From: an uncultured Candidatus Saccharibacteria bacterium
GTDB lineage: Bacteria > Patescibacteriota > Saccharimonadia > Saccharimonadales > Saccharimonadaceae
Reading direction: 5' to 3'
DNA length: 48,033 nucleotides
NCBI GenBank assembly: GCA_937873745.1
Contig: CALMYZ010000047.1
Coordinates: forward strand, 1-48,033
In this document: positions 1-48,033 of the stretch, one piece after another
Position numbering within the stretch: position 1 is the first letter of the stretch
How the letters are laid out: each line of letters starts with the position of its first letter
The notes under the pieces: model-generated
What the model saw: the letters and a program-made list of their open reading frames with translations, nothing else
Databases searched by the model: none
What the model was told of the DNA's origin: nothing
Made by a program: the position numbers and the translations under genes

Positions 1-134
1 CAGCCGGCTTTGGCTATTACACCTGGAAGCAAGCCGAGCAACGCCGCAAAGCCACCGAGTTTCACCAAAACATCCAGAAAAATCTCAAAGACAAGGGACT
101 ACCTGTCATAGAGAGGCCGTTCGACAAGAGATAG
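1..134 (+). CDS. 3' end of an unidentified CDS entering from upstream of the window (...GLPVIERPFDKR*)
   Basis: Hand translation of frame 3 is open from position 3 to the TAG at 132-134. It is absent from the ORF track because it is truncated by the window edge. No recognisable motif. Confidence 0.4.
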   Translation, partial: AGFGYYTWKQAEQRRKATEFHQNIQKNLKDKGLPVIERPFDKR

Positions 135-161
135 CTTGACGGACATCTTCGTCCGCACCTC

Positions 162-190
162 TGTACATTTGTTGCCAAGTCTGCTATACT
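162..190 (+). promoter_or_regulatory. Candidate sigma70-type promoter for the DEAD-box helicase (TGTACA-N17-TATACT)
   Basis: TGTACA 162-167, 17-nt spacer, TATACT 185-190. This would give a 5' UTR of about 150 nt ahead of the ATG at 351. The -35 is weak. Confidence 0.3.
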
Positions 191-350
191 GGGGGTATAA
201 GCATTCGACGAATGTCAGGGCAACTTTTTTCAAAGACCAGCGCACCCTTACGGTTCAAGAAGTTACACTTCTTAGGCGCTCCACCGAAACCTTTTTCTCT
301 CATCTTCGACTAGTGCGATTTTATTACCCAAGAAGAAAGGCTATTTAGAT

Positions 351-1577
351 ATGGCATATCAACAAAAACGTGGCGGACGCCCGAGCGGTCCGCGTAATTT
401 TCATAGTGGCGGACGCCGTGGTGGCGGAGGCGGTCGCGGTGGGCGAAAAGGTCCAGCCAAAAAGTTTATCCATCCATCAAAGTTCGTCAACAAGGCGGTG
501 GCAAAAGAAGCCGAAGCTCCATACGAAGCGACTCATAAGTTTGTCGACTTTCCATTTGGTGCTGAACTCCAGCACAATATAAAGACAAAGGGCTACGAGA
601 CACCGAGCGCTATCCAAGATCAATCCATTCCGCACATCATAGAGGGCAAAGACGTCATCGGTCTAGCAAATACTGGTACCGGCAAGACGGCTGCCTTCCT
701 GCTGCCTATCATCGAGCGTCAGAGTGGCATTATGCTGCGCCCAAGTGTATTGATTGTCGCGCCGACTCGTGAGCTAGCTCAGCAGATAAATGACCAGTTC
801 CGTGAGTTTTCTCGAGGTATGAATCTTTACTCGACACTTATCGTCGGTGGTGTAAATATCGACCGTCAGATGCGTGACCTGCGTCGTCGACCACATGTCA
901 TCATCGGTACACCTGGTCGCCTAAATGACCTACTAAACAAAAAGGTGCTTCAGCTCAAAAACATGACTACACTGGTGCTAGACGAAGCAGATCGTATGCT
1001 AGACATGGGCTTCTTGCCAGATATCAAGCGGCTTGTCGAGGCCATGCCGCGTGAACGTCAGACGCTATTTTTTAGCGCGACTATCACTCCTGAGATTCAG
1101 ATATTGACTCAATCATTCCTAAATGACCCTGTGGTCGTATCTGTCCGTACTAGTGAGACGAGCGAGCATGTCGAGCAAGACGTTATTGAGACTCGCGACA
1201 AAGCGCACAAGATAGAGGTGCTGACAAATATGTTGAGTGATGAGGCTTATGAAAAAGTACTTGTCTTTGGTGAAACTAAGTTTGGCGTACAGCGCCTGAG
1301 TGACCACTTAGACAATGTCGGTATACCATCGGCTGCTATTCACGGCAACAAAAACCAGTCACAGCGGCAGCGTGCGCTCAAGCAGTTCAAGGATGAAAAA
1401 GTTAAGGTATTGGTAGCAACCGACGTAGCTGCTCGTGGCTTAGATATACCGAATGTCTCGCACGTCATCAACTTTGACACTCCGCAGACTTACGAAGACT
1501 ACGTGCATCGTATAGGCCGAACCGGTCGTGGCGGTGCTAGCGGTCGCGCACATACCTTCATCGACTCGCACTCTTAG
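351..1577 (+). CDS. DEAD-box ATP-dependent RNA helicase with N-terminal RGG-rich tail
   Basis: Q motif/motif I (TPSAIQ...ANTGTGKTAAF), motif II VLDEADRMLDMGF, SAT, and motif VI HRIGRTGRGG. The N-terminal 40 aa are Arg/Gly rich. Confidence 0.93.
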   Translation: MAYQQKRGGRPSGPRNFHSGGRRGGGGGRGGRKGPAKKFIHPSKFVNKAVAKEAEAPYEATHKFVDFPFGAELQHNIKTKGYETPSAIQDQSIPHIIEGKDVIGLANTGTGKTAAFLLPIIERQSGIMLRPSVLIVAPTRELAQQINDQFREFSRGMNLYSTLIVGGVNIDRQMRDLRRRPHVIIGTPGRLNDLLNKKVLQLKNMTTLVLDEADRMLDMGFLPDIKRLVEAMPRERQTLFFSATITPEIQILTQSFLNDPVVVSVRTSETSEHVEQDVIETRDKAHKIEVLTNMLSDEAYEKVLVFGETKFGVQRLSDHLDNVGIPSAAIHGNKNQSQRQRALKQFKDEKVKVLVATDVAARGLDIPNVSHVINFDTPQTYEDYVHRIGRTGRGGASGRAHTFIDSHS

Positions 1578-1594
1578 TCTAGCGAAAAGGTCGT

Positions 1595-1906
1595 ATGTCT
1601 CGTATAATAGACTATATGACACAGATCTCTAATGAAGATGTGCTACGCCTAGCACAGCTCTCTAGCTTGGAGCTAGAGGAAGGCGAAATCGAAACCCTAC
1701 GAACCCACTTAGAGGGGGTGATAAACCATGTAGATGAGCTAGCTGAGCTCGATACCGAGGGTGTCGAGCCGACCTATCAGGTGACCGACCTTCAGAATGT
1801 ATCGCGCGACGATACTGTCATAGACTACGGTGTGTCACGCGAACAGCTATTGGCATGCGCACCAGACCAGCAAGATAACTCCGTAAAAGTACCGAAGGTT
1901 TTGTAG
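1595..1906 (+). CDS. gatC: Asp-tRNA(Asn)/Glu-tRNA(Gln) amidotransferase subunit C
   Basis: About 100 aa, immediately upstream of gatA. The N-terminus is GatC-like (ISNEDVLRLAQLSSLELEEGE). The in-frame ATG at 1616 is an alternative start. Confidence 0.85.
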   Translation: MSRIIDYMTQISNEDVLRLAQLSSLELEEGEIETLRTHLEGVINHVDELAELDTEGVEPTYQVTDLQNVSRDDTVIDYGVSREQLLACAPDQQDNSVKVPKVL

Positions 1907-1909
1907 ACC

Positions 1910-3283
1910 ATGACAAAAATATCCGACTATTTATCCAAATCGGCTGTCGAAAATATCCAAGCCGCACTAGCTAGAGCCGAAGAGACCTCTGAATATAGCG
2001 CCCTGCTGAGCCTGACAAAGGAGCGCGCTATGGAGCGAGCTTACGCCGTCGATAGTGGCGAAATTACAGGTCGTTTGGCTGGCGTACCATTTGTGGTCAA
2101 AGATAACTTCTTGGCATATGGCGCACCGACCACGGCAGCTAGCAAGTTTTTGCAAGATTTCTATACACCTCTGCAAGCTACAGCTGTTGAGAAACTAGAA
2201 GCCGAAGGCGCGATATGCATCGGCAAGGCAAATCTTGATGCCTTTGCGCACGGTGGTAGTACCGAAAACTCAGCTTTTGGGCCGACCAAAAATGCCCACG
2301 ATAAGTCGCGCGTCGCCGGCGGTAGCTCTGGTGGCTCGGCCGTGGTGACGGCACTCGACGTCGTGCCGTTTGCTCTTGGTACGGATACAGGAGGCTCGAT
2401 TCGTCAGCCAGCTAGTTTTAACGGCGTCTACGGCGTCAAGCCAACTTACGGTACAGTAAGTCGCTTCGGTGTGGTCGCGATGGCTAGTAGCACGGATACT
2501 ATCGGTTGTTTCGCGACTTGTGCTGGGGATGCCGAGCTAGTGATGGATATTATGGCTGGTCGTGATGAGCGCGACGGTACGACGCTACCGGACTTTTTTG
2601 CGCCAGAGACCGTCAAGCCTGGACAGAAGATCGGTCTTATCAAAGAATTTATGTCTGACGATGTCGATCAAGCGGTGCGCCAGCGTACGCTAGAATACGT
2701 CGATAGGTTAAAGGCCGCCGGTCATAGTGTCGAAGAGGTTTCGATGCCGATGGTCAAATACGCTCTGCCGATGTACTATGTCATCGTACCGGCTGAGGTG
2801 AGTAGTAATCTAGCGCGCTATGATGGTGTGCGTTATGGCACCAGAGCTGAGGGCGTCAAATCTCTCGGTGAGCTCTATGGTAAGTCACGCGACAAGGGTT
2901 TTGTAGATGAAAATAAGCTCCGCATCATGGTGGGTAGCTACGTGCTATCTAGCGGCTATTTTGACGCTTACTATCAGCAGGCCCAAAAAGCCCGCACACT
3001 CTTGATAGACGAATATCGGAGACTGTTTGACGAATACGACGTCTTGATCGGGCCGGTCGCACCGACAACGGCCTTTAAGCTGGGCGAAAACACCGATGAC
3101 CCGGTAAAGATGTATCTAGCCGATATCATGACGGTGCCTGCTAGCTTGGCTGGTCTACCATCTATAAGTGTACCGGCTGGTGTTGACGAATCTGGCTTGC
3201 CGATAGGCGTGCAGCTGACTGGCTGGCGCAAGAGTGACGCCAATCTACTGGCTCTAGCAAAGTCTATGGAGGTGACTGAGTAA
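1910..3283 (+). CDS. gatA: Asp-tRNA(Asn)/Glu-tRNA(Gln) amidotransferase subunit A
   Basis: Amidase signature GGSSGGSA...GTDTGGSIRQPA. Length and position between gatC and gatB fit. Confidence 0.95.
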   Translation: MTKISDYLSKSAVENIQAALARAEETSEYSALLSLTKERAMERAYAVDSGEITGRLAGVPFVVKDNFLAYGAPTTAASKFLQDFYTPLQATAVEKLEAEGAICIGKANLDAFAHGGSTENSAFGPTKNAHDKSRVAGGSSGGSAVVTALDVVPFALGTDTGGSIRQPASFNGVYGVKPTYGTVSRFGVVAMASSTDTIGCFATCAGDAELVMDIMAGRDERDGTTLPDFFAPETVKPGQKIGLIKEFMSDDVDQAVRQRTLEYVDRLKAAGHSVEEVSMPMVKYALPMYYVIVPAEVSSNLARYDGVRYGTRAEGVKSLGELYGKSRDKGFVDENKLRIMVGSYVLSSGYFDAYYQQAQKARTLLIDEYRRLFDEYDVLIGPVAPTTAFKLGENTDDPVKMYLADIMTVPASLAGLPSISVPAGVDESGLPIGVQLTGWRKSDANLLALAKSMEVTE

Positions 3284-3702
3284 TGGATTTTAAATTGATA
3301 ATTTTGTTTGCTGTTGTATTGATTTTGGCCGGTGTACTATTTGCGTTTATTACTCTAAAGGGTGGCAAGCGCAAATACCTAAACACCGATAAGTATCGGT
3401 CACAGTGGCTGACTATCGAGCATGGTCTCGACAAGACAAACGAGGCTAGTTTTCAGCTAGCTATATTAAATGCCGATAAGCTACTCGATAAAGCGTTACG
3501 AGAACGTGGCTTTGAAGGTAATACAATGGGTGAGCGTATGAAATCTGCCAAAGGTGAATGGACGAAGATAGATCAAGTCTGGGCTGCTCACAAAATACGC
3601 AATCGTATCGCGCACGAGCCGGAGTTTAAGCTGTCTTACAATTCAACTCGTCGCGCACTGGCGGTGTTCAAGCAGGCTCTAAAAGATACGGGGGCTATCT
3701 AA
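3283..3702 (+). CDS. Small membrane-anchored protein with HEPN/DUF4145-like Rx4H motif, embedded in the gatCAB operon
   Basis: One N-terminal TM helix (aa 5-25) is followed by KGGKRK. The C-terminal helical domain carries KIRNRIAHE (R106-x4-H111). TAATG stop/start overlaps occur at both ends (3281-3285 and 3700-3704). Confidence 0.75.
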   Translation: MDFKLIILFAVVLILAGVLFAFITLKGGKRKYLNTDKYRSQWLTIEHGLDKTNEASFQLAILNADKLLDKALRERGFEGNTMGERMKSAKGEWTKIDQVWAAHKIRNRIAHEPEFKLSYNSTRRALAVFKQALKDTGAI

Positions 3703-5141
3703 TGGTTAGTCAAAGTGTTTTAGATAAATATCAGATGACTATCGGTATAGAATGTCATGTCCAGCTAGCCACCAAGACCAAGTTGTTTAGTGGTGCTGAC
3801 AACGACGCGCGAGACAAGTCACCGAATAGTGTCGTCAGTCCGATTGACTACGGTCTGCCGGGTATGTTGCCAGTGCTCAACTGGCAGGCTGTTGAGCTGG
3901 CTGTTCGTGCTGGCAAGGCACTCAATGCCGAAGTGGCAAAAGTTAGTAGGTTTGATCGCAAGCATTATTTTTATCCAGACCTACCAAAAGGTTATCAGAC
4001 TAGTCAGCTATATGAGCCGATTATCCTGGCCGGCTATGTAGATGTGCCACTCGAAAACGGAACAACCGAACGAGTCCGAATACATCACGCTCATATGGAA
4101 GAAGACGCTGGAAAATTGACTCACTTTGGCGACTATAGTCTGGTAGATCTAAATCGAGCCGGTACACCACTCATAGAGATTGTTTCTGAGCCGGATATTC
4201 ATTCAGCTGAAGCTGCTCGCGCCTTTGCGACCGAGCTTTATAGGCTGATGACATATGCTGGTGTGACGCACGGTGACTTGTACCACGGCAATATGCGTTT
4301 CGATGTCAATATATCGATTGCGCCAGTTGGCTCGACTACACTTGGTAAGCGCACCGAGGTCAAAAACCTCAATAGTTTTCGTAGCGTCGAAAAAGCAGCC
4401 GAGTATGAATTTCGGCGTCAGGTAGAGTTGATAGAAAAAGGCGAAACTATCATCCAAGAGACGCGTGGCTGGCAAGATGACAAACAAATAACGACTAGTC
4501 AGCGCAGCAAAGAAGACGCGCAAGATTATCGCTATATGCCAGATGCCGACATACCGCCAATTGTTCTAACTGAGGCTGAAATTGATAAAATTCAGGCTGA
4601 TGTACCGAAACTGCCATACGAATATCGGGCGGAGTTTGCTGACTTAGATGTCGACAAGTCTGTGCTGGCTGTAGTCTTGGCGAAGCAATCTCTGGCTGAG
4701 ATGGTGTCGGCCGTCTTGGCAGTAGATACTCCGGCCGCTAGGCGTACCGCTAACTGGGTAGCGAGTAATCTCAGTGTCGACGAAGATGCCGATATCAGTC
4801 AAGTGGCTCAGGCCGGTGACTTGGTCGAGCTAGCCGCTATGGCAGAAAGGGGCGAGATATCGTCAAACGCAGCTAGTGAGATATTTAATACCCTGATGAG
4901 TGGTTCGACAGATCCGCGTCAAATCGCCGAGGCTAGTAATCTACTTCAGCTAAGCGACGAGTCGGCCGTGGTGGCGGTTGTCGAGCAGGTCTTGGCCGAT
5001 CCAGCTAGCCAAAAAGCAATCGAAGATATCAAGTCGGGCAATGACAAGGCGATTGGTTATCTAGTTGGCCAAGTCATGAAACTTTCTCAAGGCAAGGCGA
5101 ATCCGTCGATGGCCCAAAAACTAATCAAGGAGCGTATATAG
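3702..5141 (+). CDS. gatB: Asp-tRNA(Asn)/Glu-tRNA(Gln) amidotransferase subunit B
   Basis: Typical GatB N-terminus (YQMTIGIECHVQL, DYGLPGMLPVLN, HMEEDAGK) and a GatB/YqeY C-terminal domain. Confidence 0.95.
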   Translation: MVSQSVLDKYQMTIGIECHVQLATKTKLFSGADNDARDKSPNSVVSPIDYGLPGMLPVLNWQAVELAVRAGKALNAEVAKVSRFDRKHYFYPDLPKGYQTSQLYEPIILAGYVDVPLENGTTERVRIHHAHMEEDAGKLTHFGDYSLVDLNRAGTPLIEIVSEPDIHSAEAARAFATELYRLMTYAGVTHGDLYHGNMRFDVNISIAPVGSTTLGKRTEVKNLNSFRSVEKAAEYEFRRQVELIEKGETIIQETRGWQDDKQITTSQRSKEDAQDYRYMPDADIPPIVLTEAEIDKIQADVPKLPYEYRAEFADLDVDKSVLAVVLAKQSLAEMVSAVLAVDTPAARRTANWVASNLSVDEDADISQVAQAGDLVELAAMAERGEISSNAASEIFNTLMSGSTDPRQIAEASNLLQLSDESAVVAVVEQVLADPASQKAIEDIKSGNDKAIGYLVGQVMKLSQGKANPSMAQKLIKERI

Positions 5142-5143
5142 AC

Positions 5144-6007
5144 ATGAAACGTCCAACTAAGGCTATTGTTACTGATGCCGGCTTCGCTAGTCGCTATCTA
5201 CCTATAACCAAGACTATACCGAAAGCTATGTTGCCATTTGGTAACAAACCTATCATGCAATTGGTCGTCGAAGAATGTGTCGAGGCGGGTATTCGCGAGG
5301 TTATCATCGTAGCAACCCCGGAAGGTAAGCCGATTTACGAAGATTATTTCTGCAATCCGGTTAGTCATATACACCAGCAGCTCAAATCTCAAGGCAAGGA
5401 AGATCGCTACAGCCTAGTGCGAGAAGTTCTGGACCTACCAAAAATCATCGTGATAGAACAAGACCAGAGTTTGCCGTACGGCAATGGTTCGCCTATTGTT
5501 AGTGCGCGTGACTATATCGCCGACGACGAGGCGTTTTTGGTGCTATACAGTGACGATGTTGTTTTCGGCAAGAGTGACGCCAAGAGCTTGCTCGAGGCTT
5601 ACGACAGAAACCCGGACGCCAAAGCTATAGTTGCCGCCCAGGAGGTCGATACTTCTGTGGTAGATAAATACGGTATATTTCAGTTAAAAGACGATAATAA
5701 ACTCGATTATATAGTCGAAAAACCAGCTTTAGGTGAGGAGCCATCGCGACTAGCTTCTTATGGTCGCTATCTTTTGACAGCTGAGGTTTTTGAGTATCTA
5801 AACCCAGATAATACTGGCTTAGATAACGAACTTTGGACAGTGGATGCCATCACCAAGCTCGCCAAGTCTGGCGACGTCTATGTAGAGGCTACCGAAGGTC
5901 GTTGGGTGACTACGGGCGATCCAAAGAATTATTTCTTGGCGCATCTGCAGTATATACTCGACAACGAGGACTATGCTGACGATGTGCGACGAGCTATTCA
6001 GGGCTAG
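5144..6007 (+). CDS. galU: UTP-glucose-1-phosphate uridylyltransferase-like sugar nucleotidyltransferase
   Basis: N-terminal KAIVTDAGFASRYLPITKTIPKAMLPFGNKPIMQLVVEE aligns with the GalU GxGTRxLPxTKxxPKEMLP block (variant AGFASR). AGGAG SD upstream. Confidence 0.8.
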   Translation: MKRPTKAIVTDAGFASRYLPITKTIPKAMLPFGNKPIMQLVVEECVEAGIREVIIVATPEGKPIYEDYFCNPVSHIHQQLKSQGKEDRYSLVREVLDLPKIIVIEQDQSLPYGNGSPIVSARDYIADDEAFLVLYSDDVVFGKSDAKSLLEAYDRNPDAKAIVAAQEVDTSVVDKYGIFQLKDDNKLDYIVEKPALGEEPSRLASYGRYLLTAEVFEYLNPDNTGLDNELWTVDAITKLAKSGDVYVEATEGRWVTTGDPKNYFLAHLQYILDNEDYADDVRRAIQG

Positions 6008-6011
6008 TAGG

Positions 6012-6040
6012 TTTACCTATAGGCTTGATAAGCGTATAAT
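6012..6040 (+). promoter_or_regulatory. Candidate promoter TTTACC-N17-TATAAT for the small membrane protein operon
   Basis: TTTACC 6012-6017, 17-nt spacer, TATAAT 6035-6040. It is followed by an AAAGG SD and the ATG at 6075. Confidence 0.45.
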
Positions 6041-6074
6041 TATGGTGTAACACATAAACATGAAAGGTTAAAAA

Positions 6075-6320
6075 ATGGACTGGGCACAAGTATTAGTTAT
6101 TATTTTGTCACTGTTTTTGGCTATATTTTTAGTACTATCTATTGTACTGACGATGATGCTGATACGAATCACGAAGCAGATTCGGACGATTACAGACAGC
6201 GTAGAACGAACTACCAGTAGTGTAGAGAAGACGGTGGTAGGTATATCAAATGTCGCTTCGGCTACGTATCTGACAAAGATACTGAAGAATTACATTAAGA
6301 ATTATAAATCTGATAAATAA
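6075..6320 (+). CDS. Small membrane protein, DUF948/YtxG-like (N-terminal TM helix plus short coiled region)
   Basis: N-terminal hydrophobic helix followed by a Thr/Ser/Val-rich helical segment. It lies immediately upstream of a YtxH-like gene, as in Firmicutes ytxG-ytxH. Confidence 0.55.
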   Translation: MDWAQVLVIILSLFLAIFLVLSIVLTMMLIRITKQIRTITDSVERTTSSVEKTVVGISNVASATYLTKILKNYIKNYKSDK

Positions 6321-6331
6321 GGAGAGCTATT

Positions 6332-6709
6332 ATGGCGGGAAAAGGTAAATTTGCACTCGGAGCACTTATAGGTGGCGCAATCGGCGCAGTTGTTGGCATA
6401 CTGGCGGCACCAAAGAGCGGCAAGGAGACACGAGAAGATATCAAGTCCAAGGCTGACGATATCAAGAAAGAGGCTTTAGTGAGGGCCGACGAGATCGGTC
6501 AAGAAGTTAGCAAGCAGGCTAAGCGCGCTCAGGACAAGGCTACTGAGCTAGCAGATGAAGCTAAAGCATCTGTAGCGGATATCAAAGACAAGACTGGGCG
6601 AGTAGCTGGTGAGTCCGCAGAAAACTTCGACACCTATAGGTCGAAGAGTGAAAACGCCGTCAAGGGTGCTATAGACGGTGCTAAAAAAGGTTTCAACAAA
6701 AAAGTCTAA
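6332..6709 (+). CDS. YtxH domain-containing protein
   Basis: GALIGGAIGAVVGILAAPKSGKETREDIK is the characteristic YtxH N-terminal signature. The rest is charged and helical. Confidence 0.75.
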   Translation: MAGKGKFALGALIGGAIGAVVGILAAPKSGKETREDIKSKADDIKKEALVRADEIGQEVSKQAKRAQDKATELADEAKASVADIKDKTGRVAGESAENFDTYRSKSENAVKGAIDGAKKGFNKKV

Positions 6710-6713
6710 CTAG

Positions 6714-7004
6714 ATGACCAAAAAACAGCCCAAGAAAAGTCAGGCTGCTAAGCTGAAGCAAGAGGCTGGTCCGAAGTATGCCTTGCTACAAGATATGTTT
6801 AACGATTTCTACAAAGATCGGCGTAAGGTTTATCAATTCAACTTTTTGCGTGGGATATTTTTTGGGCTAGGCAGTGTACTCGGTGCGACAGTTGTTTTGG
6901 CTCTGATTATATCTATATTGAATATATTTACAGACATACCAGGCGGGATAGGCGATTTCGTGCAGCGTATCGTTGATGCTATGGATCGATCGCGTTCGGT
7001 ATAA
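6714..7004 (+). CDS. Small membrane protein, DUF5665-like
   Basis: Basic N-terminus, then FLRGIFFGLGSVLGATVVLALIISIL, which matches the pattern I recall for DUF5665 proteins. Family assignment is from memory only. Confidence 0.5.
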   Translation: MTKKQPKKSQAAKLKQEAGPKYALLQDMFNDFYKDRRKVYQFNFLRGIFFGLGSVLGATVVLALIISILNIFTDIPGGIGDFVQRIVDAMDRSRSV

Positions 7005-7049
7005 TTTACAACCAAAACTTACTAGATATCGAGTATACTAGTAATAGCT

Positions 7050-10000
7050 ATGGGGGTAAAAGCACAGCTTATTAATGATGACGCTACGTCTCTGACGGTG
7101 GCTGATTTTGTTCATCTCCACAATCACACACATCATAGTCTGCTCGACGGCCTGACTAAGATCCCAGACCTTGTAAACCTGGTCAAGGACATGGGTATGG
7201 AGGCGGTCGCGGTGACTGATCACGGTACGATGAGTGGAGTGATCGAGCTCTATAAATCTGCCAAGGCAGCTGAGATCAAGCCGATACTTGGTATTGAGAC
7301 ATATGTGGCTTCGCGAACTCGCTTTGATCGTGATCCGCAAAAAGACAAAGCGCGCTATCACCTAACTCTACTCGCGATGAACAATCAAGGTTATCAAAAC
7401 CTGATGCTGCTCTCGACCAAGGCAAATCTGGAGGGTATGTACTACAAGCCGCGCATCGACCACGATCTATTAGAAGAGCTGGGCGAGGGGATTATAGTCT
7501 TGTCGGGCTGTGCGAGCAGTGAGCTTGGCGAAAACCTGCGCACCGACAATTACGAAGAAGCCAAGCGAATCGCCAGCTGGTACAAGTCTGTTTTTGGTGA
7601 TAGATATTATCTTGAGCTGCAAGATCACGGTCACCCTGACTCTGGCACGGCGTGGGACGTGCAAATAAAGATAAACGGCTACCTAGAGAAGCTGTCGCAA
7701 GAATTGGATATTCCTTGTGTTGTCACGGCAGATGGCCACTATCTGACGCACGATTACCAAGATGCTCACGAGATACTTCTCTGTGTAGGCACCGGTTCGT
7801 TTTTGAGTGACGAAAAGCGCATGAGCCTAAAGGATTTTGAGCTACATGTGGCTGATCCAGCAGATATTATCGCTCGCTGGAGCAAAACCAATCCTGAGGC
7901 GGTACGTAACACCAAGCGAATCGCTGATCGCTGCGATGTCGAGATAGAGCTAGGTCGTATCTTGATACCGAAATTTCCAACACCAGACGGTCAGAGTGAA
8001 AAAGACTACCTAGACGAGCTGGTTTATCAGGGTATGGCAGTGCGCTATCTAGGTAAGAGTCTCGAGGAGACCTCAAGGATGACAAATCAAGCTATCCGCG
8101 ACTTGCTCAATGAGGCTCAGCTGGAGCGACTTGATATGGAGTTTGGAGTCTTAGATCGCATGGGCTACAATGGCTACTTCTTGATAGTCCAGGACTTTAT
8201 CAACTGGGGTAAAAATCAGGGGATTATCTTTGGTCCTGGCCGTGGTTCTGCCGCCGGATCCATCATCGCCTATGTGTTAAATATTACCGACCTCGACCCT
8301 CTAGAATACGACTTGCTGTTTGAGCGCTTCCTAAACCCCGATCGTATCTCGATGCCGGATATTGATATCGACATCCAGGATACTCGACGAGGTGAGGTGA
8401 TTGAGTATTGTGCCGAAAAATACGGTCGTGATCGCGTGACGAATATCGGTACTTTTGGTACGATGGCGGCACGTGCGGCTGTACGTGATGTTGCTAGGGT
8501 GCTAGAGGTGCCATATGCCGAGAGCGATCGACTAGCTAAGTTAGTGCCGCCTCCGGTACAGGGTAGGCATATACCACTAAAGGTCAGTGTCAAGGATGAC
8601 CAAGACCTGAAGCGTGAATACGAAAGTAATCCGATAGCCAAAGAGGTGTTTGACTATGCTATGCAGATAGAGGGTACGATGCGTTCGCACGGTGTCCATG
8701 CGGCCGGCGTGGTGATTGCACCAGATGATATCGTCAAGTATGTGCCACTCGAGATGGCTCAAAAAGGCGTCGTCGCGACGCAGTTTCCGATGGGCCCTGT
8801 CGAGGAGCTAGGCCTGCTCAAGATGGACTTTTTGGGTCTGTCGAACCTATCTATCATCAATAACGCCCTGAGGATTATCAAAAAAGTTTATAAGCGAGAG
8901 ATTGAGCTGTCGTCGATACCGCTCGATGACGCCAAGACATATGAGCTGTTTCAGCGCGGTGATACAACCGGTGTCTTTCAGCTAGAATCAGCGGGTATGA
9001 AGCGCTATCTACGCGACCTCAAGCCGACAGTTTTTGACGATATTATCGCCATGGTGGCGCTTTATCGACCTGGCCCGATGCAGTTTATCGATAGTTTTAT
9101 CAAACGAAAGCATGGCCAGGAGAAGATTACCTATCTACACTCCGGGATGGAAAACTCACTAAAAAACACTTACGGCATCTTGGTCTACCAAGAGCAATTC
9201 ATGCAGATATCGAAGGAATGGTGTGGATTTACCGGTGGTCAGGCTGATACCCTGCGTAAGGCTGTGGGCAAGAAAAATATTGATCTGATGCGCAAAGTAA
9301 AAGTTGATTTCGTCAACGGCGCTATTGAGCATGGCGGTGCAGATAAGGCGGTGGCTGAGAAGTTTTGGGATCAACTAGAGGAGTTCGCGAACTACTGTTT
9401 CAATAAATCTCACGCTGCTTGTTATGGCTTGATCGCCTATTGGACGGCCTATCTTAAGGCTCATTATCCAGACGCCTTCATGGCGGCTGTGATGACGAGC
9501 GACCAAGATGACACCGATCGACTGGCGATCGAGATCAATGAGTGCAAGCATATGGGGCTGCAGGTGTTAGCGCCAGATGTCAATGAGTCATTCGTCGAAT
9601 TCGCTGTCGTGCCAGGCAAAAAGCAGATTCGCTTCGGCATGGCAGCGGTCAAAGGTGTCGGTGTCGGTGCGGTAGAGGAGATTTTGCGAGCCCGAGATAT
9701 CGACGGCAAGTTCAAGGGTGTCGAGGATTTTGCCAAGCGCGTCAGCACTAGCCGATTCAACAAGAAAGCCTGGGAATCGCTAATAAAATCTGGTGGCTTC
9801 GATAGGTTCGGTGATCGCTCTGACCTACTGTTTAATCTAGAGACGATTCAGGCCTTTGCCTCGAAGATACAAAAAGAAGCCTTGAGCGGTCAGACTGATC
9901 TATTTGCGGTTCTGGGAGACGATAATTCCATCCAGCCCACCATAACACTTCAGGCGGCGCCACTGAAACACAGTCAAAAAGAGCAACTGATGTGGGAGCG

Positions 10001-10739
10001 AGAGTTGCTGGGTCTTTATGTTAGTTCGCATCCGCTCGATAATTACGACGCTTACTTCGAGGAGCAGACTATAGCTTTGTCAAAGGTAAAACCAGATCTA
10101 GACGGCAAGAAAATTACCATCGGTGGAATTATAACTACAGTGCGCACTATTGTGACAAAAAACGGCAGTAAGATGGCTTTTGTCGGTATCGAAGATAAGT
10201 TCGGCGAGGGTGAGATAATTATATTTCCAAAACTATATACCGATATCGGTGCCAAGCTAGTCCAAGACGTGATCATTCGTGTGATGGGCAAGATCAGCGC
10301 GCGAGATCGCGACGGCAATCTTGGCGATGAAGCCAAGATGATCGCCGATGAGGTCGTTGTCGTGAGTGATAAAGACCTGGCTGAATATGAGTCGACTGGT
10401 CGCAAGATGAATGCTCCTTCGGCTGGTATGCGTGTACGCGCTGAGCGGATAGCGAAGTCCGCGGTTGCGGACAACGACAGTCCGGCTGAATCTAGCAACG
10501 AGTCGTCGACCGAAATACTCAAGAAACTTTTTGTCCACGTACATGATCCAGACGACCAAGAGGCGCTGCTAAAACTCAAGCAAACCTGCGACGTACACCC
10601 GGGTCTGTCTGACATAGTGTTGGTGCTCGGCAAGGACAAAAAGTCGGCTATAAAACTACCTTTTAGGGTCGAATATAGCCAGGTCCTGGTGGATAAATTG
10701 ATAAAACTTCTTGGAGAAGATGCTGTCGTAGTCAAATAG
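7050..10739 (+). CDS. dnaE: DNA polymerase III subunit alpha
   Basis: PHP domain (HLHNHTHHSLLDG), polymerase core (GPGRGSAAGS, PDIDIDI), OB fold and C-terminal extension. 1229 aa. Confidence 0.95.
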   Translation: MGVKAQLINDDATSLTVADFVHLHNHTHHSLLDGLTKIPDLVNLVKDMGMEAVAVTDHGTMSGVIELYKSAKAAEIKPILGIETYVASRTRFDRDPQKDKARYHLTLLAMNNQGYQNLMLLSTKANLEGMYYKPRIDHDLLEELGEGIIVLSGCASSELGENLRTDNYEEAKRIASWYKSVFGDRYYLELQDHGHPDSGTAWDVQIKINGYLEKLSQELDIPCVVTADGHYLTHDYQDAHEILLCVGTGSFLSDEKRMSLKDFELHVADPADIIARWSKTNPEAVRNTKRIADRCDVEIELGRILIPKFPTPDGQSEKDYLDELVYQGMAVRYLGKSLEETSRMTNQAIRDLLNEAQLERLDMEFGVLDRMGYNGYFLIVQDFINWGKNQGIIFGPGRGSAAGSIIAYVLNITDLDPLEYDLLFERFLNPDRISMPDIDIDIQDTRRGEVIEYCAEKYGRDRVTNIGTFGTMAARAAVRDVARVLEVPYAESDRLAKLVPPPVQGRHIPLKVSVKDDQDLKREYESNPIAKEVFDYAMQIEGTMRSHGVHAAGVVIAPDDIVKYVPLEMAQKGVVATQFPMGPVEELGLLKMDFLGLSNLSIINNALRIIKKVYKREIELSSIPLDDAKTYELFQRGDTTGVFQLESAGMKRYLRDLKPTVFDDIIAMVALYRPGPMQFIDSFIKRKHGQEKITYLHSGMENSLKNTYGILVYQEQFMQISKEWCGFTGGQADTLRKAVGKKNIDLMRKVKVDFVNGAIEHGGADKAVAEKFWDQLEEFANYCFNKSHAACYGLIAYWTAYLKAHYPDAFMAAVMTSDQDDTDRLAIEINECKHMGLQVLAPDVNESFVEFAVVPGKKQIRFGMAAVKGVGVGAVEEILRARDIDGKFKGVEDFAKRVSTSRFNKKAWESLIKSGGFDRFGDRSDLLFNLETIQAFASKIQKEALSGQTDLFAVLGDDNSIQPTITLQAAPLKHSQKEQLMWERELLGLYVSSHPLDNYDAYFEEQTIALSKVKPDLDGKKITIGGIITTVRTIVTKNGSKMAFVGIEDKFGEGEIIIFPKLYTDIGAKLVQDVIIRVMGKISARDRDGNLGDEAKMIADEVVVVSDKDLAEYESTGRKMNAPSAGMRVRAERIAKSAVADNDSPAESSNESSTEILKKLFVHVHDPDDQEALLKLKQTCDVHPGLSDIVLVLGKDKKSAIKLPFRVEYSQVLVDKLIKLLGEDAVVVK

Positions 10740-11217
10740 ATAGCTGATACAGGGCGATGCCGGCGGCAACCGAAACATTGAACGATTCTTTGTGACCTTT
10801 CATAGGTATCTCGACTATAGTGTCGCACAGGGCACGATATTCTGGGTAGATACCGTCTATCTCGTTGCCTAGTATCAAGGCGACCTTGCCGGGGTTTTTA
10901 TATTCACTGAGCAGTACGGAGTTTTCGTCTTGCTCAAGTCCCACTATCTGATAACCAGCCTGCTTGAGCTGCTCTATAGGTGGTAGCTCGTGCCTCTCGA
11001 AGGGTATGGATGTCTCAGCTCCAAGGGCGGTCTTGTGGATTTGCCTGGTTATTTTATCGGCAAAATGCGGCAAGCGAGTGTCGTCTTCTAGGGTCGGATA
11101 TGGTGTGTAGCCGCTAAAGATAATTTTTGACACCCCAAAGCCATCGGCACTCCGAAAGATTGAGCCTACATTGTGGGTGGAGCGAATATTGTGAAGTAAA
11201 ACGACGATTTCAGACAT
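10732..11217 (-). CDS. Minimal SpoU/TrmH-family RNA 2'-O-methyltransferase (161 aa)
   Basis: Begins MSEIVVLLHNIRSTHNVGSIFRSADGFGV. C-terminal motifs LILGNEIDG and IPMKGHKESFNVSVAAGIALY. The 224-aa track ORF has a non-homologous N-terminal extension, so the ATG at 11217 was chosen. The 3' end overlaps dnaE by 8 nt. Confidence 0.85.
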   Translation of the reverse strand: MSEIVVLLHNIRSTHNVGSIFRSADGFGVSKIIFSGYTPYPTLEDDTRLPHFADKITRQIHKTALGAETSIPFERHELPPIEQLKQAGYQIVGLEQDENSVLLSEYKNPGKVALILGNEIDGIYPEYRALCDTIVEIPMKGHKESFNVSVAAGIALYQLSI

Positions 11218-11272
11218 ACTACTACATTGTATCACCTCATAATTGTTATGCTTTTGTGATAATATATTAACA

Positions 11273-12895
11273 ATGGACGAAAGTAAGATACAGGCTTCAC
11301 GCCGGCAACACGACGAAGAGTCGACCAGCCAACGAGCGGCGATACTGGGCTTGCAGTATATGGATACTCGCGATGTCGAGGATAGTATCGATCTAGTAAA
11401 AGACATACTAGAGATAAAAGAGATGTATCAGGGTAAGCTAGTGCCGCTAGTCGCTGGCGGTGGCGATCGGCCATATACCTTTGGTGTAACTACTCAAACA
11501 CCTCAGTCGCTCATGCAGTCGATGTCTAGAGATTATAACGACAGAGGTGAAAATATTCGCTTCTTGCTGATAAGTCAGAGCGCCTACAAGGTGTTTATGA
11601 ATCGCTTTGATCCGCCAAAACAGGTCATTTATGACGATATCAAGATAGCCAAAGAGGGTGATAGCGACACTCTGGCTGAGGTCAGTCAGACGCTAAATTC
11701 AGTCGGCACCGATCGGGTATTTGACTTTCTGATCGACCAAGCGGACAAGCTTGGTGCTAGTGACATCCACGTCGAAAACGAGCGCGACAATATACGCATA
11801 CGGATGCGCGTCGATGGTGCGCTTCACCCTGTGGCAGATCTTGCTAAGGAGCGTTATCGTGTGATCATGGCGGCACTCAGTAGTCGTGCCAATATCTCGA
11901 CGGCCGCCAATCAACCGCAGTCTGGTCATATGCAAAAAGAAATCACCCGCGACGGTGCGACGCATCTGCTAAATATGCGTATCGAGACCGTACCGACGAT
12001 GTATGGTCAAGACGCCGTCATTCGTCTGTTTAACTTCGACGAGAGTCTGCTAAATCTAGATCTGCTCGGCATACCCGACAAGCAGCGTGCCGAGATAAAT
12101 GAGATCATCAGTCATCCACGCGGTATGGTCTTGATGGTCGGTCCGACTGGCTCTGGTAAGTCGACGACCCTATATAGCATCCTCAACGCTCTAAATACTC
12201 CCGACAAAAAATTGATTACGCTCGAAGATCCGATCGAATACGGCCTGACTGGTATATCGCAGATTCCGATAGATACGACTGGCGGTCAGAGCTTTGGTGA
12301 CGGTCTAAGGAGTGTTTTGCGGCTCGACCCAGATGTCGTAATGGTCGGTGAGATTCGTGACCAAGACACGGCTCGGACGGCCATACAAGCCTCTATTACC
12401 GGACACTTGGTATTGTCGAGCTTCCATGCCAATTCTACAGCAGCAGCCTTCAGTAGAATGATCGACTTGGTCGGTGTGAATCCGATTTTTAGCTCAGCAG
12501 TACGGCTAGTGATAGCGCAGCGTTTGGTGCGACGACTCAATGACGATACCAAAGAAGAGTACGAGCCAGACGAGGCGACTCGAAAATACATCAAGGCGGT
12601 TTTGGCTGATGTGCCCCCTGGTACCGATATGCCAGATCTAGACAATTTCAAACTTTGGCGACCGGTAGCTTCTGAAGATTCGCCGTTTGGCTACAAGGGT
12701 CGGGTTGTTGTTATGGAGCAAATGCTGGTAGATGAAAATATCCAGAAGTTTATCCGCGGCGACGTGGCCGATGCGCATACCGAGACTATCGAAGCTGCGG
12801 CCAAGCAAGGTGGTATGCTGACTCTCGAGCAGGTCGGTGTACTGGCGGCTCTTCGCGGTGAGACTACTATAGAAGAAATTGGCCGAGTTATCTAG
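11273..12895 (+). CDS. pilB: Type IV pilus assembly / type II secretion ATPase (PilB/GspE family)
   Basis: GspE N-terminal domain, Walker A GPTGSGKSTT, Asp box, Walker B VVMVGEIRD, and His box SSFHAN. The ATG at 11273 is preferred over the TTG at 11243. Confidence 0.9.
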   Translation: MDESKIQASRRQHDEESTSQRAAILGLQYMDTRDVEDSIDLVKDILEIKEMYQGKLVPLVAGGGDRPYTFGVTTQTPQSLMQSMSRDYNDRGENIRFLLISQSAYKVFMNRFDPPKQVIYDDIKIAKEGDSDTLAEVSQTLNSVGTDRVFDFLIDQADKLGASDIHVENERDNIRIRMRVDGALHPVADLAKERYRVIMAALSSRANISTAANQPQSGHMQKEITRDGATHLLNMRIETVPTMYGQDAVIRLFNFDESLLNLDLLGIPDKQRAEINEIISHPRGMVLMVGPTGSGKSTTLYSILNALNTPDKKLITLEDPIEYGLTGISQIPIDTTGGQSFGDGLRSVLRLDPDVVMVGEIRDQDTARTAIQASITGHLVLSSFHANSTAAAFSRMIDLVGVNPIFSSAVRLVIAQRLVRRLNDDTKEEYEPDEATRKYIKAVLADVPPGTDMPDLDNFKLWRPVASEDSPFGYKGRVVVMEQMLVDENIQKFIRGDVADAHTETIEAAAKQGGMLTLEQVGVLAALRGETTIEEIGRVI

Positions 12896-12933
12896 TTTAC
12901 GAAACCAAGCACAAGTAGTATAGTAGCTATAAG

Positions 12934-13638
12934 ATGGCTGAAACGATTATCTTTGGTGGATTTGGTAACAGCAAGATTCAAGTTGATAATCTTGCCGCTA
13001 GAGTACGTGAAGCTAGTCTTGGTGATGAGTGCGTTCACGGTGAGACTGAGGTCGATGCTAGCCGCAAGCCGGGCGGAGTCTTTAATAAGGTGCATGGTAG
13101 CGAGACCTTGTCTATCATAGGGTATTCAAAAGGTGTAGCCGAAGCCTACAAGGCCTTGAATACGATCGATTTCAATAGTGGAGATGTCAGTCTGTCGCAA
13201 ATCTATCTCATAGCGCCACCAGTAGATACGTCTTCGCACCGGCTAGCCATGAGGGCGGCTAAAATAGCCTATAATCTAGCCGTCGATACGGCTCACCACC
13301 CAGAGGAGCTTCGCAGTAATCGATTGCACGCCAAGTATCTTTTGGGAGAGTTGACGGTTCGCTCGCTTCATCACGCCAACTCTATCCGTGAAGTTTCTCG
13401 CTTCGATACGGTCGAGGCTTACAGTAGGGTTGCCGATAAACTACAGGTACCGATCACGATGGGTGTCATGAAGAGCGACGAGCTATTCAGCTACAAAGAC
13501 TCGGAACTCAGTCGGATACAAGCAGCTGGTGTAGAGCTGGTAGAGTTAGACGGCTATCATCCTGAGTTTTTCAAGCGACCAGTTGAGACCCTGCAGCGAC
13601 TTGGCTACTACTCTGCCAAAAGCTACATATCTAGATAA
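12934..13638 (+). CDS. Alpha/beta-hydrolase-like protein, paralog 1 (putative Ser-Asp-His triad)
   Basis: GYSKG nucleophile-elbow-like motif (S65), SDELF and DGYHPEF blocks. It is alignable block by block with the next ORF. Confidence 0.55.
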   Translation: MAETIIFGGFGNSKIQVDNLAARVREASLGDECVHGETEVDASRKPGGVFNKVHGSETLSIIGYSKGVAEAYKALNTIDFNSGDVSLSQIYLIAPPVDTSSHRLAMRAAKIAYNLAVDTAHHPEELRSNRLHAKYLLGELTVRSLHHANSIREVSRFDTVEAYSRVADKLQVPITMGVMKSDELFSYKDSELSRIQAAGVELVELDGYHPEFFKRPVETLQRLGYYSAKSYISR

Positions 13639-13714
13639 TTTGCTTTTTTATATAAAAGGCGTATACTTACGTCATTACCACCACAAACGGTAAAAACAAA
13701 CAAAGGAAAGCAAT

Positions 13715-14395
13715 ATGAAGGCAGAAGTAATTTTGACGGCTGGCTTTGCTAGCACTAAACATCAAGTTGAACGTACGTCCAAGAGACTGAGCGAGTATCT
13801 CGACAAGGATGTAGAGGGAATAAACTATACTGACGCTCTGGCTAAAAACCGGGCGTTTTTTGATGGGCGAGATTTTATCATCACCCACTCCGGCGGTATA
13901 AATGCCCTAGACAGACCAGGTATAAGAGCCGATCAGATTATTGCGATTGCACCGCCGGTACCGCAGTCTATGACAGAGTTGATCGTGCGAGGTTTTCATA
14001 AGTTGAGGCAGTGCGAGGGTCAGTTCGAAGCTGGGTTTCGGCAATCTTCGGCTTACGAGGGCTGCCGACACCTAGCTAGGAGCGTTAAACAGATTCATGA
14101 GCTAAGCCGAGTAAGTTGTTTTACGCTAGCTCAGCGACTAGCTAGTAATGGAAGTGATATTACTATCGCAATGATGAGCGATGATGGACTGTTTGATTAT
14201 CATACACCGCACGCCGAAGATGATTGGTTTGATATTGGTGGTCGGGTACATGTCAAAGAAATAGCTGGTGATCATCTGCGTTTCACAAATGAGCCGATAG
14301 CCGTTATGCGGGACATCGCGCTGGCGTCTACGCTCATGGTTCCACGCTTCGTAGATAGTAGGCCCGCAGATTCGTTGCTGAGACTAGCTAGTTGA
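13715..14395 (+). CDS. Alpha/beta-hydrolase-like protein, paralog 2
   Basis: THSGG (S59), APPVPQS, DDGLFDY and AGDHLRF blocks match paralog 1. It has its own TATACT (13661-13666) and an AAAGGAAAG SD. Confidence 0.55.
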   Translation: MKAEVILTAGFASTKHQVERTSKRLSEYLDKDVEGINYTDALAKNRAFFDGRDFIITHSGGINALDRPGIRADQIIAIAPPVPQSMTELIVRGFHKLRQCEGQFEAGFRQSSAYEGCRHLARSVKQIHELSRVSCFTLAQRLASNGSDITIAMMSDDGLFDYHTPHAEDDWFDIGGRVHVKEIAGDHLRFTNEPIAVMRDIALASTLMVPRFVDSRPADSLLRLAS

Positions 14396-15521
14396 TTTGA
14401 CTAGCTACAGTCTGAACGACTCGCTCATCAAACGGCGAAGGTATGATTTCTGAGGCGCTTGGGTTTTCTATTAAGCTAGCCAAGGCTTCGGCGGCAGCGA
14501 TTTTATGTTGGTCGGTGATCTGCTTGACGCCGTTATCCAGCGCTCCACGGAATATGCCGGGGAAGACCAGGGCATTGTTGACTTGATTTGGGAAATCGCT
14601 ACGACCGGTGGCGAGCACTGCTATACCGCCACGAGCGGCTTCGTCTGGCATTATCTCTGGAGTTGGATTCGCTAGGGCAAAAACTATCGGCTGAGGCGAC
14701 ATAGTACGCACCATGTCAGCCGTCAGTATACCAGGTCTACTAACACCGATAAATATATCAGCGTTGTCTAATGCGTCGGCCAGACTACCAGATTTTGAAC
14801 TGTCTATATAGCGCAGTATCGATTGCTTCGACTCATTTAGGTCGCTTCGGTCGTCTGAGATTATACCTTGACTGTCGACAGCTACAATCGAGCCTATGCC
14901 ATACAGACTCAGTAGCTTGATGATAGCAGTGCCAGCCGCGCCGGCGCCCAAGACGACAGCCCGCACCTCGCCTTTATCTTTGCCTACTACCTTAAGTGCA
15001 TTGATGAGGCCGGCTAGTGTGACTATAGCCGTACCGTGTTGGTCATCATGAAACACCGGTATGTCAAGTTCTTGCTTGAGTCGATCTTCGATCTCGAAAC
15101 ATTTCGGAGCAGCGATATCCTCTAGGTTGATGGCGCCAAAGCTCGGCGCGATAGCTTTGACGGTCGCGACAATTTCATTGACGCTATGAACATCTAGCAC
15201 GATAGGCACGCTATCGATACCGGCAAAACGCTTGAATAGTAGGGATTTACCCTCCATCACGGGCATGGATGCCTTCGGCCCGATATCACCTAGGCCAAGG
15301 ACTGCTGAGCCGTCTGATATTACGGCTACTAGGTTATTGGTCCAGGTGTAGTCGGCTAGTTTGTCGGGGTCGTCGGCTATCGCCTGGCTGACCGCAGCTA
15401 CTCCGGGCGTGTAGTAAGCACTCAACTTATCTTTGTCTAACTCAGTATTATCGCGCAGTGATATCGATAATTTTCCTTTGTGTTGGCTGTGTAATTTTAT
15501 AGATAGTTCGTCATAGTTCAT
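14388..15521 (-). CDS. NAD(P)-dependent malic enzyme (oxaloacetate-decarboxylating malate dehydrogenase)
   Basis: YTPGVAAV, the [11 protein letters not shown] motif and the Rossmann motif [12 protein letters not shown]. The MNYDE start at 15521 fits homolog N-termini better than the ATG at 15545. Confidence 0.9.
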
Positions 15522-15538
15522 GTATATAGTATAACCCC

Positions 15539-15567
15539 TTTTCATAGCGAGTGATATCTGCTATAAT
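15539..15567 (+). promoter_or_regulatory. Candidate rplS promoter TTTTCA-N17-TATAAT
   Basis: TTTTCA 15539-15544, 17-nt spacer, TATAAT 15562-15567. This would give a leader of about 110 nt before the GAGG SD and the ATG at 15687. Confidence 0.45.
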
Positions 15568-15686
15568 AAAACACTGAATTGTACGTTGTAAAAGTAAGCA
15601 CGCCCAAGTCTATAGATGTGGAGCCGCAGTCGTACAGCTGTGTGGCCAATCTATCTAGAACAGAGGCAGTAATTTGAGGTAAATAT

Positions 15687-16127
15687 ATGAGCTTTGCGCT
15701 AATCCAAAAAGTAAACGACGAACAAAAAAAGCACGCAGTTGTTGATGTTCGTAGCGGTGACACTGTTCGTGTCCACCAGAAAATCAAAGAAGGCAATAAA
15801 GAGCGTGTACAGGTGTTCGAAGGTGTTGTTATCCGTACCGACAATAAAAAACAGCATACCGCTCGTATCACTGTACGCAAGGTCGCCAGTGGTGTCGGTG
15901 TCGAGAAAAGCTTCTTGCTACATAGCCCGCTAGTCGAGAAGGTAGAGATCACTCGTCGTGCCAAAGTACGCCGCAATTACCTATCATTCCTACGTGGTCG
16001 TAGTGGTAAGAGTGCTCGCCTCAAGGCAGTCAACTTTGACCGTGTAGCTGTCAATACACTGCCGGAAAAGCCAGTAGAAAAAGCAGCAGAAGCTAGCGAA
16101 GAGCCAGCCGAAGAAGCTGCCAAGTAG
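15687..16127 (+). CDS. rplS: 50S ribosomal protein L19 with acidic/Ala-rich C-terminal extension
   Basis: GDTVRVHQKIKEGNKERVQVFEGVVI...HSPLVEKVEITRRAKVRR is canonical L19. About 30 extra C-terminal residues (PEKPVEKAAEASEEPAEEAAK). Confidence 0.95.
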   Translation: MSFALIQKVNDEQKKHAVVDVRSGDTVRVHQKIKEGNKERVQVFEGVVIRTDNKKQHTARITVRKVASGVGVEKSFLLHSPLVEKVEITRRAKVRRNYLSFLRGRSGKSARLKAVNFDRVAVNTLPEKPVEKAAEASEEPAEEAAK

Positions 16128-16146
16128 ATCTAGCTACCAAATATTA

Positions 16147-16176
16147 AACCACCCTGACTCTGGGGTGGTTTTTGTT
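16147..16176 (+). terminator. Rho-independent terminator after rplS
   Basis: AACCACCC (16147-16154) pairs with GGGTGGTT (16163-16170). An 8-nt loop, followed by TTTGTTT. Confidence 0.7.
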
Positions 16177-16189
16177 TATAATAGACAAT

Positions 16190-17173
16190 ATGATACTTGG
16201 AGTCGATGAAGTCGGACGCGGACCTTGGGCGGGCCCCTTGGTGGTGGGTGCTGTCGTGCTTGGCGATATTCAGGTAGACGGACTTACCGATAGTAAGAAA
16301 TTGTCGGCCAAGCGTCGCAAGGAGCTGAGTCTGGAGATACACGACAAGGCAGAGGCTGTAGGCTTGGGCTGGGTAGAGGCGAGCGAACTAGACGAGATAG
16401 GCATGAGCCAGAGTTTGGTAGAGGCGACCAAGCGAGCGGTTGCGCAGATAAAAGTACCGTATCACGAGATAATTATCGATGGAACTATCAATTTCTTGGC
16501 TGATACCGGCAAGGGTCAGTATGTCACCACACTCAAGAAAGCAGACCTCCTGATAGCTAGCGTCTCGGCCGCCTCGATAGTCGCCAAGGTGGCGCGCGAT
16601 GAGTATATGACAGAGCAGTCTGAGGCATATCCAGAATATGGCTTTGAATCACATTCTGGCTACGGCACTGCGAAGCACAGGGCGGCGATAGATGAGCACG
16701 GTATTACACCCCTCCATCGTCTAAGCTTCGCACCACTCGCCAAATACCGCCAAACTACCCCCGACGCCTTCACGCTAGCATCTCACAAGACTACAGGGTT
16801 CCACCCTGCAAAAAAGAAAAGTCAAATGCCTACGAGTAAGAGTATCGGAGATAGAGCGGAATCGGTGGCGGCTGCGTATTTGGAGTCGATCGGTCATACT
16901 GTCGTGGAGCGAAACTGGAAAACGAAGTACTGTGAAATCGATATTGTCAGCCAAAAGGGCGAAGTGATTTATTTTACAGAGGTAAAATATCGTAAGAATA
17001 ATAAGGCAGGCGGTGGTATGGCGGCGATAACCGCCAAGAAGCTGCGTCAGATGAAGTTTGCGGCTGAGCTATTTGCGCTTAATCGTAAGCTTGAGGACGT
17101 TGACCTGCGACTGTCGGTTATTGAGGTATCTGGAGAAAGCTTCGAGGTCACTGAGTATCTAGAGCGAGTGTGA
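16190..17173 (+). CDS. rnhB: Fusion protein: RNase HII (N-terminal) plus YraN/UPF0102 endonuclease-like domain (C-terminal)
   Basis: N-terminal GVDEVGRGPWAGPLVVGAVV, IIIDG and SIVAKVARD are RNase HII motifs. C-terminal GDRAESVAAAYLESIGHTVVERNWKTKYCEIDIV...YFTEVKYR is the YraN signature. The two are joined by a linker of about 30 aa. Confidence 0.85.
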   Translation: MILGVDEVGRGPWAGPLVVGAVVLGDIQVDGLTDSKKLSAKRRKELSLEIHDKAEAVGLGWVEASELDEIGMSQSLVEATKRAVAQIKVPYHEIIIDGTINFLADTGKGQYVTTLKKADLLIASVSAASIVAKVARDEYMTEQSEAYPEYGFESHSGYGTAKHRAAIDEHGITPLHRLSFAPLAKYRQTTPDAFTLASHKTTGFHPAKKKSQMPTSKSIGDRAESVAAAYLESIGHTVVERNWKTKYCEIDIVSQKGEVIYFTEVKYRKNNKAGGGMAAITAKKLRQMKFAAELFALNRKLEDVDLRLSVIEVSGESFEVTEYLERV

Positions 17174-17205
17174 CACAGATAAGCTTAAGTGGTATTATTT
17201 GTACT

Positions 17206-18144
17206 GTGGCTAAGAATAAACAGTATCGTAGAAGTGGCTTCACTATAGTAGAGCTACTGATAGTTATTGTCGTGATAGCTATACTAGCTGCCATATCTGT
17301 TGTGGCTTACAATGGGATTCGCCAAAGGGCGATCGAGTCTAGTTTGGCTGCCGATATATCAAATGCCAATAAGCTGCTTGGTATATATCACGCAAACAAT
17401 AGTTTATATCCAGCGACCAATGCTTGCCCTGCTAGTGTATCTTCTGCTATATGCTTGACTCCGTCAGGCGGAGCAAGTTTCAACTATACCGCCAACTCCG
17501 CGCGCACAGGCTATAGCCTAACAGTCACTAATTCTGGTACAAGTATGATCTCTTATGACGGTAGTTCACCTGAGAGGTCTTACGGTAGTCGGGTGGTGAG
17601 TTTGGCGAACATGGTGAATAACGGCAACTTCAATAGTGGTCTGACTGGCTGGACTAACAATTGTCTTGGTAATTCGGTCTGCGGCGTCACTAATGGCGCA
17701 CTTAGAATGTCTAGTGACGGTAGTGCGCGGGCTATTGTATGGAGGACTCTGCCGGGTGTGTATAATGATGGCGACAAAGTATTTTATTCAGCTAACGTAA
17801 AGCGTAATAGCGGATCGGGTATGGTTATACAGGCGCATCGTAACACTGGTGGTTATGCGTACGATGTTATGTCTGCGACGAGTTTTAACGGTATAGCCAC
17901 TGGCAGCTCTACTAGGGTGTCTGGTATCCGGACATTCTTATTTAGCCAGGGTACCTACACTTCACTGCAGCTCAATAGATATGTAACAGGTGTAGTATTT
18001 GATGCGGAAATAGATAATATAGTGGCTATCAATCTAACATCAAGCTTCGGAGTTGGTAACGAGCCATCAGTCACCCAGATGGAAGCGATACTGAGTCAAT
18101 TCCCAGACAGCTACTTTGACGGTACTATCAACGCAACTTACTAG
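17206..18144 (+). CDS. Type IV pilin-like protein with large C-terminal jelly-roll/CBM-like domain
   Basis: Prepilin signal ...RRSG|FTIVELLIVIVVIAILAAISVVAY. The C-terminal part of about 180 aa begins NGNFNSGLTGWTN, which is typical of CBM4_9-like modules. The GTG at 17206 gives an 11-aa leader peptide; the track start at 17170 is also possible. Confidence 0.8.
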   Translation: MAKNKQYRRSGFTIVELLIVIVVIAILAAISVVAYNGIRQRAIESSLAADISNANKLLGIYHANNSLYPATNACPASVSSAICLTPSGGASFNYTANSARTGYSLTVTNSGTSMISYDGSSPERSYGSRVVSLANMVNNGNFNSGLTGWTNNCLGNSVCGVTNGALRMSSDGSARAIVWRTLPGVYNDGDKVFYSANVKRNSGSGMVIQAHRNTGGYAYDVMSATSFNGIATGSSTRVSGIRTFLFSQGTYTSLQLNRYVTGVVFDAEIDNIVAINLTSSFGVGNEPSVTQMEAILSQFPDSYFDGTINATY

Positions 18145-20663
18145 AGTTTTAGGAGCGCCCGGCAAACTTCTTCTTGGTTGTTTTCGATCAGCTCAACTCG
18201 AGCTTCGATACTGCTCCTACCGAGTGCTATGACTCGACTGAGGGCTGGTAGTTGGCTGAGTGGTTCAAAGAAGCTGGTGTAATCTTCTAGCTCTTCGCGG
18301 CGTACTAATCCTGTGGCTGCGTAGCGTGGATAATCGTCGAAACTTTTGTCGCCACCAAAGGTCTGTTCGATCCACGACCAATTGTCCTTCATCCATTGCC
18401 AGGTAGCTTGGCGAGCATAGCGATTGCGTATCATGTAGACAAACCAACGTCCGGTATCCTGGGTACGGATAAGTGAAGTGTCTGTTAGGTTGGTCAGTAG
18501 CCTTTGGTTGACGGCACTGTCTTTTGACGAAGTTAGGCCGATGGCGATGTCCATCTGCAGGTCGGCTGAGTTGCTAGACTCATAGAGGCTCAGGAGTGTG
18601 TCTACGGGGTCTGGCGCAAGCTCGTGTCGCACAACAGCACTATAGATAATGGAGCGTAGTTCTGGGTCTAACTGCTCGGTGTCTTGGCTGATGTAGATAT
18701 TTTTTACCATATCTAAGACCTCGGCGTCTTCGCTGTAGACTGCCATGCCGATGATAGTGGCACGCAGTCTGCTGTCGCCTTCGTTTTCACCAGGTTTAGC
18801 CTCCCAGCCGAGTCGCTGATATTCGCGCTGAGCTAACTTGTAAGATAGCTGTTTTAGCTTTTTCTCGGCTTCTTGGTTGTTTTCGACGAACTTCTTTAGC
18901 TCACCCAGTGCGAGACCGATGACGCTCCAGACGTGCTCATCCGTCTCGTCGGCATAAGCGTCGAGTATCGGTATGAGGCTGGCTGGGCTGATAAAGCCAG
19001 CTTGGGCGAGTAGGGTCTGTTCGTGAAGGAGCTGCAGGCGAGCGACCGGGCTGAGTTTGCCGGCACGCTTGCGTTCGAGTAGCGCTGAGATATGTTCCGG
19101 TGTGTAGTGCGTGATGAAGTGTGCTGTGTCGCCGTCGTTTAAGATTACTGGTGAGATGTGCTGACGCTCGATAGTAGCTTGCTCGGCTTCGAACAGCTCA
19201 GGCATTTCTGTGCAGGCTGAGCCAAGTGGGATTGGCCAAGTACGCTTCGTCTGCTCGTCGTGCTTACCGATGAAGAATTGTTGCTGGCTTAGTTCGACAG
19301 AGCCTTCTTTCTGCTCGACACCGACAACTGGATAGCCGGGCTGCGATATCCAGGTATTCATAAAGTCAGTAATATCTTTGCCGCTGGCTCGGGACAGTTC
19401 GTGCCACAGGTCATCACCCTGGGTATTGCTGTAGGCGTGTTTCAGGAAATACTGCTTGAGACCGGCCTGGAAGGCTTCGGCACCGATGTAGGTCTGGAGC
19501 ATTCGCAGCAAGCGTGCGCCCTTGGCATAGACTATTGCGCCGTCAAAGAGGGTTGATATCTCGTCTGGATGATTGACATCGACCTGAACTGACTGAACCC
19601 CGTCGATAGCGTCGCGCCTGAGAGCCATGATGCTCTCGTTTGACGAAAAGTCTAGCCAGATATTCCAGTCCGGATACAGGGCATCGATAGCAATATATTC
19701 CATCAGCGTAGCGAAGCTTTCGTTGAGCCAGAGATTATTCCACCATTCCATAGTGACTAGATTGCCAAACCATTGATGGCTGAGCTCGTGTGCTATAACA
19801 GTGGCGATGTAGCGCTTGCTAGATATACTGGTGGTTTTTGGATCAGCCAAGAGAGCCATCTCGCGGTAAGTGATGAGTCCCCAGTTTTCCATCGCACCAG
19901 ACGAGAAGTCTGGTAGGGCGACATGGTCGGACTTCGGTAGTGGATATGGTGTGTCGAAATATTCATCGAAGAAATCGATCGTCCTAGTAGCTACTTCTAG
20001 TGCGAAATCCAGACTCTCGGCGCCCTGAACCGGCGTAGCCCAGATATTGACCTCGACACCGCCATTAGTAGTAGAGGTTTTTTTGTGAAGCTCGCCGACG
20101 ACCCAGGCTAGTAGGTAAGAGCTCATGCGTGGACTACGTTCAAACTTCGTGACCAGCCTGCCTTCTTCTTCGCGCTGCCAGTCGACGGGCATATTTCCAA
20201 GCACTGTCTGACCGGTCTCGGTGGTAAGTGTCAAGTCGAAGGTTGCTTTGGCGGCTGGCTCGTCTACGCAAGGGAAGACTTCTCGAGCATGATGACTCTC
20301 GAACTGGGTGGCTAGAAGTTCTTTTTTGACACCCTCGTGCTCGAAGTAGCAGGGGTATAGGCCGTGCATAGCGTCGGTGATCTTGCCATCAAAGCCGAGT
20401 ACGATGATGTGTTCACCCGGCTGGAGCTCCGACTGGCTAAGTATCAGCTCGTCGTCATCGCCAAGCTCGTGGCTAGCCTCGCGACCGTCTATCGTGACAT
20501 CTGATATAGCCAAGTCTTTGGCATGAAGCTTGATTTTATCCTGGAGAGATTTGCCGCGCAGAGCTAGCGTGCCGTGAAATTCTCGCTCCTCGCGCTTGAG
20601 TACGATAGATAGGTCGTAGTGTTCTGGTATAAATGTTTCGATAAGTCGTGATACTGTTTGCAT
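18141..20663 (-). CDS. pepN: M1-family aminopeptidase N
   Basis: GAMEN exopeptidase motif and HELSHQWFGNLVTMEWWNNLWLNESFA (HExxH-18-E). 840 aa with an ERAP1-like C-terminal domain. Confidence 0.93.
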   Translation of the reverse strand: MQTVSRLIETFIPEHYDLSIVLKREEREFHGTLALRGKSLQDKIKLHAKDLAISDVTIDGREASHELGDDDELILSQSELQPGEHIIVLGFDGKITDAMHGLYPCYFEHEGVKKELLATQFESHHAREVFPCVDEPAAKATFDLTLTTETGQTVLGNMPVDWQREEEGRLVTKFERSPRMSSYLLAWVVGELHKKTSTTNGGVEVNIWATPVQGAESLDFALEVATRTIDFFDEYFDTPYPLPKSDHVALPDFSSGAMENWGLITYREMALLADPKTTSISSKRYIATVIAHELSHQWFGNLVTMEWWNNLWLNESFATLMEYIAIDALYPDWNIWLDFSSNESIMALRRDAIDGVQSVQVDVNHPDEISTLFDGAIVYAKGARLLRMLQTYIGAEAFQAGLKQYFLKHAYSNTQGDDLWHELSRASGKDITDFMNTWISQPGYPVVGVEQKEGSVELSQQQFFIGKHDEQTKRTWPIPLGSACTEMPELFEAEQATIERQHISPVILNDGDTAHFITHYTPEHISALLERKRAGKLSPVARLQLLHEQTLLAQAGFISPASLIPILDAYADETDEHVWSVIGLALGELKKFVENNQEAEKKLKQLSYKLAQREYQRLGWEAKPGENEGDSRLRATIIGMAVYSEDAEVLDMVKNIYISQDTEQLDPELRSIIYSAVVRHELAPDPVDTLLSLYESSNSADLQMDIAIGLTSSKDSAVNQRLLTNLTDTSLIRTQDTGRWFVYMIRNRYARQATWQWMKDNWSWIEQTFGGDKSFDDYPRYAATGLVRREELEDYTSFFEPLSQLPALSRVIALGRSSIEARVELIENNQEEVCRALLKL

Positions 20664-20698
20664 ACTACTATTGTAGCAAGTCGCTATAATAAAGACAG

Positions 20699-21358
20699 AT
20701 GAAACAATTACGCCGCCGCCGACTAGTAGTAGTAACTATCTTTTTGGTAGTGGTGAGTGTAGCGGCTCTAAATCATCAAGACTTGTATCAGCCGGTTTCG
20801 CAAGTTTCGGTAAATAAGGCTTCTAAGGTTGATGCCGATATAGATAAGCTGCCGGTCAAGGGTCGCGCACCAAAAACTGGCTATAAGCGGTCGCAGTTTG
20901 GCAACGGTTGGAGGCGGCAAGAGGGTTGCGATACGCGCAACATTATATTGTACCGAGACCTCAAGCAAGCGGTGGTAGACGACAACTGTCGGGTGCGCAG
21001 CGGCAGGCTAGACGACCCGTACACAGGCAAGCTAATTGATTTTGTGCGTGGACCAGAAGCCAGCCAGCTGGTACAGATAGATCACGTAGTGGCATTGTCA
21101 AACGCCTGGCAGACTGGTGCTCAGCAACTGACTCGCCAGCAGAGGGAAGATTTTGCAAACGATCCGCTCAATCTCTTGGCGGTAGATGGAGCTGTCAATC
21201 AGCAGAAATCTGATGGCGACGCAGCGACCTGGCTGCCACCCAATAAGGCTTTTCGCTGCCAATATGTCGAGCGTCAGGTATCCGTAAAGCTGCGCTATAG
21301 CTTGTGGGTTACCGCCCCAGAAAAGCAGGCTATCAAAAACGTACTTGCCAAATGCTAA
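20699..21358 (+). CDS. Membrane-anchored/secreted HNH nuclease, DUF1524 (GmrSD C-terminal-like) family
   Basis: N-terminal hydrophobic anchor. Motifs GYKRSQFGNGW...CDTRN, IDHVVALSNAW and AVDGAVNQQKSD are as in stand-alone DUF1524 extracellular nucleases. Confidence 0.75.
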   Translation: MKQLRRRRLVVVTIFLVVVSVAALNHQDLYQPVSQVSVNKASKVDADIDKLPVKGRAPKTGYKRSQFGNGWRRQEGCDTRNIILYRDLKQAVVDDNCRVRSGRLDDPYTGKLIDFVRGPEASQLVQIDHVVALSNAWQTGAQQLTRQQREDFANDPLNLLAVDGAVNQQKSDGDAATWLPPNKAFRCQYVERQVSVKLRYSLWVTAPEKQAIKNVLAKC

Positions 21359-21386
21359 GTAGCTTGGTAAAATATAGATAGTACAT

Positions 21387-21410
21387 TCCGGCCGGCAGGT
21401 CGGATTTTTT
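21387..21410 (+). terminator. Rho-independent terminator after the HNH nuclease gene
   Basis: TCCGGCC (21387-21393), loop GGCA, GGTCGGA (21398-21404, one G-U pair), followed by TTTTTT. Confidence 0.6.
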
Positions 21411-21427
21411 GATAAAGAAAGGATTTT

Positions 21428-22546
21428 ATGGACGAATTAAACCTAAAACAACTAACCTTAGCAGTAAACACTATCGCTGAGGAGAAAAACCTACCAGAAG
21501 ATGTAGTGATGAGTGTCATCGAGCAGGCTATTGCAGCTGCTTGGCGCCGCGACAATGGCGAGCGTGACCAAGAAGTGCGTGCCGAGCTAAATACCAACAG
21601 CGGCACAGCCAAGGTGTTTGTAGCTCGTGAAGTTGTCGAGCTGGTTGGTAGCGACGCTCTCGAGATCAGCCTAGAAGATGCCAAGAAGCAAAAAGCTGAC
21701 GCTGTACTTGGCGACATCATCGAAGAAGAGCACGAAGTAGCTAGCTTTGGTCGCGTGGCTGCTCAGACCGCCAAGCAAGTTGTCTTGCAGCGCCTACGTG
21801 AAGCGGAGCGTGAAGTTGTACTAGGCGAGTTTGAAGACAAAATCGGCACTATCGTCAACGGTACGGTTCAGCGTGTCGAGCCGCGCGTGGTGCGGGTTGA
21901 ACTCGGCAAGGCTGTCGGTATTATCCCGCAGAGTGAGCAGATTCAGGGTGAATTCTACAGCGTCGGCTCACGCATCAAGGTGTTTATCAAGGATATTGAG
22001 CGCGATAATCGTGGACCACAGTTGATTCTTAGTCGTGGCAACGAAGCGTTTGTCGAGCATTTGTTTGCCCAAGAGGTGCCAGAGATGGAGACTGGCGCAG
22101 TCGAGATCAAGGCGATTGCTCGCGAAGCGGGCCGTCGTACTAAGTTGGCAGTTGTAAGTACGGTCCCTGGTGTTGACCCGGTCGGTACATTTGTCGGTGG
22201 TCACGGCACGCGCGTCCAGGCAGTTATGAATGAAATTGGTGATCAAGAGAAGATCGACATCATCACTTTTAGCGACAATAACGAAGAGTTTATCCGCAAT
22301 GCTCTGTCTCCAGCTGAGGTGGCAAAGATAGAGATCAACGAAGCTGACAAGAAAGCTAAGGTTTTCGTGGCCGAAGATCAGCAGTCTATCGCAATTGGCC
22401 GGGCTGGTCAAAATGTCCGACTGGCTAGTCGCCTAACTGGCTACGAGCTAGATATCGAGACCGCTGTGCCAGCCAAGGAGGAGCCAAAGCCTCGCAAGAA
22501 CATCGAAGACAGCCTACTTAGCGCTGTCGAAGAAACTGCCGAATAG
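21428..22546 (+). CDS. nusA: Transcription termination/antitermination factor NusA
   Basis: NusA N-terminal domain, S1 domain (GTIVNGTVQRVE...), and two KH domains (PGVDPVGTFVGGHGTRVQ, AIGRAGQNVRLASRLTG). Confidence 0.93.
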   Translation: MDELNLKQLTLAVNTIAEEKNLPEDVVMSVIEQAIAAAWRRDNGERDQEVRAELNTNSGTAKVFVAREVVELVGSDALEISLEDAKKQKADAVLGDIIEEEHEVASFGRVAAQTAKQVVLQRLREAEREVVLGEFEDKIGTIVNGTVQRVEPRVVRVELGKAVGIIPQSEQIQGEFYSVGSRIKVFIKDIERDNRGPQLILSRGNEAFVEHLFAQEVPEMETGAVEIKAIAREAGRRTKLAVVSTVPGVDPVGTFVGGHGTRVQAVMNEIGDQEKIDIITFSDNNEEFIRNALSPAEVAKIEINEADKKAKVFVAEDQQSIAIGRAGQNVRLASRLTGYELDIETAVPAKEEPKPRKNIEDSLLSAVEETAE

Positions 22547-22566
22547 GACAGTTTTCTAACCTAAAA

Positions 22567-22593
22567 CTAGCACTCGCTTGACTAGAGTGCTAG
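22567..22593. promoter_or_regulatory. CIRCE-type inverted repeat (HrcA operator) CTAGCACTC-N9-GAGTGCTAG, doubling as the nusA terminator
   Basis: Matches the CIRCE consensus TTAGCACTC-N9-GAGTGCTAA at 8/9 positions per arm with the canonical 9-nt spacer. The stem extends to 13 bp through flanking A/T runs and is followed by a T5 run. Confidence 0.8.
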
Positions 22594-22606
22594 TTTTTCT
22601 TATACT
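22578..22606 (+). promoter_or_regulatory. clpC promoter TTGACT-N17-TATACT (-35 inside the CIRCE spacer)
   Basis: TTGACT 22578-22583, 17-nt spacer, TATACT 22601-22606. A 60-nt leader with an AAAGGAAGG SD precedes the ATG at 22667. Confidence 0.55.
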
Positions 22607-22666
22607 GGATATAGTAAGTAGTTTTTGTGCTTGCGCCTAACTCTGAAAGGAAGGATAATAGGACTA

Positions 22667-25135
22667 ATGGCTGATGATTTTCACGAATTTGTTACTCACT
22701 TGACTGACAATGCGCGGATCAGTCTGCAGCATGCTGACGCGATTGCGCGTGGTTACGGCAGTCCTTATATCGGCACCGAGCATATTTTGTTAGGTGTTTT
22801 GGCGCAAGGTGCCTCGGTCGGAGCTAAGTTGCTGGCCGATGCCGGTGTCACACTAGACAGGGCTGAGGTGGCACTTAATTTGACACCACGAAATCTAGCA
22901 GTCGGGACTATCGGTAAGGGCTTGTCTGAGACAGCCAAGCTAACTCTAAAGATGAGCTGGGATATCGCTCAAGAGTTTCATCAAGAATTTCTCGGTACCG
23001 AGCACATCTTGTACAGCATTTTAAGCCAGAAGAGTGCTCGGGCTAGTGTATTGCTACGCGACATGAGCGTCGATACTACAGAGTTGAAGTCTGAGTTAGA
23101 AGAGTTCTTCGATCGCCAGACTGGTGACTATCATCAAAACGCCACTACTTCTACGCAGCGTAAGTCTACCAAGGGTGGTGCGCTTGATGTTTTTGGTGTC
23201 GACTTAACTGCCAAAGCTCGTAGCTCACAGCTAGACCCGGTGATTGGCCGTGATCAACAGACCGAGCGAATGATCACTATCTTGAGTCGTCGCACGAAGA
23301 ACAACCCTGTCTTGATCGGTGAGCCTGGTGTCGGTAAGACGGCGATAGTCGAAGGTCTGGCGCAGCGTATCGCTAGTGAAGATGTGCCGGATCATTTGCT
23401 GGACAAACGGGTTGTCCAGCTGGACCTGGCTGCTATGATAGCCGGTACAAAGTATCGGGGTGAGTTCGAGGAGCGCCTCAAAAAAGTGATTAGCGAGCTG
23501 GCCCGTCAAAAAAACATCCTACTATTTATCGATGAATTACACCTCCTAGTAGGGGCCGGTGCCGCCGAAGGTGCGCTCGATGCTGCCAATATGCTAAAGC
23601 CAGCTCTAGCTAGGGGTGAACTGCGTCTAATCGGTGCGACAACATTTGATGAATATCGTAAACACATCGAAAAAGATTCAGCTCTAGAGCGTCGTTTCCA
23701 GACTATCGTAGTGCCAGAGCCATCTATAAAAGACACGGTCGCTATCCTAAAAGGCCTGAAGCCTCATTATGAAAAACATCACAGCGTATCTATAAGCGAT
23801 GAGTTGATAGACGACGCTGTCTATATGGCGGATCGCTACGTCTCGGAGCGTTTTATGCCAGACAAAGCCATCGACGTGATCGATGAAGCCGCGGCCTTGG
23901 TGCGAGTCAAAAGAGCACGCAAGCCAAGTAAGTTACGAGACTACACTAGACAGCTCAATAGTCTAAACGAGAAAATGGAAGAATCTGTCAATGCCAAAGA
24001 CTATGAGCGGGCCGCACTGTATAAGACACGAATTAGTCAGATTACCGAGCAGCTAGAGCAGACTAGTCAGGAGTTCGAAAAGAAGACACCCGTGAAACTT
24101 ACAGATGATGATGTAGCACATGCTATCGCGACTATGACGGGTGTGCCTGTCAAGCGAGTTCAGCGTTCGGAGGCCAAGCTGTTGCGTTCACTCGAGGCGC
24201 ATCTTGCCAAGCATGTCATCGGTCAGACCGAAGCTATCGAAAAAGTCGCCAAGGCAATTCGGCGCAGTCGTAGCGGCGTGTCATCGACCAAACGACCGAT
24301 TGGATCTTTTGTATTTATGGGACCGACTGGTGTTGGTAAGACAGAGCTTGCCAAGGTGCTGGCTCGTGAGGTATTTGGTAGTGATGATGCGCTGATCAAG
24401 ATCGACATGAGCGAGTTTGGTGAGCGCCATAACACCTCGCGCCTACTCGGTGCGCCAGCTGGCTATGTCGGCTATGACGACGGTGGTCAGCTGACAGACA
24501 AGATTCGCCGTCAGCCATATAGCGTGGTGCTGTTTGATGAAATAGAAAAGGCTCATCCAGAGGTTTTTCAGCTACTCCTGCAGCTACTTGAAGACGGCGC
24601 GCTGACTGATGCCAAAGGTAGAGTGGTTAATTTCTCCAATACTATCATCATATTGACCAGCAATCTCGGTGCTGACCGTATGATGAAAGAATCTAGCCTC
24701 GGTTTCGCGGCCAAGACCAAGCAAGACGAGAAGTTATTGGACGAGGCGCACCTAGAAAACGCCGCTGCCGCTAAGGAGGCCCTTGGCAAGATGATGCGAC
24801 CAGAGCTGATCAATCGGTTTGATGGCATCGTTACTTTTAGGGCCCTGACGCGAGCCCAAGTCGGTAAGATATTTGATAATTTCATAGCCGAACTACAGGA
24901 TAGATTGGTGCGTAAAGGTATACACCTGACGGTCAAGCCGGCCGCAAAGCGACTAATCGTCGCAGCTGGGCACGACGAAAAGTTTGGTGCCAGGCCACTC
25001 AGGCGGGCCTTGCAAGATATGCTAGAGCATCCGCTTGCTGAAGGGATATTATCTGGTGAATTCGAAAAAGGTACGGTCGTAAGCGTCGGTACGAAAAAGG
25101 GTGAAATTGAGCTATCTATCGTCACAGAAGCTTAG
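22667..25135 (+). CDS. clpC: ATP-dependent Clp protease ATP-binding subunit ClpC
   Basis: Two Clp_N repeats, two AAA+ modules ([16 protein letters not shown]), a UVR-like linker and an LGF ClpP-docking loop. The ATG at 22667 with its SD is preferred over the track start at 22625. Confidence 0.93.
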
Positions 25136-26111
25136 TCACGGCGGCTCATGGCTGTCGACTATAGTATCGGTCTTGATACTTCTTTCGGTCGGCTGGCTCG
25201 GGTTTAATTACCAGTATGTAGTAGATCAAGTAGCTGTTTGGTCTTATCATTCGGATCCTCAGCTTGATCGGATAATCAATGACACTAAGCTTACTACTAG
25301 GGGCGAGTTTTACCTAAAGGCTTCAAATGCTCAAATAGCCAACGCTGATACATTTAGTAAGCAGTGTAAGAAGACAGAAAATCACAGCGCTATACTCGGC
25401 TGCTATGTAAATAACCGGATATACGTCTACGATATCACCGACGAACGACTAGACGGTATCAAGGAGGTGACGACTGTTCATGAGATGCTCCATGCTGCCT
25501 GGGATAGGCTGGGTAGCCAGCGTCAACAAGAGCTAACCAAGCTACTAGAGGCTGAATATCAGAAGCTCAAGACGGCTGAACTAGAAGAGCGTATGGCCTA
25601 TTATTATCGCAATGAACCGACCGAGATAGCCAATGAACTTCATTCTATATTGCCGACCGAGATATCGGAACTGAGCCCCGAGCTAGAGAGCTACTACTCG
25701 GGCTATACGGACGACAGAGCTGGTATCGTCTCGCTATATGATAAATACAGTGCGGTTTTTGACAGCATTCAGGACGAAGCCGACACGCTCTCGGCTCAAG
25801 CTTCGGCGCTAGCCAGCTCTATAGATACTAATACCAAGTCTTACAACGCCGACATGGCGAGCTTGAACAGCGAAATACAAAATTTTAACTCACGGGCTAG
25901 TAGCGGATATTTCAGCACGCCATCTCATTTCAATACTGCTCGCGCTGGCCTGGTGTCGCGCACAGATAGTCTAGAGTCTAGGCGCAAAGCACTTCAGGCT
26001 GACATAGACAAATACAACAGCATGGTTCAACGTCTAAACGAGCTCAGTACTAAGTCTAATGAGCTGCAGAGCAGTATCGACAGTACGCTGGCAGCTCCAC
26101 CGAGCCTTTAG
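25101..26111 (+). CDS. Membrane-anchored hypothetical protein with HExxH motif (putative metallopeptidase) and Ser-rich coiled-coil tail
   Basis: TM helix at about aa 17-37, two Cys residues, HEMLH at aa 127-131 (nt 25479-25493), and a C-terminal heptad-like Ser/Ala/Asn-rich region. The start (GTG 25101 or TTG 25107) lies inside the clpC 3' end. Confidence 0.6.
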   Translation: MKLSYLSSQKLSHGGSWLSTIVSVLILLSVGWLGFNYQYVVDQVAVWSYHSDPQLDRIINDTKLTTRGEFYLKASNAQIANADTFSKQCKKTENHSAILGCYVNNRIYVYDITDERLDGIKEVTTVHEMLHAAWDRLGSQRQQELTKLLEAEYQKLKTAELEERMAYYYRNEPTEIANELHSILPTEISELSPELESYYSGYTDDRAGIVSLYDKYSAVFDSIQDEADTLSAQASALASSIDTNTKSYNADMASLNSEIQNFNSRASSGYFSTPSHFNTARAGLVSRTDSLESRRKALQADIDKYNSMVQRLNELSTKSNELQSSIDSTLAAPPSL

Positions 26112-26129
26112 GTGGTATAATTATAAAAT

Positions 26130-27479
26130 ATGGCGAAGTCTAAGAGTCAATATGTCTGCCAAAGCTGCGGCGCTAATTATCCGAAATGGAGCGGTCGTTG
26201 CGAAAATTGCGGTGAGTGGAATTCGCTAGTCGAGCAGATTGCTAGCGGTGGCAGTTCAGCTGTCGCCAAGGCGCAAAAGAGCGGCAAGACATTGTCGGTA
26301 CGCACCATGAAGTCGATCGAAGATAGCGATGAATCTCATCGCTACAAGACTGGATTTACAGACTTAGATGACGTCTTAGGCGGCGGCATCCTGGCTGGGG
26401 GCGTGTCTCTACTAGCTGGGCAGCCAGGTATAGGCAAGAGTACCTTACTCTTGCAGCTCGCGGCTTATGTGTCGCAGTCTAGGTCGGTTCTTTATGTTAG
26501 CGGCGAAGAGAGTGCCTCTCAGGTGAAGCTACGTGCTACTAGACTCAGTGCCGATGCCTCCGACGAGCTACATTTTGCCAGCAGCACAAGTGCGGACGAC
26601 GTAGCGGCTACTATTCGAGGTAGCCAATATTCACTAGTGATAGTTGACTCCATACAGACACTGAGTCTAGACGATATCACGAGTGCGCCTGGTACCGTTA
26701 GTCAGATTACCAATAGTAGCAATGTAATTATCCGGGCCGCCAAAGAGTCTGGTGCGGCTGTGATGTTGGTCGGTCACGTCACCAAGGAGGGCTCGATTGC
26801 TGGCCCGAAAGTTTTGGAGCATCTAGTTGACGTTGTTTTGCAGTTTGAGGGCGATCGTTATGGCGGCTTCAAGATAGTGCGTGCTGTCAAAAACCGCTAC
26901 GGTAGTACGAGCGAGGCGGCTATTTTTGAGATGGTTCAAGAGGGTCTAAAGCTAGTAGAAAACCCTTCGGCTGCGTTATTGGCTGAACGTCAAGATGCCG
27001 ACGGCTCGGTAGTTTTAGCTACCCTGGAAGGCACCCGTCCGCTCCTGGTAGAGATCCAGGCACTTGTCAATCCGACAAATTTCGGGTATCCTAAACGTAC
27101 TGCCTCTGGTTTTGACCTGAATCGCCTAAACCTACTAGTAGCCGTTCTCGAGAAGAGGACCAAACTGAATTTATCAGACAAAGATATCTATATAAATGTA
27201 GTAGGTGGCCTCAAGTTACAGGATCCGGCAGCCGATCTAGCTGTAGCGATGGCGATTGCTAGCGCCGCAGCTGGCCGCAAGCTATCAGAGAATCTAGTCG
27301 TATTTGGTGAGGTAGGTTTGGGCGGCGAGATACGCAGTGTACGTGGTGCTGATCAGCGAATTGCCGAGGCTAAGAAGCTTGGTTTTGACGGGGCACTAGG
27401 TCCAAAGAGCGGCAAAAAGAATTTATTTATACGAAGCGTAGCTGATATTCGTCAGGCGCTCGTCGATTACGTCAAGTAA
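26130..27479 (+). CDS. radA: DNA repair protein RadA/Sms
   Basis: N-terminal C4 zinc finger (CQSCGANYPKWSGRCENCGEW), Walker A GQPGIGKST, KNRYG motif and a Lon-like C-terminal domain. Confidence 0.95.
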   Translation: MAKSKSQYVCQSCGANYPKWSGRCENCGEWNSLVEQIASGGSSAVAKAQKSGKTLSVRTMKSIEDSDESHRYKTGFTDLDDVLGGGILAGGVSLLAGQPGIGKSTLLLQLAAYVSQSRSVLYVSGEESASQVKLRATRLSADASDELHFASSTSADDVAATIRGSQYSLVIVDSIQTLSLDDITSAPGTVSQITNSSNVIIRAAKESGAAVMLVGHVTKEGSIAGPKVLEHLVDVVLQFEGDRYGGFKIVRAVKNRYGSTSEAAIFEMVQEGLKLVENPSAALLAERQDADGSVVLATLEGTRPLLVEIQALVNPTNFGYPKRTASGFDLNRLNLLVAVLEKRTKLNLSDKDIYINVVGGLKLQDPAADLAVAMAIASAAAGRKLSENLVVFGEVGLGGEIRSVRGADQRIAEAKKLGFDGALGPKSGKKNLFIRSVADIRQALVDYVK

Positions 27480-27494
27480 TCAGGAAGGAAATAT

Positions 27495-28388
27495 ATGGAA
27501 ATATTTATAGCAGTAGCACTAGCGGTGCTACTTATCGAGGTGACTTATCTGGTGTACAGAGGCTATTCGCCTATCGCAACTAGTAGTCGTAAGGCCGGCA
27601 GAGGCCCGGTTTTTGTAGACACCTCAGTCTTGATGGACGGTCGGATATTGGCCCTAGCTGAATCTGGTTTTATCGGCCGAGACTTGTATGTACCACGTTC
27701 GGTTGTCGGTGAACTGCAGTTTTTGGCTGACAATGGCGACGCCGATAAGCGTATGCGAGCTCGAGCCGGGCTGGATTTGATCAGTGAGCTACAGGCCTTG
27801 CCAGACGCTAGTGTAACCCTGTTTCAAGACGGTTCGATAGCCAGGGATGGTGTTGATGACAGGTTGCTCGAATTAGCCAAGAAGCACAGTGGAGCAATCT
27901 GTACGATAGACTTTAACCTCAACAAGGTTGCTACCGTAGAGTCTATAGAGGTCTTGAATATCAACGAGCTTGCCAAGCAATTACGAGCTACTTATTTACC
28001 GGGTGAGCGTATATCACTGGCGCTAACTCAGAAGGGTCAAGATCCGCACCAAGCGATCGGACATCTAGAGGATAGTACCATGGTGGTCGTAGAGCAAGCG
28101 TCCCAGAAGATTGGCTCTACTGTGGAGGTTGAATTGATACGAAGCCTTCAAACTTCTGCTGGTAAAATGCTATTTGCGCGAGTTGTCGATGGTGATAAAC
28201 CTAAATCTAAGTCGTCTACCAAAAAGCTTGTCACCAAGGGTCGCGCTCCGATGGTAAGCAAGCAATCGACACAGCCAAGCAAGACGCAGCAATCTAAGCC
28301 GAAGGGTGCTCCTACTAAATCTAGCAAGCCTCGACGCAAGAATGATACAGAGGCTTCGATTATCGAGCTGGCTAATCGTCAGCCGTAG
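27495..28388 (+). CDS. PIN/TRAM domain protein (YacL-like) with Lys/Ser/Gln-rich tail
   Basis: N-terminal TM helix, PIN domain (VFVDTSVLMDGRI...), and TRAM-like domain (GSTVEVELIRSLQTSAGKMLFARV). Its position after radA matches Firmicutes clpC-radA-...-yacL. Confidence 0.8.
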   Translation: MEIFIAVALAVLLIEVTYLVYRGYSPIATSSRKAGRGPVFVDTSVLMDGRILALAESGFIGRDLYVPRSVVGELQFLADNGDADKRMRARAGLDLISELQALPDASVTLFQDGSIARDGVDDRLLELAKKHSGAICTIDFNLNKVATVESIEVLNINELAKQLRATYLPGERISLALTQKGQDPHQAIGHLEDSTMVVVEQASQKIGSTVEVELIRSLQTSAGKMLFARVVDGDKPKSKSSTKKLVTKGRAPMVSKQSTQPSKTQQSKPKGAPTKSSKPRRKNDTEASIIELANRQP

Positions 28389-31023
28389 GTGCGGTATATT
28401 TGATGCTGCCACTACCGGTGTAGAATCCTTCATCTTCGACAGATACAGACACGGTGACGGTCTCACCCGGTTTGAAATTGTAGATAGTACTTTGCTTGCT
28501 TGACGTCGCAGCAGTATTGCTGACTGTCGTATTGTTTACCTTTATTTCCACCTTCTTTAGGCCGAAGGCTCCACTGCCTATATTGATAGTGATAACATTG
28601 CCGGTGACGTCGATCGAGTTGATAGTTGGCTTGGCGTCGTCACATTTATGCCTATCATCCTCTTCGAGTGCATTGTAGCCATCTGGGGCGATGAAGGTGT
28701 CTTTCTTGGTCATTGGATCTAGTGTCTTGGTGACGGCTATTTCTATCTTGGCAGCTTCTGGTGTACAGCTATTAGCTTTCTTTTTAGATACTTGGTCGAA
28801 TACCATCTTTGCTTGTGTAGAGCCGTTGCTCTTGCTAAACCAAGACGGCCATATGTCGTATCGTCCATTGACGGCCATTTTTTTAATACCTTCTGGCGTC
28901 TTGAAGTCGTCGCCGGATTTCCATTGTCCTGAGCTAGCGTAGACTTCCTTGTGAACGCGCTCCATATAGTCGTTGACGACACGCCGTACCACATTGTTGT
29001 TATCTGATGCCATAGGAGACCCGTCATGATTGCCAGACCATACGCCGACCGACACTGCCGGCGAATAGCTCATCATCCAAGAGTCCTTAGCTTGTCCATT
29101 ACCGTTTTCGGTGGTACCGGTCTTGGTGGCTGTAGTGACGCCTGGTACCACGAAGCCATAGCTGTAGGCTTGGCCGCCGAAGGTGATGCTCCGGGCATTG
29201 GCGTCTTTTAGGATGTCTGTCACCATGTAGGCTGCCTGCGGATCTAGGACTTGCTTTGGCGTGTCTTTCCAGCTCTTGAGCGTTTCGCCGGATGAGTTTT
29301 TTATCTCTAGTACATAACTAAGCGGCTTGTATACACCACCGCGACCAAGTGTGGCATAGGCATTGGTGTGTTCGACTTGGCGCAGTGAGCAGCCGCCACC
29401 GATAGCCGATGACAATCCGGCTTGCGTGTTGCCGGTACAGTAGGAGAGGTCACCCATGGCGCGAGTGTTTTTGAGGCTTTCGTCAACGCCGGCGATATAC
29501 ATCGCTTTGACGGCGGGTATATTTAGAGATCCTGCGAGCGATTGCCTGATAGTTAGACCACCGTAGAAGCGACCGCTGTAGTTGCGTAGCTTACAGCCGG
29601 ATGGCGAGCCATTACAGTAGACCGAGTCGATATTTTCGTCCACTAGTACCGAACCTGGTCCGTAATTGACACCTTCGCGCTGCTTGAATAGTGAGGCGTA
29701 GTCAGCTATTGGTTTAATACTAGAGCCTGGCTCGAGTAGTGATGTCGAGGCGTTGCGCTGGCCATAGACGTCTTTATTGTAATCGACACTACCAACCATG
29801 GCGATGACCTGACCAGTCTTGACGTCGACTGAGCTCATAGCTACGTTGTCGGCACCGACATATTTAAGTCCCTCGGCACCAGTAGTAATAGCCTGTTCGG
29901 CTATTTCTTGAGCTTTTAGGTCTAGAGTTGTCTTGACCGATAATCCACCTTGGCGTATGGTCTTGATGCCGTATTCTCGCTCTAGCTGGTTTTTGACCTC
30001 TAGTACGAAGTGGGGGGCTTTCATGTCTGCATACTGAGCTGATTCTGGACGTATCTGATCGATAATCGGCACTTTCTTGGCGGCGTCGGCCTCAGACTTG
30101 GTAATCATCTTTTGATCAACCATGTTGTTTAGAACGAGGTGCTGGCGATTTATTAGCATTTCATTGCCGGCGGTGTTGTATGGATTGTATACGGCTGGAT
30201 TTTGGGGGATACCCGCCAAGAGCGAGGCTTCAGCTAGGGTCAGGTCTTTGGCTGACTTATTGAAATAAGTCTGGGCAGCTGACTCGACACCGTTGCGACG
30301 ACCGCCGTATGGCGATTCATTGAGGTATAGAGCTAGAATCTGATCTTTGTTGTACATACGCTCAACTTCTATAGCCAGAATCATCTCCTTGATCTTGCGA
30401 GGCACTCCACCCCAGCCGCGATCATGGGCTTCGTCGGCGAAGAATACTTGTTTGACTAATTGTTGAGTGAGAGTCGAGCCACCCTGGACACTGCCACCGC
30501 TGGCGTTATTGACGGCAGCCCGCACCATGCCTTGTATACTGACACCGCGATGACTATTAAAGTCCTTGTCCTCGATGGCGATAGTGGCTTTTTTCATGTA
30601 TTGATTTATCTCATCACTCTTGACGACTAGCTTGTAGTTGCCATCGCCCTTATCTTCCCAGAGCAGTGTGCCATTACGGTCGTAATATTTGGTGACGGTA
30701 GTCTGCACTCGCTTGGCTAGCTCGGCTGGTCGAATCTTGTCCAAGTCTTTACGATAGTAGGCGAACAGTCCACCAAACAGCAGTACGCCGAGCAAGACAG
30801 CCACGCCAGCCAACTTGAGCGCCATAATGCCGCCTTCTTTACTAAACCAATACCTATATAGACGCTTAGGGTGTAGCCTGTGAAAGAAACGCTTGACCGG
30901 ATGTTTCGGCAAGCTAGCTAAATGCTCGGCACGTTTGCGTGAGGCCGAATCTTTGCGGGTCTTGCGGCGATGCGAAAGATTAGCATAAACATTAAGCTTG
31001 CGTGGCGTACGTTTCTTGGTCAC
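28372..31023 (-). CDS. Class A penicillin-binding protein (glycosyltransferase GT51 plus transpeptidase) with C-terminal beta-rich extension
   Basis: GT51 motifs EDKDFNSHRGV and GGSTLTQQL. Transpeptidase motifs SSIK (SxxK) and KTGTT. Basic cytoplasmic tail plus one TM helix. GTG start at 31023. The 3' end overlaps the PIN/TRAM gene by 17 nt. Confidence 0.93.
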   Translation of the reverse strand: MTKKRTPRKLNVYANLSHRRKTRKDSASRKRAEHLASLPKHPVKRFFHRLHPKRLYRYWFSKEGGIMALKLAGVAVLLGVLLFGGLFAYYRKDLDKIRPAELAKRVQTTVTKYYDRNGTLLWEDKGDGNYKLVVKSDEINQYMKKATIAIEDKDFNSHRGVSIQGMVRAAVNNASGGSVQGGSTLTQQLVKQVFFADEAHDRGWGGVPRKIKEMILAIEVERMYNKDQILALYLNESPYGGRRNGVESAAQTYFNKSAKDLTLAEASLLAGIPQNPAVYNPYNTAGNEMLINRQHLVLNNMVDQKMITKSEADAAKKVPIIDQIRPESAQYADMKAPHFVLEVKNQLEREYGIKTIRQGGLSVKTTLDLKAQEIAEQAITTGAEGLKYVGADNVAMSSVDVKTGQVIAMVGSVDYNKDVYGQRNASTSLLEPGSSIKPIADYASLFKQREGVNYGPGSVLVDENIDSVYCNGSPSGCKLRNYSGRFYGGLTIRQSLAGSLNIPAVKAMYIAGVDESLKNTRAMGDLSYCTGNTQAGLSSAIGGGCSLRQVEHTNAYATLGRGGVYKPLSYVLEIKNSSGETLKSWKDTPKQVLDPQAAYMVTDILKDANARSITFGGQAYSYGFVVPGVTTATKTGTTENGNGQAKDSWMMSYSPAVSVGVWSGNHDGSPMASDNNNVVRRVVNDYMERVHKEVYASSGQWKSGDDFKTPEGIKKMAVNGRYDIWPSWFSKSNGSTQAKMVFDQVSKKKANSCTPEAAKIEIAVTKTLDPMTKKDTFIAPDGYNALEEDDRHKCDDAKPTINSIDVTGNVITINIGSGAFGLKKVEIKVNNTTVSNTAATSSKQSTIYNFKPGETVTVSVSVEDEGFYTGSGSIKYTAPTADD

Positions 31024-31071
31024 TTTATATTATTTCCCATAAGCAATATTCCTTCTATTATATCACTAAAA

Positions 31072-31099
31072 TCGACAAACAAGCCTTTTCTGCTATACT
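31072..31099 (+). promoter_or_regulatory. Candidate tyrS promoter TCGACA-N16-TGcTATACT
   Basis: TCGACA 31072-31077. Extended -10 TGc (31091-31093) plus TATACT (31094-31099). AAGGAG SD before the ATG at 31131. Confidence 0.5.
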
Positions 31100-31130
31100 G
31101 AATCATGTAATTAACAGATAAGGAGATAGG

Positions 31131-32345
31131 ATGAAATTTTCCGAAGAACTCGAGTGGCGTGGTTTTATAAACCAGACTACATACCCAGACATATCAACCC
31201 TAGACGGCGAACCTATCTCTTTGTATTTTGGCGTAGATCCTAGTGCTCACGGCATGCAGATTGGTAACTTGGCGGCAGCCATGATGGTACGACGCTTTGC
31301 AGATCAGGGCCACAAGGTATTTTTGCTAGTCGGTGGAGCTACTGGTATGATCGGCGATCCAGATGGCAAGCTAGATGAGCGCAATCTTAAGTCGCTCGAC
31401 GACATTGCTAAAAATAAGGCTGAAATAGCTCGTCAATACAGCGAGCTATTTGCTAGCAAGCCGATTACGATCGTCGACAATTATGATTGGTTCAAAGGTA
31501 TAAACTACCTTGATTTCTTGCGCGAAGTTGGCAAAAATGTGCCGGTCAGCCAGATGCTGGGTCGGGATTTTATCCAGACTAGGCTTGGTGAGGGCGGTAC
31601 CGGAATCAGCTACGCTGAATTTAGCTACGCACTTATCCAAGCTTACGATTTCCTTCACTTGCGTCGTGAACACGGTGTCAGTCTACAGCTCTGTGGTGCT
31701 GATCAGTGGGGAAATTCGATTGCTGGTGTCGATCTGATTCGTCGTATCGATGGCGGCGAGGCGCATGTTTTGAGCCAGCCGCTTGTTATGAACGCCTCGA
31801 CTGGCCGCAAATTTGGCAAGTCAGAAGAGGGTGCGGTCTGGCTTGACCCCAAGCAGACTTCGGTCTACAAGTTTTTCCAATTCTGGCTCAATGTCGATGA
31901 TATCGGCGTAGAAAGCTACCTAAAGGTATATACGCTACTGGCCCGCGAGGAAATTGAAACCCTGGTAGCTAGCCACTTAGAAAACCCGGGCCTGCGCTTG
32001 GCTCAAAAGAAACTGGCCGAAGAGGTGACAGCGCTAGTTCACGGCCGCGAAGCTATGGAGAGTGTCAAGCGTGTCACGGCTGTACTGTTCGGTGGTGATG
32101 AATTCGCCAGCCTATCCACTGATGATCTCGACGCACTAGCTAGAGAAATACCAGTCGTAGCTATTGGCAAGACTATCGTTGAAAGTTTGGTTGAGGCTGG
32201 CGTAGCTGCGAGTAATGGCGAAGCCAAGCGACTACTCTCAGGCGGCGGCGTATCTATCAACGGCCAAAAAATAACTGACGATCAGCCCATTGATTCGGCT
32301 AGCTTGCTCAAGAAGGGCAAGAACAGCTTCATCCTCGTTCGCTAG
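31131..32345 (+). CDS. tyrS: Tyrosyl-tRNA synthetase
   Basis: HIGH-region variant (DPSAHGMQIGN), LCGADQWGNSIAGVDLIRR, KFGKS (KMSKS) and a C-terminal S4 domain. Confidence 0.93.
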   Translation: MKFSEELEWRGFINQTTYPDISTLDGEPISLYFGVDPSAHGMQIGNLAAAMMVRRFADQGHKVFLLVGGATGMIGDPDGKLDERNLKSLDDIAKNKAEIARQYSELFASKPITIVDNYDWFKGINYLDFLREVGKNVPVSQMLGRDFIQTRLGEGGTGISYAEFSYALIQAYDFLHLRREHGVSLQLCGADQWGNSIAGVDLIRRIDGGEAHVLSQPLVMNASTGRKFGKSEEGAVWLDPKQTSVYKFFQFWLNVDDIGVESYLKVYTLLAREEIETLVASHLENPGLRLAQKKLAEEVTALVHGREAMESVKRVTAVLFGGDEFASLSTDDLDALAREIPVVAIGKTIVESLVEAGVAASNGEAKRLLSGGGVSINGQKITDDQPIDSASLLKKGKNSFILVR

Positions 32346-32393
32346 TCGATGCTATAATAGACTGTAGATAATCGAACTATTATAGGAGGGTCA

Positions 32394-34172
32394 ATGCTGC
32401 CGAGTAATGCCAGTCAAAATCTATCATCAGATGCTATCGCAAATATCGAGCTTTGGCTGACGCAGCCGAAGTACGCCGAGTATAAAGACGAGCTGCTCAA
32501 GATGATCCGGGCAGAGCGCTGGCATGAGCTAGAAGACGCTTTTTTCAAAGTCGTGGAATTTGGGACAGCTGGTCGGCGTGGTACGACAGGCCTCGGCTCC
32601 AATCGTATAAATAAAGTAACGATTGGCGAGTCTGCTCAAGCCCTCTGTGAATACGTCTTGTCGCATGACAAAGCTGCCGCCAGCAAGGGTGTCGCGATCG
32701 CCTACGACACTAGACTTACTTCACCTGAGCTGAGTCGTTTGGCGGCTGAAGTTTGTGCTGCCAATGGCTTCAAGGTTTATTATTTTGAGAGTTTTCGCTC
32801 GACGCCAGAGCTTAGCTTTGCGGTGCGCCACCTAGGCGCGGCTACGGGTATCGTCATCAGTGCGAGTCATAATCCGCCAGCCGACAATGGTTTCAAGGCT
32901 TATTGGAGCGACGGCGGGCAGATCGCTAGCCCGCACGACCAAGGCATACTCGACAAAGCCGAGGCGATTAGCGATATCAAAACCGGTTCGTTCGATGAAT
33001 TTGTAGCCTCGGGTGTGATAGAGATTATCGGCGAAGCCGTCGACAGGGCTTATATAGAAAGGGTAGCTGCTGAGGCCGAGGGTCAGGCTCGTGACATCTC
33101 GATCGTCTATTCGCCACTTCACGGTGCCGGCCAGACTAATACTCTGCCGATACTACGGGCGGCTGGCTTTGACGATATCAAGGTCGTCGAGCCTCAGATG
33201 ACTCCAGACGGTAATTTTCCGACCATACCAAATGGCAAGCCAAATCCACAAGAAAAAGCTGCCAATGACATGGCGGTCGAGATGCTAATAGGCACAGCTG
33301 CTGATATAGCCATTACCAACGACCCAGACGCCGATAGACTAGGTGTGATGGTGCGTCGCGGTAGTGATGTCGTGTATCTGTCTGGCAATCAGACCTATAT
33401 ATTAGGCGCTGATTATATATTGAGCAAGCTAAAGTCAAAGGGTACACTCAGTCCTAGTCATTTCCTGGTCAACACAATCGTAACTACCGACATGAGCGCA
33501 GCTTTGGCTAAGTATTACGACGTAACTTGCTACAATACGCTGCCGGTCGGCTTCAAATATGTCGGTGCGCTCATCACCTCCAAGGAGTCGACAGACGAAA
33601 AGTTTGTCTATGGTGGCGAGGAAAGTTATGGCGGCCTGAAGGGTGTGTATGCTCGCGACAAAGACGGCGCTAGTGCGGCTCTGCCGCTGGCTGAATATGC
33701 TGCCGAGCTCAAACTAGAGGGTAAGACTCTATGGGATAAACTGACGGAGCTCTATATCCAACACGGTCTATATGTCGAGCAGCTAGAAAATATCGATTCA
33801 CCGGGCGCAGATGGTTTTACCAACATGAAGCGCGCCATGGAGATATTACGTACCGAGCCGCCTCGCAAAATCGGCGACTACGAAGTGACCGCGATACTAG
33901 ACTATCAGAGTCTGGAGCGTAGAGACGTTGCTACTGGTGAGATTACAGTCATCGATAGTATCGCCAACAATACAGTGGCTGTCGAACTAGGCAGCTATGA
34001 GCGACGACTGACTGTTCGACCTAGTGGCACCGAGCCAAAGATGAAATTTTATGGTATGTGGCAAGAACCGGCTAGCGACTTATCAGCTGAAGCTGTAGCG
34101 GGTCGTTACACTGAGCTACAAGAGCTCCTCGGTGATTTGTCGCGCAAGCTAGCTGCTCAGATATTGTCTTGA
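32394..34172 (+). CDS. Alpha-D-phosphohexomutase (phosphoglucomutase/phosphomannomutase, PgcA-like)
   Basis: FGTAGRRG, active-site SASHNPPADNGFK, metal-binding DPDADR, and a sugar-binding GEESYG-type loop. An extended -10 TGcTATAAT (32350-32358) lies upstream. Confidence 0.88.
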   Translation: MLPSNASQNLSSDAIANIELWLTQPKYAEYKDELLKMIRAERWHELEDAFFKVVEFGTAGRRGTTGLGSNRINKVTIGESAQALCEYVLSHDKAAASKGVAIAYDTRLTSPELSRLAAEVCAANGFKVYYFESFRSTPELSFAVRHLGAATGIVISASHNPPADNGFKAYWSDGGQIASPHDQGILDKAEAISDIKTGSFDEFVASGVIEIIGEAVDRAYIERVAAEAEGQARDISIVYSPLHGAGQTNTLPILRAAGFDDIKVVEPQMTPDGNFPTIPNGKPNPQEKAANDMAVEMLIGTAADIAITNDPDADRLGVMVRRGSDVVYLSGNQTYILGADYILSKLKSKGTLSPSHFLVNTIVTTDMSAALAKYYDVTCYNTLPVGFKYVGALITSKESTDEKFVYGGEESYGGLKGVYARDKDGASAALPLAEYAAELKLEGKTLWDKLTELYIQHGLYVEQLENIDSPGADGFTNMKRAMEILRTEPPRKIGDYEVTAILDYQSLERRDVATGEITVIDSIANNTVAVELGSYERRLTVRPSGTEPKMKFYGMWQEPASDLSAEAVAGRYTELQELLGDLSRKLAAQILS

Positions 34173-34173
34173 T

Positions 34174-36204
34174 ATGAATCTAAATACTTCGCTCCAAAAA
34201 ATCAAAGGCGTCGGCGACAAGACGGCCGAACAATTCGCCGAGGCAGGCCTGAGGACGGTTGGTGATTTGATAGACTTTTTGCCGCGCAAGCACGAGGATT
34301 TTTCTGAAGTAACGCCAATCGCAGATTTACAGCCTGGCAAGGTGACGATTCGCGCACGCTGCGAGTCTGTGTCGACCAGAATCGTCAAACGTGGTATGAA
34401 AATAACTACAGCTACATTAGTCGATTCGAGCGGCAAATTAAAGGCTGTTTGGTTCAATCAAGCTTATCGAGCTCAGCAGCTCAAAGATACCGATCAAGAG
34501 TTCTTTTTTTCTGGCCAGTTCGAATTTCAGTTCAATCGCTATCAACTGACCGCGCCCAGCTGCGAGAAGGTCAGCGACATGCCGGTCCAGACCGACAGAT
34601 TATTGCCAGTGTATCGCCAGATAAAGGGCTTAAAGACTCAGCTAGTGCGCAAAATCTTAGCCGAGCTGCGACCGCTCATGACGATGCTGCCAGAGACGCT
34701 ACCTAGCCGGATGGTTAAGTCCGAAGGGCTGCTCTCGCGTAGCCAGGCGACACTCGGCATGCATTTTCCTGACAGCCCGAGCGATGTCGAGCGTGCACGA
34801 GAGCGATTGGCTTTTGAGGAGTTGTTTCAGTTGCTACTGGCGAGCCAATACAACAAGCAAGCCAACACACAGCTCGAAGGCTGGCGCATACCTTTTGAGC
34901 AAGCTGTCGTGGCTAAGTTTGTCGCGGATTTGCCATACCAACTAACAGGTGCGCAGCGGCGAGCTATCTGGAGTATCTTGCAGGATTTTGAAAATCCGCA
35001 TCCGATGAATCGCCTACTTCAGGGTGACGTCGGCTCGGGCAAGACTATCGTTGCTGGAGTAGCTAGTCGGCAAGCGGCTTCGCATGGTTTTCAGACAGCT
35101 ATAATGGCACCGACCGAGATATTGGCTTCACAGCACGCCGAGACGCTACAGGGTCTACTCTCTTCGCATGATGTATCGGTGGCGCTGCTAACTGGCAGCG
35201 TCAAAGGCAAGGCTCGTCAGTTATTGCTGGAATCTATCGCCGAAGGTGAAGTCGATGTCGTCGTGGGTACGCATGCTTTGATACAAGACACTGTCGAATT
35301 TCACAAGCTAGGCTTCGTGGTGATAGATGAGCAGCATCGTTTTGGTGTAGCTCAGCGTCAGGATTTGCTCAAAAAATCCAAACACCTGCCGCATCTCCTC
35401 TCGATGACAGCCACGCCCATCCCGCGTAGCCTGGCGTTGACGGTTTATGGCGAGCTAGATGTTAGCGTGCTAGACGAGCTACCAGCAGGGCGCAAGCCTA
35501 TAGAGACGAAGCTATGGTCGCCAAATAGTCGCACTCAACTAAACAGTCTGATAGATGAGCAGATTTCACTCGGCCGGCAAGTCTATGTTGTCTGCAGCCT
35601 GATAGATGAGAACTTTGCCAATGACAAAAAGAGTGTCGAAACCGAGTATAAGCGCCTAAAATTAGTATTCAAAAATCGCAACATAGGCATATTACACGGC
35701 AAGATGAAGCCAGACGAAAAAGATCAAGTGATGCGCAGCTTTGCGGCTGGAGAGATAGATATACTCGTTAGCACTACAGTGGTCGAGGTAGGCGTAAATG
35801 TACCAAATGCTAGCGTCATGTTGATCGAAAACGCCGACACCTTTGGTCTGAGTCAGCTACATCAGCTGCGTGGTCGGGTCGGTCGTGGTGCGCATCAGAG
35901 TTATTGCTACTTGATGATGAGTGACAGTAAAAAGCCTAGTCAGCGACTGAAAGAGATCGAGCGCTCGCAAGACGGCTTCTACTTGGCAGAAGTAGACTTG
36001 CGCCTGCGTGGTCCGGGCGAGATCTACGGTCGAGCTCAGCACGGCTCCTTGAACCTACAGGTCGCGACACTAGGCGACACCAAGCTGATCGCCCGAGCCC
36101 AAGTTGCCGCCAGGCAATTCGTCGAAACTGACCAAGACTTGCTACAATACAAAGAGTTAGCAGAAGCAATCAAATATTATCAAAGACTAACAACCCTCAA
36201 TTAA
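34174..36204 (+). CDS. recG: ATP-dependent DNA helicase RecG
   Basis: Wedge/OB N-terminal domain. Helicase motifs GDVGSGKT, DEQHRFG, SMTATPIPR and QLHQLRGRVGRG. Confidence 0.93.
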   Translation: MNLNTSLQKIKGVGDKTAEQFAEAGLRTVGDLIDFLPRKHEDFSEVTPIADLQPGKVTIRARCESVSTRIVKRGMKITTATLVDSSGKLKAVWFNQAYRAQQLKDTDQEFFFSGQFEFQFNRYQLTAPSCEKVSDMPVQTDRLLPVYRQIKGLKTQLVRKILAELRPLMTMLPETLPSRMVKSEGLLSRSQATLGMHFPDSPSDVERARERLAFEELFQLLLASQYNKQANTQLEGWRIPFEQAVVAKFVADLPYQLTGAQRRAIWSILQDFENPHPMNRLLQGDVGSGKTIVAGVASRQAASHGFQTAIMAPTEILASQHAETLQGLLSSHDVSVALLTGSVKGKARQLLLESIAEGEVDVVVGTHALIQDTVEFHKLGFVVIDEQHRFGVAQRQDLLKKSKHLPHLLSMTATPIPRSLALTVYGELDVSVLDELPAGRKPIETKLWSPNSRTQLNSLIDEQISLGRQVYVVCSLIDENFANDKKSVETEYKRLKLVFKNRNIGILHGKMKPDEKDQVMRSFAAGEIDILVSTTVVEVGVNVPNASVMLIENADTFGLSQLHQLRGRVGRGAHQSYCYLMMSDSKKPSQRLKEIERSQDGFYLAEVDLRLRGPGEIYGRAQHGSLNLQVATLGDTKLIARAQVAARQFVETDQDLLQYKELAEAIKYYQRLTTLN

Positions 36205-36206
36205 CT

Positions 36207-37013
36207 ATGTATTCAGGCACTACACTCCGCACCAAATCAGGCCGCGTCATAGGCGCTCATCAGCGTATCGACCGGATTGCCAAGCGTCGTTTACGGCAGC
36301 TAGTTGGCCCTAGTTTGAAGTTTCCGACGATCAAGGATATCTTGTATTTTGAAGGCAAAAATGGTCCAGACGGCATCAAAAGCAAAAGCCCGGGCAAGGA
36401 CGAGCCTTGGCATTTCATCGACCCTTATCACGAGGGCGACCACAGTTTTTTTGACACCATAAATGACCATATCGCAAATCTAGGTGCGGCACTCAGATCC
36501 GACAATATGGAGCGAGCCGCCTTTGAGGCTGGCTGGCTAGCACATGCCATCACAGACGGCCTCACGCCGGCTCATCACTATCCATTCGAGGAGCATCTCG
36601 AGCAGATTCGGGGCGAAGGTTTACACACTCGCAGTTCCAAAAAAGGCAAAGTGATAATGCCAGGCAAAACCAAGTCTCAGCAGCTAAAGAATAACTGGGA
36701 TTTCTGGGGCTCAAAAGGCGTGATGTCGACTCATCTTGGCTTTGAACTCGGCGTAGCTACGGCGATACCGGCTGGTAAGTTCGGTGATATCGACATCTCA
36801 GATGAGATGATTCGCCAAGTCGAGGCGGGTGACTACGAGGCGGTTTTTCTCCAGCTGCTCAAAGACGTCGCAAATCTACATATGTACGAGGCCTATATGG
36901 TACGCGGCTGGTCAAGTCGCCTGGCTCGCCAGACTACGACGGTACTGATACCGCACATAGTTCAGGCCGTCACGCTCGGCTGGTATGCCGGTATTTGTGA
37001 GGCCAAGCGATGA
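36207..37013 (+). CDS. Hypothetical protein, zinc-dependent phospholipase C / S1-P1 nuclease superfamily-like
   Basis: AGWLAHAITDGLTPAHH resembles the H-x3-D-x3-P-x-H metal-binding block of that superfamily. Additional His/Asp clusters (PWHFIDPYHEGDH). Assignment is by motif only. Confidence 0.45.
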   Translation: MYSGTTLRTKSGRVIGAHQRIDRIAKRRLRQLVGPSLKFPTIKDILYFEGKNGPDGIKSKSPGKDEPWHFIDPYHEGDHSFFDTINDHIANLGAALRSDNMERAAFEAGWLAHAITDGLTPAHHYPFEEHLEQIRGEGLHTRSSKKGKVIMPGKTKSQQLKNNWDFWGSKGVMSTHLGFELGVATAIPAGKFGDIDISDEMIRQVEAGDYEAVFLQLLKDVANLHMYEAYMVRGWSSRLARQTTTVLIPHIVQAVTLGWYAGICEAKR

Positions 37014-37558
37014 AACTTAGGCTGATAGCCGGCAAGTACGGCGGGCGCAGTATCTCGGCCCCAGACACCGCCAAGACGCACCCCATGGGCGAGCGAGTAC
37101 GTGGCTCGATGTTCAATATCATCGGCGATGAGATCCACGGAGCTAGTGTTCTAGATGCTTTCGCCGGTACGGGAGCGCTCGGACTAGAGGCGCTTAGTCG
37201 TGGAGCTCAGCAGGTGACCTTCGTAGAGCGCGATAGGGTAGCGCAAAAGATTTTACAAGAAAATATAGCTAATCTGGGAGTAGAGGGCGATACCGCGCTT
37301 GTCAGGACATCTGTCAGCAACTGGCTGGGTACTGCTGCCGAGATAGATAAGTTTGATATTATTTTTGTCGATCCTCCATATCACGATACGCAGTTTTCCA
37401 CAGTATCACGGCTTTTGGGTCTTCTCAAACCAGGTGCGCTTATGGTATTATCACACCCAGGAAAAGGTGAGGTGCCTATTCAAGAAAACGGAATTGTTGT
37501 GGTGGACAATCGTAGCTATGGAAACGCTTACCTCGCCTTCTTCCGCCGAGACGCCTGA
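37010..37558 (+). CDS. rsmD: 16S rRNA (guanine966-N2)-methyltransferase RsmD
   Basis: SAM motif VLDAFAGTGALGLEALSRGA and the DPPY catalytic motif. ATGA overlap with the upstream gene. Confidence 0.88.
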   Translation: MKLRLIAGKYGGRSISAPDTAKTHPMGERVRGSMFNIIGDEIHGASVLDAFAGTGALGLEALSRGAQQVTFVERDRVAQKILQENIANLGVEGDTALVRTSVSNWLGTAAEIDKFDIIFVDPPYHDTQFSTVSRLLGLLKPGALMVLSHPGKGEVPIQENGIVVVDNRSYGNAYLAFFRRDA

Positions 37559-37594
37559 AGGGGGTGTTTTTTATTTGTACAAAAATATAAAATC

Positions 37595-37632
37595 GCGCCA
37601 AATCCGAGAATCTCATTTCTCGGATTTGGCGC
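37595..37632. repeat. Perfect 16-bp hairpin GCGCCAAATCCGAGAA / TTCTCGGATTTGGCGC (6-nt loop); probable second minus-strand terminator
   Basis: Arms 37595-37610 and 37617-37632. On the minus strand it is followed by a U-rich tract (ATTTTATATTTTT). Confidence 0.55.
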
Positions 37633-37662
37633 TAAAGTGGGTTCTAGTGTCTGTATGGAGGC

Positions 37663-37707
37663 GCACCAAATTAAAAAACCTCATAACGAGGTTTTTTAAT
37701 TTGGTGC
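37663..37707. terminator. Perfect 20-bp hairpin, bidirectional terminator between rsmD and tRNA-Leu; the right arm includes the tRNA 3' GCACCA
   Basis: Arms 37663-37682 and 37688-37707, 5-nt loop. The core AAAAAACCTC-ATAAC-GAGGTTTTTT has U-tracts in both orientations. Confidence 0.7.
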
Positions 37708-37786
37708 GGATGAAAGGACTTGAACCTTCACGCCCGAAGGCACATGCTCCTAAGGCATGCGTGTCTACCAATTCCACCACATCCGC
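37702..37786 (-). tRNA. tRNA-Leu (anticodon UAG), type II with long variable arm, CCA encoded
   Basis: Reverse complement GCGGATG TG GTG GAATTGGTAGA CAC G CATGC CTTAGGA GCATG TGCCTTCGGGCGT GAAGG TTCAAGT CCTTT CATCCGC ACCA folds as a cloverleaf by hand. Confidence 0.93.
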
Positions 37787-37903
37787 GTGTGATGCTTTTA
37801 GAGCAAGTATAATTGTATCAGAACAGATACAAAATAGAAAGAGCAAAAAATATTTACGCTTGTGGTATTATAAATAACAAGAACATGAGGGTAGAAGGAG
37901 TTT

Positions 37904-39538
37904 ATGAGTAAAGTAGCAGCTTATCTGAACGAACATTTATTGGGCGAGGTCGTCGTAGACGAGGCTGTGCGTAATCGCTTGTCTACAGACGCTAGTGTAT
38001 TAAAGATCAAACCAGAGATGGTAGTGTATCCGTGGACTACAAATGACATCCGCAAGGTAGCTCGCTTTGCCTGGCAACTAGCCGAAAAAGGCCATGTACT
38101 ACCACTGACGGCTCGCGGTGCCGGCTTCGACGATACCGGTGCGGCTATCAGTAAGGGCGCTCTCATCGTCACGACGGCTCACATGAATCAAGTCTTCGAA
38201 TACGACGCCAAGCAGAAGCTGATACGAGTCCAGCCTGGTGCTAGTGCAGCGGCGGTAGACGCGGCCTTGCGCCTACAGGGTGCGACTATACCGGCGCTCG
38301 GCTCTGATCTAAATTACGTTACTATCGGCGGTGCCGTAGCTTACGGCTCGTCAAACCATATGTCGGGTAAATACGGCACGATGGAAAATTGGGTATCTCA
38401 GCTAGAAGTCGTCTTGGCGAGTGGAGATGTCCTCCAGACCCAGCGCCTATCTAAGCGCGAGCTTAATCGCAAGAAGGGTCTGCAGGGTTACGAGGGTGAT
38501 ATCTATCGCAAACTAGACACCTTGATAGACGACAACAAAGAACTCATCGCCGATCAGCTATCGGACGAAAACGATAGCGTCGGCTATTCATCCCTCTCTA
38601 GGGTCAAGGCAAAAGATGGTTCGTTCGACCTGATGCCATTATTTGTCGGTAGCCAGGGTACGCTCGGTATTATCTCAGAGATGATTCTCAAGACTGAGTT
38701 TGTTAGTAGTGAGTCGTCTATCGCCGTCATGGCATTTGCTAGTAGCGATGTCGCGCGCGATGCTGTCGATGAGCTGGTACGCATGCGACCGTCTTCTCTG
38801 GAATACATAGAGTCAGCCTATTTCGAGGCCGCCCGTGAGCAGGGCAAGAGATACAAGGCCTACGAAGATGCCGCCAAAGAGCAGGCAGTAGAGGTTGTCT
38901 TGATAATCGGATTTGATGATTTCAACGCCAGGGCGCAAAAGAAGGGTCTAGCAAAGGCCAAGAAAATAGCCAACAAGTACGACGCCTCGTTTGTTTCTAG
39001 CGAAGATACCAATTCAGACGAACTGCGAGCCATGCGCAGTGTGACGATATTTACCAATATACCGCAGGGCAAGGGAAGTATCTCGCCGCCACTATTTAAC
39101 GGCGCCTATGTGCCGTTTGAGCGCTTCGAATTGTTTTCTCAGGGTGTTGCCGAGCTCGCCAAGAAGCATCACGTCAGCCTGCCGCTATATGTACGCCCAT
39201 ACGAAGGTATAGTCGAGACACGACCAAATCTCAATCTAAGTAAAGTCGGTGATCGGCAAAAGGTTTTCCGTCTACTCGACGAATATGCCGCATTGATCGC
39301 TTCGCATAGCGGCTATCTAGTGGGCGAGTCTCGCGAAGGCCGTTTCAAGTCGCAGGCTGCCTACAAGCAAGTCAACGAAGAGTTACGGGATCTGTTCAAG
39401 AAAGTCAAAGACATCTTCGACCCACAGGGTATCCTAAACCCCGGCGTCAAACAGCCTGGCGAGCTAAAGACCATCATCTCTCAGCTCAACGTCGAACACT
39501 CAGCGGCCAGCACCGCCGGACATACACCTCGTCGCTAG
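37904..39538 (+). CDS. FAD-binding (PCMH-type) oxidoreductase, GlcD/D-lactate dehydrogenase-like
   Basis: N-terminal FAD-binding domain (PLTARGAGFDDTGAAI, GGAVAYGSSN) and C-terminal FAD-linked oxidase domain ending DPQGILNPG. AAGGAG SD. Confidence 0.85.
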   Translation: MSKVAAYLNEHLLGEVVVDEAVRNRLSTDASVLKIKPEMVVYPWTTNDIRKVARFAWQLAEKGHVLPLTARGAGFDDTGAAISKGALIVTTAHMNQVFEYDAKQKLIRVQPGASAAAVDAALRLQGATIPALGSDLNYVTIGGAVAYGSSNHMSGKYGTMENWVSQLEVVLASGDVLQTQRLSKRELNRKKGLQGYEGDIYRKLDTLIDDNKELIADQLSDENDSVGYSSLSRVKAKDGSFDLMPLFVGSQGTLGIISEMILKTEFVSSESSIAVMAFASSDVARDAVDELVRMRPSSLEYIESAYFEAAREQGKRYKAYEDAAKEQAVEVVLIIGFDDFNARAQKKGLAKAKKIANKYDASFVSSEDTNSDELRAMRSVTIFTNIPQGKGSISPPLFNGAYVPFERFELFSQGVAELAKKHHVSLPLYVRPYEGIVETRPNLNLSKVGDRQKVFRLLDEYAALIASHSGYLVGESREGRFKSQAAYKQVNEELRDLFKKVKDIFDPQGILNPGVKQPGELKTIISQLNVEHSAASTAGHTPRR

Positions 39539-39555
39539 CAACTAGCTTTGGGTTT

Positions 39556-39564
39556 TGGTATAAT
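39556..39564 (+). promoter_or_regulatory. Extended -10 element TGgTATAAT upstream of tRNA-Leu(CAG)
   Basis: TGg 39556-39558 plus TATAAT 39559-39564. There is no good -35. It would give a leader of about 80 nt before the tRNA. Confidence 0.4.
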
Positions 39565-39653
39565 CTGCTAGTGCGCAGTCATTGTGTAAATGTCGGCGAC
39601 TGCGTGGTCAACGCAAGTGTTCGTAGACGCGCTCAGCGCTAGGGAGTATGTAC

Positions 39654-39740
39654 GCGGATGTGGCGGAATCGGTAGACGCGCTAGCTTCAGGTGCTAGTGC
39701 CCCTCGGGGCGTGGAGGTTCAAGTCCTCTCATCCGTACCA
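39654..39740 (+). tRNA. tRNA-Leu (anticodon CAG), type II, CCA encoded
   Basis: GCGGATG TG GCG GAATCGGTAGA CGC G CTAGC TTCAGGT GCTAG TGCCCCTCGGGGCGT GGAGG TTCAAGT CCTCT CATCCGT ACCA. The cloverleaf was folded by hand. The top acceptor pair is G1-U72. Confidence 0.9.
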
Positions 39741-39781
39741 AAATAACACAACCTCACTAGATGAGGTTGTGTTATTTTTTT
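39741..39781. terminator. Bidirectional rho-independent terminator (16-bp perfect stem) after tRNA-Leu(CAG) and the convergent FxLYD-like gene
   Basis: AAATAACACAACCTCA (39741-39756) pairs with TGAGGTTGTGTTATTT (39762-39777), followed by a T-run. Confidence 0.75.
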
Positions 39782-39818
39782 AGAAAAGTAGTAGCTACTG
39801 CGGGACTGTGTGTGCGGT

Positions 39819-40268
39819 TTAGAACCCAGTGATTTCTTTAAACCTAACATCCTTGATATCGCTACCGGAGCATGTCGCCTCAAACTTCCATTTACCGTTT
39901 GCGTCTACGGTGTTTGCGTTAGCTAGACAGTCACCAACATTCGCGCCCTCTGCGTCCAGTGCGGAAAAAGTGATCTGAATATACCCATCGATACTCTTAT
40001 CGCTATTGTTTGAAACGTAGCCAACAACCTGGGTCATGTATGGGTTGCTTGTATCTATTGACCAGCCGTCATCTAGTGTTAATCGTGGTTTTTCCTCCGT
40101 CTTCTTAGATTCCTGCTGCGTATCTGCTTTACTATCCGTTGATTTGGTTGTCTCAGTAGCCTGGTTGCTTTCTTGACCTGTGGAGGCGCCAATAATAAGA
40201 ATTACAATGATGGCAACTGCCCACACCAACTTTCTTTTATAAAACGGTTTCTTTACTTTTTCTGACAT
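39819..40268 (-). CDS. Membrane-anchored FxLYD-domain-like protein
   Basis: Basic N-terminus plus a TM helix, a low-complexity Ser/Thr/Glu/Lys linker, and a beta-rich domain (YVSNNSDKSIDGYIQITFSALDAEGANVG...GKWKFEA...FKEITGF) that resembles FxLYD domains. The ATG at 40268 has an AAGGAG SD and is preferred over the GTG at 40274. Confidence 0.55.
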   Translation of the reverse strand: MSEKVKKPFYKRKLVWAVAIIVILIIGASTGQESNQATETTKSTDSKADTQQESKKTEEKPRLTLDDGWSIDTSNPYMTQVVGYVSNNSDKSIDGYIQITFSALDAEGANVGDCLANANTVDANGKWKFEATCSGSDIKDVRFKEITGF

Positions 40269-40312
40269 AACCACTCCTTCGCAGTGTTATTTCTTATACA
40301 TATAGGGTGGCC

Positions 40313-40340
40313 CAATAAAAAGGACGACCCGCAGGTCGTC
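40313..40340 (-). terminator. Intrinsic terminator inside the leader of the FxLYD-like gene
   Basis: Minus-strand GACGACC-UGCG-GGUCGUC followed by CUUUUUAUU. It is located about 45 nt upstream of the start codon. Confidence 0.6.
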
Positions 40341-40440
40341 TAAAACCAGTACCAGCTTACGCCAAATACTTTTACGCGAGTCGCCCATTTGTAGGCGTAA
40401 ACACGCGAATATATATCGCTTGTTGATACTGGTTTTAGAC
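40338..40440 (-). ncRNA. Unclassified structured RNA element (predicted three-way junction), candidate riboswitch/cis-regulatory leader
   Basis: A perfect 14-bp closing helix (40338-40351 with 40427-40440) encloses two hairpins (40357-40400 and 40406-40420). A minus-strand extended -10 TGtTATAAT (TATAAT = revcomp of 40447-40452) lies just upstream. Confidence 0.5.
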
Positions 40441-40487
40441 ATCACTATTATAACACGTGTGAAACTCACCCATGTATAATCACTAAT

Positions 40488-41018
40488 ATGACAAAAGACA
40501 CCCGAAACGTAATCGATAAATATAAGGGCCTACCGACTGACGATATAAAATTCGACCTGGATAAGTCTCGGGTTGACTTGGAGATTGCTATCGAAAACCT
40601 CGAGCGAGATTTCAATATGGGTACGATTGTACGCTCGGCAAACGCCTTCAATGTCGCCAAGATTCATATCATCGGGCGGCGACAGTGGAATAAGCGTGGC
40701 GCTATGATGACGGATAAATATATGAATATAGAATACCACTCGTCGGTGGCGGATTTCGTGGAGCACAGCCGAGGTAAAGCTATCGTAGCGATAGACAATA
40801 TACCCGGCGCAGTCGACTTACACGAAGCCGAGTTGGCTAGCCAAGATATCGTCCTTGTTTTTGGTAGCGAAGCCAGTGGATTGTCGAGCGAGATGTTGGC
40901 AGCTAGTCAGCAGACGATTGCTATCGAGCAATTTGGTAGCACTAGGTCGCTAAATGTCGGCGTAGCGGCTGGTGTAGTCATGTATGAGTGGTTGCGACGC
41001 CACAAATTGACAAAATAA
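40488..41018 (+). CDS. SpoU/TrmH-family RNA methyltransferase (176 aa)
   Basis: GTIVRSANAFNVAKIHIIG, VFGSEASGLSSEML, and IEQFGSTRSLNVGVAAGVVMYEW (the SPOUT knot motifs). Confidence 0.85.
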   Translation: MTKDTRNVIDKYKGLPTDDIKFDLDKSRVDLEIAIENLERDFNMGTIVRSANAFNVAKIHIIGRRQWNKRGAMMTDKYMNIEYHSSVADFVEHSRGKAIVAIDNIPGAVDLHEAELASQDIVLVFGSEASGLSSEMLAASQQTIAIEQFGSTRSLNVGVAAGVVMYEWLRRHKLTK

Positions 41019-41040
41019 CAAAAACGTGTAGTATATACAC

Positions 41041-41589
41041 ATGAATAACGAAGGCCTATCTAGAGTCGAGCCTGTACAAGATATCAGACTGGAGTTTAAT
41101 CCTAACTTTCACTTGTCTCAAAGATTAAACGGTCTACTTAGGGACGAGTCTGATCCGATGCAGATCGTCCTAAATAAGCGCATCATATTGCCTGCTGGCG
41201 AAAAGGTAGGTGACATAAATCGTGTACAAAGAGATCTGGGATCTGCTGGTCTCAAAAACCTACGCCTAAAGGGTGTCGAATCAGAGATTGTTTATATAAA
41301 AAACAAACTAGCCGGCGTGGTGATAAATATTGAGCTTCAGCGTTCGGCTGAGTTAGCTGCTTTTATGCTCGACTATCTCAGCTTGGGCGATGAGCTTGTC
41401 TCTACTAAGGGGCTCGGGCTGGTGACACACGCCAAGGCTGCCGACATCAAGACCAATCCTGTCACATTCGTAGAAGAGCTAGACGCGTTATCTTCTCGAC
41501 TGTCGCATCCAAATACTTCACGCCAATACACCGTCGACTATGACGGCATGCGAATCCGTTCGGGCATTCGCCGATCTGAACAAGCCTAA
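41041..41589 (+). CDS. Hypothetical protein (182 aa), no recognisable motif
   Basis: Clean ORF that fills the gap between the trmH-like gene and hisS on the same strand. No TM helix or signal peptide and no known signature. Confidence 0.55.
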   Translation: MNNEGLSRVEPVQDIRLEFNPNFHLSQRLNGLLRDESDPMQIVLNKRIILPAGEKVGDINRVQRDLGSAGLKNLRLKGVESEIVYIKNKLAGVVINIELQRSAELAAFMLDYLSLGDELVSTKGLGLVTHAKAADIKTNPVTFVEELDALSSRLSHPNTSRQYTVDYDGMRIRSGIRRSEQA

Positions 41590-41613
41590 CACTTGTAATT
41601 AGAGGCCAAACGT

Positions 41614-42966
41614 GTGAAAATAACCACAATGAGTTCATTATCAAATCAGCCCTACAAAGGCACGCGCGACTACTACCCAGATGATATGTGGGTGCGCAAC
41701 TATATCTTTTCGACTTGGCGCAAAGCCGTGCAGTCGTTTGGCTACGAAGAATACGGCGCTCCGACACTCGAGCCGCTAGAGGTCTATACCGCCAAGAGCG
41801 GTCAAGAGCTAGCAACTGAGCAGACCTATGCCTTCACTGATCGTGGCGGTCGCATGGTGGCGATTCGTCCCGAGATGACGCCGTCTATCTCGCGCATGGT
41901 GGCAGCGCGACGCCAAGAGTTGGGCTATCCGGCCAGGCTCTATAGCGTAGCTAACTTTATGCGTTACGAACGCCCGCAGCGTGGTCGTGAACGTGAGTTT
42001 TGGCAGCTAAATGTCGATATGTTTGGTGTCGAGACTATGCGGGCCGAAGCCGAGATTATCACGCTTGGCGACAAGATAATGAAAGCCTTTGGTGCGACTG
42101 ACGACATGTATACGATCCGCGTCAACAACCGCAAGCTCATCAATGTCATGATGGCGCAGTATCTAGGCCTAGACGCCGTACAGGCGCAGCTTATGATCAA
42201 GCTGTTTGATCGCAAAAACAAGGTCAGTCCAGAGGATTTCCGTGACCAAGCCATCGAGATTTTCGGCAAAGATATGGCAGATGTCGGTCTGATGAAATTG
42301 TCACTACTGCTCTCTGCTAAGTCGATGGCAGATTTGCCGACCGAGATACTCGACAGTGCTGTCGTCATGGAAGTTCGTGATCTATTTAGCCTACTAGAAA
42401 GAGCCGGGGTCAAGAGCGCTCGTTTCGATATTACGCTGATGCGCGGACTTGACTACTACACCGGCACGGTCTTCGAAGTCTTCGATAATCATCCAGACAA
42501 CAATCGTGCGATGTTTGGCGGTGGTCGCTATGACGGATTGGTCGGACTATTCGGAGCCGAGCCTATCTCAGCCGTCGGCATGGCGCCGGGCCTGACGATG
42601 ACCGAATTATTCCTACGTTCACATGATTTGTTACCAAAATTCAACTCGACTACTCAAGTTTATGTCGTCGCCCTAGGCGATACCTACGACGAGGCCTTGA
42701 TCTTCGCCGATAAACTACGGGCCGAAGGCGTAAATACCGAGCTAGATATCACCGATCGCAAGCTCGACAAGCAGATAAAAGCTGCCGTCAAAAAGAACAT
42801 CCCATACATCGTCTTTGTCGGTGAGGAAGAGCTAAAGAGTGGGCAGTATTCCTTCAAGGAAGTTGCTACAGCCAAGGAGCAAAAGCTCAGCTTTGAGCGG
42901 ATCGTCTCTGAGGTAAAAGACCATCGCCGTCAGTCGACTGGTACGGGCAACGAGTTTGACCTCTAG
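41614..42966 (+). CDS. hisS: Histidyl-tRNA synthetase
   Basis: KGTRDYYP, class II motif 2 (AIRPEMTPS...RYERPQRGRERE), motif 3 (GGGRYDGL) and a C-terminal anticodon-binding domain. The start is GTG 41614 (AGAGG SD) or ATG 41629. Confidence 0.9.
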   Translation: MKITTMSSLSNQPYKGTRDYYPDDMWVRNYIFSTWRKAVQSFGYEEYGAPTLEPLEVYTAKSGQELATEQTYAFTDRGGRMVAIRPEMTPSISRMVAARRQELGYPARLYSVANFMRYERPQRGREREFWQLNVDMFGVETMRAEAEIITLGDKIMKAFGATDDMYTIRVNNRKLINVMMAQYLGLDAVQAQLMIKLFDRKNKVSPEDFRDQAIEIFGKDMADVGLMKLSLLLSAKSMADLPTEILDSAVVMEVRDLFSLLERAGVKSARFDITLMRGLDYYTGTVFEVFDNHPDNNRAMFGGGRYDGLVGLFGAEPISAVGMAPGLTMTELFLRSHDLLPKFNSTTQVYVVALGDTYDEALIFADKLRAEGVNTELDITDRKLDKQIKAAVKKNIPYIVFVGEEELKSGQYSFKEVATAKEQKLSFERIVSEVKDHRRQSTGTGNEFDL

Positions 42967-42992
42967 AGATACTTTGCTATACTTGACAGAGT

Positions 42993-44279
42993 ATGAAAAC
43001 ATCTGTAAAAAATCTATCCGACACACGTGTCGAGCTAACTATCAAGCTCGGCAAAGAAGAGCTCGCGGCAGCCGAACAGGTTGCCCTAACCAAGCTCGCC
43101 AAAAACATCAAAGTACCAGGCTTTCGCGCCGGCAAAGTCCCAGCTAGCGTAGCCGCTAAGCACGTTGAGTCTGGCAGTCTAGCGCAGCAAAGCCTAGAGG
43201 ACGCCGTTTCCAGGGCTGTGGCTGAGGCATTTATCGCCGAAGATATCCAGGCACTAGAGCGTCCAGCTGTCGATATCAAGAAATTTGTTCCGTCTAGCGA
43301 GGTAGAGTTTACAGCCGAAGCCGACATCTTGCCAAAGATCAAGCTCGGTGACTATAAGAAGCTCGGCGTTAAGCAAGAATCCGCAAAGGTAAGCACCGCT
43401 GAAGTAACCGATATCATCGATCGTATGTTAGAAGGCAGCGCCGAGAAGGTAGCTGTCGAGCGTGCGGCCAAAGACGGCGACGAAGTGGTTATCGACTTTG
43501 TTGGCAAAAAAGACGACGTCGCTTTTGACGGCGGGGCAGCCCAAGATCACAGCCTCAAGCTAGGTAGTAATAGCTTCATCCCTGGCTTCGAAGAGGGAAT
43601 TGTCGGCAAAAAAGCCGGCGATAAGTTTGATCTCAAGCTGAAGTTTCCAAAAGATTATCACGCCGACGAACTAGCCGGTGCTGACGTGGTGTTCGAGACT
43701 ACTCTCAAGGCCGTCAAAGAGTCAAAGCAGCCAAAGCTTGACGATGACTTCGCCAAGAAAGTCGGTCAAGGTGTCGAAACTGTCGCCGAACTAAAAGCCG
43801 ATATCAAGAAAGAGCTTCAGGCTCAAAAAGACCGCGAGTCAGCTGAAAAGCACAAAGACAATCTAGTAGCAGCCCTAGTAGACACCAGCAAGGTACCGGC
43901 TCCACAAGTACTGGTCGACGATCAGGCTCGAAGCATCGAGCAAGATATGCGCCAAAATCTTATGTATCAGGGTATCACGCTAGAGCAATATATCAAGACT
44001 CAGAAATTCAAAGACGAAGCCGATTGGCAGAAAAAAGAAGTTGCGCCGGCTGCCGAGAAGCGTGTCAAGGCAGGCTTGGTCTTGGCTGAGCTTAGCAAAG
44101 AGCTCAAGGCAGAGGCTAGCGCCGATGAACTAGCTGAGCATATAAACCTATATCGTCAGCAATACGCCAACAATCCAGACGCGCTCAAACAATTCGAGCA
44201 GCCAGAAGTACAGCGCGACATCGCCAATCGCTTACTGACCGAAAAGACAGTCGATAAGCTCGTCGAGCTAAATAAATAG
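42993..44279 (+). CDS. tig: Trigger factor
   Basis: N-terminal ribosome-binding block PGFRAGKVP, FKBP-type PPIase domain (FIPGFEEGIVGKKAGD), and a C-terminal helical domain. Followed by clpP, as in most bacteria. Confidence 0.93.
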   Translation: MKTSVKNLSDTRVELTIKLGKEELAAAEQVALTKLAKNIKVPGFRAGKVPASVAAKHVESGSLAQQSLEDAVSRAVAEAFIAEDIQALERPAVDIKKFVPSSEVEFTAEADILPKIKLGDYKKLGVKQESAKVSTAEVTDIIDRMLEGSAEKVAVERAAKDGDEVVIDFVGKKDDVAFDGGAAQDHSLKLGSNSFIPGFEEGIVGKKAGDKFDLKLKFPKDYHADELAGADVVFETTLKAVKESKQPKLDDDFAKKVGQGVETVAELKADIKKELQAQKDRESAEKHKDNLVAALVDTSKVPAPQVLVDDQARSIEQDMRQNLMYQGITLEQYIKTQKFKDEADWQKKEVAPAAEKRVKAGLVLAELSKELKAEASADELAEHINLYRQQYANNPDALKQFEQPEVQRDIANRLLTEKTVDKLVELNK

Positions 44280-44298
44280 ACTTGAGGTTTACGCCAGG

Positions 44299-44325
44299 CT
44301 AGCACTCTATTTACACGAGTGCTAG
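44299..44325. promoter_or_regulatory. Second CIRCE-type inverted repeat CTAGCACTC-N9-GAGTGCTAG, doubling as the tig terminator
   Basis: The arms are identical to the copy at 22567-22593. The 9-nt spacer is TATTTACAC, followed by a T5 run. Confidence 0.8.
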
Positions 44326-44339
44326 TTTTTGTGTATAAT
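44310..44339 (+). promoter_or_regulatory. clpP promoter TTTACA-N18-TATAAT (-35 inside the CIRCE spacer)
   Basis: TTTACA 44310-44315 and TATAAT 44334-44339. The ATG at 44346 lies only 6 nt downstream of the -10 and has no SD. Confidence 0.55.
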
Positions 44340-44345
44340 GAAAGC

Positions 44346-44942
44346 ATGACAAAGCCATCGAACTATCTAGTACCGACAGTTATCGAGAAGACTCACGACG
44401 GCGAGCGCGCCTTCGATATCTATTCTCGCCTGCTAAACGAACGCATCATCTTCTTGGGCGAAGACGTCAATGAACACACGGCCAATATAGTAGTAGCTCA
44501 GTTGCTTCATCTGGCATACGAAGATTCGAGTAAAGACATCAAGCTCTATATCAATAGCCCTGGCGGTAGCGTCTACGACGGCCTGGCTATCTACGACACT
44601 ATCCAGTATATCAAGCCAGATGTGCAGACTATCGGTATCGGCTTGCAAGCTAGCATGGGAGCCTTCTTGCTCAGTAGTGGCACCAAGGGTAAGCGCTTCG
44701 CTCTGCCAAATAGCCGGATTATGATCCATCAGCCATCGAGCGGTACTCACGGTAAGATTACTGATCAAGAGATTACGCTCAAAGAGGGGATTTACCTCAA
44801 ACAGCAACTCAACAAAATCCTGGCTAGCAACACCGGTCAAAAGATTTCTAAGATTGAAAAAGACGCCGATCGTGACTTCTGGATGAGTGCCGATGAGGCC
44901 AAAGATTACGGACTGATCGACGCAGTTATCACCAAAGCCTAA
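44346..44942 (+). CDS. clpP: ATP-dependent Clp protease proteolytic subunit ClpP
   Basis: [38 protein letters not shown] is a typical N-terminus. Catalytic Ser (GLQASMGAF), His (MIHQP) and Asp are present. The track start at 44319 falls inside the CIRCE stem and was rejected. Confidence 0.95.
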
Positions 44943-44960
44943 TCAAAACTCGCAAAACAC

Positions 44961-44989
44961 TTGACTATTTGCCTAGAAACCTCCACAAT
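44961..44989 (+). promoter_or_regulatory. Candidate rpoB promoter TTGACT-N17-CACAAT
   Basis: TTGACT 44961-44966, 17-nt spacer, CACAAT 44984-44989. This gives a leader of about 130 nt with hairpins (GTCCGT...ACGGAC, palindrome TCGGCGCCGA) before the GAGGAG SD. Confidence 0.4.
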
Positions 44990-45122
44990 GGATAACTAGA
45001 AGTAGTGTAGCTGTGGTTACCTATGTCCGTGAAGTGTGGCAGCATAACGGACTGATCACTAGCTTGGGAATCTTCGGCGCCGATTACCCAACAACAATTT
45101 AAATGCGAGGAGTGTTATACAC

Positions 45123-48033
45123 GTGGCAAAAACTAAGCCTACCGAGCAGACAAAGCGTGTCTTTTTTACCAAAGACGATACCGCTCTGCCTGTTCCAGAT
45201 CTCATCGCTCACCAGCACAATTCATGGCGTGAATTCGTCGATACTGGTTTGAGTGAAATATTTTCAGAACTAAATCCAATCGAAGACTATACCGGTCAAA
45301 AGCTCGAATTGCGATTCAAAGAGTATAGATTTGATGAACCAAAAAACAGCGAATCTTATGCCAAAGAAAATAACCTGACATTTGATGCTCCGCTACACGC
45401 CAACGTCGAGTTGACCAACAAAGTCACAGGTGAGGTCAAAGAGCAAGAAATTTACCTCGGTGATTATCCTTGGATGACTGAGCGTGGCTCTTTCATCGTC
45501 AACGGTACTGAGCGTATCGTTATCTCTCAGCTGATCCGTTCGGCTGGTGTGTTCTTCACTGCCGACAGCGTAGCTGGTCGCAATTACTACGGTGCCAAGC
45601 TCATCCCGGGCCGCGGTGCTTGGCTAGAGTTCGAGACCGCTTCAAACGGCGCAATCTACGTCAAGATCGATCGTCGCCGCAAGCTACCAGTCACTACGCT
45701 TATCCGTGCACTGGGCCACAGCAAGACTAGCGAAGTTCGCAGCTTGTTCGAGGATGTCGATACCGGTGACGTCAAATATATCGAAGCTACACTAGAAAAA
45801 GACACCACTCGTGGTTCAAACGAAGCCCTCATCGAGGTTTATCGCCGCCTACGACCAGGTGACTTGGCGACTGTCGAAAACGCTCGTACTATGATCGAGC
45901 GCATGTTCTTTGATTTCAAGCGCTTCGACTATAGCCGAGTTGGTCGCTACAAGCTCAATCAACGACTAGGTATGGACGTACTCAACACTGCCGAAAACCG
46001 CGTCTTCCAGATGAATGACCTAGTGGCTATCGTGCGTGAGTTGATCCGCCTAAACAATACCCAAGACGCACCAGATGATATTGACGCTCTGTCGAATCGC
46101 CGCGTCAAGCTAGTTGGTGAGCTCGTCGGTCGTCAATTCCGCGTCGGTATGCTCCGCATGCAGCGCAACGCCATGGATCGCATGTCTATGTCAGATCTAG
46201 AGACTGTCACACCTAGCCAGCTTATAAATGCTCGCCCAGTGGTAGCAGCAGTCCGTGAATTCTTCGCGAGCTCACAGCTTTCGCAGTTGATGGACGAGGT
46301 TAACCCACTATCTGAGCTTTCACACAAGCGACGCCTTAGCTCGATGGGCCCTGGTGGCTTGTCACGTGAGCGTGCTGGCTTCGATGTGCGCGACGCTCAC
46401 CCGACTCACTACGGTCGACTATGTTCAGTTGAGACACCAGAAGGTGCCAACATCGGACTCGTACTAAACCTCGCGACATATGCTCGTATCAACGAATACG
46501 GCTTTATCGAAACTCCTTATCTCAAGGTAAAAGACGGCAAGGTGACCGACGAAGTAGTCTACATGGACGCTTCGCAGGAAGCTGTCGAAGTTATCGCCGA
46601 CGCTGGTGCCGAGCTAGACAAAGACGGCCGTTTCGTCGCCGAGCGTGTATCTGCCCGCAATGAGCTCCTGCCAGAGCAAGTTGATGTCAGCGATGTTACC
46701 TATATGGACGCCGCCAACAAGCAGATTCTTGGTTCGACCGCCTCATTGGTTCCATTTATCGAGAAAAACCGTATCGACCGTTCATTGACCGGCTCAAACA
46801 TGCAAAAGCAGGCCGTACCACTACTAGACCCACAGGCTCCTGTGGTCGGTACTGGTATCGAAGCCGAGGTCGCTCGCAACACCAGCCAGTTGATTACAGC
46901 CGAAGCCGATGGTGAAGTTGTTCGTGCCGATGGTGACGAAGTTCACGTCAAGTACAAAGACGGCGTCAAGAAGTACGAGCTAGTCCACTTCGCTAAGTCA
47001 AATGACGACCGCTCAATCAACCAAAAGACTCGCGTCGAGCGTGGCCAAAAGGTCAAGCAGGGCGACATCTTGATCGAGGGTGCTTCTGTGGCTGACGGTG
47101 AGTTAGCGCTTGGTCGCGACCTGACTGTCGCCTTCATGCCATGGTCTGGTTACAACATGGACGACGCGATTGTCCTCAGTGACCGACTAGTCAAAGAAGA
47201 CGCTCTAACTAGCATCAATATCAAGGACTACACTGTAGAGGTTCGTGAAACCAAGCTCGGTGACGAGATTGTAACTCGTGATATTCCAAATGTCAGCGAA
47301 GAATCACTCCGCAACCTAGACGAGCAGGGTATCATCCAAGTTGGTGCTGAAGTCCGTGCGGGTGATGTTCTAGTCGGCAAGATTACTCCGAAGGGTGAGC
47401 AAGAGCTCAGCTCCGAAGAGCGACTACTACGCGCTATCTTCGGTGAAAAAGCCAAAGACGTCCGCGATACAAGCCTTCGCCTCAATCACGTTGGCGGCGG
47501 CAAAGTTGTCGGCGTCAAGGTCTTTAGCCGTGATAATGGTCATGAGCTCAAGTCTGGTGTTATCATGCAAGTTCAGATTTTCATCGCTCAGTTCCGCAAG
47601 ATTTCAGTTGGTGACAAGCTAGCTGGTCGTCATGGTAATAAGGGTGTCGTGGCTCGTATCTTGCCAGTCGAAGACATGCCATTTATGGAAGACGGTACAC
47701 CTATAGACGTCATCCTAAACCCACTCGGTGTCCCGAGCCGTATGAATATCGGTCAGCTGTTTGAGACTCACCTTGGTATGGCAGCGCGTGCGCTTGGCTA
47801 CAAGGTCGCAACTCCACCGTTCAATGGTATTTCAGACGAAGTAATCTCTGGTGAGCTAGAAAAAGCCGGCTTTGCTCGCGACGGCAAGAGCCAGCTATTT
47901 GACGGCCGCACCGGTGAAGCATTCGAAGAGCGCACTACTGTGGGTGTCATGCACATCATCAAGCTACACCACATGGTGAGCGACAAGATCCACGCTCGTT
48001 CGACTGGTCCATACACTATGGTTACCCAGCAGC
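45123..48033 (+). CDS. rpoB: DNA-directed RNA polymerase subunit beta, 5' partial (continues beyond the window)
   Basis: Hand translation from the GTG at 45123 gives VAKTKPTEQTKRVFF...PDLIAHQHNSWREF...GSFIVNGTERIVISQLIRSAGVFF. Near the end, GRHGNKGVVARILPVEDMPFMEDGTPIDVILNPLGVPSRMNIGQ is in the same frame. It is missing from the ORF track because no stop lies within the window. Confidence 0.95.
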   Translation, partial: MAKTKPTEQTKRVFFTKDDTALPVPDLIAHQHNSWREFVDTGLSEIFSELNPIEDYTGQKLELRFKEYRFDEPKNSESYAKENNLTFDAPLHANVELTNKVTGEVKEQEIYLGDYPWMTERGSFIVNGTERIVISQLIRSAGVFFTADSVAGRNYYGAKLIPGRGAWLEFETASNGAIYVKIDRRRKLPVTTLIRALGHSKTSEVRSLFEDVDTGDVKYIEATLEKDTTRGSNEALIEVYRRLRPGDLATVENARTMIERMFFDFKRFDYSRVGRYKLNQRLGMDVLNTAENRVFQMNDLVAIVRELIRLNNTQDAPDDIDALSNRRVKLVGELVGRQFRVGMLRMQRNAMDRMSMSDLETVTPSQLINARPVVAAVREFFASSQLSQLMDEVNPLSELSHKRRLSSMGPGGLSRERAGFDVRDAHPTHYGRLCSVETPEGANIGLVLNLATYARINEYGFIETPYLKVKDGKVTDEVVYMDASQEAVEVIADAGAELDKDGRFVAERVSARNELLPEQVDVSDVTYMDAANKQILGSTASLVPFIEKNRIDRSLTGSNMQKQAVPLLDPQAPVVGTGIEAEVARNTSQLITAEADGEVVRADGDEVHVKYKDGVKKYELVHFAKSNDDRSINQKTRVERGQKVKQGDILIEGASVADGELALGRDLTVAFMPWSGYNMDDAIVLSDRLVKEDALTSINIKDYTVEVRETKLGDEIVTRDIPNVSEESLRNLDEQGIIQVGAEVRAGDVLVGKITPKGEQELSSEERLLRAIFGEKAKDVRDTSLRLNHVGGGKVVGVKVFSRDNGHELKSGVIMQVQIFIAQFRKISVGDKLAGRHGNKGVVARILPVEDMPFMEDGTPIDVILNPLGVPSRMNIGQLFETHLGMAARALGYKVATPPFNGISDEVISGELEKAGFARDGKSQLFDGRTGEAFEERTTVGVMHIIKLHHMVSDKIHARSTGPYTMVTQQ

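Follow-up and report, generated by a model that had tools for sequence, protein, structure and literature searches.

The palindrome between nusA and clpC in this Saccharibacteria genome is a real, conserved CIRCE element placed on the predicted clpC promoter, and it has a twin on the predicted promoter of clpP. The best overall explanation, and one that we consider likely to be right, is that both palindromes are functional HrcA operators, each forming part of the core promoter that drives a Clp gene; as a prediction from sequence comparison, repression of clpC and clpP by HrcA is well supported. The arrangement is not a new kind of system; it is a conserved and compact layout typical of the lineage. 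The features on the clpC side of the window (the whole stretch of DNA that was analyzed, 48,033 nucleotides from an uncultured Candidatus Saccharibacteria bacterium) are as follows.

21428-22546, + strand: nusA (Pfam NusA_N, S1, and KH/KH_5), co-directional with and upstream of CIRCE no. 1
22563-22597, no strand assigned: extended perfect inverted repeat, consisting of the CIRCE and A4/T4 flanks (repeat search)
22563-22566: A4 run, directly 5' of the left arm
22567-22593, no strand assigned: CIRCE no. 1, CTAGCACTC-GCTTGACTA-GAGTGCTAG, putative HrcA operator of clpC
22567-22575, 22576-22584, and 22585-22593: left arm CTAGCACTC, spacer GCTTGACTA, and right arm GAGTGCTAG, as read from the sequence
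22578-22606, + strand: predicted sigma-70 promoter of clpC, with -35 TTGACT (22578-22583) in the CIRCE spacer and -10 TATACT (22601-22606)
22594-22598, + strand: T5 run, directly 3' of the right arm and within the promoter spacer; possible U-tract of a nusA terminator
22667-25135, + strand: clpC, 822 aa (Pfam, gene call, and translation)
25083-28388, + strand: 342-aa open reading frame (ORF), radA (26130-27479), and a gene for a PIN-TRAM protein (27495-28388) (gene calls and Pfam)

The CIRCE/HrcA consensus is TTAGCACTC-N9-GAGTGCTAA, and in systems of the Bacillus subtilis type it is found upstream of groESL and hrcA-grpE-dnaK-dnaJ (PMC3842655). Both copies in the window resemble the B. subtilis element in that they match 8 of 9 consensus positions per arm, are perfectly self-complementary, and have a 9-nt spacer; for 22567-22593 this had been stated in a preliminary description of the DNA, and a read of the sequence together with a scan confirmed it. 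They differ in having C/G as the outer arm bases, a variant that is common in Actinobacteria too. The A4/T5 flanks had been said to extend the stem to 13 bp, and the repeat search indeed returned 13-nt arms (22563-22575 and 22585-22597) that are 100% complementary, with a 9-nt loop. When the motif search proposed in the preliminary description was run on the 48-kb window (pattern [CT]TAGCACTC-N9-GAGTGCTA[AG], allowing up to 3 mismatches), 22567-22593 and 44299-44325 were the only matches, each with 0 mismatches. Shuffled versions of the window contained a mean of 0.08 copies, and two copies were reached in 0 of 100 shuffles. The arms of the two copies are identical, and both copies lie directly upstream of a Clp gene (clpC and clpP) and not behind unrelated genes. 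The second copy, between tig and clpP, was absent from the preliminary description and is decisive for interpreting the clpC-side palindrome. The genes for the two ClpCP subunits, clpC and clpP, thus each have a CIRCE. The clpP side contains the following features.

42993-44279, + strand: tig (trigger factor; Pfam Trigger_N, FKBP_C, and Trigger_C), co-directional with and upstream of CIRCE no. 2
44299-44325, no strand assigned: CIRCE no. 2, CTAGCACTC-TATTTACAC-GAGTGCTAG, putative HrcA operator of clpP
44310-44339, + strand: predicted clpP promoter, with -35 TTTACA (44310-44315) in the CIRCE spacer, an 18-nt gap, and TGTG-TATAAT, in which the -10 is at 44334-44339
44346-44942, + strand: clpP, 198 aa (Pfam CLP_protease, 6e-79; NCBIfam ClpP subfamily, above the cut-off)

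The exact ClpP protein of the window was found on 17 public contigs. CIRCE no. 2 was identical across four strain-level contigs (L230 to L233). In one of these, L230, a gene of 390 aa has been inserted after tig, yet the CIRCE still adjoins clpP and is accordingly attributed to the promoter that follows it, not to the gene that precedes it. The inserted ORF (L230, 8785-9957) has no Pfam match and ends in a TAG codon located within the left arm of the CIRCE. Gaps of approximately 0.7 to 1.2 kb between tig and CIRCE-clpP were likewise seen in L022, L067, and L098.

A promoter scan confirmed the previously described TTGACT -35 box in the spacer of CIRCE no. 1, with TATACT 17 nt downstream (TTGACT-17-TATACT, 10 of 12 matches). 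The predicted transcription start of clpC is at approximately 22613, and the operator would thus span approximately -46 to -20, a position from which HrcA would therefore block recognition of the -35. The arrangement in B. subtilis is another one, as there CIRCE lies downstream of the promoter, whereas here the -35 is within the operator spacer. The best sigma-70-like promoter at each CIRCE site was recorded (at least 9 of 12 matches), and the -35 was inside the CIRCE spacer at 23 of 29 Patescibacteria sites versus 1 of 76 sites in other phyla, a contrast that is somewhat weakened by the different base composition of the 76-site comparison set. At clpP the ATG is 6 nt past the predicted -10, and the clpP mRNA is probably leaderless. 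A distance of 5 to 10 nt from the predicted -10 to the ATG was seen at 13 of 24 CIRCE promoters of Patescibacteria, window clpP included; such spacing implies leaderless mRNAs and fixes the promoter position independently. This suggests that leaderless mRNAs may be common among the heat-shock genes of the lineage. The close -10/ATG spacing was seen in the window (44334-44348), in L007, L018, L044, L056, L078, L083, L084, L109, and L112, and at the hrcA loci L206 to L263, and no Shine-Dalgarno sequence was visible in the start-codon contexts read of such CIRCE promoters. Occlusion of the -35 by a cruciform or DNA hairpin, which the preliminary description had raised beside HrcA binding, was set aside as speculation, as repressor binding alone accounts for the layout.

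The Clp ATPase ORF extends from 22625 to 25135, and the actual start is the ATG at 22667. By Pfam and translation, the protein combines two Clp_N repeats and two AAA+ modules with a short middle domain of the UVR type and an SSLGFAA loop; loops of this LGF type dock on ClpP. Because of these four features the protein is classed as ClpC-like rather than ClpB-like, and by its sequence it would be a partner of ClpP. Downstream, the gaps between clpC, the 342-aa ORF, radA, and the PIN-TRAM gene are -53, 18, and 15 nt. The 342-aa ORF gave zero matches in Pfam and NCBIfam searches. Judging from this packing, the 342-aa ORF, radA, and the PIN-TRAM gene are probably co-transcribed with clpC in an operon, and they may be co-regulated from the clpC CIRCE promoter. 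The order clpC-radA-PIN/TRAM is reminiscent of the downstream portion of the clpC operon in B. subtilis.

To examine conservation at clpC, 80 ClpC loci were gathered from metagenomes and their upstream regions were scanned for CIRCE. Among loci for which upstream DNA was available, the four nearest in ClpC sequence (L126, L127, L128, and L129, with 78, 61, 60, and 60% ClpC identity, respectively) all have a CIRCE 99 to 128 nt before the ATG. A CIRCE with 2 or fewer mismatches was found in none of the 74 distant ClpC loci (43 to 48% identity); in one of these a match with 3 mismatches lies 330 nt upstream, and several have CtsR boxes instead. In an alignment of seven clpC upstream regions, nearly all of the invariant columns were CIRCE arm positions (mean column identity of 53%); the spacer sequence and flanks drift, and the spacer length is fixed at 9 nt. 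The synteny nusA-clpC(-radA) is kept, with nusA-clpC present in L021, L075, L126, L128, L129, and L130. The 60-nt nusA-clpC gap of L130 (3936-4001; nusA 76% and ClpC 54% identical) contains neither a CIRCE nor a promoter-like sequence, and the wiring of clpC is therefore not universal.

The exact 18-base pattern was also scanned across public genomes, using one genome per species, and at least 120 loci were listed. The first downstream gene at each locus was classified by tblastn with GroES/EL, DnaK/J, GrpE, and HrcA probes, and a Pfam check of ten representative proteins confirmed HrcA, DnaJ, ClpP, ClpC, and Cpn10. Among the matches listed, 97 loci were from other phyla, mostly Actinomycetota, and were followed by groES (n = 69), groEL (n = 3), hrcA (n = 4), dnaK (n = 1), a Clp ATPase gene (n = 2; L041 and L104), or a gene that was left unclassified (n = 18); outside the Patescibacteria, groES/groEL, hrcA, or dnaK was thus downstream in 77 of the 79 classified loci among the matches listed. 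The other 23 listed loci were Saccharibacteria/Patescibacteria-like, including three labeled only "bacterium" that were assigned to this group by protein similarity and layout, and the genes following them were hrcA (n = 5), dnaJ (n = 6), groES (n = 3), dnaK (n = 1), clpC (n = 2; L021 and L075), and clpP (n = 6; L022, L049, L062, L067, L084, and L098). As the motif tracks chaperone and hrcA genes across phyla, the pattern is therefore identified as the HrcA operator. Related Saccharibacteria genomes share with B. subtilis the motif before hrcA, dnaK, dnaJ, and groES, and the window differs from B. subtilis in that its targets are clpC and clpP. Clp genes were the targets at 8 of the 23 Saccharibacteria-like loci versus 2 of the 79 classified loci elsewhere (matches listed), and the HrcA regulon of the lineage is therefore taken to include Clp genes. 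The two Clp loci elsewhere are in an Eggerthella sp. (L104, 760-786), where the CIRCE precedes a gene for an 858-aa ClpC-like protein located 200 nt downstream, and in a Lambdaproteobacteria MAG (L041, 2767-2793), where it precedes a gene for a 786-aa Clp ATPase.

These distributions bear on whether the palindrome could be a generic terminator hairpin or a repeated extragenic palindrome that resembles CIRCE fortuitously and has no operator function, as its placement directly after a gene, with a U-tract, might suggest. We regard this as highly improbable, given that only two copies exist in 48 kb (68 kb with the flanks of strain-level contigs), both before Clp genes, that the motif follows heat-shock genes rather than gene ends across genomes, and that it remains with clpP in L230 despite the insertion after tig. 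Furthermore, the arm sequence is invariant across 60% protein divergence, and the -35 in the spacer faces the downstream gene.

In L078, L109, and L033, the gene that follows the CIRCE (1947-2675, 5634-6347, and 1616-2320, respectively) encodes a protein with a match to the HrcA domain of Pfam. A database search with Saccharibacteria HrcA returned at least 8,000 related short-HrcA clusters; in the best 120 of these (P0001 to P0120), Saccharimonadales HrcA is 234 to 247 aa long versus approximately 338 aa for canonical HrcA, the lineage protein thus being approximately 100 aa shorter than that of B. subtilis. The PF01628 match in the short HrcA covers only profile positions from approximately 88 to 110 up to 215. 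From these matches, the short HrcA would seem to be without approximately 100 middle residues of canonical HrcA, and its properties may differ from those of the canonical protein. The N-terminal winged-helix DNA-binding domain is well conserved and aligns with Thermotoga maritima HrcA (1STZ). A further 50 hrcA loci of Saccharimonadales had sufficient upstream sequence, and in all 50 a CIRCE (0 to 2 mismatches) ends 19 to 20 nt before the hrcA ATG; most of them have TTGCAA or TTGAAT in the spacer and a TAAAAT located 6 nt upstream of the ATG. A CIRCE before hrcA and tandem CIRCEs before dnaK make up the classic autoregulatory signature of HrcA.

In the genome under study, the window was extended by approximately 10 kb on each side via strain-level contigs, and in the approximately 68 kb covered in total, no third CIRCE and no hrcA, groESL, or dnaK was found. 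Six HrcA clusters, picked by source and contig count (P0008, P0027, P0096, P0044, P0093, and P0089), were traced, and none came from samples carrying the window genes. One could accordingly envisage an operator that is recognized by some different regulator, or by HrcA and a second factor; besides the absence of hrcA from the 68 kb examined, the short HrcA of the lineage (about 236 versus 338 aa) and its score in L109 of 170 bits against the NCBIfam hrcA equivalog, below the cut-off of 197, would fit such a regulator. We nevertheless consider this very unlikely, as the motif precedes hrcA itself at all 50 of the further hrcA loci, the winged helix is well conserved relative to 1STZ, and the arms are those of the canonical HrcA site of other phyla.

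Other known controllers of Clp genes were considered as well. In Firmicutes, the class III regulon of CtsR comprises the ctsR-mcsA-mcsB-clpC operon and clpP and is recognized by a heptad direct repeat. The window shares the targets clpC and clpP with this regulon and differs in having no CtsR repeat and in having nusA upstream. The earlier statement that no ctsR, mcsA, or mcsB gene and no CtsR heptad precedes clpC therefore holds: these genes were not found upstream of clpC in the window, where nusA is located instead, as in six relatives, and no CtsR heptad repeat (A/GGTCAAA-NAN-A/GGTCAAA) was found near clpC or clpP. The only 2-mismatch CtsR match in the window is inside dnaE and is at chance level. 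A CtsR box was also absent upstream of clpC in the four close relatives L126 to L129, the scan of L127 covering only approximately 300 nt. The clpP gene of Streptococcus salivarius is reported to be dually regulated (Chastanet and Msadek, 2003). The regulators there are CtsR and HrcA, and a CtsR box is present in addition to the CIRCE; the window is alike in having clpP with a CIRCE and different in that the CtsR box is missing and clpC is also a target. ClgR of Actinobacteria is an activator that acts through TNCGCT-N3-GGCGNAA before clpP1 and clpC (PMC9004370). The ClgR regulon likewise places clpC and clpP under one factor, although ClgR activates and has another motif, and in the window this motif had 16 matches versus 16.0 expected, with none upstream of clpC or clpP. 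Control of clpC and clpP by CtsR or ClgR was rejected, since their sites are absent or at chance level. An Rfam scan of the window returned only two tRNA-Leu genes and nothing at either CIRCE locus. The earlier proposal that the Clp unfoldase belongs to the HrcA regulon in place of CtsR is thus strongly supported by the comparison, which would extend it to clpP, and we infer that control of ClpCP, which is exerted by CtsR in Firmicutes and by ClgR in Actinobacteria, is exerted in this lineage by HrcA.

Taking both palindromes as HrcA operators, a course of regulation can be proposed. With the -35 hexamer in the 9-nt spacer, the -10 lying 16 to 18 nt beyond, and the operator over approximately -46 to -20, an HrcA dimer occupying both arms would deny sigma-70 RNA polymerase access to the -35. 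In the B. subtilis model, GroEL keeps HrcA active. By analogy with that model, unfolded proteins would titrate GroEL and HrcA would be released, so that clpC (probably with orf342-radA-PIN/TRAM) and clpP would be derepressed under stress, jointly with hrcA-grpE-dnaK, dnaJ, and groESL. This small-genome lineage thus probably switches its protein-degrading machine together with its chaperones. To our knowledge, the literature says almost nothing about how transcription is regulated in Saccharibacteria or Patescibacteria, and in a literature search no paper was found on HrcA or CIRCE in either group. A weak hint of co-regulation comes from a TM7x transcriptome preprint, whose sole pertinent result is that "clpB" and clpP increased in parallel during stable symbiosis.

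A parallel exists in the Mollicutes. In Mycoplasma pneumoniae, the genes under HrcA control are dnaK, dnaJ, groESL, clpB, lon, pepA, and pip, with tig and lon separated by a CIRCE (PMC7737663). The two cases are alike in that a reduced genome has, or here is predicted to have, one repressor for the chaperones and the main ATP-dependent protease, and tig-CIRCE-lon there is paralleled by tig-CIRCE-clpP here. They differ in that Lon and ClpB are the targets there and ClpC and ClpP here, in another phylum, and in that each Clp gene of the window appears to own an operator-embedded promoter. The locus would be a second reduced-genome example, after the Mollicutes, of a main protease under the chaperone repressor.

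The preliminary description had further proposed that the same DNA acts as the terminator of nusA. It is quite conceivable, if slightly short of probable, that the palindrome doubles as a Rho-independent terminator or insulator of nusA (and of tig), an addition to operator function rather than a strict rival to it, in which case a single 35-bp cassette would close one transcription unit and open the following one, which is regulated. The RNA folds of the clpC-side and clpP-side palindromes are -18.5 kcal/mol (z = -4.4) and -21 kcal/mol (z about -4), each followed by U5, and the hairpins begin 20 and 19 nt past the nusA and tig stop codons, respectively. A co-directional upstream frame ends 11 to 27 nt before the palindrome at 15 of 29 Patescibacteria sites, a count made with a stop-to-stop frame heuristic in which some frames are short and possibly spurious. 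Hairpin and T-run terminators also occur elsewhere in the genome, e.g., at 16146-16171 and 21387-21404. On the other hand, the A-run is missing at the clpP copy, where only a T5 follows the right arm; the 9-nt loop exceeds the 3- to 8-nt range of the terminator scan, which listed neither site; and conservation of the arms extends to their sequence and is not limited to their pairing. At least four T's within the 5 nt after the arm were found at 17 of 29 Patescibacteria sites versus 2 of 76 others, and the T-run was present at 7 of 10 sites without an adjacent co-directional upstream gene versus 14 of 18 with one (Fisher p = 0.67). Selection of the T-run for termination was rejected on this lack of association, and the T-run therefore looks like a part of the promoter cassette. 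Given the hairpin, the U5, and the 20-nt distance from the nusA stop codon, termination of nusA by the palindrome is plausible, maybe as a useful by-product in a compact genome. The hairpin at 16146-16171 is perfect and GC rich (AAACCACCC...GGGTGGTTT) with A and T runs, scores as a terminator on both strands, and lies just upstream of an RNase HII fusion gene (16172-17173); from it, the genome can be said to use conventional intrinsic terminators.

Both operators and the possible terminator role enter a bolder proposal, which we put forward tentatively and hold to be rather doubtful as a whole: that a miniaturized HrcA of approximately 236 aa is the single master switch of chaperones and ClpCP in Saccharibacteria/Patescibacteria, acting via a portable, lineage-specific promoter-inside-operator cassette that is often leaderless and also terminates or insulates the upstream gene. 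If true, three regulatory functions would be packed into one module of unusual compactness, which would suit streamlined genomes. The locus and its relatives offer a concrete and testable regulon (hrcA-grpE-dnaK, dnaJ, groESL, clpC, and clpP) and a defined layout of promoter and operator in a phylum for which genetic tractability is a recent achievement (PMC10633639). The compact cassette could become a stress-inducible promoter for genetic tools in Saccharibacteria/Patescibacteria.

Several Saccharibacteria-like contigs carry tandem CIRCEs, one perfect and one with 1 to 2 mismatches, upstream of dnaK or groES, spaced 29 to 48 nt apart from start to start (L206, 5132-5203; L216, 4590-4662; L117, 6656-6711; and L083, 3551-3625). 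On many Saccharimonadales contigs, a very hydrophobic ORF of 44 aa (MDII.TI..G...) lies directly between hrcA and grpE (L206, 3711-3845; L244, 3708-3842; and equivalents). On some Saccharimonadales contigs, a DJ-1/PfpI gene or tatA/tatC is located between grpE and dnaK.

Follow-up and report, generated by a model that had tools for sequence, protein, structure and literature searches.

The leader element upstream of an FxLYD-like gene

The 48,033-nt stretch of Saccharibacteria DNA analyzed here (the window) carries a gene for a 149-aa membrane-anchored FxLYD-like protein on its minus strand, homologues of which are named "FxLYD domain-containing protein". An earlier note on this DNA had described a promoter, paired helices and hairpins, a terminator, a Shine-Dalgarno sequence and an ATG in this region, and each of these is present in the sequence where the note placed it. 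The features of the locus are as follows.

40447–40455, minus strand: extended −10 promoter TGtTATAAT (TGTTATAAT), read in the sequence
40424–40440, minus strand: P1 5' strand GUCUAAAACCAGUAUCA, the very 5' end of the predicted RNA, pairing with 40338–40354
40405–40419, minus strand: P2, a small hairpin GCGAUAUAUAUUCGC (GCGA-UAUAUAU-UCGC) of the predicted fold, in a variable region
40394–40402, minus strand: P3 5' strand GUUUACGCC, pairing with 40355–40363 in the MFE fold
40387–40392, minus strand: A-rich flank ACAAAU just 5' of Y, read in the sequence
40375–40386, minus strand: Y and its extension GGGCGACUCGCG, complementary to the terminator loop, 3' arm and next C
40355–40363, minus strand: P3 3' strand GGCGUAAGC of the MFE fold
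40338–40354, minus strand: P1 3' strand UGGUACUGGUUUUAGAC, partner of 40424–40440
40334–40340, minus strand: T5, terminator 5' arm GACGACC, from the terminator scan
40322–40333, minus strand: T3ext, the terminator loop UGCG, 3' arm GGUCGUC and next C, with T5 or Y as alternative partners
40317–40321, minus strand: terminator U-tract UUUUU, read in the sequence and found by the terminator scan
40305–40313, minus strand: Y'-like sequence GGGCCACCC, an imperfect third partner for T3ext just 3' of the U-tract
40275–40280, minus strand: Shine-Dalgarno sequence AAGGAG of the downstream gene, read in the sequence
39819–40268, minus strand: gene of the 149-aa FxLYD-like protein (ATG at 40268), from the ORF list
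39743–40487, no strand assigned: strain-specific cassette of gene, leader and promoter, from comparison with a relative

The −10 box is separated by a 6-nt spacer from the GUCUA that begins at 40440. In 82 distinct upstream regions of family members (see below), the −10 consensus T-G-n-T-A-n-A-A-T lies at −15 to −7 from the G1 of GUCUA, and no clear −35 box was found in these regions. Because this extended −10 is conserved at a fixed distance, the most likely start of transcription is G40440, with which P1 begins. The closing helix P1, given by the earlier note as 14 bp, is confirmed and in fact extends to 17 bp (40440–40424 with 40354–40338, one U.G pair included), or nt 1–17 with nt 87–103 of the predicted RNA. 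The last 3 nt of P1, GAC (40340–40338), are also the first 3 nt of the terminator 5' arm. This overlap had been recognized before; the main pairing, in which Y binds the terminator loop and 3' arm over 10–14 bp, had been missed. In the window Y pairs over 12 contiguous bp with 40322–40333.

The terminator, GACGACC-UGCG-GGUCGUC-CUUUUU (40340–40317), was found by the terminator scan as a 7-bp stem with five GC pairs and a 4-nt loop. It is of the intrinsic (Rho-independent) type, a GC-rich hairpin followed directly by a U-tract, and it is conserved and covaries in the family; the short terminated RNA is predicted to be ~124 nt long. No promoter-like site was found between the terminator and the ATG at 40268, and expression of the FxLYD-like gene presumably depends wholly on polymerases that pass the leader terminator. 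The leader of the window has an MFE of −57.6 kcal/mol, compared to −32.6 ± 3.45 kcal/mol for 200 dinucleotide shuffles (z = −7.2), none of which equalled it.

A family of leader RNAs in Saccharibacteria and their phages

Searches with a sequence pattern and a covariance model recovered more than 100 copies of the element, located in Saccharibacteria genomes and in genuine prophage or phage sequences. The genome search pattern fixed TAGAC, RRCY and GGYYGTCCTTTTT, so that the conservation of those bases is partly imposed; copies that were not forced by the pattern keep P1, a Y:T3ext helix of 11–14 bp, the U-tract and the overlap of the P1 base with T5. The family is present in cultured or complete genomes, among them Nanosynbacter TM7-076, TM7-087, HOT-352 and "Ca. 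Minimicrobia vallesae" IHU2. Several copies may be found in one genome, and the Y/T3ext pairs of such copies often do not cross-pair; some genomes do hold copies with identical Y/T3ext (e.g., L028 and L054). The window contains a single copy and no tandem repeats. A type III toxin-antitoxin system (ToxIN-like) was considered and rejected, the element being a single copy without tandem repeats that stands before diverse membrane proteins.

Like the earlier note, which could match the leader to none of the riboswitch consensuses it considered, Rfam 15 assigns it to no family. At the gathering score the whole window yielded two tRNAs only, and the best sub-threshold hit in 40200–40560 was leu-phe_leader, scoring 25 bits where its gathering threshold is 70. 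At 18 other loci no match fell on an element even at E ≤ 10, permissive scans of two further members returned unrelated noise matches, and over the window and 20 other members taken together Rfam detected only tRNAs, one L10 leader elsewhere and noise. C4 antisense RNA (RF01695), T-box and the known riboswitch classes in Rfam 15 likewise gave no match to the element. The searchable literature, queried by organism with riboswitch or structured RNA, contained no report of the leader motif, and literal strings matched unrelated primers. The family is large and apparently uncatalogued before, in Saccharibacteria and in their phages.

Downstream genes and genomic setting

The order of promoter, structured leader, terminator, Shine-Dalgarno sequence and ORF noted at this locus is conserved in the family: in 111 of 121 copies a co-oriented ORF with a Shine-Dalgarno sequence begins 15–75 nt past the U-tract, a spacing so short that there is no room for a separate promoter. 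What is not conserved is the identity of the ORF. The element had been taken for the leader of an FxLYD-like gene as such, and this proved too narrow, as it precedes at least 31 unrelated gene families (protein clusters) and is absent upstream of the Leucobacter FxLYD homologue. Most of these families are small membrane proteins; the clusters include FxLYD/DUF4190, DUF805, bPH_2, SHOCT/DUF4429, pilin-like, DUF2726 and methyltransferase proteins, with a phage DNA methylase in addition, and no pathway is shared among the 31.

In the window the gene, leader and promoter form the strain-specific cassette listed above. The closest relative, with flanks of 97% nucleotide identity, carries TauE and NUDIX genes in place of the cassette, and the breakpoints coincide with the end of a tRNA-Leu and the ATG of a SpoU/TrmH gene. 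Synteny with the SpoU/TrmH neighbor was considered as a feature of the element and rejected, as the closest relatives lack the cassette. Chromosomal copies in general come as cassettes of one gene whose site varies and often lies close to a tRNA gene, and they are polymorphic among closely related strains.

Phage "morons" are promoter-gene-terminator units inserted between phage genes. The prophage and phage copies of the element sit in moron or lysogeny-module positions, and resemble morons in that one unit (L149) lies between tail genes on the opposite strand and another (L145) adjoins the integrase. The chromosomal one-gene cassettes are comparable to morons as well. Unlike morons, in which the terminator follows the gene, these units place a structured RNA and a terminator between promoter and gene. 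The leader probably decides whether the accessory genes behind it are read.

Conservation and covariation of the competing helices

Over 90 distinct sequences preserve the element by way of compensatory changes, and it is therefore not a chance hairpin. Covariation, which the earlier note had proposed as a check on its fold, is seen in P1, in Y:T3ext and in the terminator stem T5:T3. In 96 distinct sequences the 15 modelled base pairs of P1 are 95–99.9% paired, with changes on both sides in 11 pairs. Y has the consensus AAU-GGGCRRYY plus 2–6 nt and, with the closing helix, constitutes the conserved core of the family. Contiguous pairing of 10–14 bp between Y and T3ext is found in 89 of 91 unique sequences; the cells of this helix are 98.9% paired, 7 of its 12 pairs have changes on both sides, and the observed values were reached by none of 500 shuffles. 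The covariation extends to the four pairs that Y makes with terminator-loop bases, which have no role in the terminator hairpin and which show up to six pair types per position: these are 96.6% paired, compared to 55.9% in shuffles and 29–60% with a displaced partner. The shuffle controls are inflated by the relatedness of the sequences. In T5:T3 the pairing is 99.7%, and three of its seven pairs vary on both sides. As T5:T3 and Y:T3ext both use columns 154–160 of alignment A3, and each contains both-side changes, the terminator 3' arm can pair, with covariation in either case, with its own 5' arm T5 or with Y, but not with both at once. Two such helices sharing one terminator strand are the mark of an attenuator.

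The same data bear on whether the element acts as RNA at all. A long perfect inverted repeat within a cassette that is mobile between genomic sites, with a GRCARCC-like sequence in three direct occurrences, might be a DNA-level repeat (a MITE, an attC-like site or a protein-binding site), or the region might simply be part of a 60-aa ORF at 40287–40469. Both suggestions are extremely improbable. Covariance-model scores are strand-asymmetric, at 57–98 bits for the sense and at most 28 bits for the antisense strand, and there are many G.U pairs, each of which would read as an A-C mismatch on the opposite strand (e.g., a U.G pair at one P1 position in 50 of 96 sequences). The element keeps a fixed register to the promoter, U-tract and Shine-Dalgarno sequence and a fixed orientation to the ORF, and there is no second copy within the window. 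Conservation of the 60-aa ORF as a protein would have spoken against an RNA, and it is not conserved: the frame is open in only 11 of 48 representatives, stops occur in all three frames in 32 of 48, and lengths are evenly distributed modulo 3.

The scaffold around the competing helices is far less constant. The first inner hairpin, P2, is a variable insertion of 0 to ~40 nt that is missing in many members and in several subfamilies, so that the three-way junction once proposed is not a conserved feature of the family. At the position of P3, a candidate helix in a local alignment that was not structure-guided, other subfamilies have different but complementary strands, such as AUUCACACG/CGUGUGAAU and GUUGUACC/GGGUACAA. 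The invariant positions are G1–A5, AAU-GGGC and the terminator bases, nearly all of them inside helices. An AA(U), often extended to 4–6 A's, is conserved just before Y. Divergent copies have a T5:T3 hairpin reduced to 4–6 bp and keep a Y:T3ext helix of 11–12 bp as well as the U-tract.

Two smaller sequence features were observed. Y', as a partner of T3ext, is clearer than in the window in about half of the other subfamilies and absent or weak in about half; its overall statistic is weak (mean best helix 6.4, compared to 5.8–5.9 in controls), with 9–11 bp matches in some subfamilies. The GRCARCC-like sequence mentioned above occurs three times, each in direct orientation.

Energetics and a proposed attenuation mechanism

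Energies of the candidate states were compared across family members. P1 with the terminator has a mean of −50.2 kcal/mol, and P1 with Y:T3ext a mean of −58.0 kcal/mol before inclusion of a pseudoknot penalty. A nested antiterminator with broken P1 reaches a mean of only −36.9 kcal/mol. The classical arrangement, in which Y:T3ext would form at the expense of P1, was accordingly rejected, being on average 13.4 kcal/mol worse than P1 with the terminator. From this comparison the pairing of Y must occur with P1 in place, and the predicted energies of the two states are about equal.

On balance, the element is best read as one copy of a promoter-proximal leader RNA family that functions as a self-contained bistable transcription attenuator, a reading we consider slightly more likely than not. 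Transcription would begin at G40440, the first 17 nt would close P1, the apical part would display AAU-GGGCGACUCGCG, and the terminator would emerge directly after P1. In one state T3ext would pair with T5, for which the last 3 bp of P1 must open; the resulting 7-bp hairpin and U-tract would stop RNA polymerase and release the ~124-nt RNA. In the other, a 12-bp helix of T3ext and Y would form, P1 would remain closed at its base, the terminator hairpin would be absent, and the polymerase would read on into the downstream gene. What the sequences show is the make-up of the element, how its parts are conserved and covary, its position as a leader and how widely the family occurs; that pairing of Y means read-through and pairing of T5 means termination is what we infer from them.

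The opposite polarity deserves consideration. Both alternative helices end beside the U-tract, and an A-rich tract precedes Y, as it does the 5' arm of strong terminators. Given this A-tract and the shrinkage of T5:T3 in divergent copies, Y:T3ext might be the terminating helix: with its A-tract opposite the U-tract it would be the terminator, and T5 would act as the antiterminator by way of a short, poorly terminating hairpin. The conserved AA(U), often 4–6 A's, fits this arrangement, as does the end of Y:T3ext, which lies one base nearer the U-tract than that of T5:T3, and so does the retention of Y:T3ext and the U-tract where T5:T3 weakens. We count in its favor also the work of Yarnell and Roberts from 1999, in which oligonucleotides pairing in trans with the 3' arm upstream of the U-tract reportedly could trigger release. 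However, a GC-rich 7-bp hairpin followed by C and U5–8 is a textbook intrinsic terminator, T5:T3 forms locally and faster than the long-range helix, and Y is partly sequestered and distant as T3 emerges. Reversed polarity is for these reasons considered improbable.

The accessibility of Y and the sterics of its pairing speak against the preferred reading. Before T3ext is synthesized, the predicted ensemble places much of Y in a local mini-hairpin, with unpaired probabilities of 0.10–0.17 at the first two G's and ~0.25 in the extension. A local helix masking the Y extension was rejected as a universal feature, being found only in subfamilies with the extension AUU or GUUA. In minimal variants Y tops an almost unbroken stem of 17–20 bp, and no more than 5–6 nt connect P1 with T3ext; in the window leader P3 is joined to P1 by only 1 nt. 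Owing to this long stem and these short linkers, a cis pseudoknot with all stems intact is doubtful, and P3 would need to melt or bend.

Relation to known regulatory RNAs

The earlier note had proposed either a transcription-attenuating riboswitch or a protein-binding leader; the attenuator leader is upheld, and a metabolite riboswitch appears unlikely because the scaffold is variable, conserved bases are confined almost wholly to the competing helices and no common pathway links the downstream genes. Comparable terminator/antiterminator expression platforms are found in transcriptional riboswitches and attenuators, including the pbuE adenine ON-switch and the pseudoknot-type fluoride, preQ1-I and ZTP switches. 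Like these, the element is a 5' leader in which a terminator strand has an alternative partner, the P1 3' strand overlaps the terminator 5' arm, and a loop-to-3'-tail (pseudoknot-type) pairing would decide the outcome. It differs from them in that it has no evident conserved ligand pocket, its P1 spans 15–21 bp from +1, its contested strand is the terminator 3' arm and loop, its genes are functionally unrelated, and it has no Rfam match. A classical metabolite or ion riboswitch, in which P1, P3 and Y form an aptamer and the ligand stabilizes the pseudoknot, would fit the layout of a structured leader followed by a terminator and the pattern of several copies per genome before varied membrane and surface proteins, which recalls second-messenger riboswitches. 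A pocket could be formed by the A-rich flanks together with a G.U pair of Y:T3 that is invariant (94 of 96 sequences), and a small binding energy could tip a near-isoenergetic balance. But the competing helices take up nearly all conserved bases other than AAU, the junctions, P2 and P3 are free to differ in length and sequence or to be missing altogether, P1 is far longer than known ligand-gated P1 helices, and phage morons and a DNA methylase are among the downstream genes without common pathway. A metabolite pocket is not supported, and we regard the riboswitch reading as highly improbable. That the scaffold varies and the genes behind it are unrelated speaks against a specific metabolite as the agent that tips the balance and leads us to favor a general trans factor, be it a protein or, as in the phage P4 CI RNA and IsrK, the released leader RNA.

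These phage leader RNAs are the closest precedents. P4 CI and IsrK act by control of premature termination (P4) or by activation of a read-through mRNA (IsrK), and complementary sites seqA, seqB and seqC have been described in P4 (PMC4825925). The element resembles P4 CI, P1/P7 c4 and Salmonella Gifsy-1 IsrK (RF01695) in its phage and prophage setting, in that a stable small RNA (its stability here being predicted) derives from the leader of the operon it controls, and in a loop sequence complementary to upstream and downstream sites in the same transcript, here the 10–14 bp of Y:T3ext, with Y' as a further partner in part of the family. It has no sequence or structure match to the C4 models, its host lineage is Saccharibacteria, its 3' end comes from an intrinsic terminator rather than from RNase P/PNPase processing, and its target lies inside the terminator. 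Action of the element in trans is a proposal.

A dual-function leader sRNA of this type is a considerably less likely alternative to the cis attenuator. The ~124-nt RNA released by termination would be very stable, its 5' end locked in P1 and its 3' end held by Y:T3ext and A:U pairs, and its Y loop would act in trans on the T3ext of transcripts of the same locus, whether nascent or read-through, with enforced termination (an immunity-like negative feedback) or activation of the read-through mRNA as the outcome. The moron and lysogeny-module positions of the prophage and phage copies are consistent with this, as are the element's own promoter and terminator and the way in which a long, rigid stem presents Y in its A-rich apical loop, which recalls antisense RNAs. 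A cis pseudoknot is sterically doubtful in the minimal variants, and as many as three segments can pair with T3ext (upstream Y, neighboring T5 and downstream Y'), in parallel to seqA, seqB and seqC. The frequent failure of same-genome Y/T3ext pairs to cross-pair would matter only if the RNAs meet in trans. Against the sRNA, no member matches the Rfam C4 family, copies such as L028 and L054 share an identical Y/T3ext within a genome, Y' is missing or poor in roughly half of the subfamilies and its overall statistic is barely above controls, and the reading is itself compatible with the cis attenuator.

Saccharibacteria (TM7, within Patescibacteria/CPR) are obligate, ultrasmall epibionts that are assumed to encode few protein regulators. 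More speculatively, cis and trans action might be combined in an RNA-only module, in which a bistable cis terminator switch also releases a locus-specific, "immunity-like" trans RNA, its specificity set by the 4–6 nt loop-pairing extension of Y, and so gates a mobile regulon of morons and accessory surface or membrane proteins; we rate this combination as possible, with a chance well short of even. The proteins so gated may be involved in host contact or phage exclusion.

Full-text literature searches found nothing on gene regulation in Saccharibacteria, a subject that this leader family makes directly testable. It offers a predicted promoter and +1, a compact switch whose states are separable by mutating four bases, dozens of natural sequence variants, and ties to prophage morons and strain-variable membrane-protein cassettes. 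Its presence in cultured or complete genomes makes such experiments feasible, and the element could provide the genetic systems now emerging for these bacteria with a native part for controlling expression.

One other TM7-specific cis-regulatory RNA candidate, the lysM-associated lysM-TM7 motif (Weinberg et al. 2017, PMC5737381), was found in the literature, and no further ones besides it. A cmscan with all models of Rfam 15, which may not include lysM-TM7, gave no match to the element of the window or to those of 18 other loci, even at E ≤ 10. The two share their phylum and a position in the 5' UTR.

Structure of the element in the window

The leader RNA that the earlier note had read upstream of the FxLYD-like membrane protein gene is present in the sequence as described, from its promoter through the closing helix, inner hairpins and terminator to the Shine-Dalgarno sequence (SD) and ATG. 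The closing helix (P1) exists but is 17 bp in length, and not only the 14 bp noted. Both enclosed hairpins occur in the window, but the proposed three-way junction does not hold for the family, as the first inner hairpin is a variable insertion that several subfamilies lack; the smallest members consist of a single long stem whose apical loop contains the conserved sequence Y (below).

Features of the element in the window
40455-40447, minus strand: extended -10 box TGTTATAAT, read from sequence, followed by six bases and then P1
40440-40424, minus strand: P1 5' strand GUCUAAAACCAGUAUCA, pairing with UGGUACUGGUUUUAGAC (40354-40338) over 17 bp
40419-40405, minus strand: first inner hairpin GCGA-UAUAUAU-UCGC, inside P1
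Inside P1, minus strand: 9-bp inner helix P3, GUUUACGCC/GGCGUAAGC
40340-40317, minus strand: terminator GACGACC-UGCG-GGUCGUC-CUUUUU, downstream of P1; the same hairpin appears in a terminator scan
40280-40275, minus strand: SD AAGGAG
40268, minus strand: start codon ATG

The 133-nt stretch has a fold energy of -57.6 kcal/mol, compared to -32.6 +/- 3.45 kcal/mol for dinucleotide shuffles (z = -7.2), and none of 200 shuffles was as good. No Rfam 15 family matched the element when the window was scanned at gathering score, a check the earlier note had proposed, and the best match in a permissive scan (leu-phe_leader, 25 bits against a gathering score of 70) is noise.

Distribution of the family

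Leaders upstream of FxLYD-like genes in relatives, which the earlier note had suggested comparing, contain the element with compensatory changes. The neighbourhood of the 149-aa protein's homologues differs in each genome (HIT/transposase, OmdA/FecR, NrdR/ThrRS, NT5C/LepA, M20/NUDIX, L19/RNase HII), and the same kind of element lies directly upstream of each. A search pattern composed of the P1 end and the terminator, run over a species-level genome collection, matched at least 120 places. Among the matches listed, about 105 show every part of the architecture, and nearly all of these come from assemblies labelled Saccharibacteria, Saccharimonadales or Patescibacteria; 91 unique elements of 107-137 nt were obtained. 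The covariance model R1, built from 48 representatives less than 88% identical to each other, gives these elements 57-98 bits in the sense orientation and no more than 28 bits in antisense, and also recovers divergent copies outside the reach of the search pattern. A few full-scoring elements are found on MAG contigs labelled Chloroflexi, Acidobacteriota, Oscillospiraceae, Verrucomicrobiia or Berkelbacteria (L034, L041, L057, L110, L130, L132), which could mean either that Saccharibacteria contigs contaminate these bins or that the family is more widely distributed.

Two exclusive partners of the terminator 3' arm

The family promoter is an extended -10 box, TGnTAnAAT, at -15 to -7 from the first G of P1, with no clear -35; given this fixed spacing, the RNA most likely begins exactly at the first base of P1. 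P1 itself is 15-21 bp long and freely variable in sequence, with 95-99.9% of cells paired and changes on both sides in 11 of 15 modelled pairs. The terminator is conserved family-wide, its hairpin of 5' arm (T5) and 3' arm (T3) being 99.7% paired, with three of seven pairs changing on both sides. The first 3-4 bases of T5 are always taken from the P1 base, in divergent copies as well (GUCCA/UGGAC, AUCCC/GGGAU), and the choice of T5 as partner also requires opening of the P1 base.

A further pairing, missed by the earlier note, involves the apical loop sequence Y, which has the form AAU-GGGC-RR-YY plus 2-6 further bases and is flanked by A-rich stretches. Y is complementary to the terminator 3' arm, the following C and the 3' part of the terminator loop (together T3ext), pairing in the window as GGGCGACUCGCG with UGCGGGUCGUCC. 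Contiguous pairing of 10-14 bp (mode 12) is found in 89 of the 91 unique sequences; 98.9% of cells are paired and both sides change in 7 of 12 pairs, in an alignment that was not fitted to that helix. The four pairs with terminator-loop bases, which have no role in the terminator hairpin, show up to six pair types per position and are 96.6% paired, versus 55.9% in shuffles (a control that ignores the relatedness of the sequences) and 29-60% with the partner slid. Because the search pattern fixed TAGAC, RRCY and GGYYGTCCTTTTT, invariance there is partly imposed; the loop-extension pairs and unforced variants are free of this bias. The covariation sought for the helices of the earlier reading is thus found for P1 and the terminator and extends to Y:T3ext, and as both T5:T3 and Y:T3ext covary, T3ext has two exclusive, evolutionarily maintained partners.

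Several genomes carry two or three copies, whose Y/T3ext pairs often do not cross-pair. Divergent second copies (L056, 5449-5586; L143, 29-146, minus strand; L077, 4528-4624, minus strand; L145, 2802-2938) have P1 bases GUCCA, AUCCC and ACCCA, and their Y and T3ext would not pair with the T3ext and Y of the first copy, which suggests orthogonal variants within one cell.

Energetics and proposed mechanism

The nested minimum free energy fold, with P1, the terminator and local hairpins, has a mean of -50.2 kcal/mol. Forcing Y:T3ext in a nested fold breaks P1 and gives a mean of -36.9 kcal/mol, ruling out that arrangement on energy; only a pseudoknot that leaves P1 intact can therefore serve as the alternative state. 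Keeping P1 and adding the Y:T3ext duplex gives a mean of -58.0 kcal/mol before any pseudoknot penalty. Allowing for a penalty of several kcal/mol, and possibly for P3 melting, the pseudoknot is predicted to be about as stable as the terminator state, the near-equality that a switch needs. In the window, one base is all that links P3 to P1. In minimal variants the stem that carries Y at its tip is 17-20 bp long, and P1 and T3ext are only 5-6 nt apart; with this geometry, opening or bending of the apical helix would be needed. Until T3ext has been transcribed, a local GG-GCRR-CC mini-hairpin is predicted to partly sequester Y.

With these parts, their exclusivity and their conservation observed, the best-supported reading of the element is a cis-acting, bistable attenuator, of which we infer the polarity and the input. 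T5:T3 pairing with the P1 base open would form the terminator and yield a short RNA of ~124 nt, and Y:T3ext pairing with the P1 base closed would prevent the terminator and allow read-through. The reverse polarity, in which Y:T3ext is the true terminator helix, would account for the A-tract upstream of Y and for divergent copies that retain Y:T3ext and the U-tract with a weakened T5:T3, but we consider it improbable. A specific metabolite is an unlikely input given the variable scaffold, the helical location of nearly all conserved bases and the heterogeneous regulon; more plausible inputs are a general factor or the released RNA itself.

Two phage leader RNAs are the closest precedents. The P4 CI RNA is cleaved out of the leader of the same operon that it regulates, and by pairing with seqA and seqC of the nascent transcript it causes premature termination; IsrK of Gifsy-1 stops at a terminator of its own, and the RNA on which it acts in trans is its read-through form (PMC4825925). 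In about half of the subfamilies a third Y/T5-like copy, Y', complementary to T3ext, lies 2-10 nt after the U-tract, as at 40305-40313 in the window and in loci L030, L055, L071, L052, L028 and L136. Y' could pair with T3ext over at most 11 bp with the U-tract as loop, imperfectly in the window (GGGCCACCC), and its overall statistic is only slightly above controls. Both Y' and the non-cross-pairing Y/T3ext copies are in line with these precedents.

Downstream genes and phage context

Among the matches listed, 111 of 121 copies are followed 15-75 nt after the U-tract by a co-oriented ORF with an SD, a spacing too tight to accommodate a separate promoter for the ORF. The 96 distinct downstream proteins form 31 unrelated clusters, so that, contrary to the earlier reading, the element is not a leader of the FxLYD gene specifically. 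The largest cluster combines FxLYD/DUF4352-like and DUF4190 proteins; others are DUF805, bacterial PH (bPH_2), SHOCT/DUF4429, a pilin-like protein, DUF2726 and a methyltransferase, in addition to a 56-aa protein predicted to span the membrane once, an 80-aa protein rich in Cys and numerous orphans. A ribosomal protein L10 leader (RF00557, 57.9 bits; L081, 2860-3001, minus strand) lies ~330 nt from the copy in front of a pilin-like gene with an N-terminal methylation motif. Homologues of the Saccharibacteria FxLYD protein occur in Actinobacteria (Leucobacter, Aestuariimicrobium; proteins P0176, P0200-P0206), 45-65% identical over the aligned part. Actinobacteria are hosts of oral Saccharibacteria, and the similarity may reflect host-epibiont gene exchange; the one actinobacterial copy examined, from Leucobacter (L153), has no such leader upstream.

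The element is also present in genuine phage or prophage DNA. In L149 (7529-7980, plus strand), within a siphovirus-like module, it precedes a 114-aa ORF that is inserted on the opposite strand, with the major tail gene on one side and the tape-measure gene on the other. In L145 (2151-2266 and 2802-4056, plus strand) two copies lie beside a serine recombinase; the gene after one of them encodes a 56-aa membrane protein, and the gene after the other encodes an N6/N4 DNA methylase with a RAMA domain. These are moron or lysogeny-module positions, and they fit the chromosomal cassettes, whose location varies and is often close to tRNA genes, and which differ from one close strain to another.

Rfam 15 holds no family matching the window element or 20 other members, and no description was found in the full-text literature on structured RNAs, riboswitches and pseudoknots of Saccharibacteria, TM7 or Patescibacteria, or by literal sequence strings. 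The only TM7-specific motif found in the literature searched, lysM-TM7, is a different RNA. Within Rfam 15 and this literature, the element defines a new RNA family of probable leader attenuators with alternative pairing, unusual in its long P1 beginning at the probable +1, its contested terminator 3' arm and loop, its phage use and its mobile, heterogeneous regulon.

The cassette and its surroundings

The flanking genes in the window encode a SpoU/TrmH methylase, HisRS, trigger factor and an FAD oxidase, and the homologues closest to these assign the window to Saccharibacteria (TM7). The nearest relative (L001, compared over 1437-3000) is 97% identical on both flanks and is without the element. 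Homology ends at the end of tRNA-Leu(CAG) (39742) and restarts at the SpoU/TrmH ATG (40488), both breakpoints being exact. The intervening 745 bp (39743-40487) hold the FxLYD gene, leader and promoter; with a 1564-bp segment carrying TauE and NUDIX genes at this position in so close a relative, they constitute an accessory cassette. tRNA genes often lie within 1-2 kb of the element in other loci too, which may reflect integration hot spots.

Two inverted tRNA-Leu genes, with anticodons TAG and CAG, flank the FAD-linked oxidase gene (37702-37786, minus strand, and 39654-39740, plus strand). Overlapping the tRNA-Leu(TAG) 3' end is a perfect 21-bp inverted repeat (37662-37708; CGCACCAAATTAAAAAACCTC / GAGGTTTTTTAATTTGGTGCG) with a 5-nt spacer and A/T runs on either side, which resembles a bidirectional terminator. 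Two similar terminator-like hairpins, CTAGCACTC...GAGTGCTAGTTTTT, 80-84% alike, are located downstream of unrelated genes at 22554-22598 and 44299-44338.

Follow-up and report, generated by a model that had tools for sequence, protein, structure and literature searches.

We found that the inverted repeat between tig and clpP in a 48,033-nt stretch of Saccharibacteria DNA (the whole stretch that was analysed, hereafter the window) is very probably a CIRCE operator for the repressor HrcA, superimposed on a sigma-70-type clpP promoter. The repeat reads CTAGCACTC-N9-GAGTGCTAG (27 bp, 44299-44325; Table 1), its two arms are perfectly complementary, and it differs from the canonical CIRCE consensus TTAGCACTC-N9-GAGTGCTAA (PMC545781, PMC8762339) by 2 mismatches, which are both outermost and symmetric. 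A motif search that allowed up to 3 mismatches matched the 48-kb window only twice, here and at 22567-22593 upstream of clpC, with 0.02-0.03 matches expected in the shuffled window and two matches reached in 0/100 shuffles. An earlier note on this DNA had described the clpP site as the second of two copies with identical arms; the motif search recovered the other copy, and when the letters were re-read the coordinates that the note gave for the clpP locus were all correct. A promoter scan independently called TTTACA-18-TATAAT at clpP with 11/12 matches. Counted from the A of the ATG at 44346, the operator extends from about -47 to -21, TTTACA occupies -36 to -31 and TATAAT occupies -12 to -7, so that the -35-like box falls within the CIRCE spacer; the note's placement of both promoter boxes is supported by the scan and, as described below, by a layout that is conserved in relatives. 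An Rfam scan of the window returned two tRNAs only and no match at the clpP repeat.

Table 1. Features of the clpP locus and of the sister locus at clpC (window coordinates)
Feature	Position	Strand	Description
tig (trigger factor)	42993-44279	+	TIGR00115, 3.4e-113
CIRCE left arm CTAGCACTC	44299-44307	.	9 nt; letters read, motif search
CIRCE spacer TATTTACAC	44308-44316	+	9 nt; encloses -35-like TTTACA
-35-like hexamer TTTACA	44310-44315	+	inside CIRCE spacer; promoter scan
CIRCE right arm GAGTGCTAG	44317-44325	.	9 nt; letters read, motif search
T5 run	44326-44330	+	adjoins right arm, within promoter spacer
-10 box TATAAT	44334-44339	+	18 nt past TTTACA; promoter scan
clpP CDS	44346-44942	+	NF001368, 1.7e-90; ATG 44346-44348
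Sister CIRCE	22567-22593	.	arms identical to clpP copy; spacer GCTTGACTA
clpC -35 TTGACT	22578-22583		inside spacer GCTTGACTA
clpC -10 box TATACT	22601-22606		clpC promoter
clpC-type AAA+ ATPase	22667-25135	+	Clp_N, UVR, two AAA domains

The genes on either side of the operator are co-directional, and the tig stop codon (44277-44279) lies 19 nt ahead of it. The longest clpP ORF opens at GTG 44319; ATG 44346 is the start that is conserved in all orthologues. The stretch from clpP to the window end (44943-48032) contains no clpX; rpoB comes next and is cut off by the window end. The CIRCE-regulated ClpC is likely to be the obvious ATPase partner of ClpP. A search of the window, of the 80 loci described next and of the 10 kb that precede the window found no hrcA, groEL, dnaK or ctsR.

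A Tig-homology scan with one genome per species yielded 80 loci (Tig identity 44-75%), all labelled Saccharibacteria, Saccharimonadales or close CPR names, which places the window itself in a Saccharibacteria (TM7) genome. The clpP comparison set consisted of 56 Tig-selected loci plus the window, a selection that is independent of the repeat. CIRCE was present upstream of clpP in 53/57 loci (≤4 mismatches, mostly 0-2), with a -35-like box in the spacer; the layout is conserved throughout the phylum. Across 938 kb of Saccharibacteria DNA (the window and the 80 loci) there were 55 CIRCE-like sites with ≤3 mismatches, and every one of them lay at clpP except the window's clpC site, with no strays. 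The inner 7 positions of each arm were 98-100% conserved (1.9-2.0 bits; 57 sites), and the upstream flank from -20 to -4 carried ≤0.2 bits per position in the same sites. The earlier note had proposed an alignment of orthologues, with conserved arms and a drifting spacer and flanks as the expected outcome. Conserved arms and drifting flanks are what we observed, but the spacer does not drift freely: its positions 3-5 are constrained to TTG (T, T and G/T, in 72-84% of the orthologues), the beginning of the -35 hexamer, which reads TTGACx, TTGCAx or TTTACA. Conservation also reaches past the arms on both sides, with T at the first four positions after the right arm in 68-84% of relatives and three A-rich positions ahead of the left arm (57 sites).

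The two sites in the window share their arms and T-run only. We rejected a recent duplication or a mobile repeat as their origin because their flanks and spacers differ and because each site is independently conserved in relatives, a pattern that speaks for selection, as the note had argued. CIRCE has been lost from clpP in four lineages (L029, L037, L041 and L049): L041 retains the right half-site and a leaderless promoter, L029 retains TATAAT with the operator gone, and in L037 clpP lies 6 nt after tig with neither CIRCE nor promoter. The outermost operator positions covary symmetrically (T..A in 38 sites, C..G in 12, T..G in 5 and C..A in 2); we set this covariation aside as evidence, RNA pairing and a symmetric protein site being indistinguishable by it. 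The same operator-end variant recurs within one genome (CTAG in 2/2 sites of the window; 3/4 sites in L215), and this recurrence hints at a lineage-specific co-variation of operator and HrcA.

Only 6 nt (44340-44345) separate TATAAT from the clpP ATG, and they contain no Shine-Dalgarno (SD) motif. In the 53 clpP loci with CIRCE, a gap of 16-19 nt separates the -35 box from a TATACT, TACAAT or TATAAT box. The distance from the end of this second box to the conserved ATG is 6-10 nt in 46/53 loci, with 36 of them at exactly 6 nt and 6 at 7 nt. An SD motif was found in 0/46 of these short-gap loci, whereas the 7 clpP loci with leaders of 22-170 nt all carry one (GGAG, GAGG or AGGA at the proper distance; 7/7). 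A clean split of this kind between long and absent leaders is a prediction of leaderless transcription, and we regard it as strong comparative evidence for the leaderless clpP mRNA that had been proposed from the window sequence. The predicted transcription start is A44346, 7 nt past the last -10 base, because 7 nt is the usual distance from a -10 box. In 13 lineages an in-frame (A/G)TG stands 15 nt upstream of the clpP ATG, its position not being conserved, and in those lineages a longer ClpP product is formally conceivable.

The leaderless geometry is not peculiar to clpP. About a dozen genes of the window share it, lacking an SD and having TAnnnT at 6-9 nt from the ATG, commonly at first-in-operon genes (the leaderless-type starts include 16190 rnhB, 20663 pepN, a GmrSD_C-domain gene, 26130 radA, 40488 trmH, 41041 and 42993 tig), and the internal operon genes of the window use GGAG. 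The window thereby resembles the leaderless 'group C' genomes of GeneMarkS-2, in which a Pribnow box lies 6-8 nt from the start (PMC6028130): the box is close to first-in-operon starts that lack an SD, and internal genes keep theirs. Group C comprises Actinobacteria and Deinococcus-Thermus, whereas the phylum here is Saccharibacteria, which our literature search did not find described as leaderless-rich. As a separate matter of annotation, the longest-ORF starts of gatC, pilB, the malic enzyme gene and rnhB are probably too far upstream. We also observed that pepN (minus strand) and the GmrSD_C-domain gene (plus strand) are only 35 nt apart (window 20663-20699). Within that gap the pepN ATG is preceded at 6 nt by TACAAT and the ATG of the GmrSD_C-domain gene at 8 nt by TATAAT; two leaderless promoters face each other here, and the -35 region of each falls in the coding sequence of the adjacent gene.

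The sister CIRCE sits between nusA and clpC, 22 kb from the clpP copy and with radA downstream, and clpC is leadered (about 54 nt) and has an SD. We looked up six ClpC homologues (79-85% identity, several named Saccharimonadales), which gave ten loci, and all of these ClpC-selected loci carry a perfect CIRCE 75-85 nt before the clpC ATG with TTGAC in the spacer. The site is kept irrespective of its upstream neighbour, which is nusA, an ABC transporter gene on the opposite strand or ChaB; since the upstream gene varies, the element belongs to clpC and not to the nusA 3' end.

Some further features of the clpC neighbourhood were recorded in passing. The clpC leader (22613-22666) shows conserved blocks in 7 lineages (the window and L205, L207, L209, L210, L212 and L214), namely a GCAAG...GCTTGC(G) inverted repeat that may form a 5' stem-loop, an AGG SD, and GATAATAGAAC immediately ahead of the ATG. 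A conserved protein of ~333 aa without a Pfam match is always encoded between clpC and radA (window 25101-26111; L205-L214), its ORF overlapping the clpC 3' end by 10-35 nt in most loci, and may be a ClpC-associated factor. One of the ClpC-selected loci, L209 (GCA_033792395.1, JARAUW010000001.1, 957,675 bp), encodes a ClpC (P0278) that carries the NCBI name Streptomyces caniscabiei in a layout of the Saccharibacteria type (nusA ... CIRCE-clpC-unknown-radA); the Streptomyces assembly has probably taken in the genome of a Saccharibacteria epibiont.

When the exact arm variant of the window was used to scan metagenomes, 120 loci were obtained. Those of high GC are ordinary groES sites; those of 37-53% GC have the motif before clpP, clpC (beside nusA and radA), hrcA, dnaJ and dnaK, and their proteins share 60-85% identity with proteins from confirmed Saccharibacteria loci. 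Three groES loci with the motif (L137, L164 and L193) were left out because they have no genes in common with confirmed Saccharibacteria loci; among the fetched loci, groESL, which is the one constant target of HrcA in other bacteria, was not assignable to Saccharibacteria. In L098, L102, L104 (840-1550), L144, L173 and L179 the motif is immediately followed by a gene for an HrcA of 230-243 aa, and the HrcA of this clade matches PF01628 (5e-18), PF03444 (5e-6) and, over the winged helix, PDB 1STZ. In a database search (proteins P0121-P0240) its closest relatives showed 82-98% identity and lengths of 236-248 aa, and are named Candidatus Saccharimonas, Saccharibacteria or Saccharimonadales by NCBI and 'heat-inducible transcriptional repressor' by JGI. 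In loci that were selected solely by HrcA protein identity (GCA_020428275.1, GCA_049662805.1 and a 0.97-Mb JGI contig), CIRCE again stands ahead of hrcA-grpE, 21 nt from the hrcA ATG, dnaK has two CIRCEs, and dnaJ is preceded by one at 18 nt. HrcA is widespread among Saccharibacteria contigs, and to judge from these relatives the window's own genome would encode such an HrcA as well. The tandem CIRCEs at dnaK (L215 8248-8322 and L218 14252-14324; also L097, L131, L171 and L185) differ in position, one lying around the -35 box (TTGACA in the spacer) and the other, more degenerate, just past the -10 box in the leader.

At about 236 aa, the clade's HrcA is ~100 aa shorter than characterised HrcAs (about 340 aa), and its alignment to PF01628 begins no earlier than profile position 88. 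An AlphaFold model of this short protein is of low confidence (pLDDT 60), and a Foldseek search with the model returned 1STZ first and then GAF domains, which suggests a protein made of a winged helix and a GAF-like domain without ~100 aa that possibly correspond to the inserted dimerisation domain. Regulation by this short HrcA may accordingly differ from that by characterised HrcAs. A 118-aa HrcA fragment used as a query, after a check against PDB 1STZ, returned only short fragments from other phyla. Our literature search found no work linking HrcA, CIRCE or leaderless starts to Saccharibacteria or CPR; a TM7x transcriptome paper has clpB and clpP changing together and does not address HrcA.

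Because the earlier note had also taken the repeat for the tig terminator, we considered its behaviour as RNA. It would form a stem of 9-12 bp (dG -16.4 to -18.2 kcal/mol, z -3.6 to -6.3) with U5 behind it, and tig has no other candidate terminator. The stem and the U5 support that claim; a hairpin loop of 9 nt (3-8 nt in a textbook terminator), a terminator scan that called nothing at the clpP repeat, and a T-run that is independent of orientation weaken it, the strength of the run being 3.50/5 with opposite-strand upstream ORFs (n=8) and 3.76/5 with co-directional ones (n=42). In relatives the median distance from a co-directional upstream stop to CIRCE is 28.5 nt, and some of these stops fall within CIRCE. 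A second role of the hairpin as a terminator or insulator of tig is therefore plausible but unproven. A stronger version would make the repeat purely structural, an intrinsic terminator of tig here and of nusA at the other copy, with no repressor involved. The stable stem with its T5 and the presence of a co-directional stop within 35 nt of the repeat in 25/42 relatives would suit such a role, which we nonetheless hold to be very unlikely: terminators conserve structure and not sequence, but the inner 7 bp of the arms match the CIRCE consensus almost without variation across lineages whose Tig proteins are merely 47-75% identical. The element, moreover, tracks clpP, clpC, hrcA, dnaK and dnaJ and not gene 3' ends, is present even where the upstream ORF is on the opposite strand, and has the loop length and the negative terminator scan against it.

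We also judge it unlikely that clpP is mainly co-transcribed with tig, with CIRCE acting as a roadblock or RNA element and translation starting without an SD. Such read-through is suggested by the co-directional tig gene, which ends so close to the repeat, by the lack of a terminator call there, by the L037 lineage, in which clpP follows tig directly with neither operator nor promoter, and by M. pneumoniae, in which lon stands under the tig promoter plus CIRCE (PMC7737663). It is difficult to reconcile with the 11/12 promoter that overlaps the repeat, with a distance between -10 box and ATG that stays at 6-7 nt in 42 lineages despite opposite-strand neighbours and gaps of up to 2.7 kb, or with SD motifs that appear only with long leaders, and the hairpin with its U5 would itself hinder passage. 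Finally, the absence of hrcA from the window and the atypical shortness of the clade's HrcA might be taken to point to a different protein on the operator, whether CtsR-, HspR- or ClgR-like or unknown, but we regard this as extremely improbable given that the motif is the canonical HrcA site, that hrcA in this clade sits directly behind the same motif in the classic autoregulatory layout, and that the 938 kb of Saccharibacteria DNA contain no ctsR-like ORF. A CtsR operator at clpP or clpC was rejected in a separate scan for the CtsR heptad RGTCAAANANRGTCAAA (≤3 mismatches), which gave no match near clpC (22.5 kb) or clpP (44.3 kb) and 8 weak matches elsewhere in the window, mostly in coding sequence.

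An HrcA operator nested in the clpP promoter can be set against several known systems. In B. subtilis, CIRCE is situated past the transcription start and belongs to the 5' UTR, whereas the Saccharibacteria CIRCE encloses the -35 box and the predicted clpP transcript has no UTR. The canonical HrcA-CIRCE system (dnaK and groESL of B. subtilis, and many other bacteria) has the same 9-N9-9 inverted repeat, and the two further agree in a repressor gene that stands behind its own operator and in a regulon that contains dnaK, dnaJ and grpE (PMC545781, PMC8762339); they differ in that conserved A-rich and T-rich runs adjoin the Saccharibacteria arms, that the targets include clpP and clpC, and that HrcA has about 236 aa in place of about 340 aa. 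A closer parallel is offered by M. pneumoniae, in which the HrcA regulon comprises dnaK, dnaJ, groESL, clpB, lon, pepA and pip, with CIRCE between tig and lon and lon driven from the tig promoter (PMC7737663). Both cases combine a reduced genome, control of proteases as well as chaperones by HrcA (predicted for the present case), and the order tig-CIRCE-protease; the protease is Lon (plus ClpB) in M. pneumoniae but ClpP/ClpC here, and the CIRCE described here carries its own promoter, with an mRNA that is predicted to be leaderless. For S. salivarius, the title of Chastanet & Msadek 2003 (cited in PMC6305308) indicates dual control of clpP by CtsR and HrcA, which would likewise place clpP within an HrcA/CIRCE regulon; as far as that title allows a comparison, our case differs in that no CtsR box or ctsR gene was found, so that HrcA apparently acts alone, and in that clpC is included. 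The Firmicutes CtsR regulon (clpP, clpC and clpE) would resemble the one proposed here in that a single heat-labile repressor co-regulates clpP and clpC, and the clpC-radA neighbourhood is common to both, but the repressor and the operator are different (CtsR recognises a direct heptad repeat), and clpC is preceded here by nusA or other genes and not by ctsR-mcsA-mcsB.

Joint control of ClpC and ClpP by HrcA had been called unusual in the earlier note. The CIRCE is indeed conserved at both genes, but the control is unusual only in a relative sense, in view of the precedents in M. pneumoniae and, at the level of its title, in the S. salivarius study. Since protease precedents exist, the clpP/clpC case adds a member to a known kind of HrcA regulation and does not define a new system: the locus extends the well-understood HrcA/CIRCE system and is not a new mechanism. 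What is specific to this lineage is that the spacer contains the -35 box, that the output is predicted to be leaderless, that A/T runs extend the palindrome, that HrcA is short and that clpP and clpC are both included.

We infer HrcA binding, repression and stress induction at clpP from the anatomy of the site and from what is known of the family. Because the operator encloses the -35 box, bound HrcA should exclude RNA polymerase: an HrcA dimer on both arms would cover the box and block polymerase binding. Under proteotoxic or heat stress HrcA would become inactive and the clpP promoter would fire, a mode of stress sensing that we model on GroE titration in B. subtilis (quoted in PMC7737663). 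The derepressed clpP mRNA would begin at the AUG, and with no 5' UTR and no SD its control would be purely transcriptional. The occurrence of the cassette at clpP and clpC, and at hrcA-grpE, dnaK and dnaJ of relatives, leads us to propose that HrcA coordinates chaperones and the ClpCP protease in this phylum, as appears from the distribution of its operator. A more sweeping reading, which we hold to be less likely than not, would make the truncated HrcA the single master regulator of proteostasis, acting at hrcA-grpE, dnaK, dnaJ, clpP and clpC through a three-in-one cassette in which the arms serve as operator, the loop supplies the -35 box and the hairpin with its T-run serves as terminator or insulator, with leaderless output at clpP, hrcA and dnaJ. 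Were it true, each gene of the regulon would be an isolated unit under HrcA control only.

Very little has been learnt about gene regulation in Saccharibacteria and other CPR (Candidate Phyla Radiation) bacteria, which are ultrasmall, mostly uncultured epibionts, and our analysis offers a testable regulon for them (HrcA acting on hrcA-grpE, dnaK, dnaJ, clpP and clpC). It also offers a promoter model, with TTGaca in the operator spacer, a TAtAcT -10 box and a start at the AUG, that should improve the annotation of start codons and operons in Saccharibacteria/CPR genomes. The locus suggests that a reduced genome has merged its chaperone and Clp-protease stress circuits under one repressor, comparable to what mycoplasmas have done with Lon.
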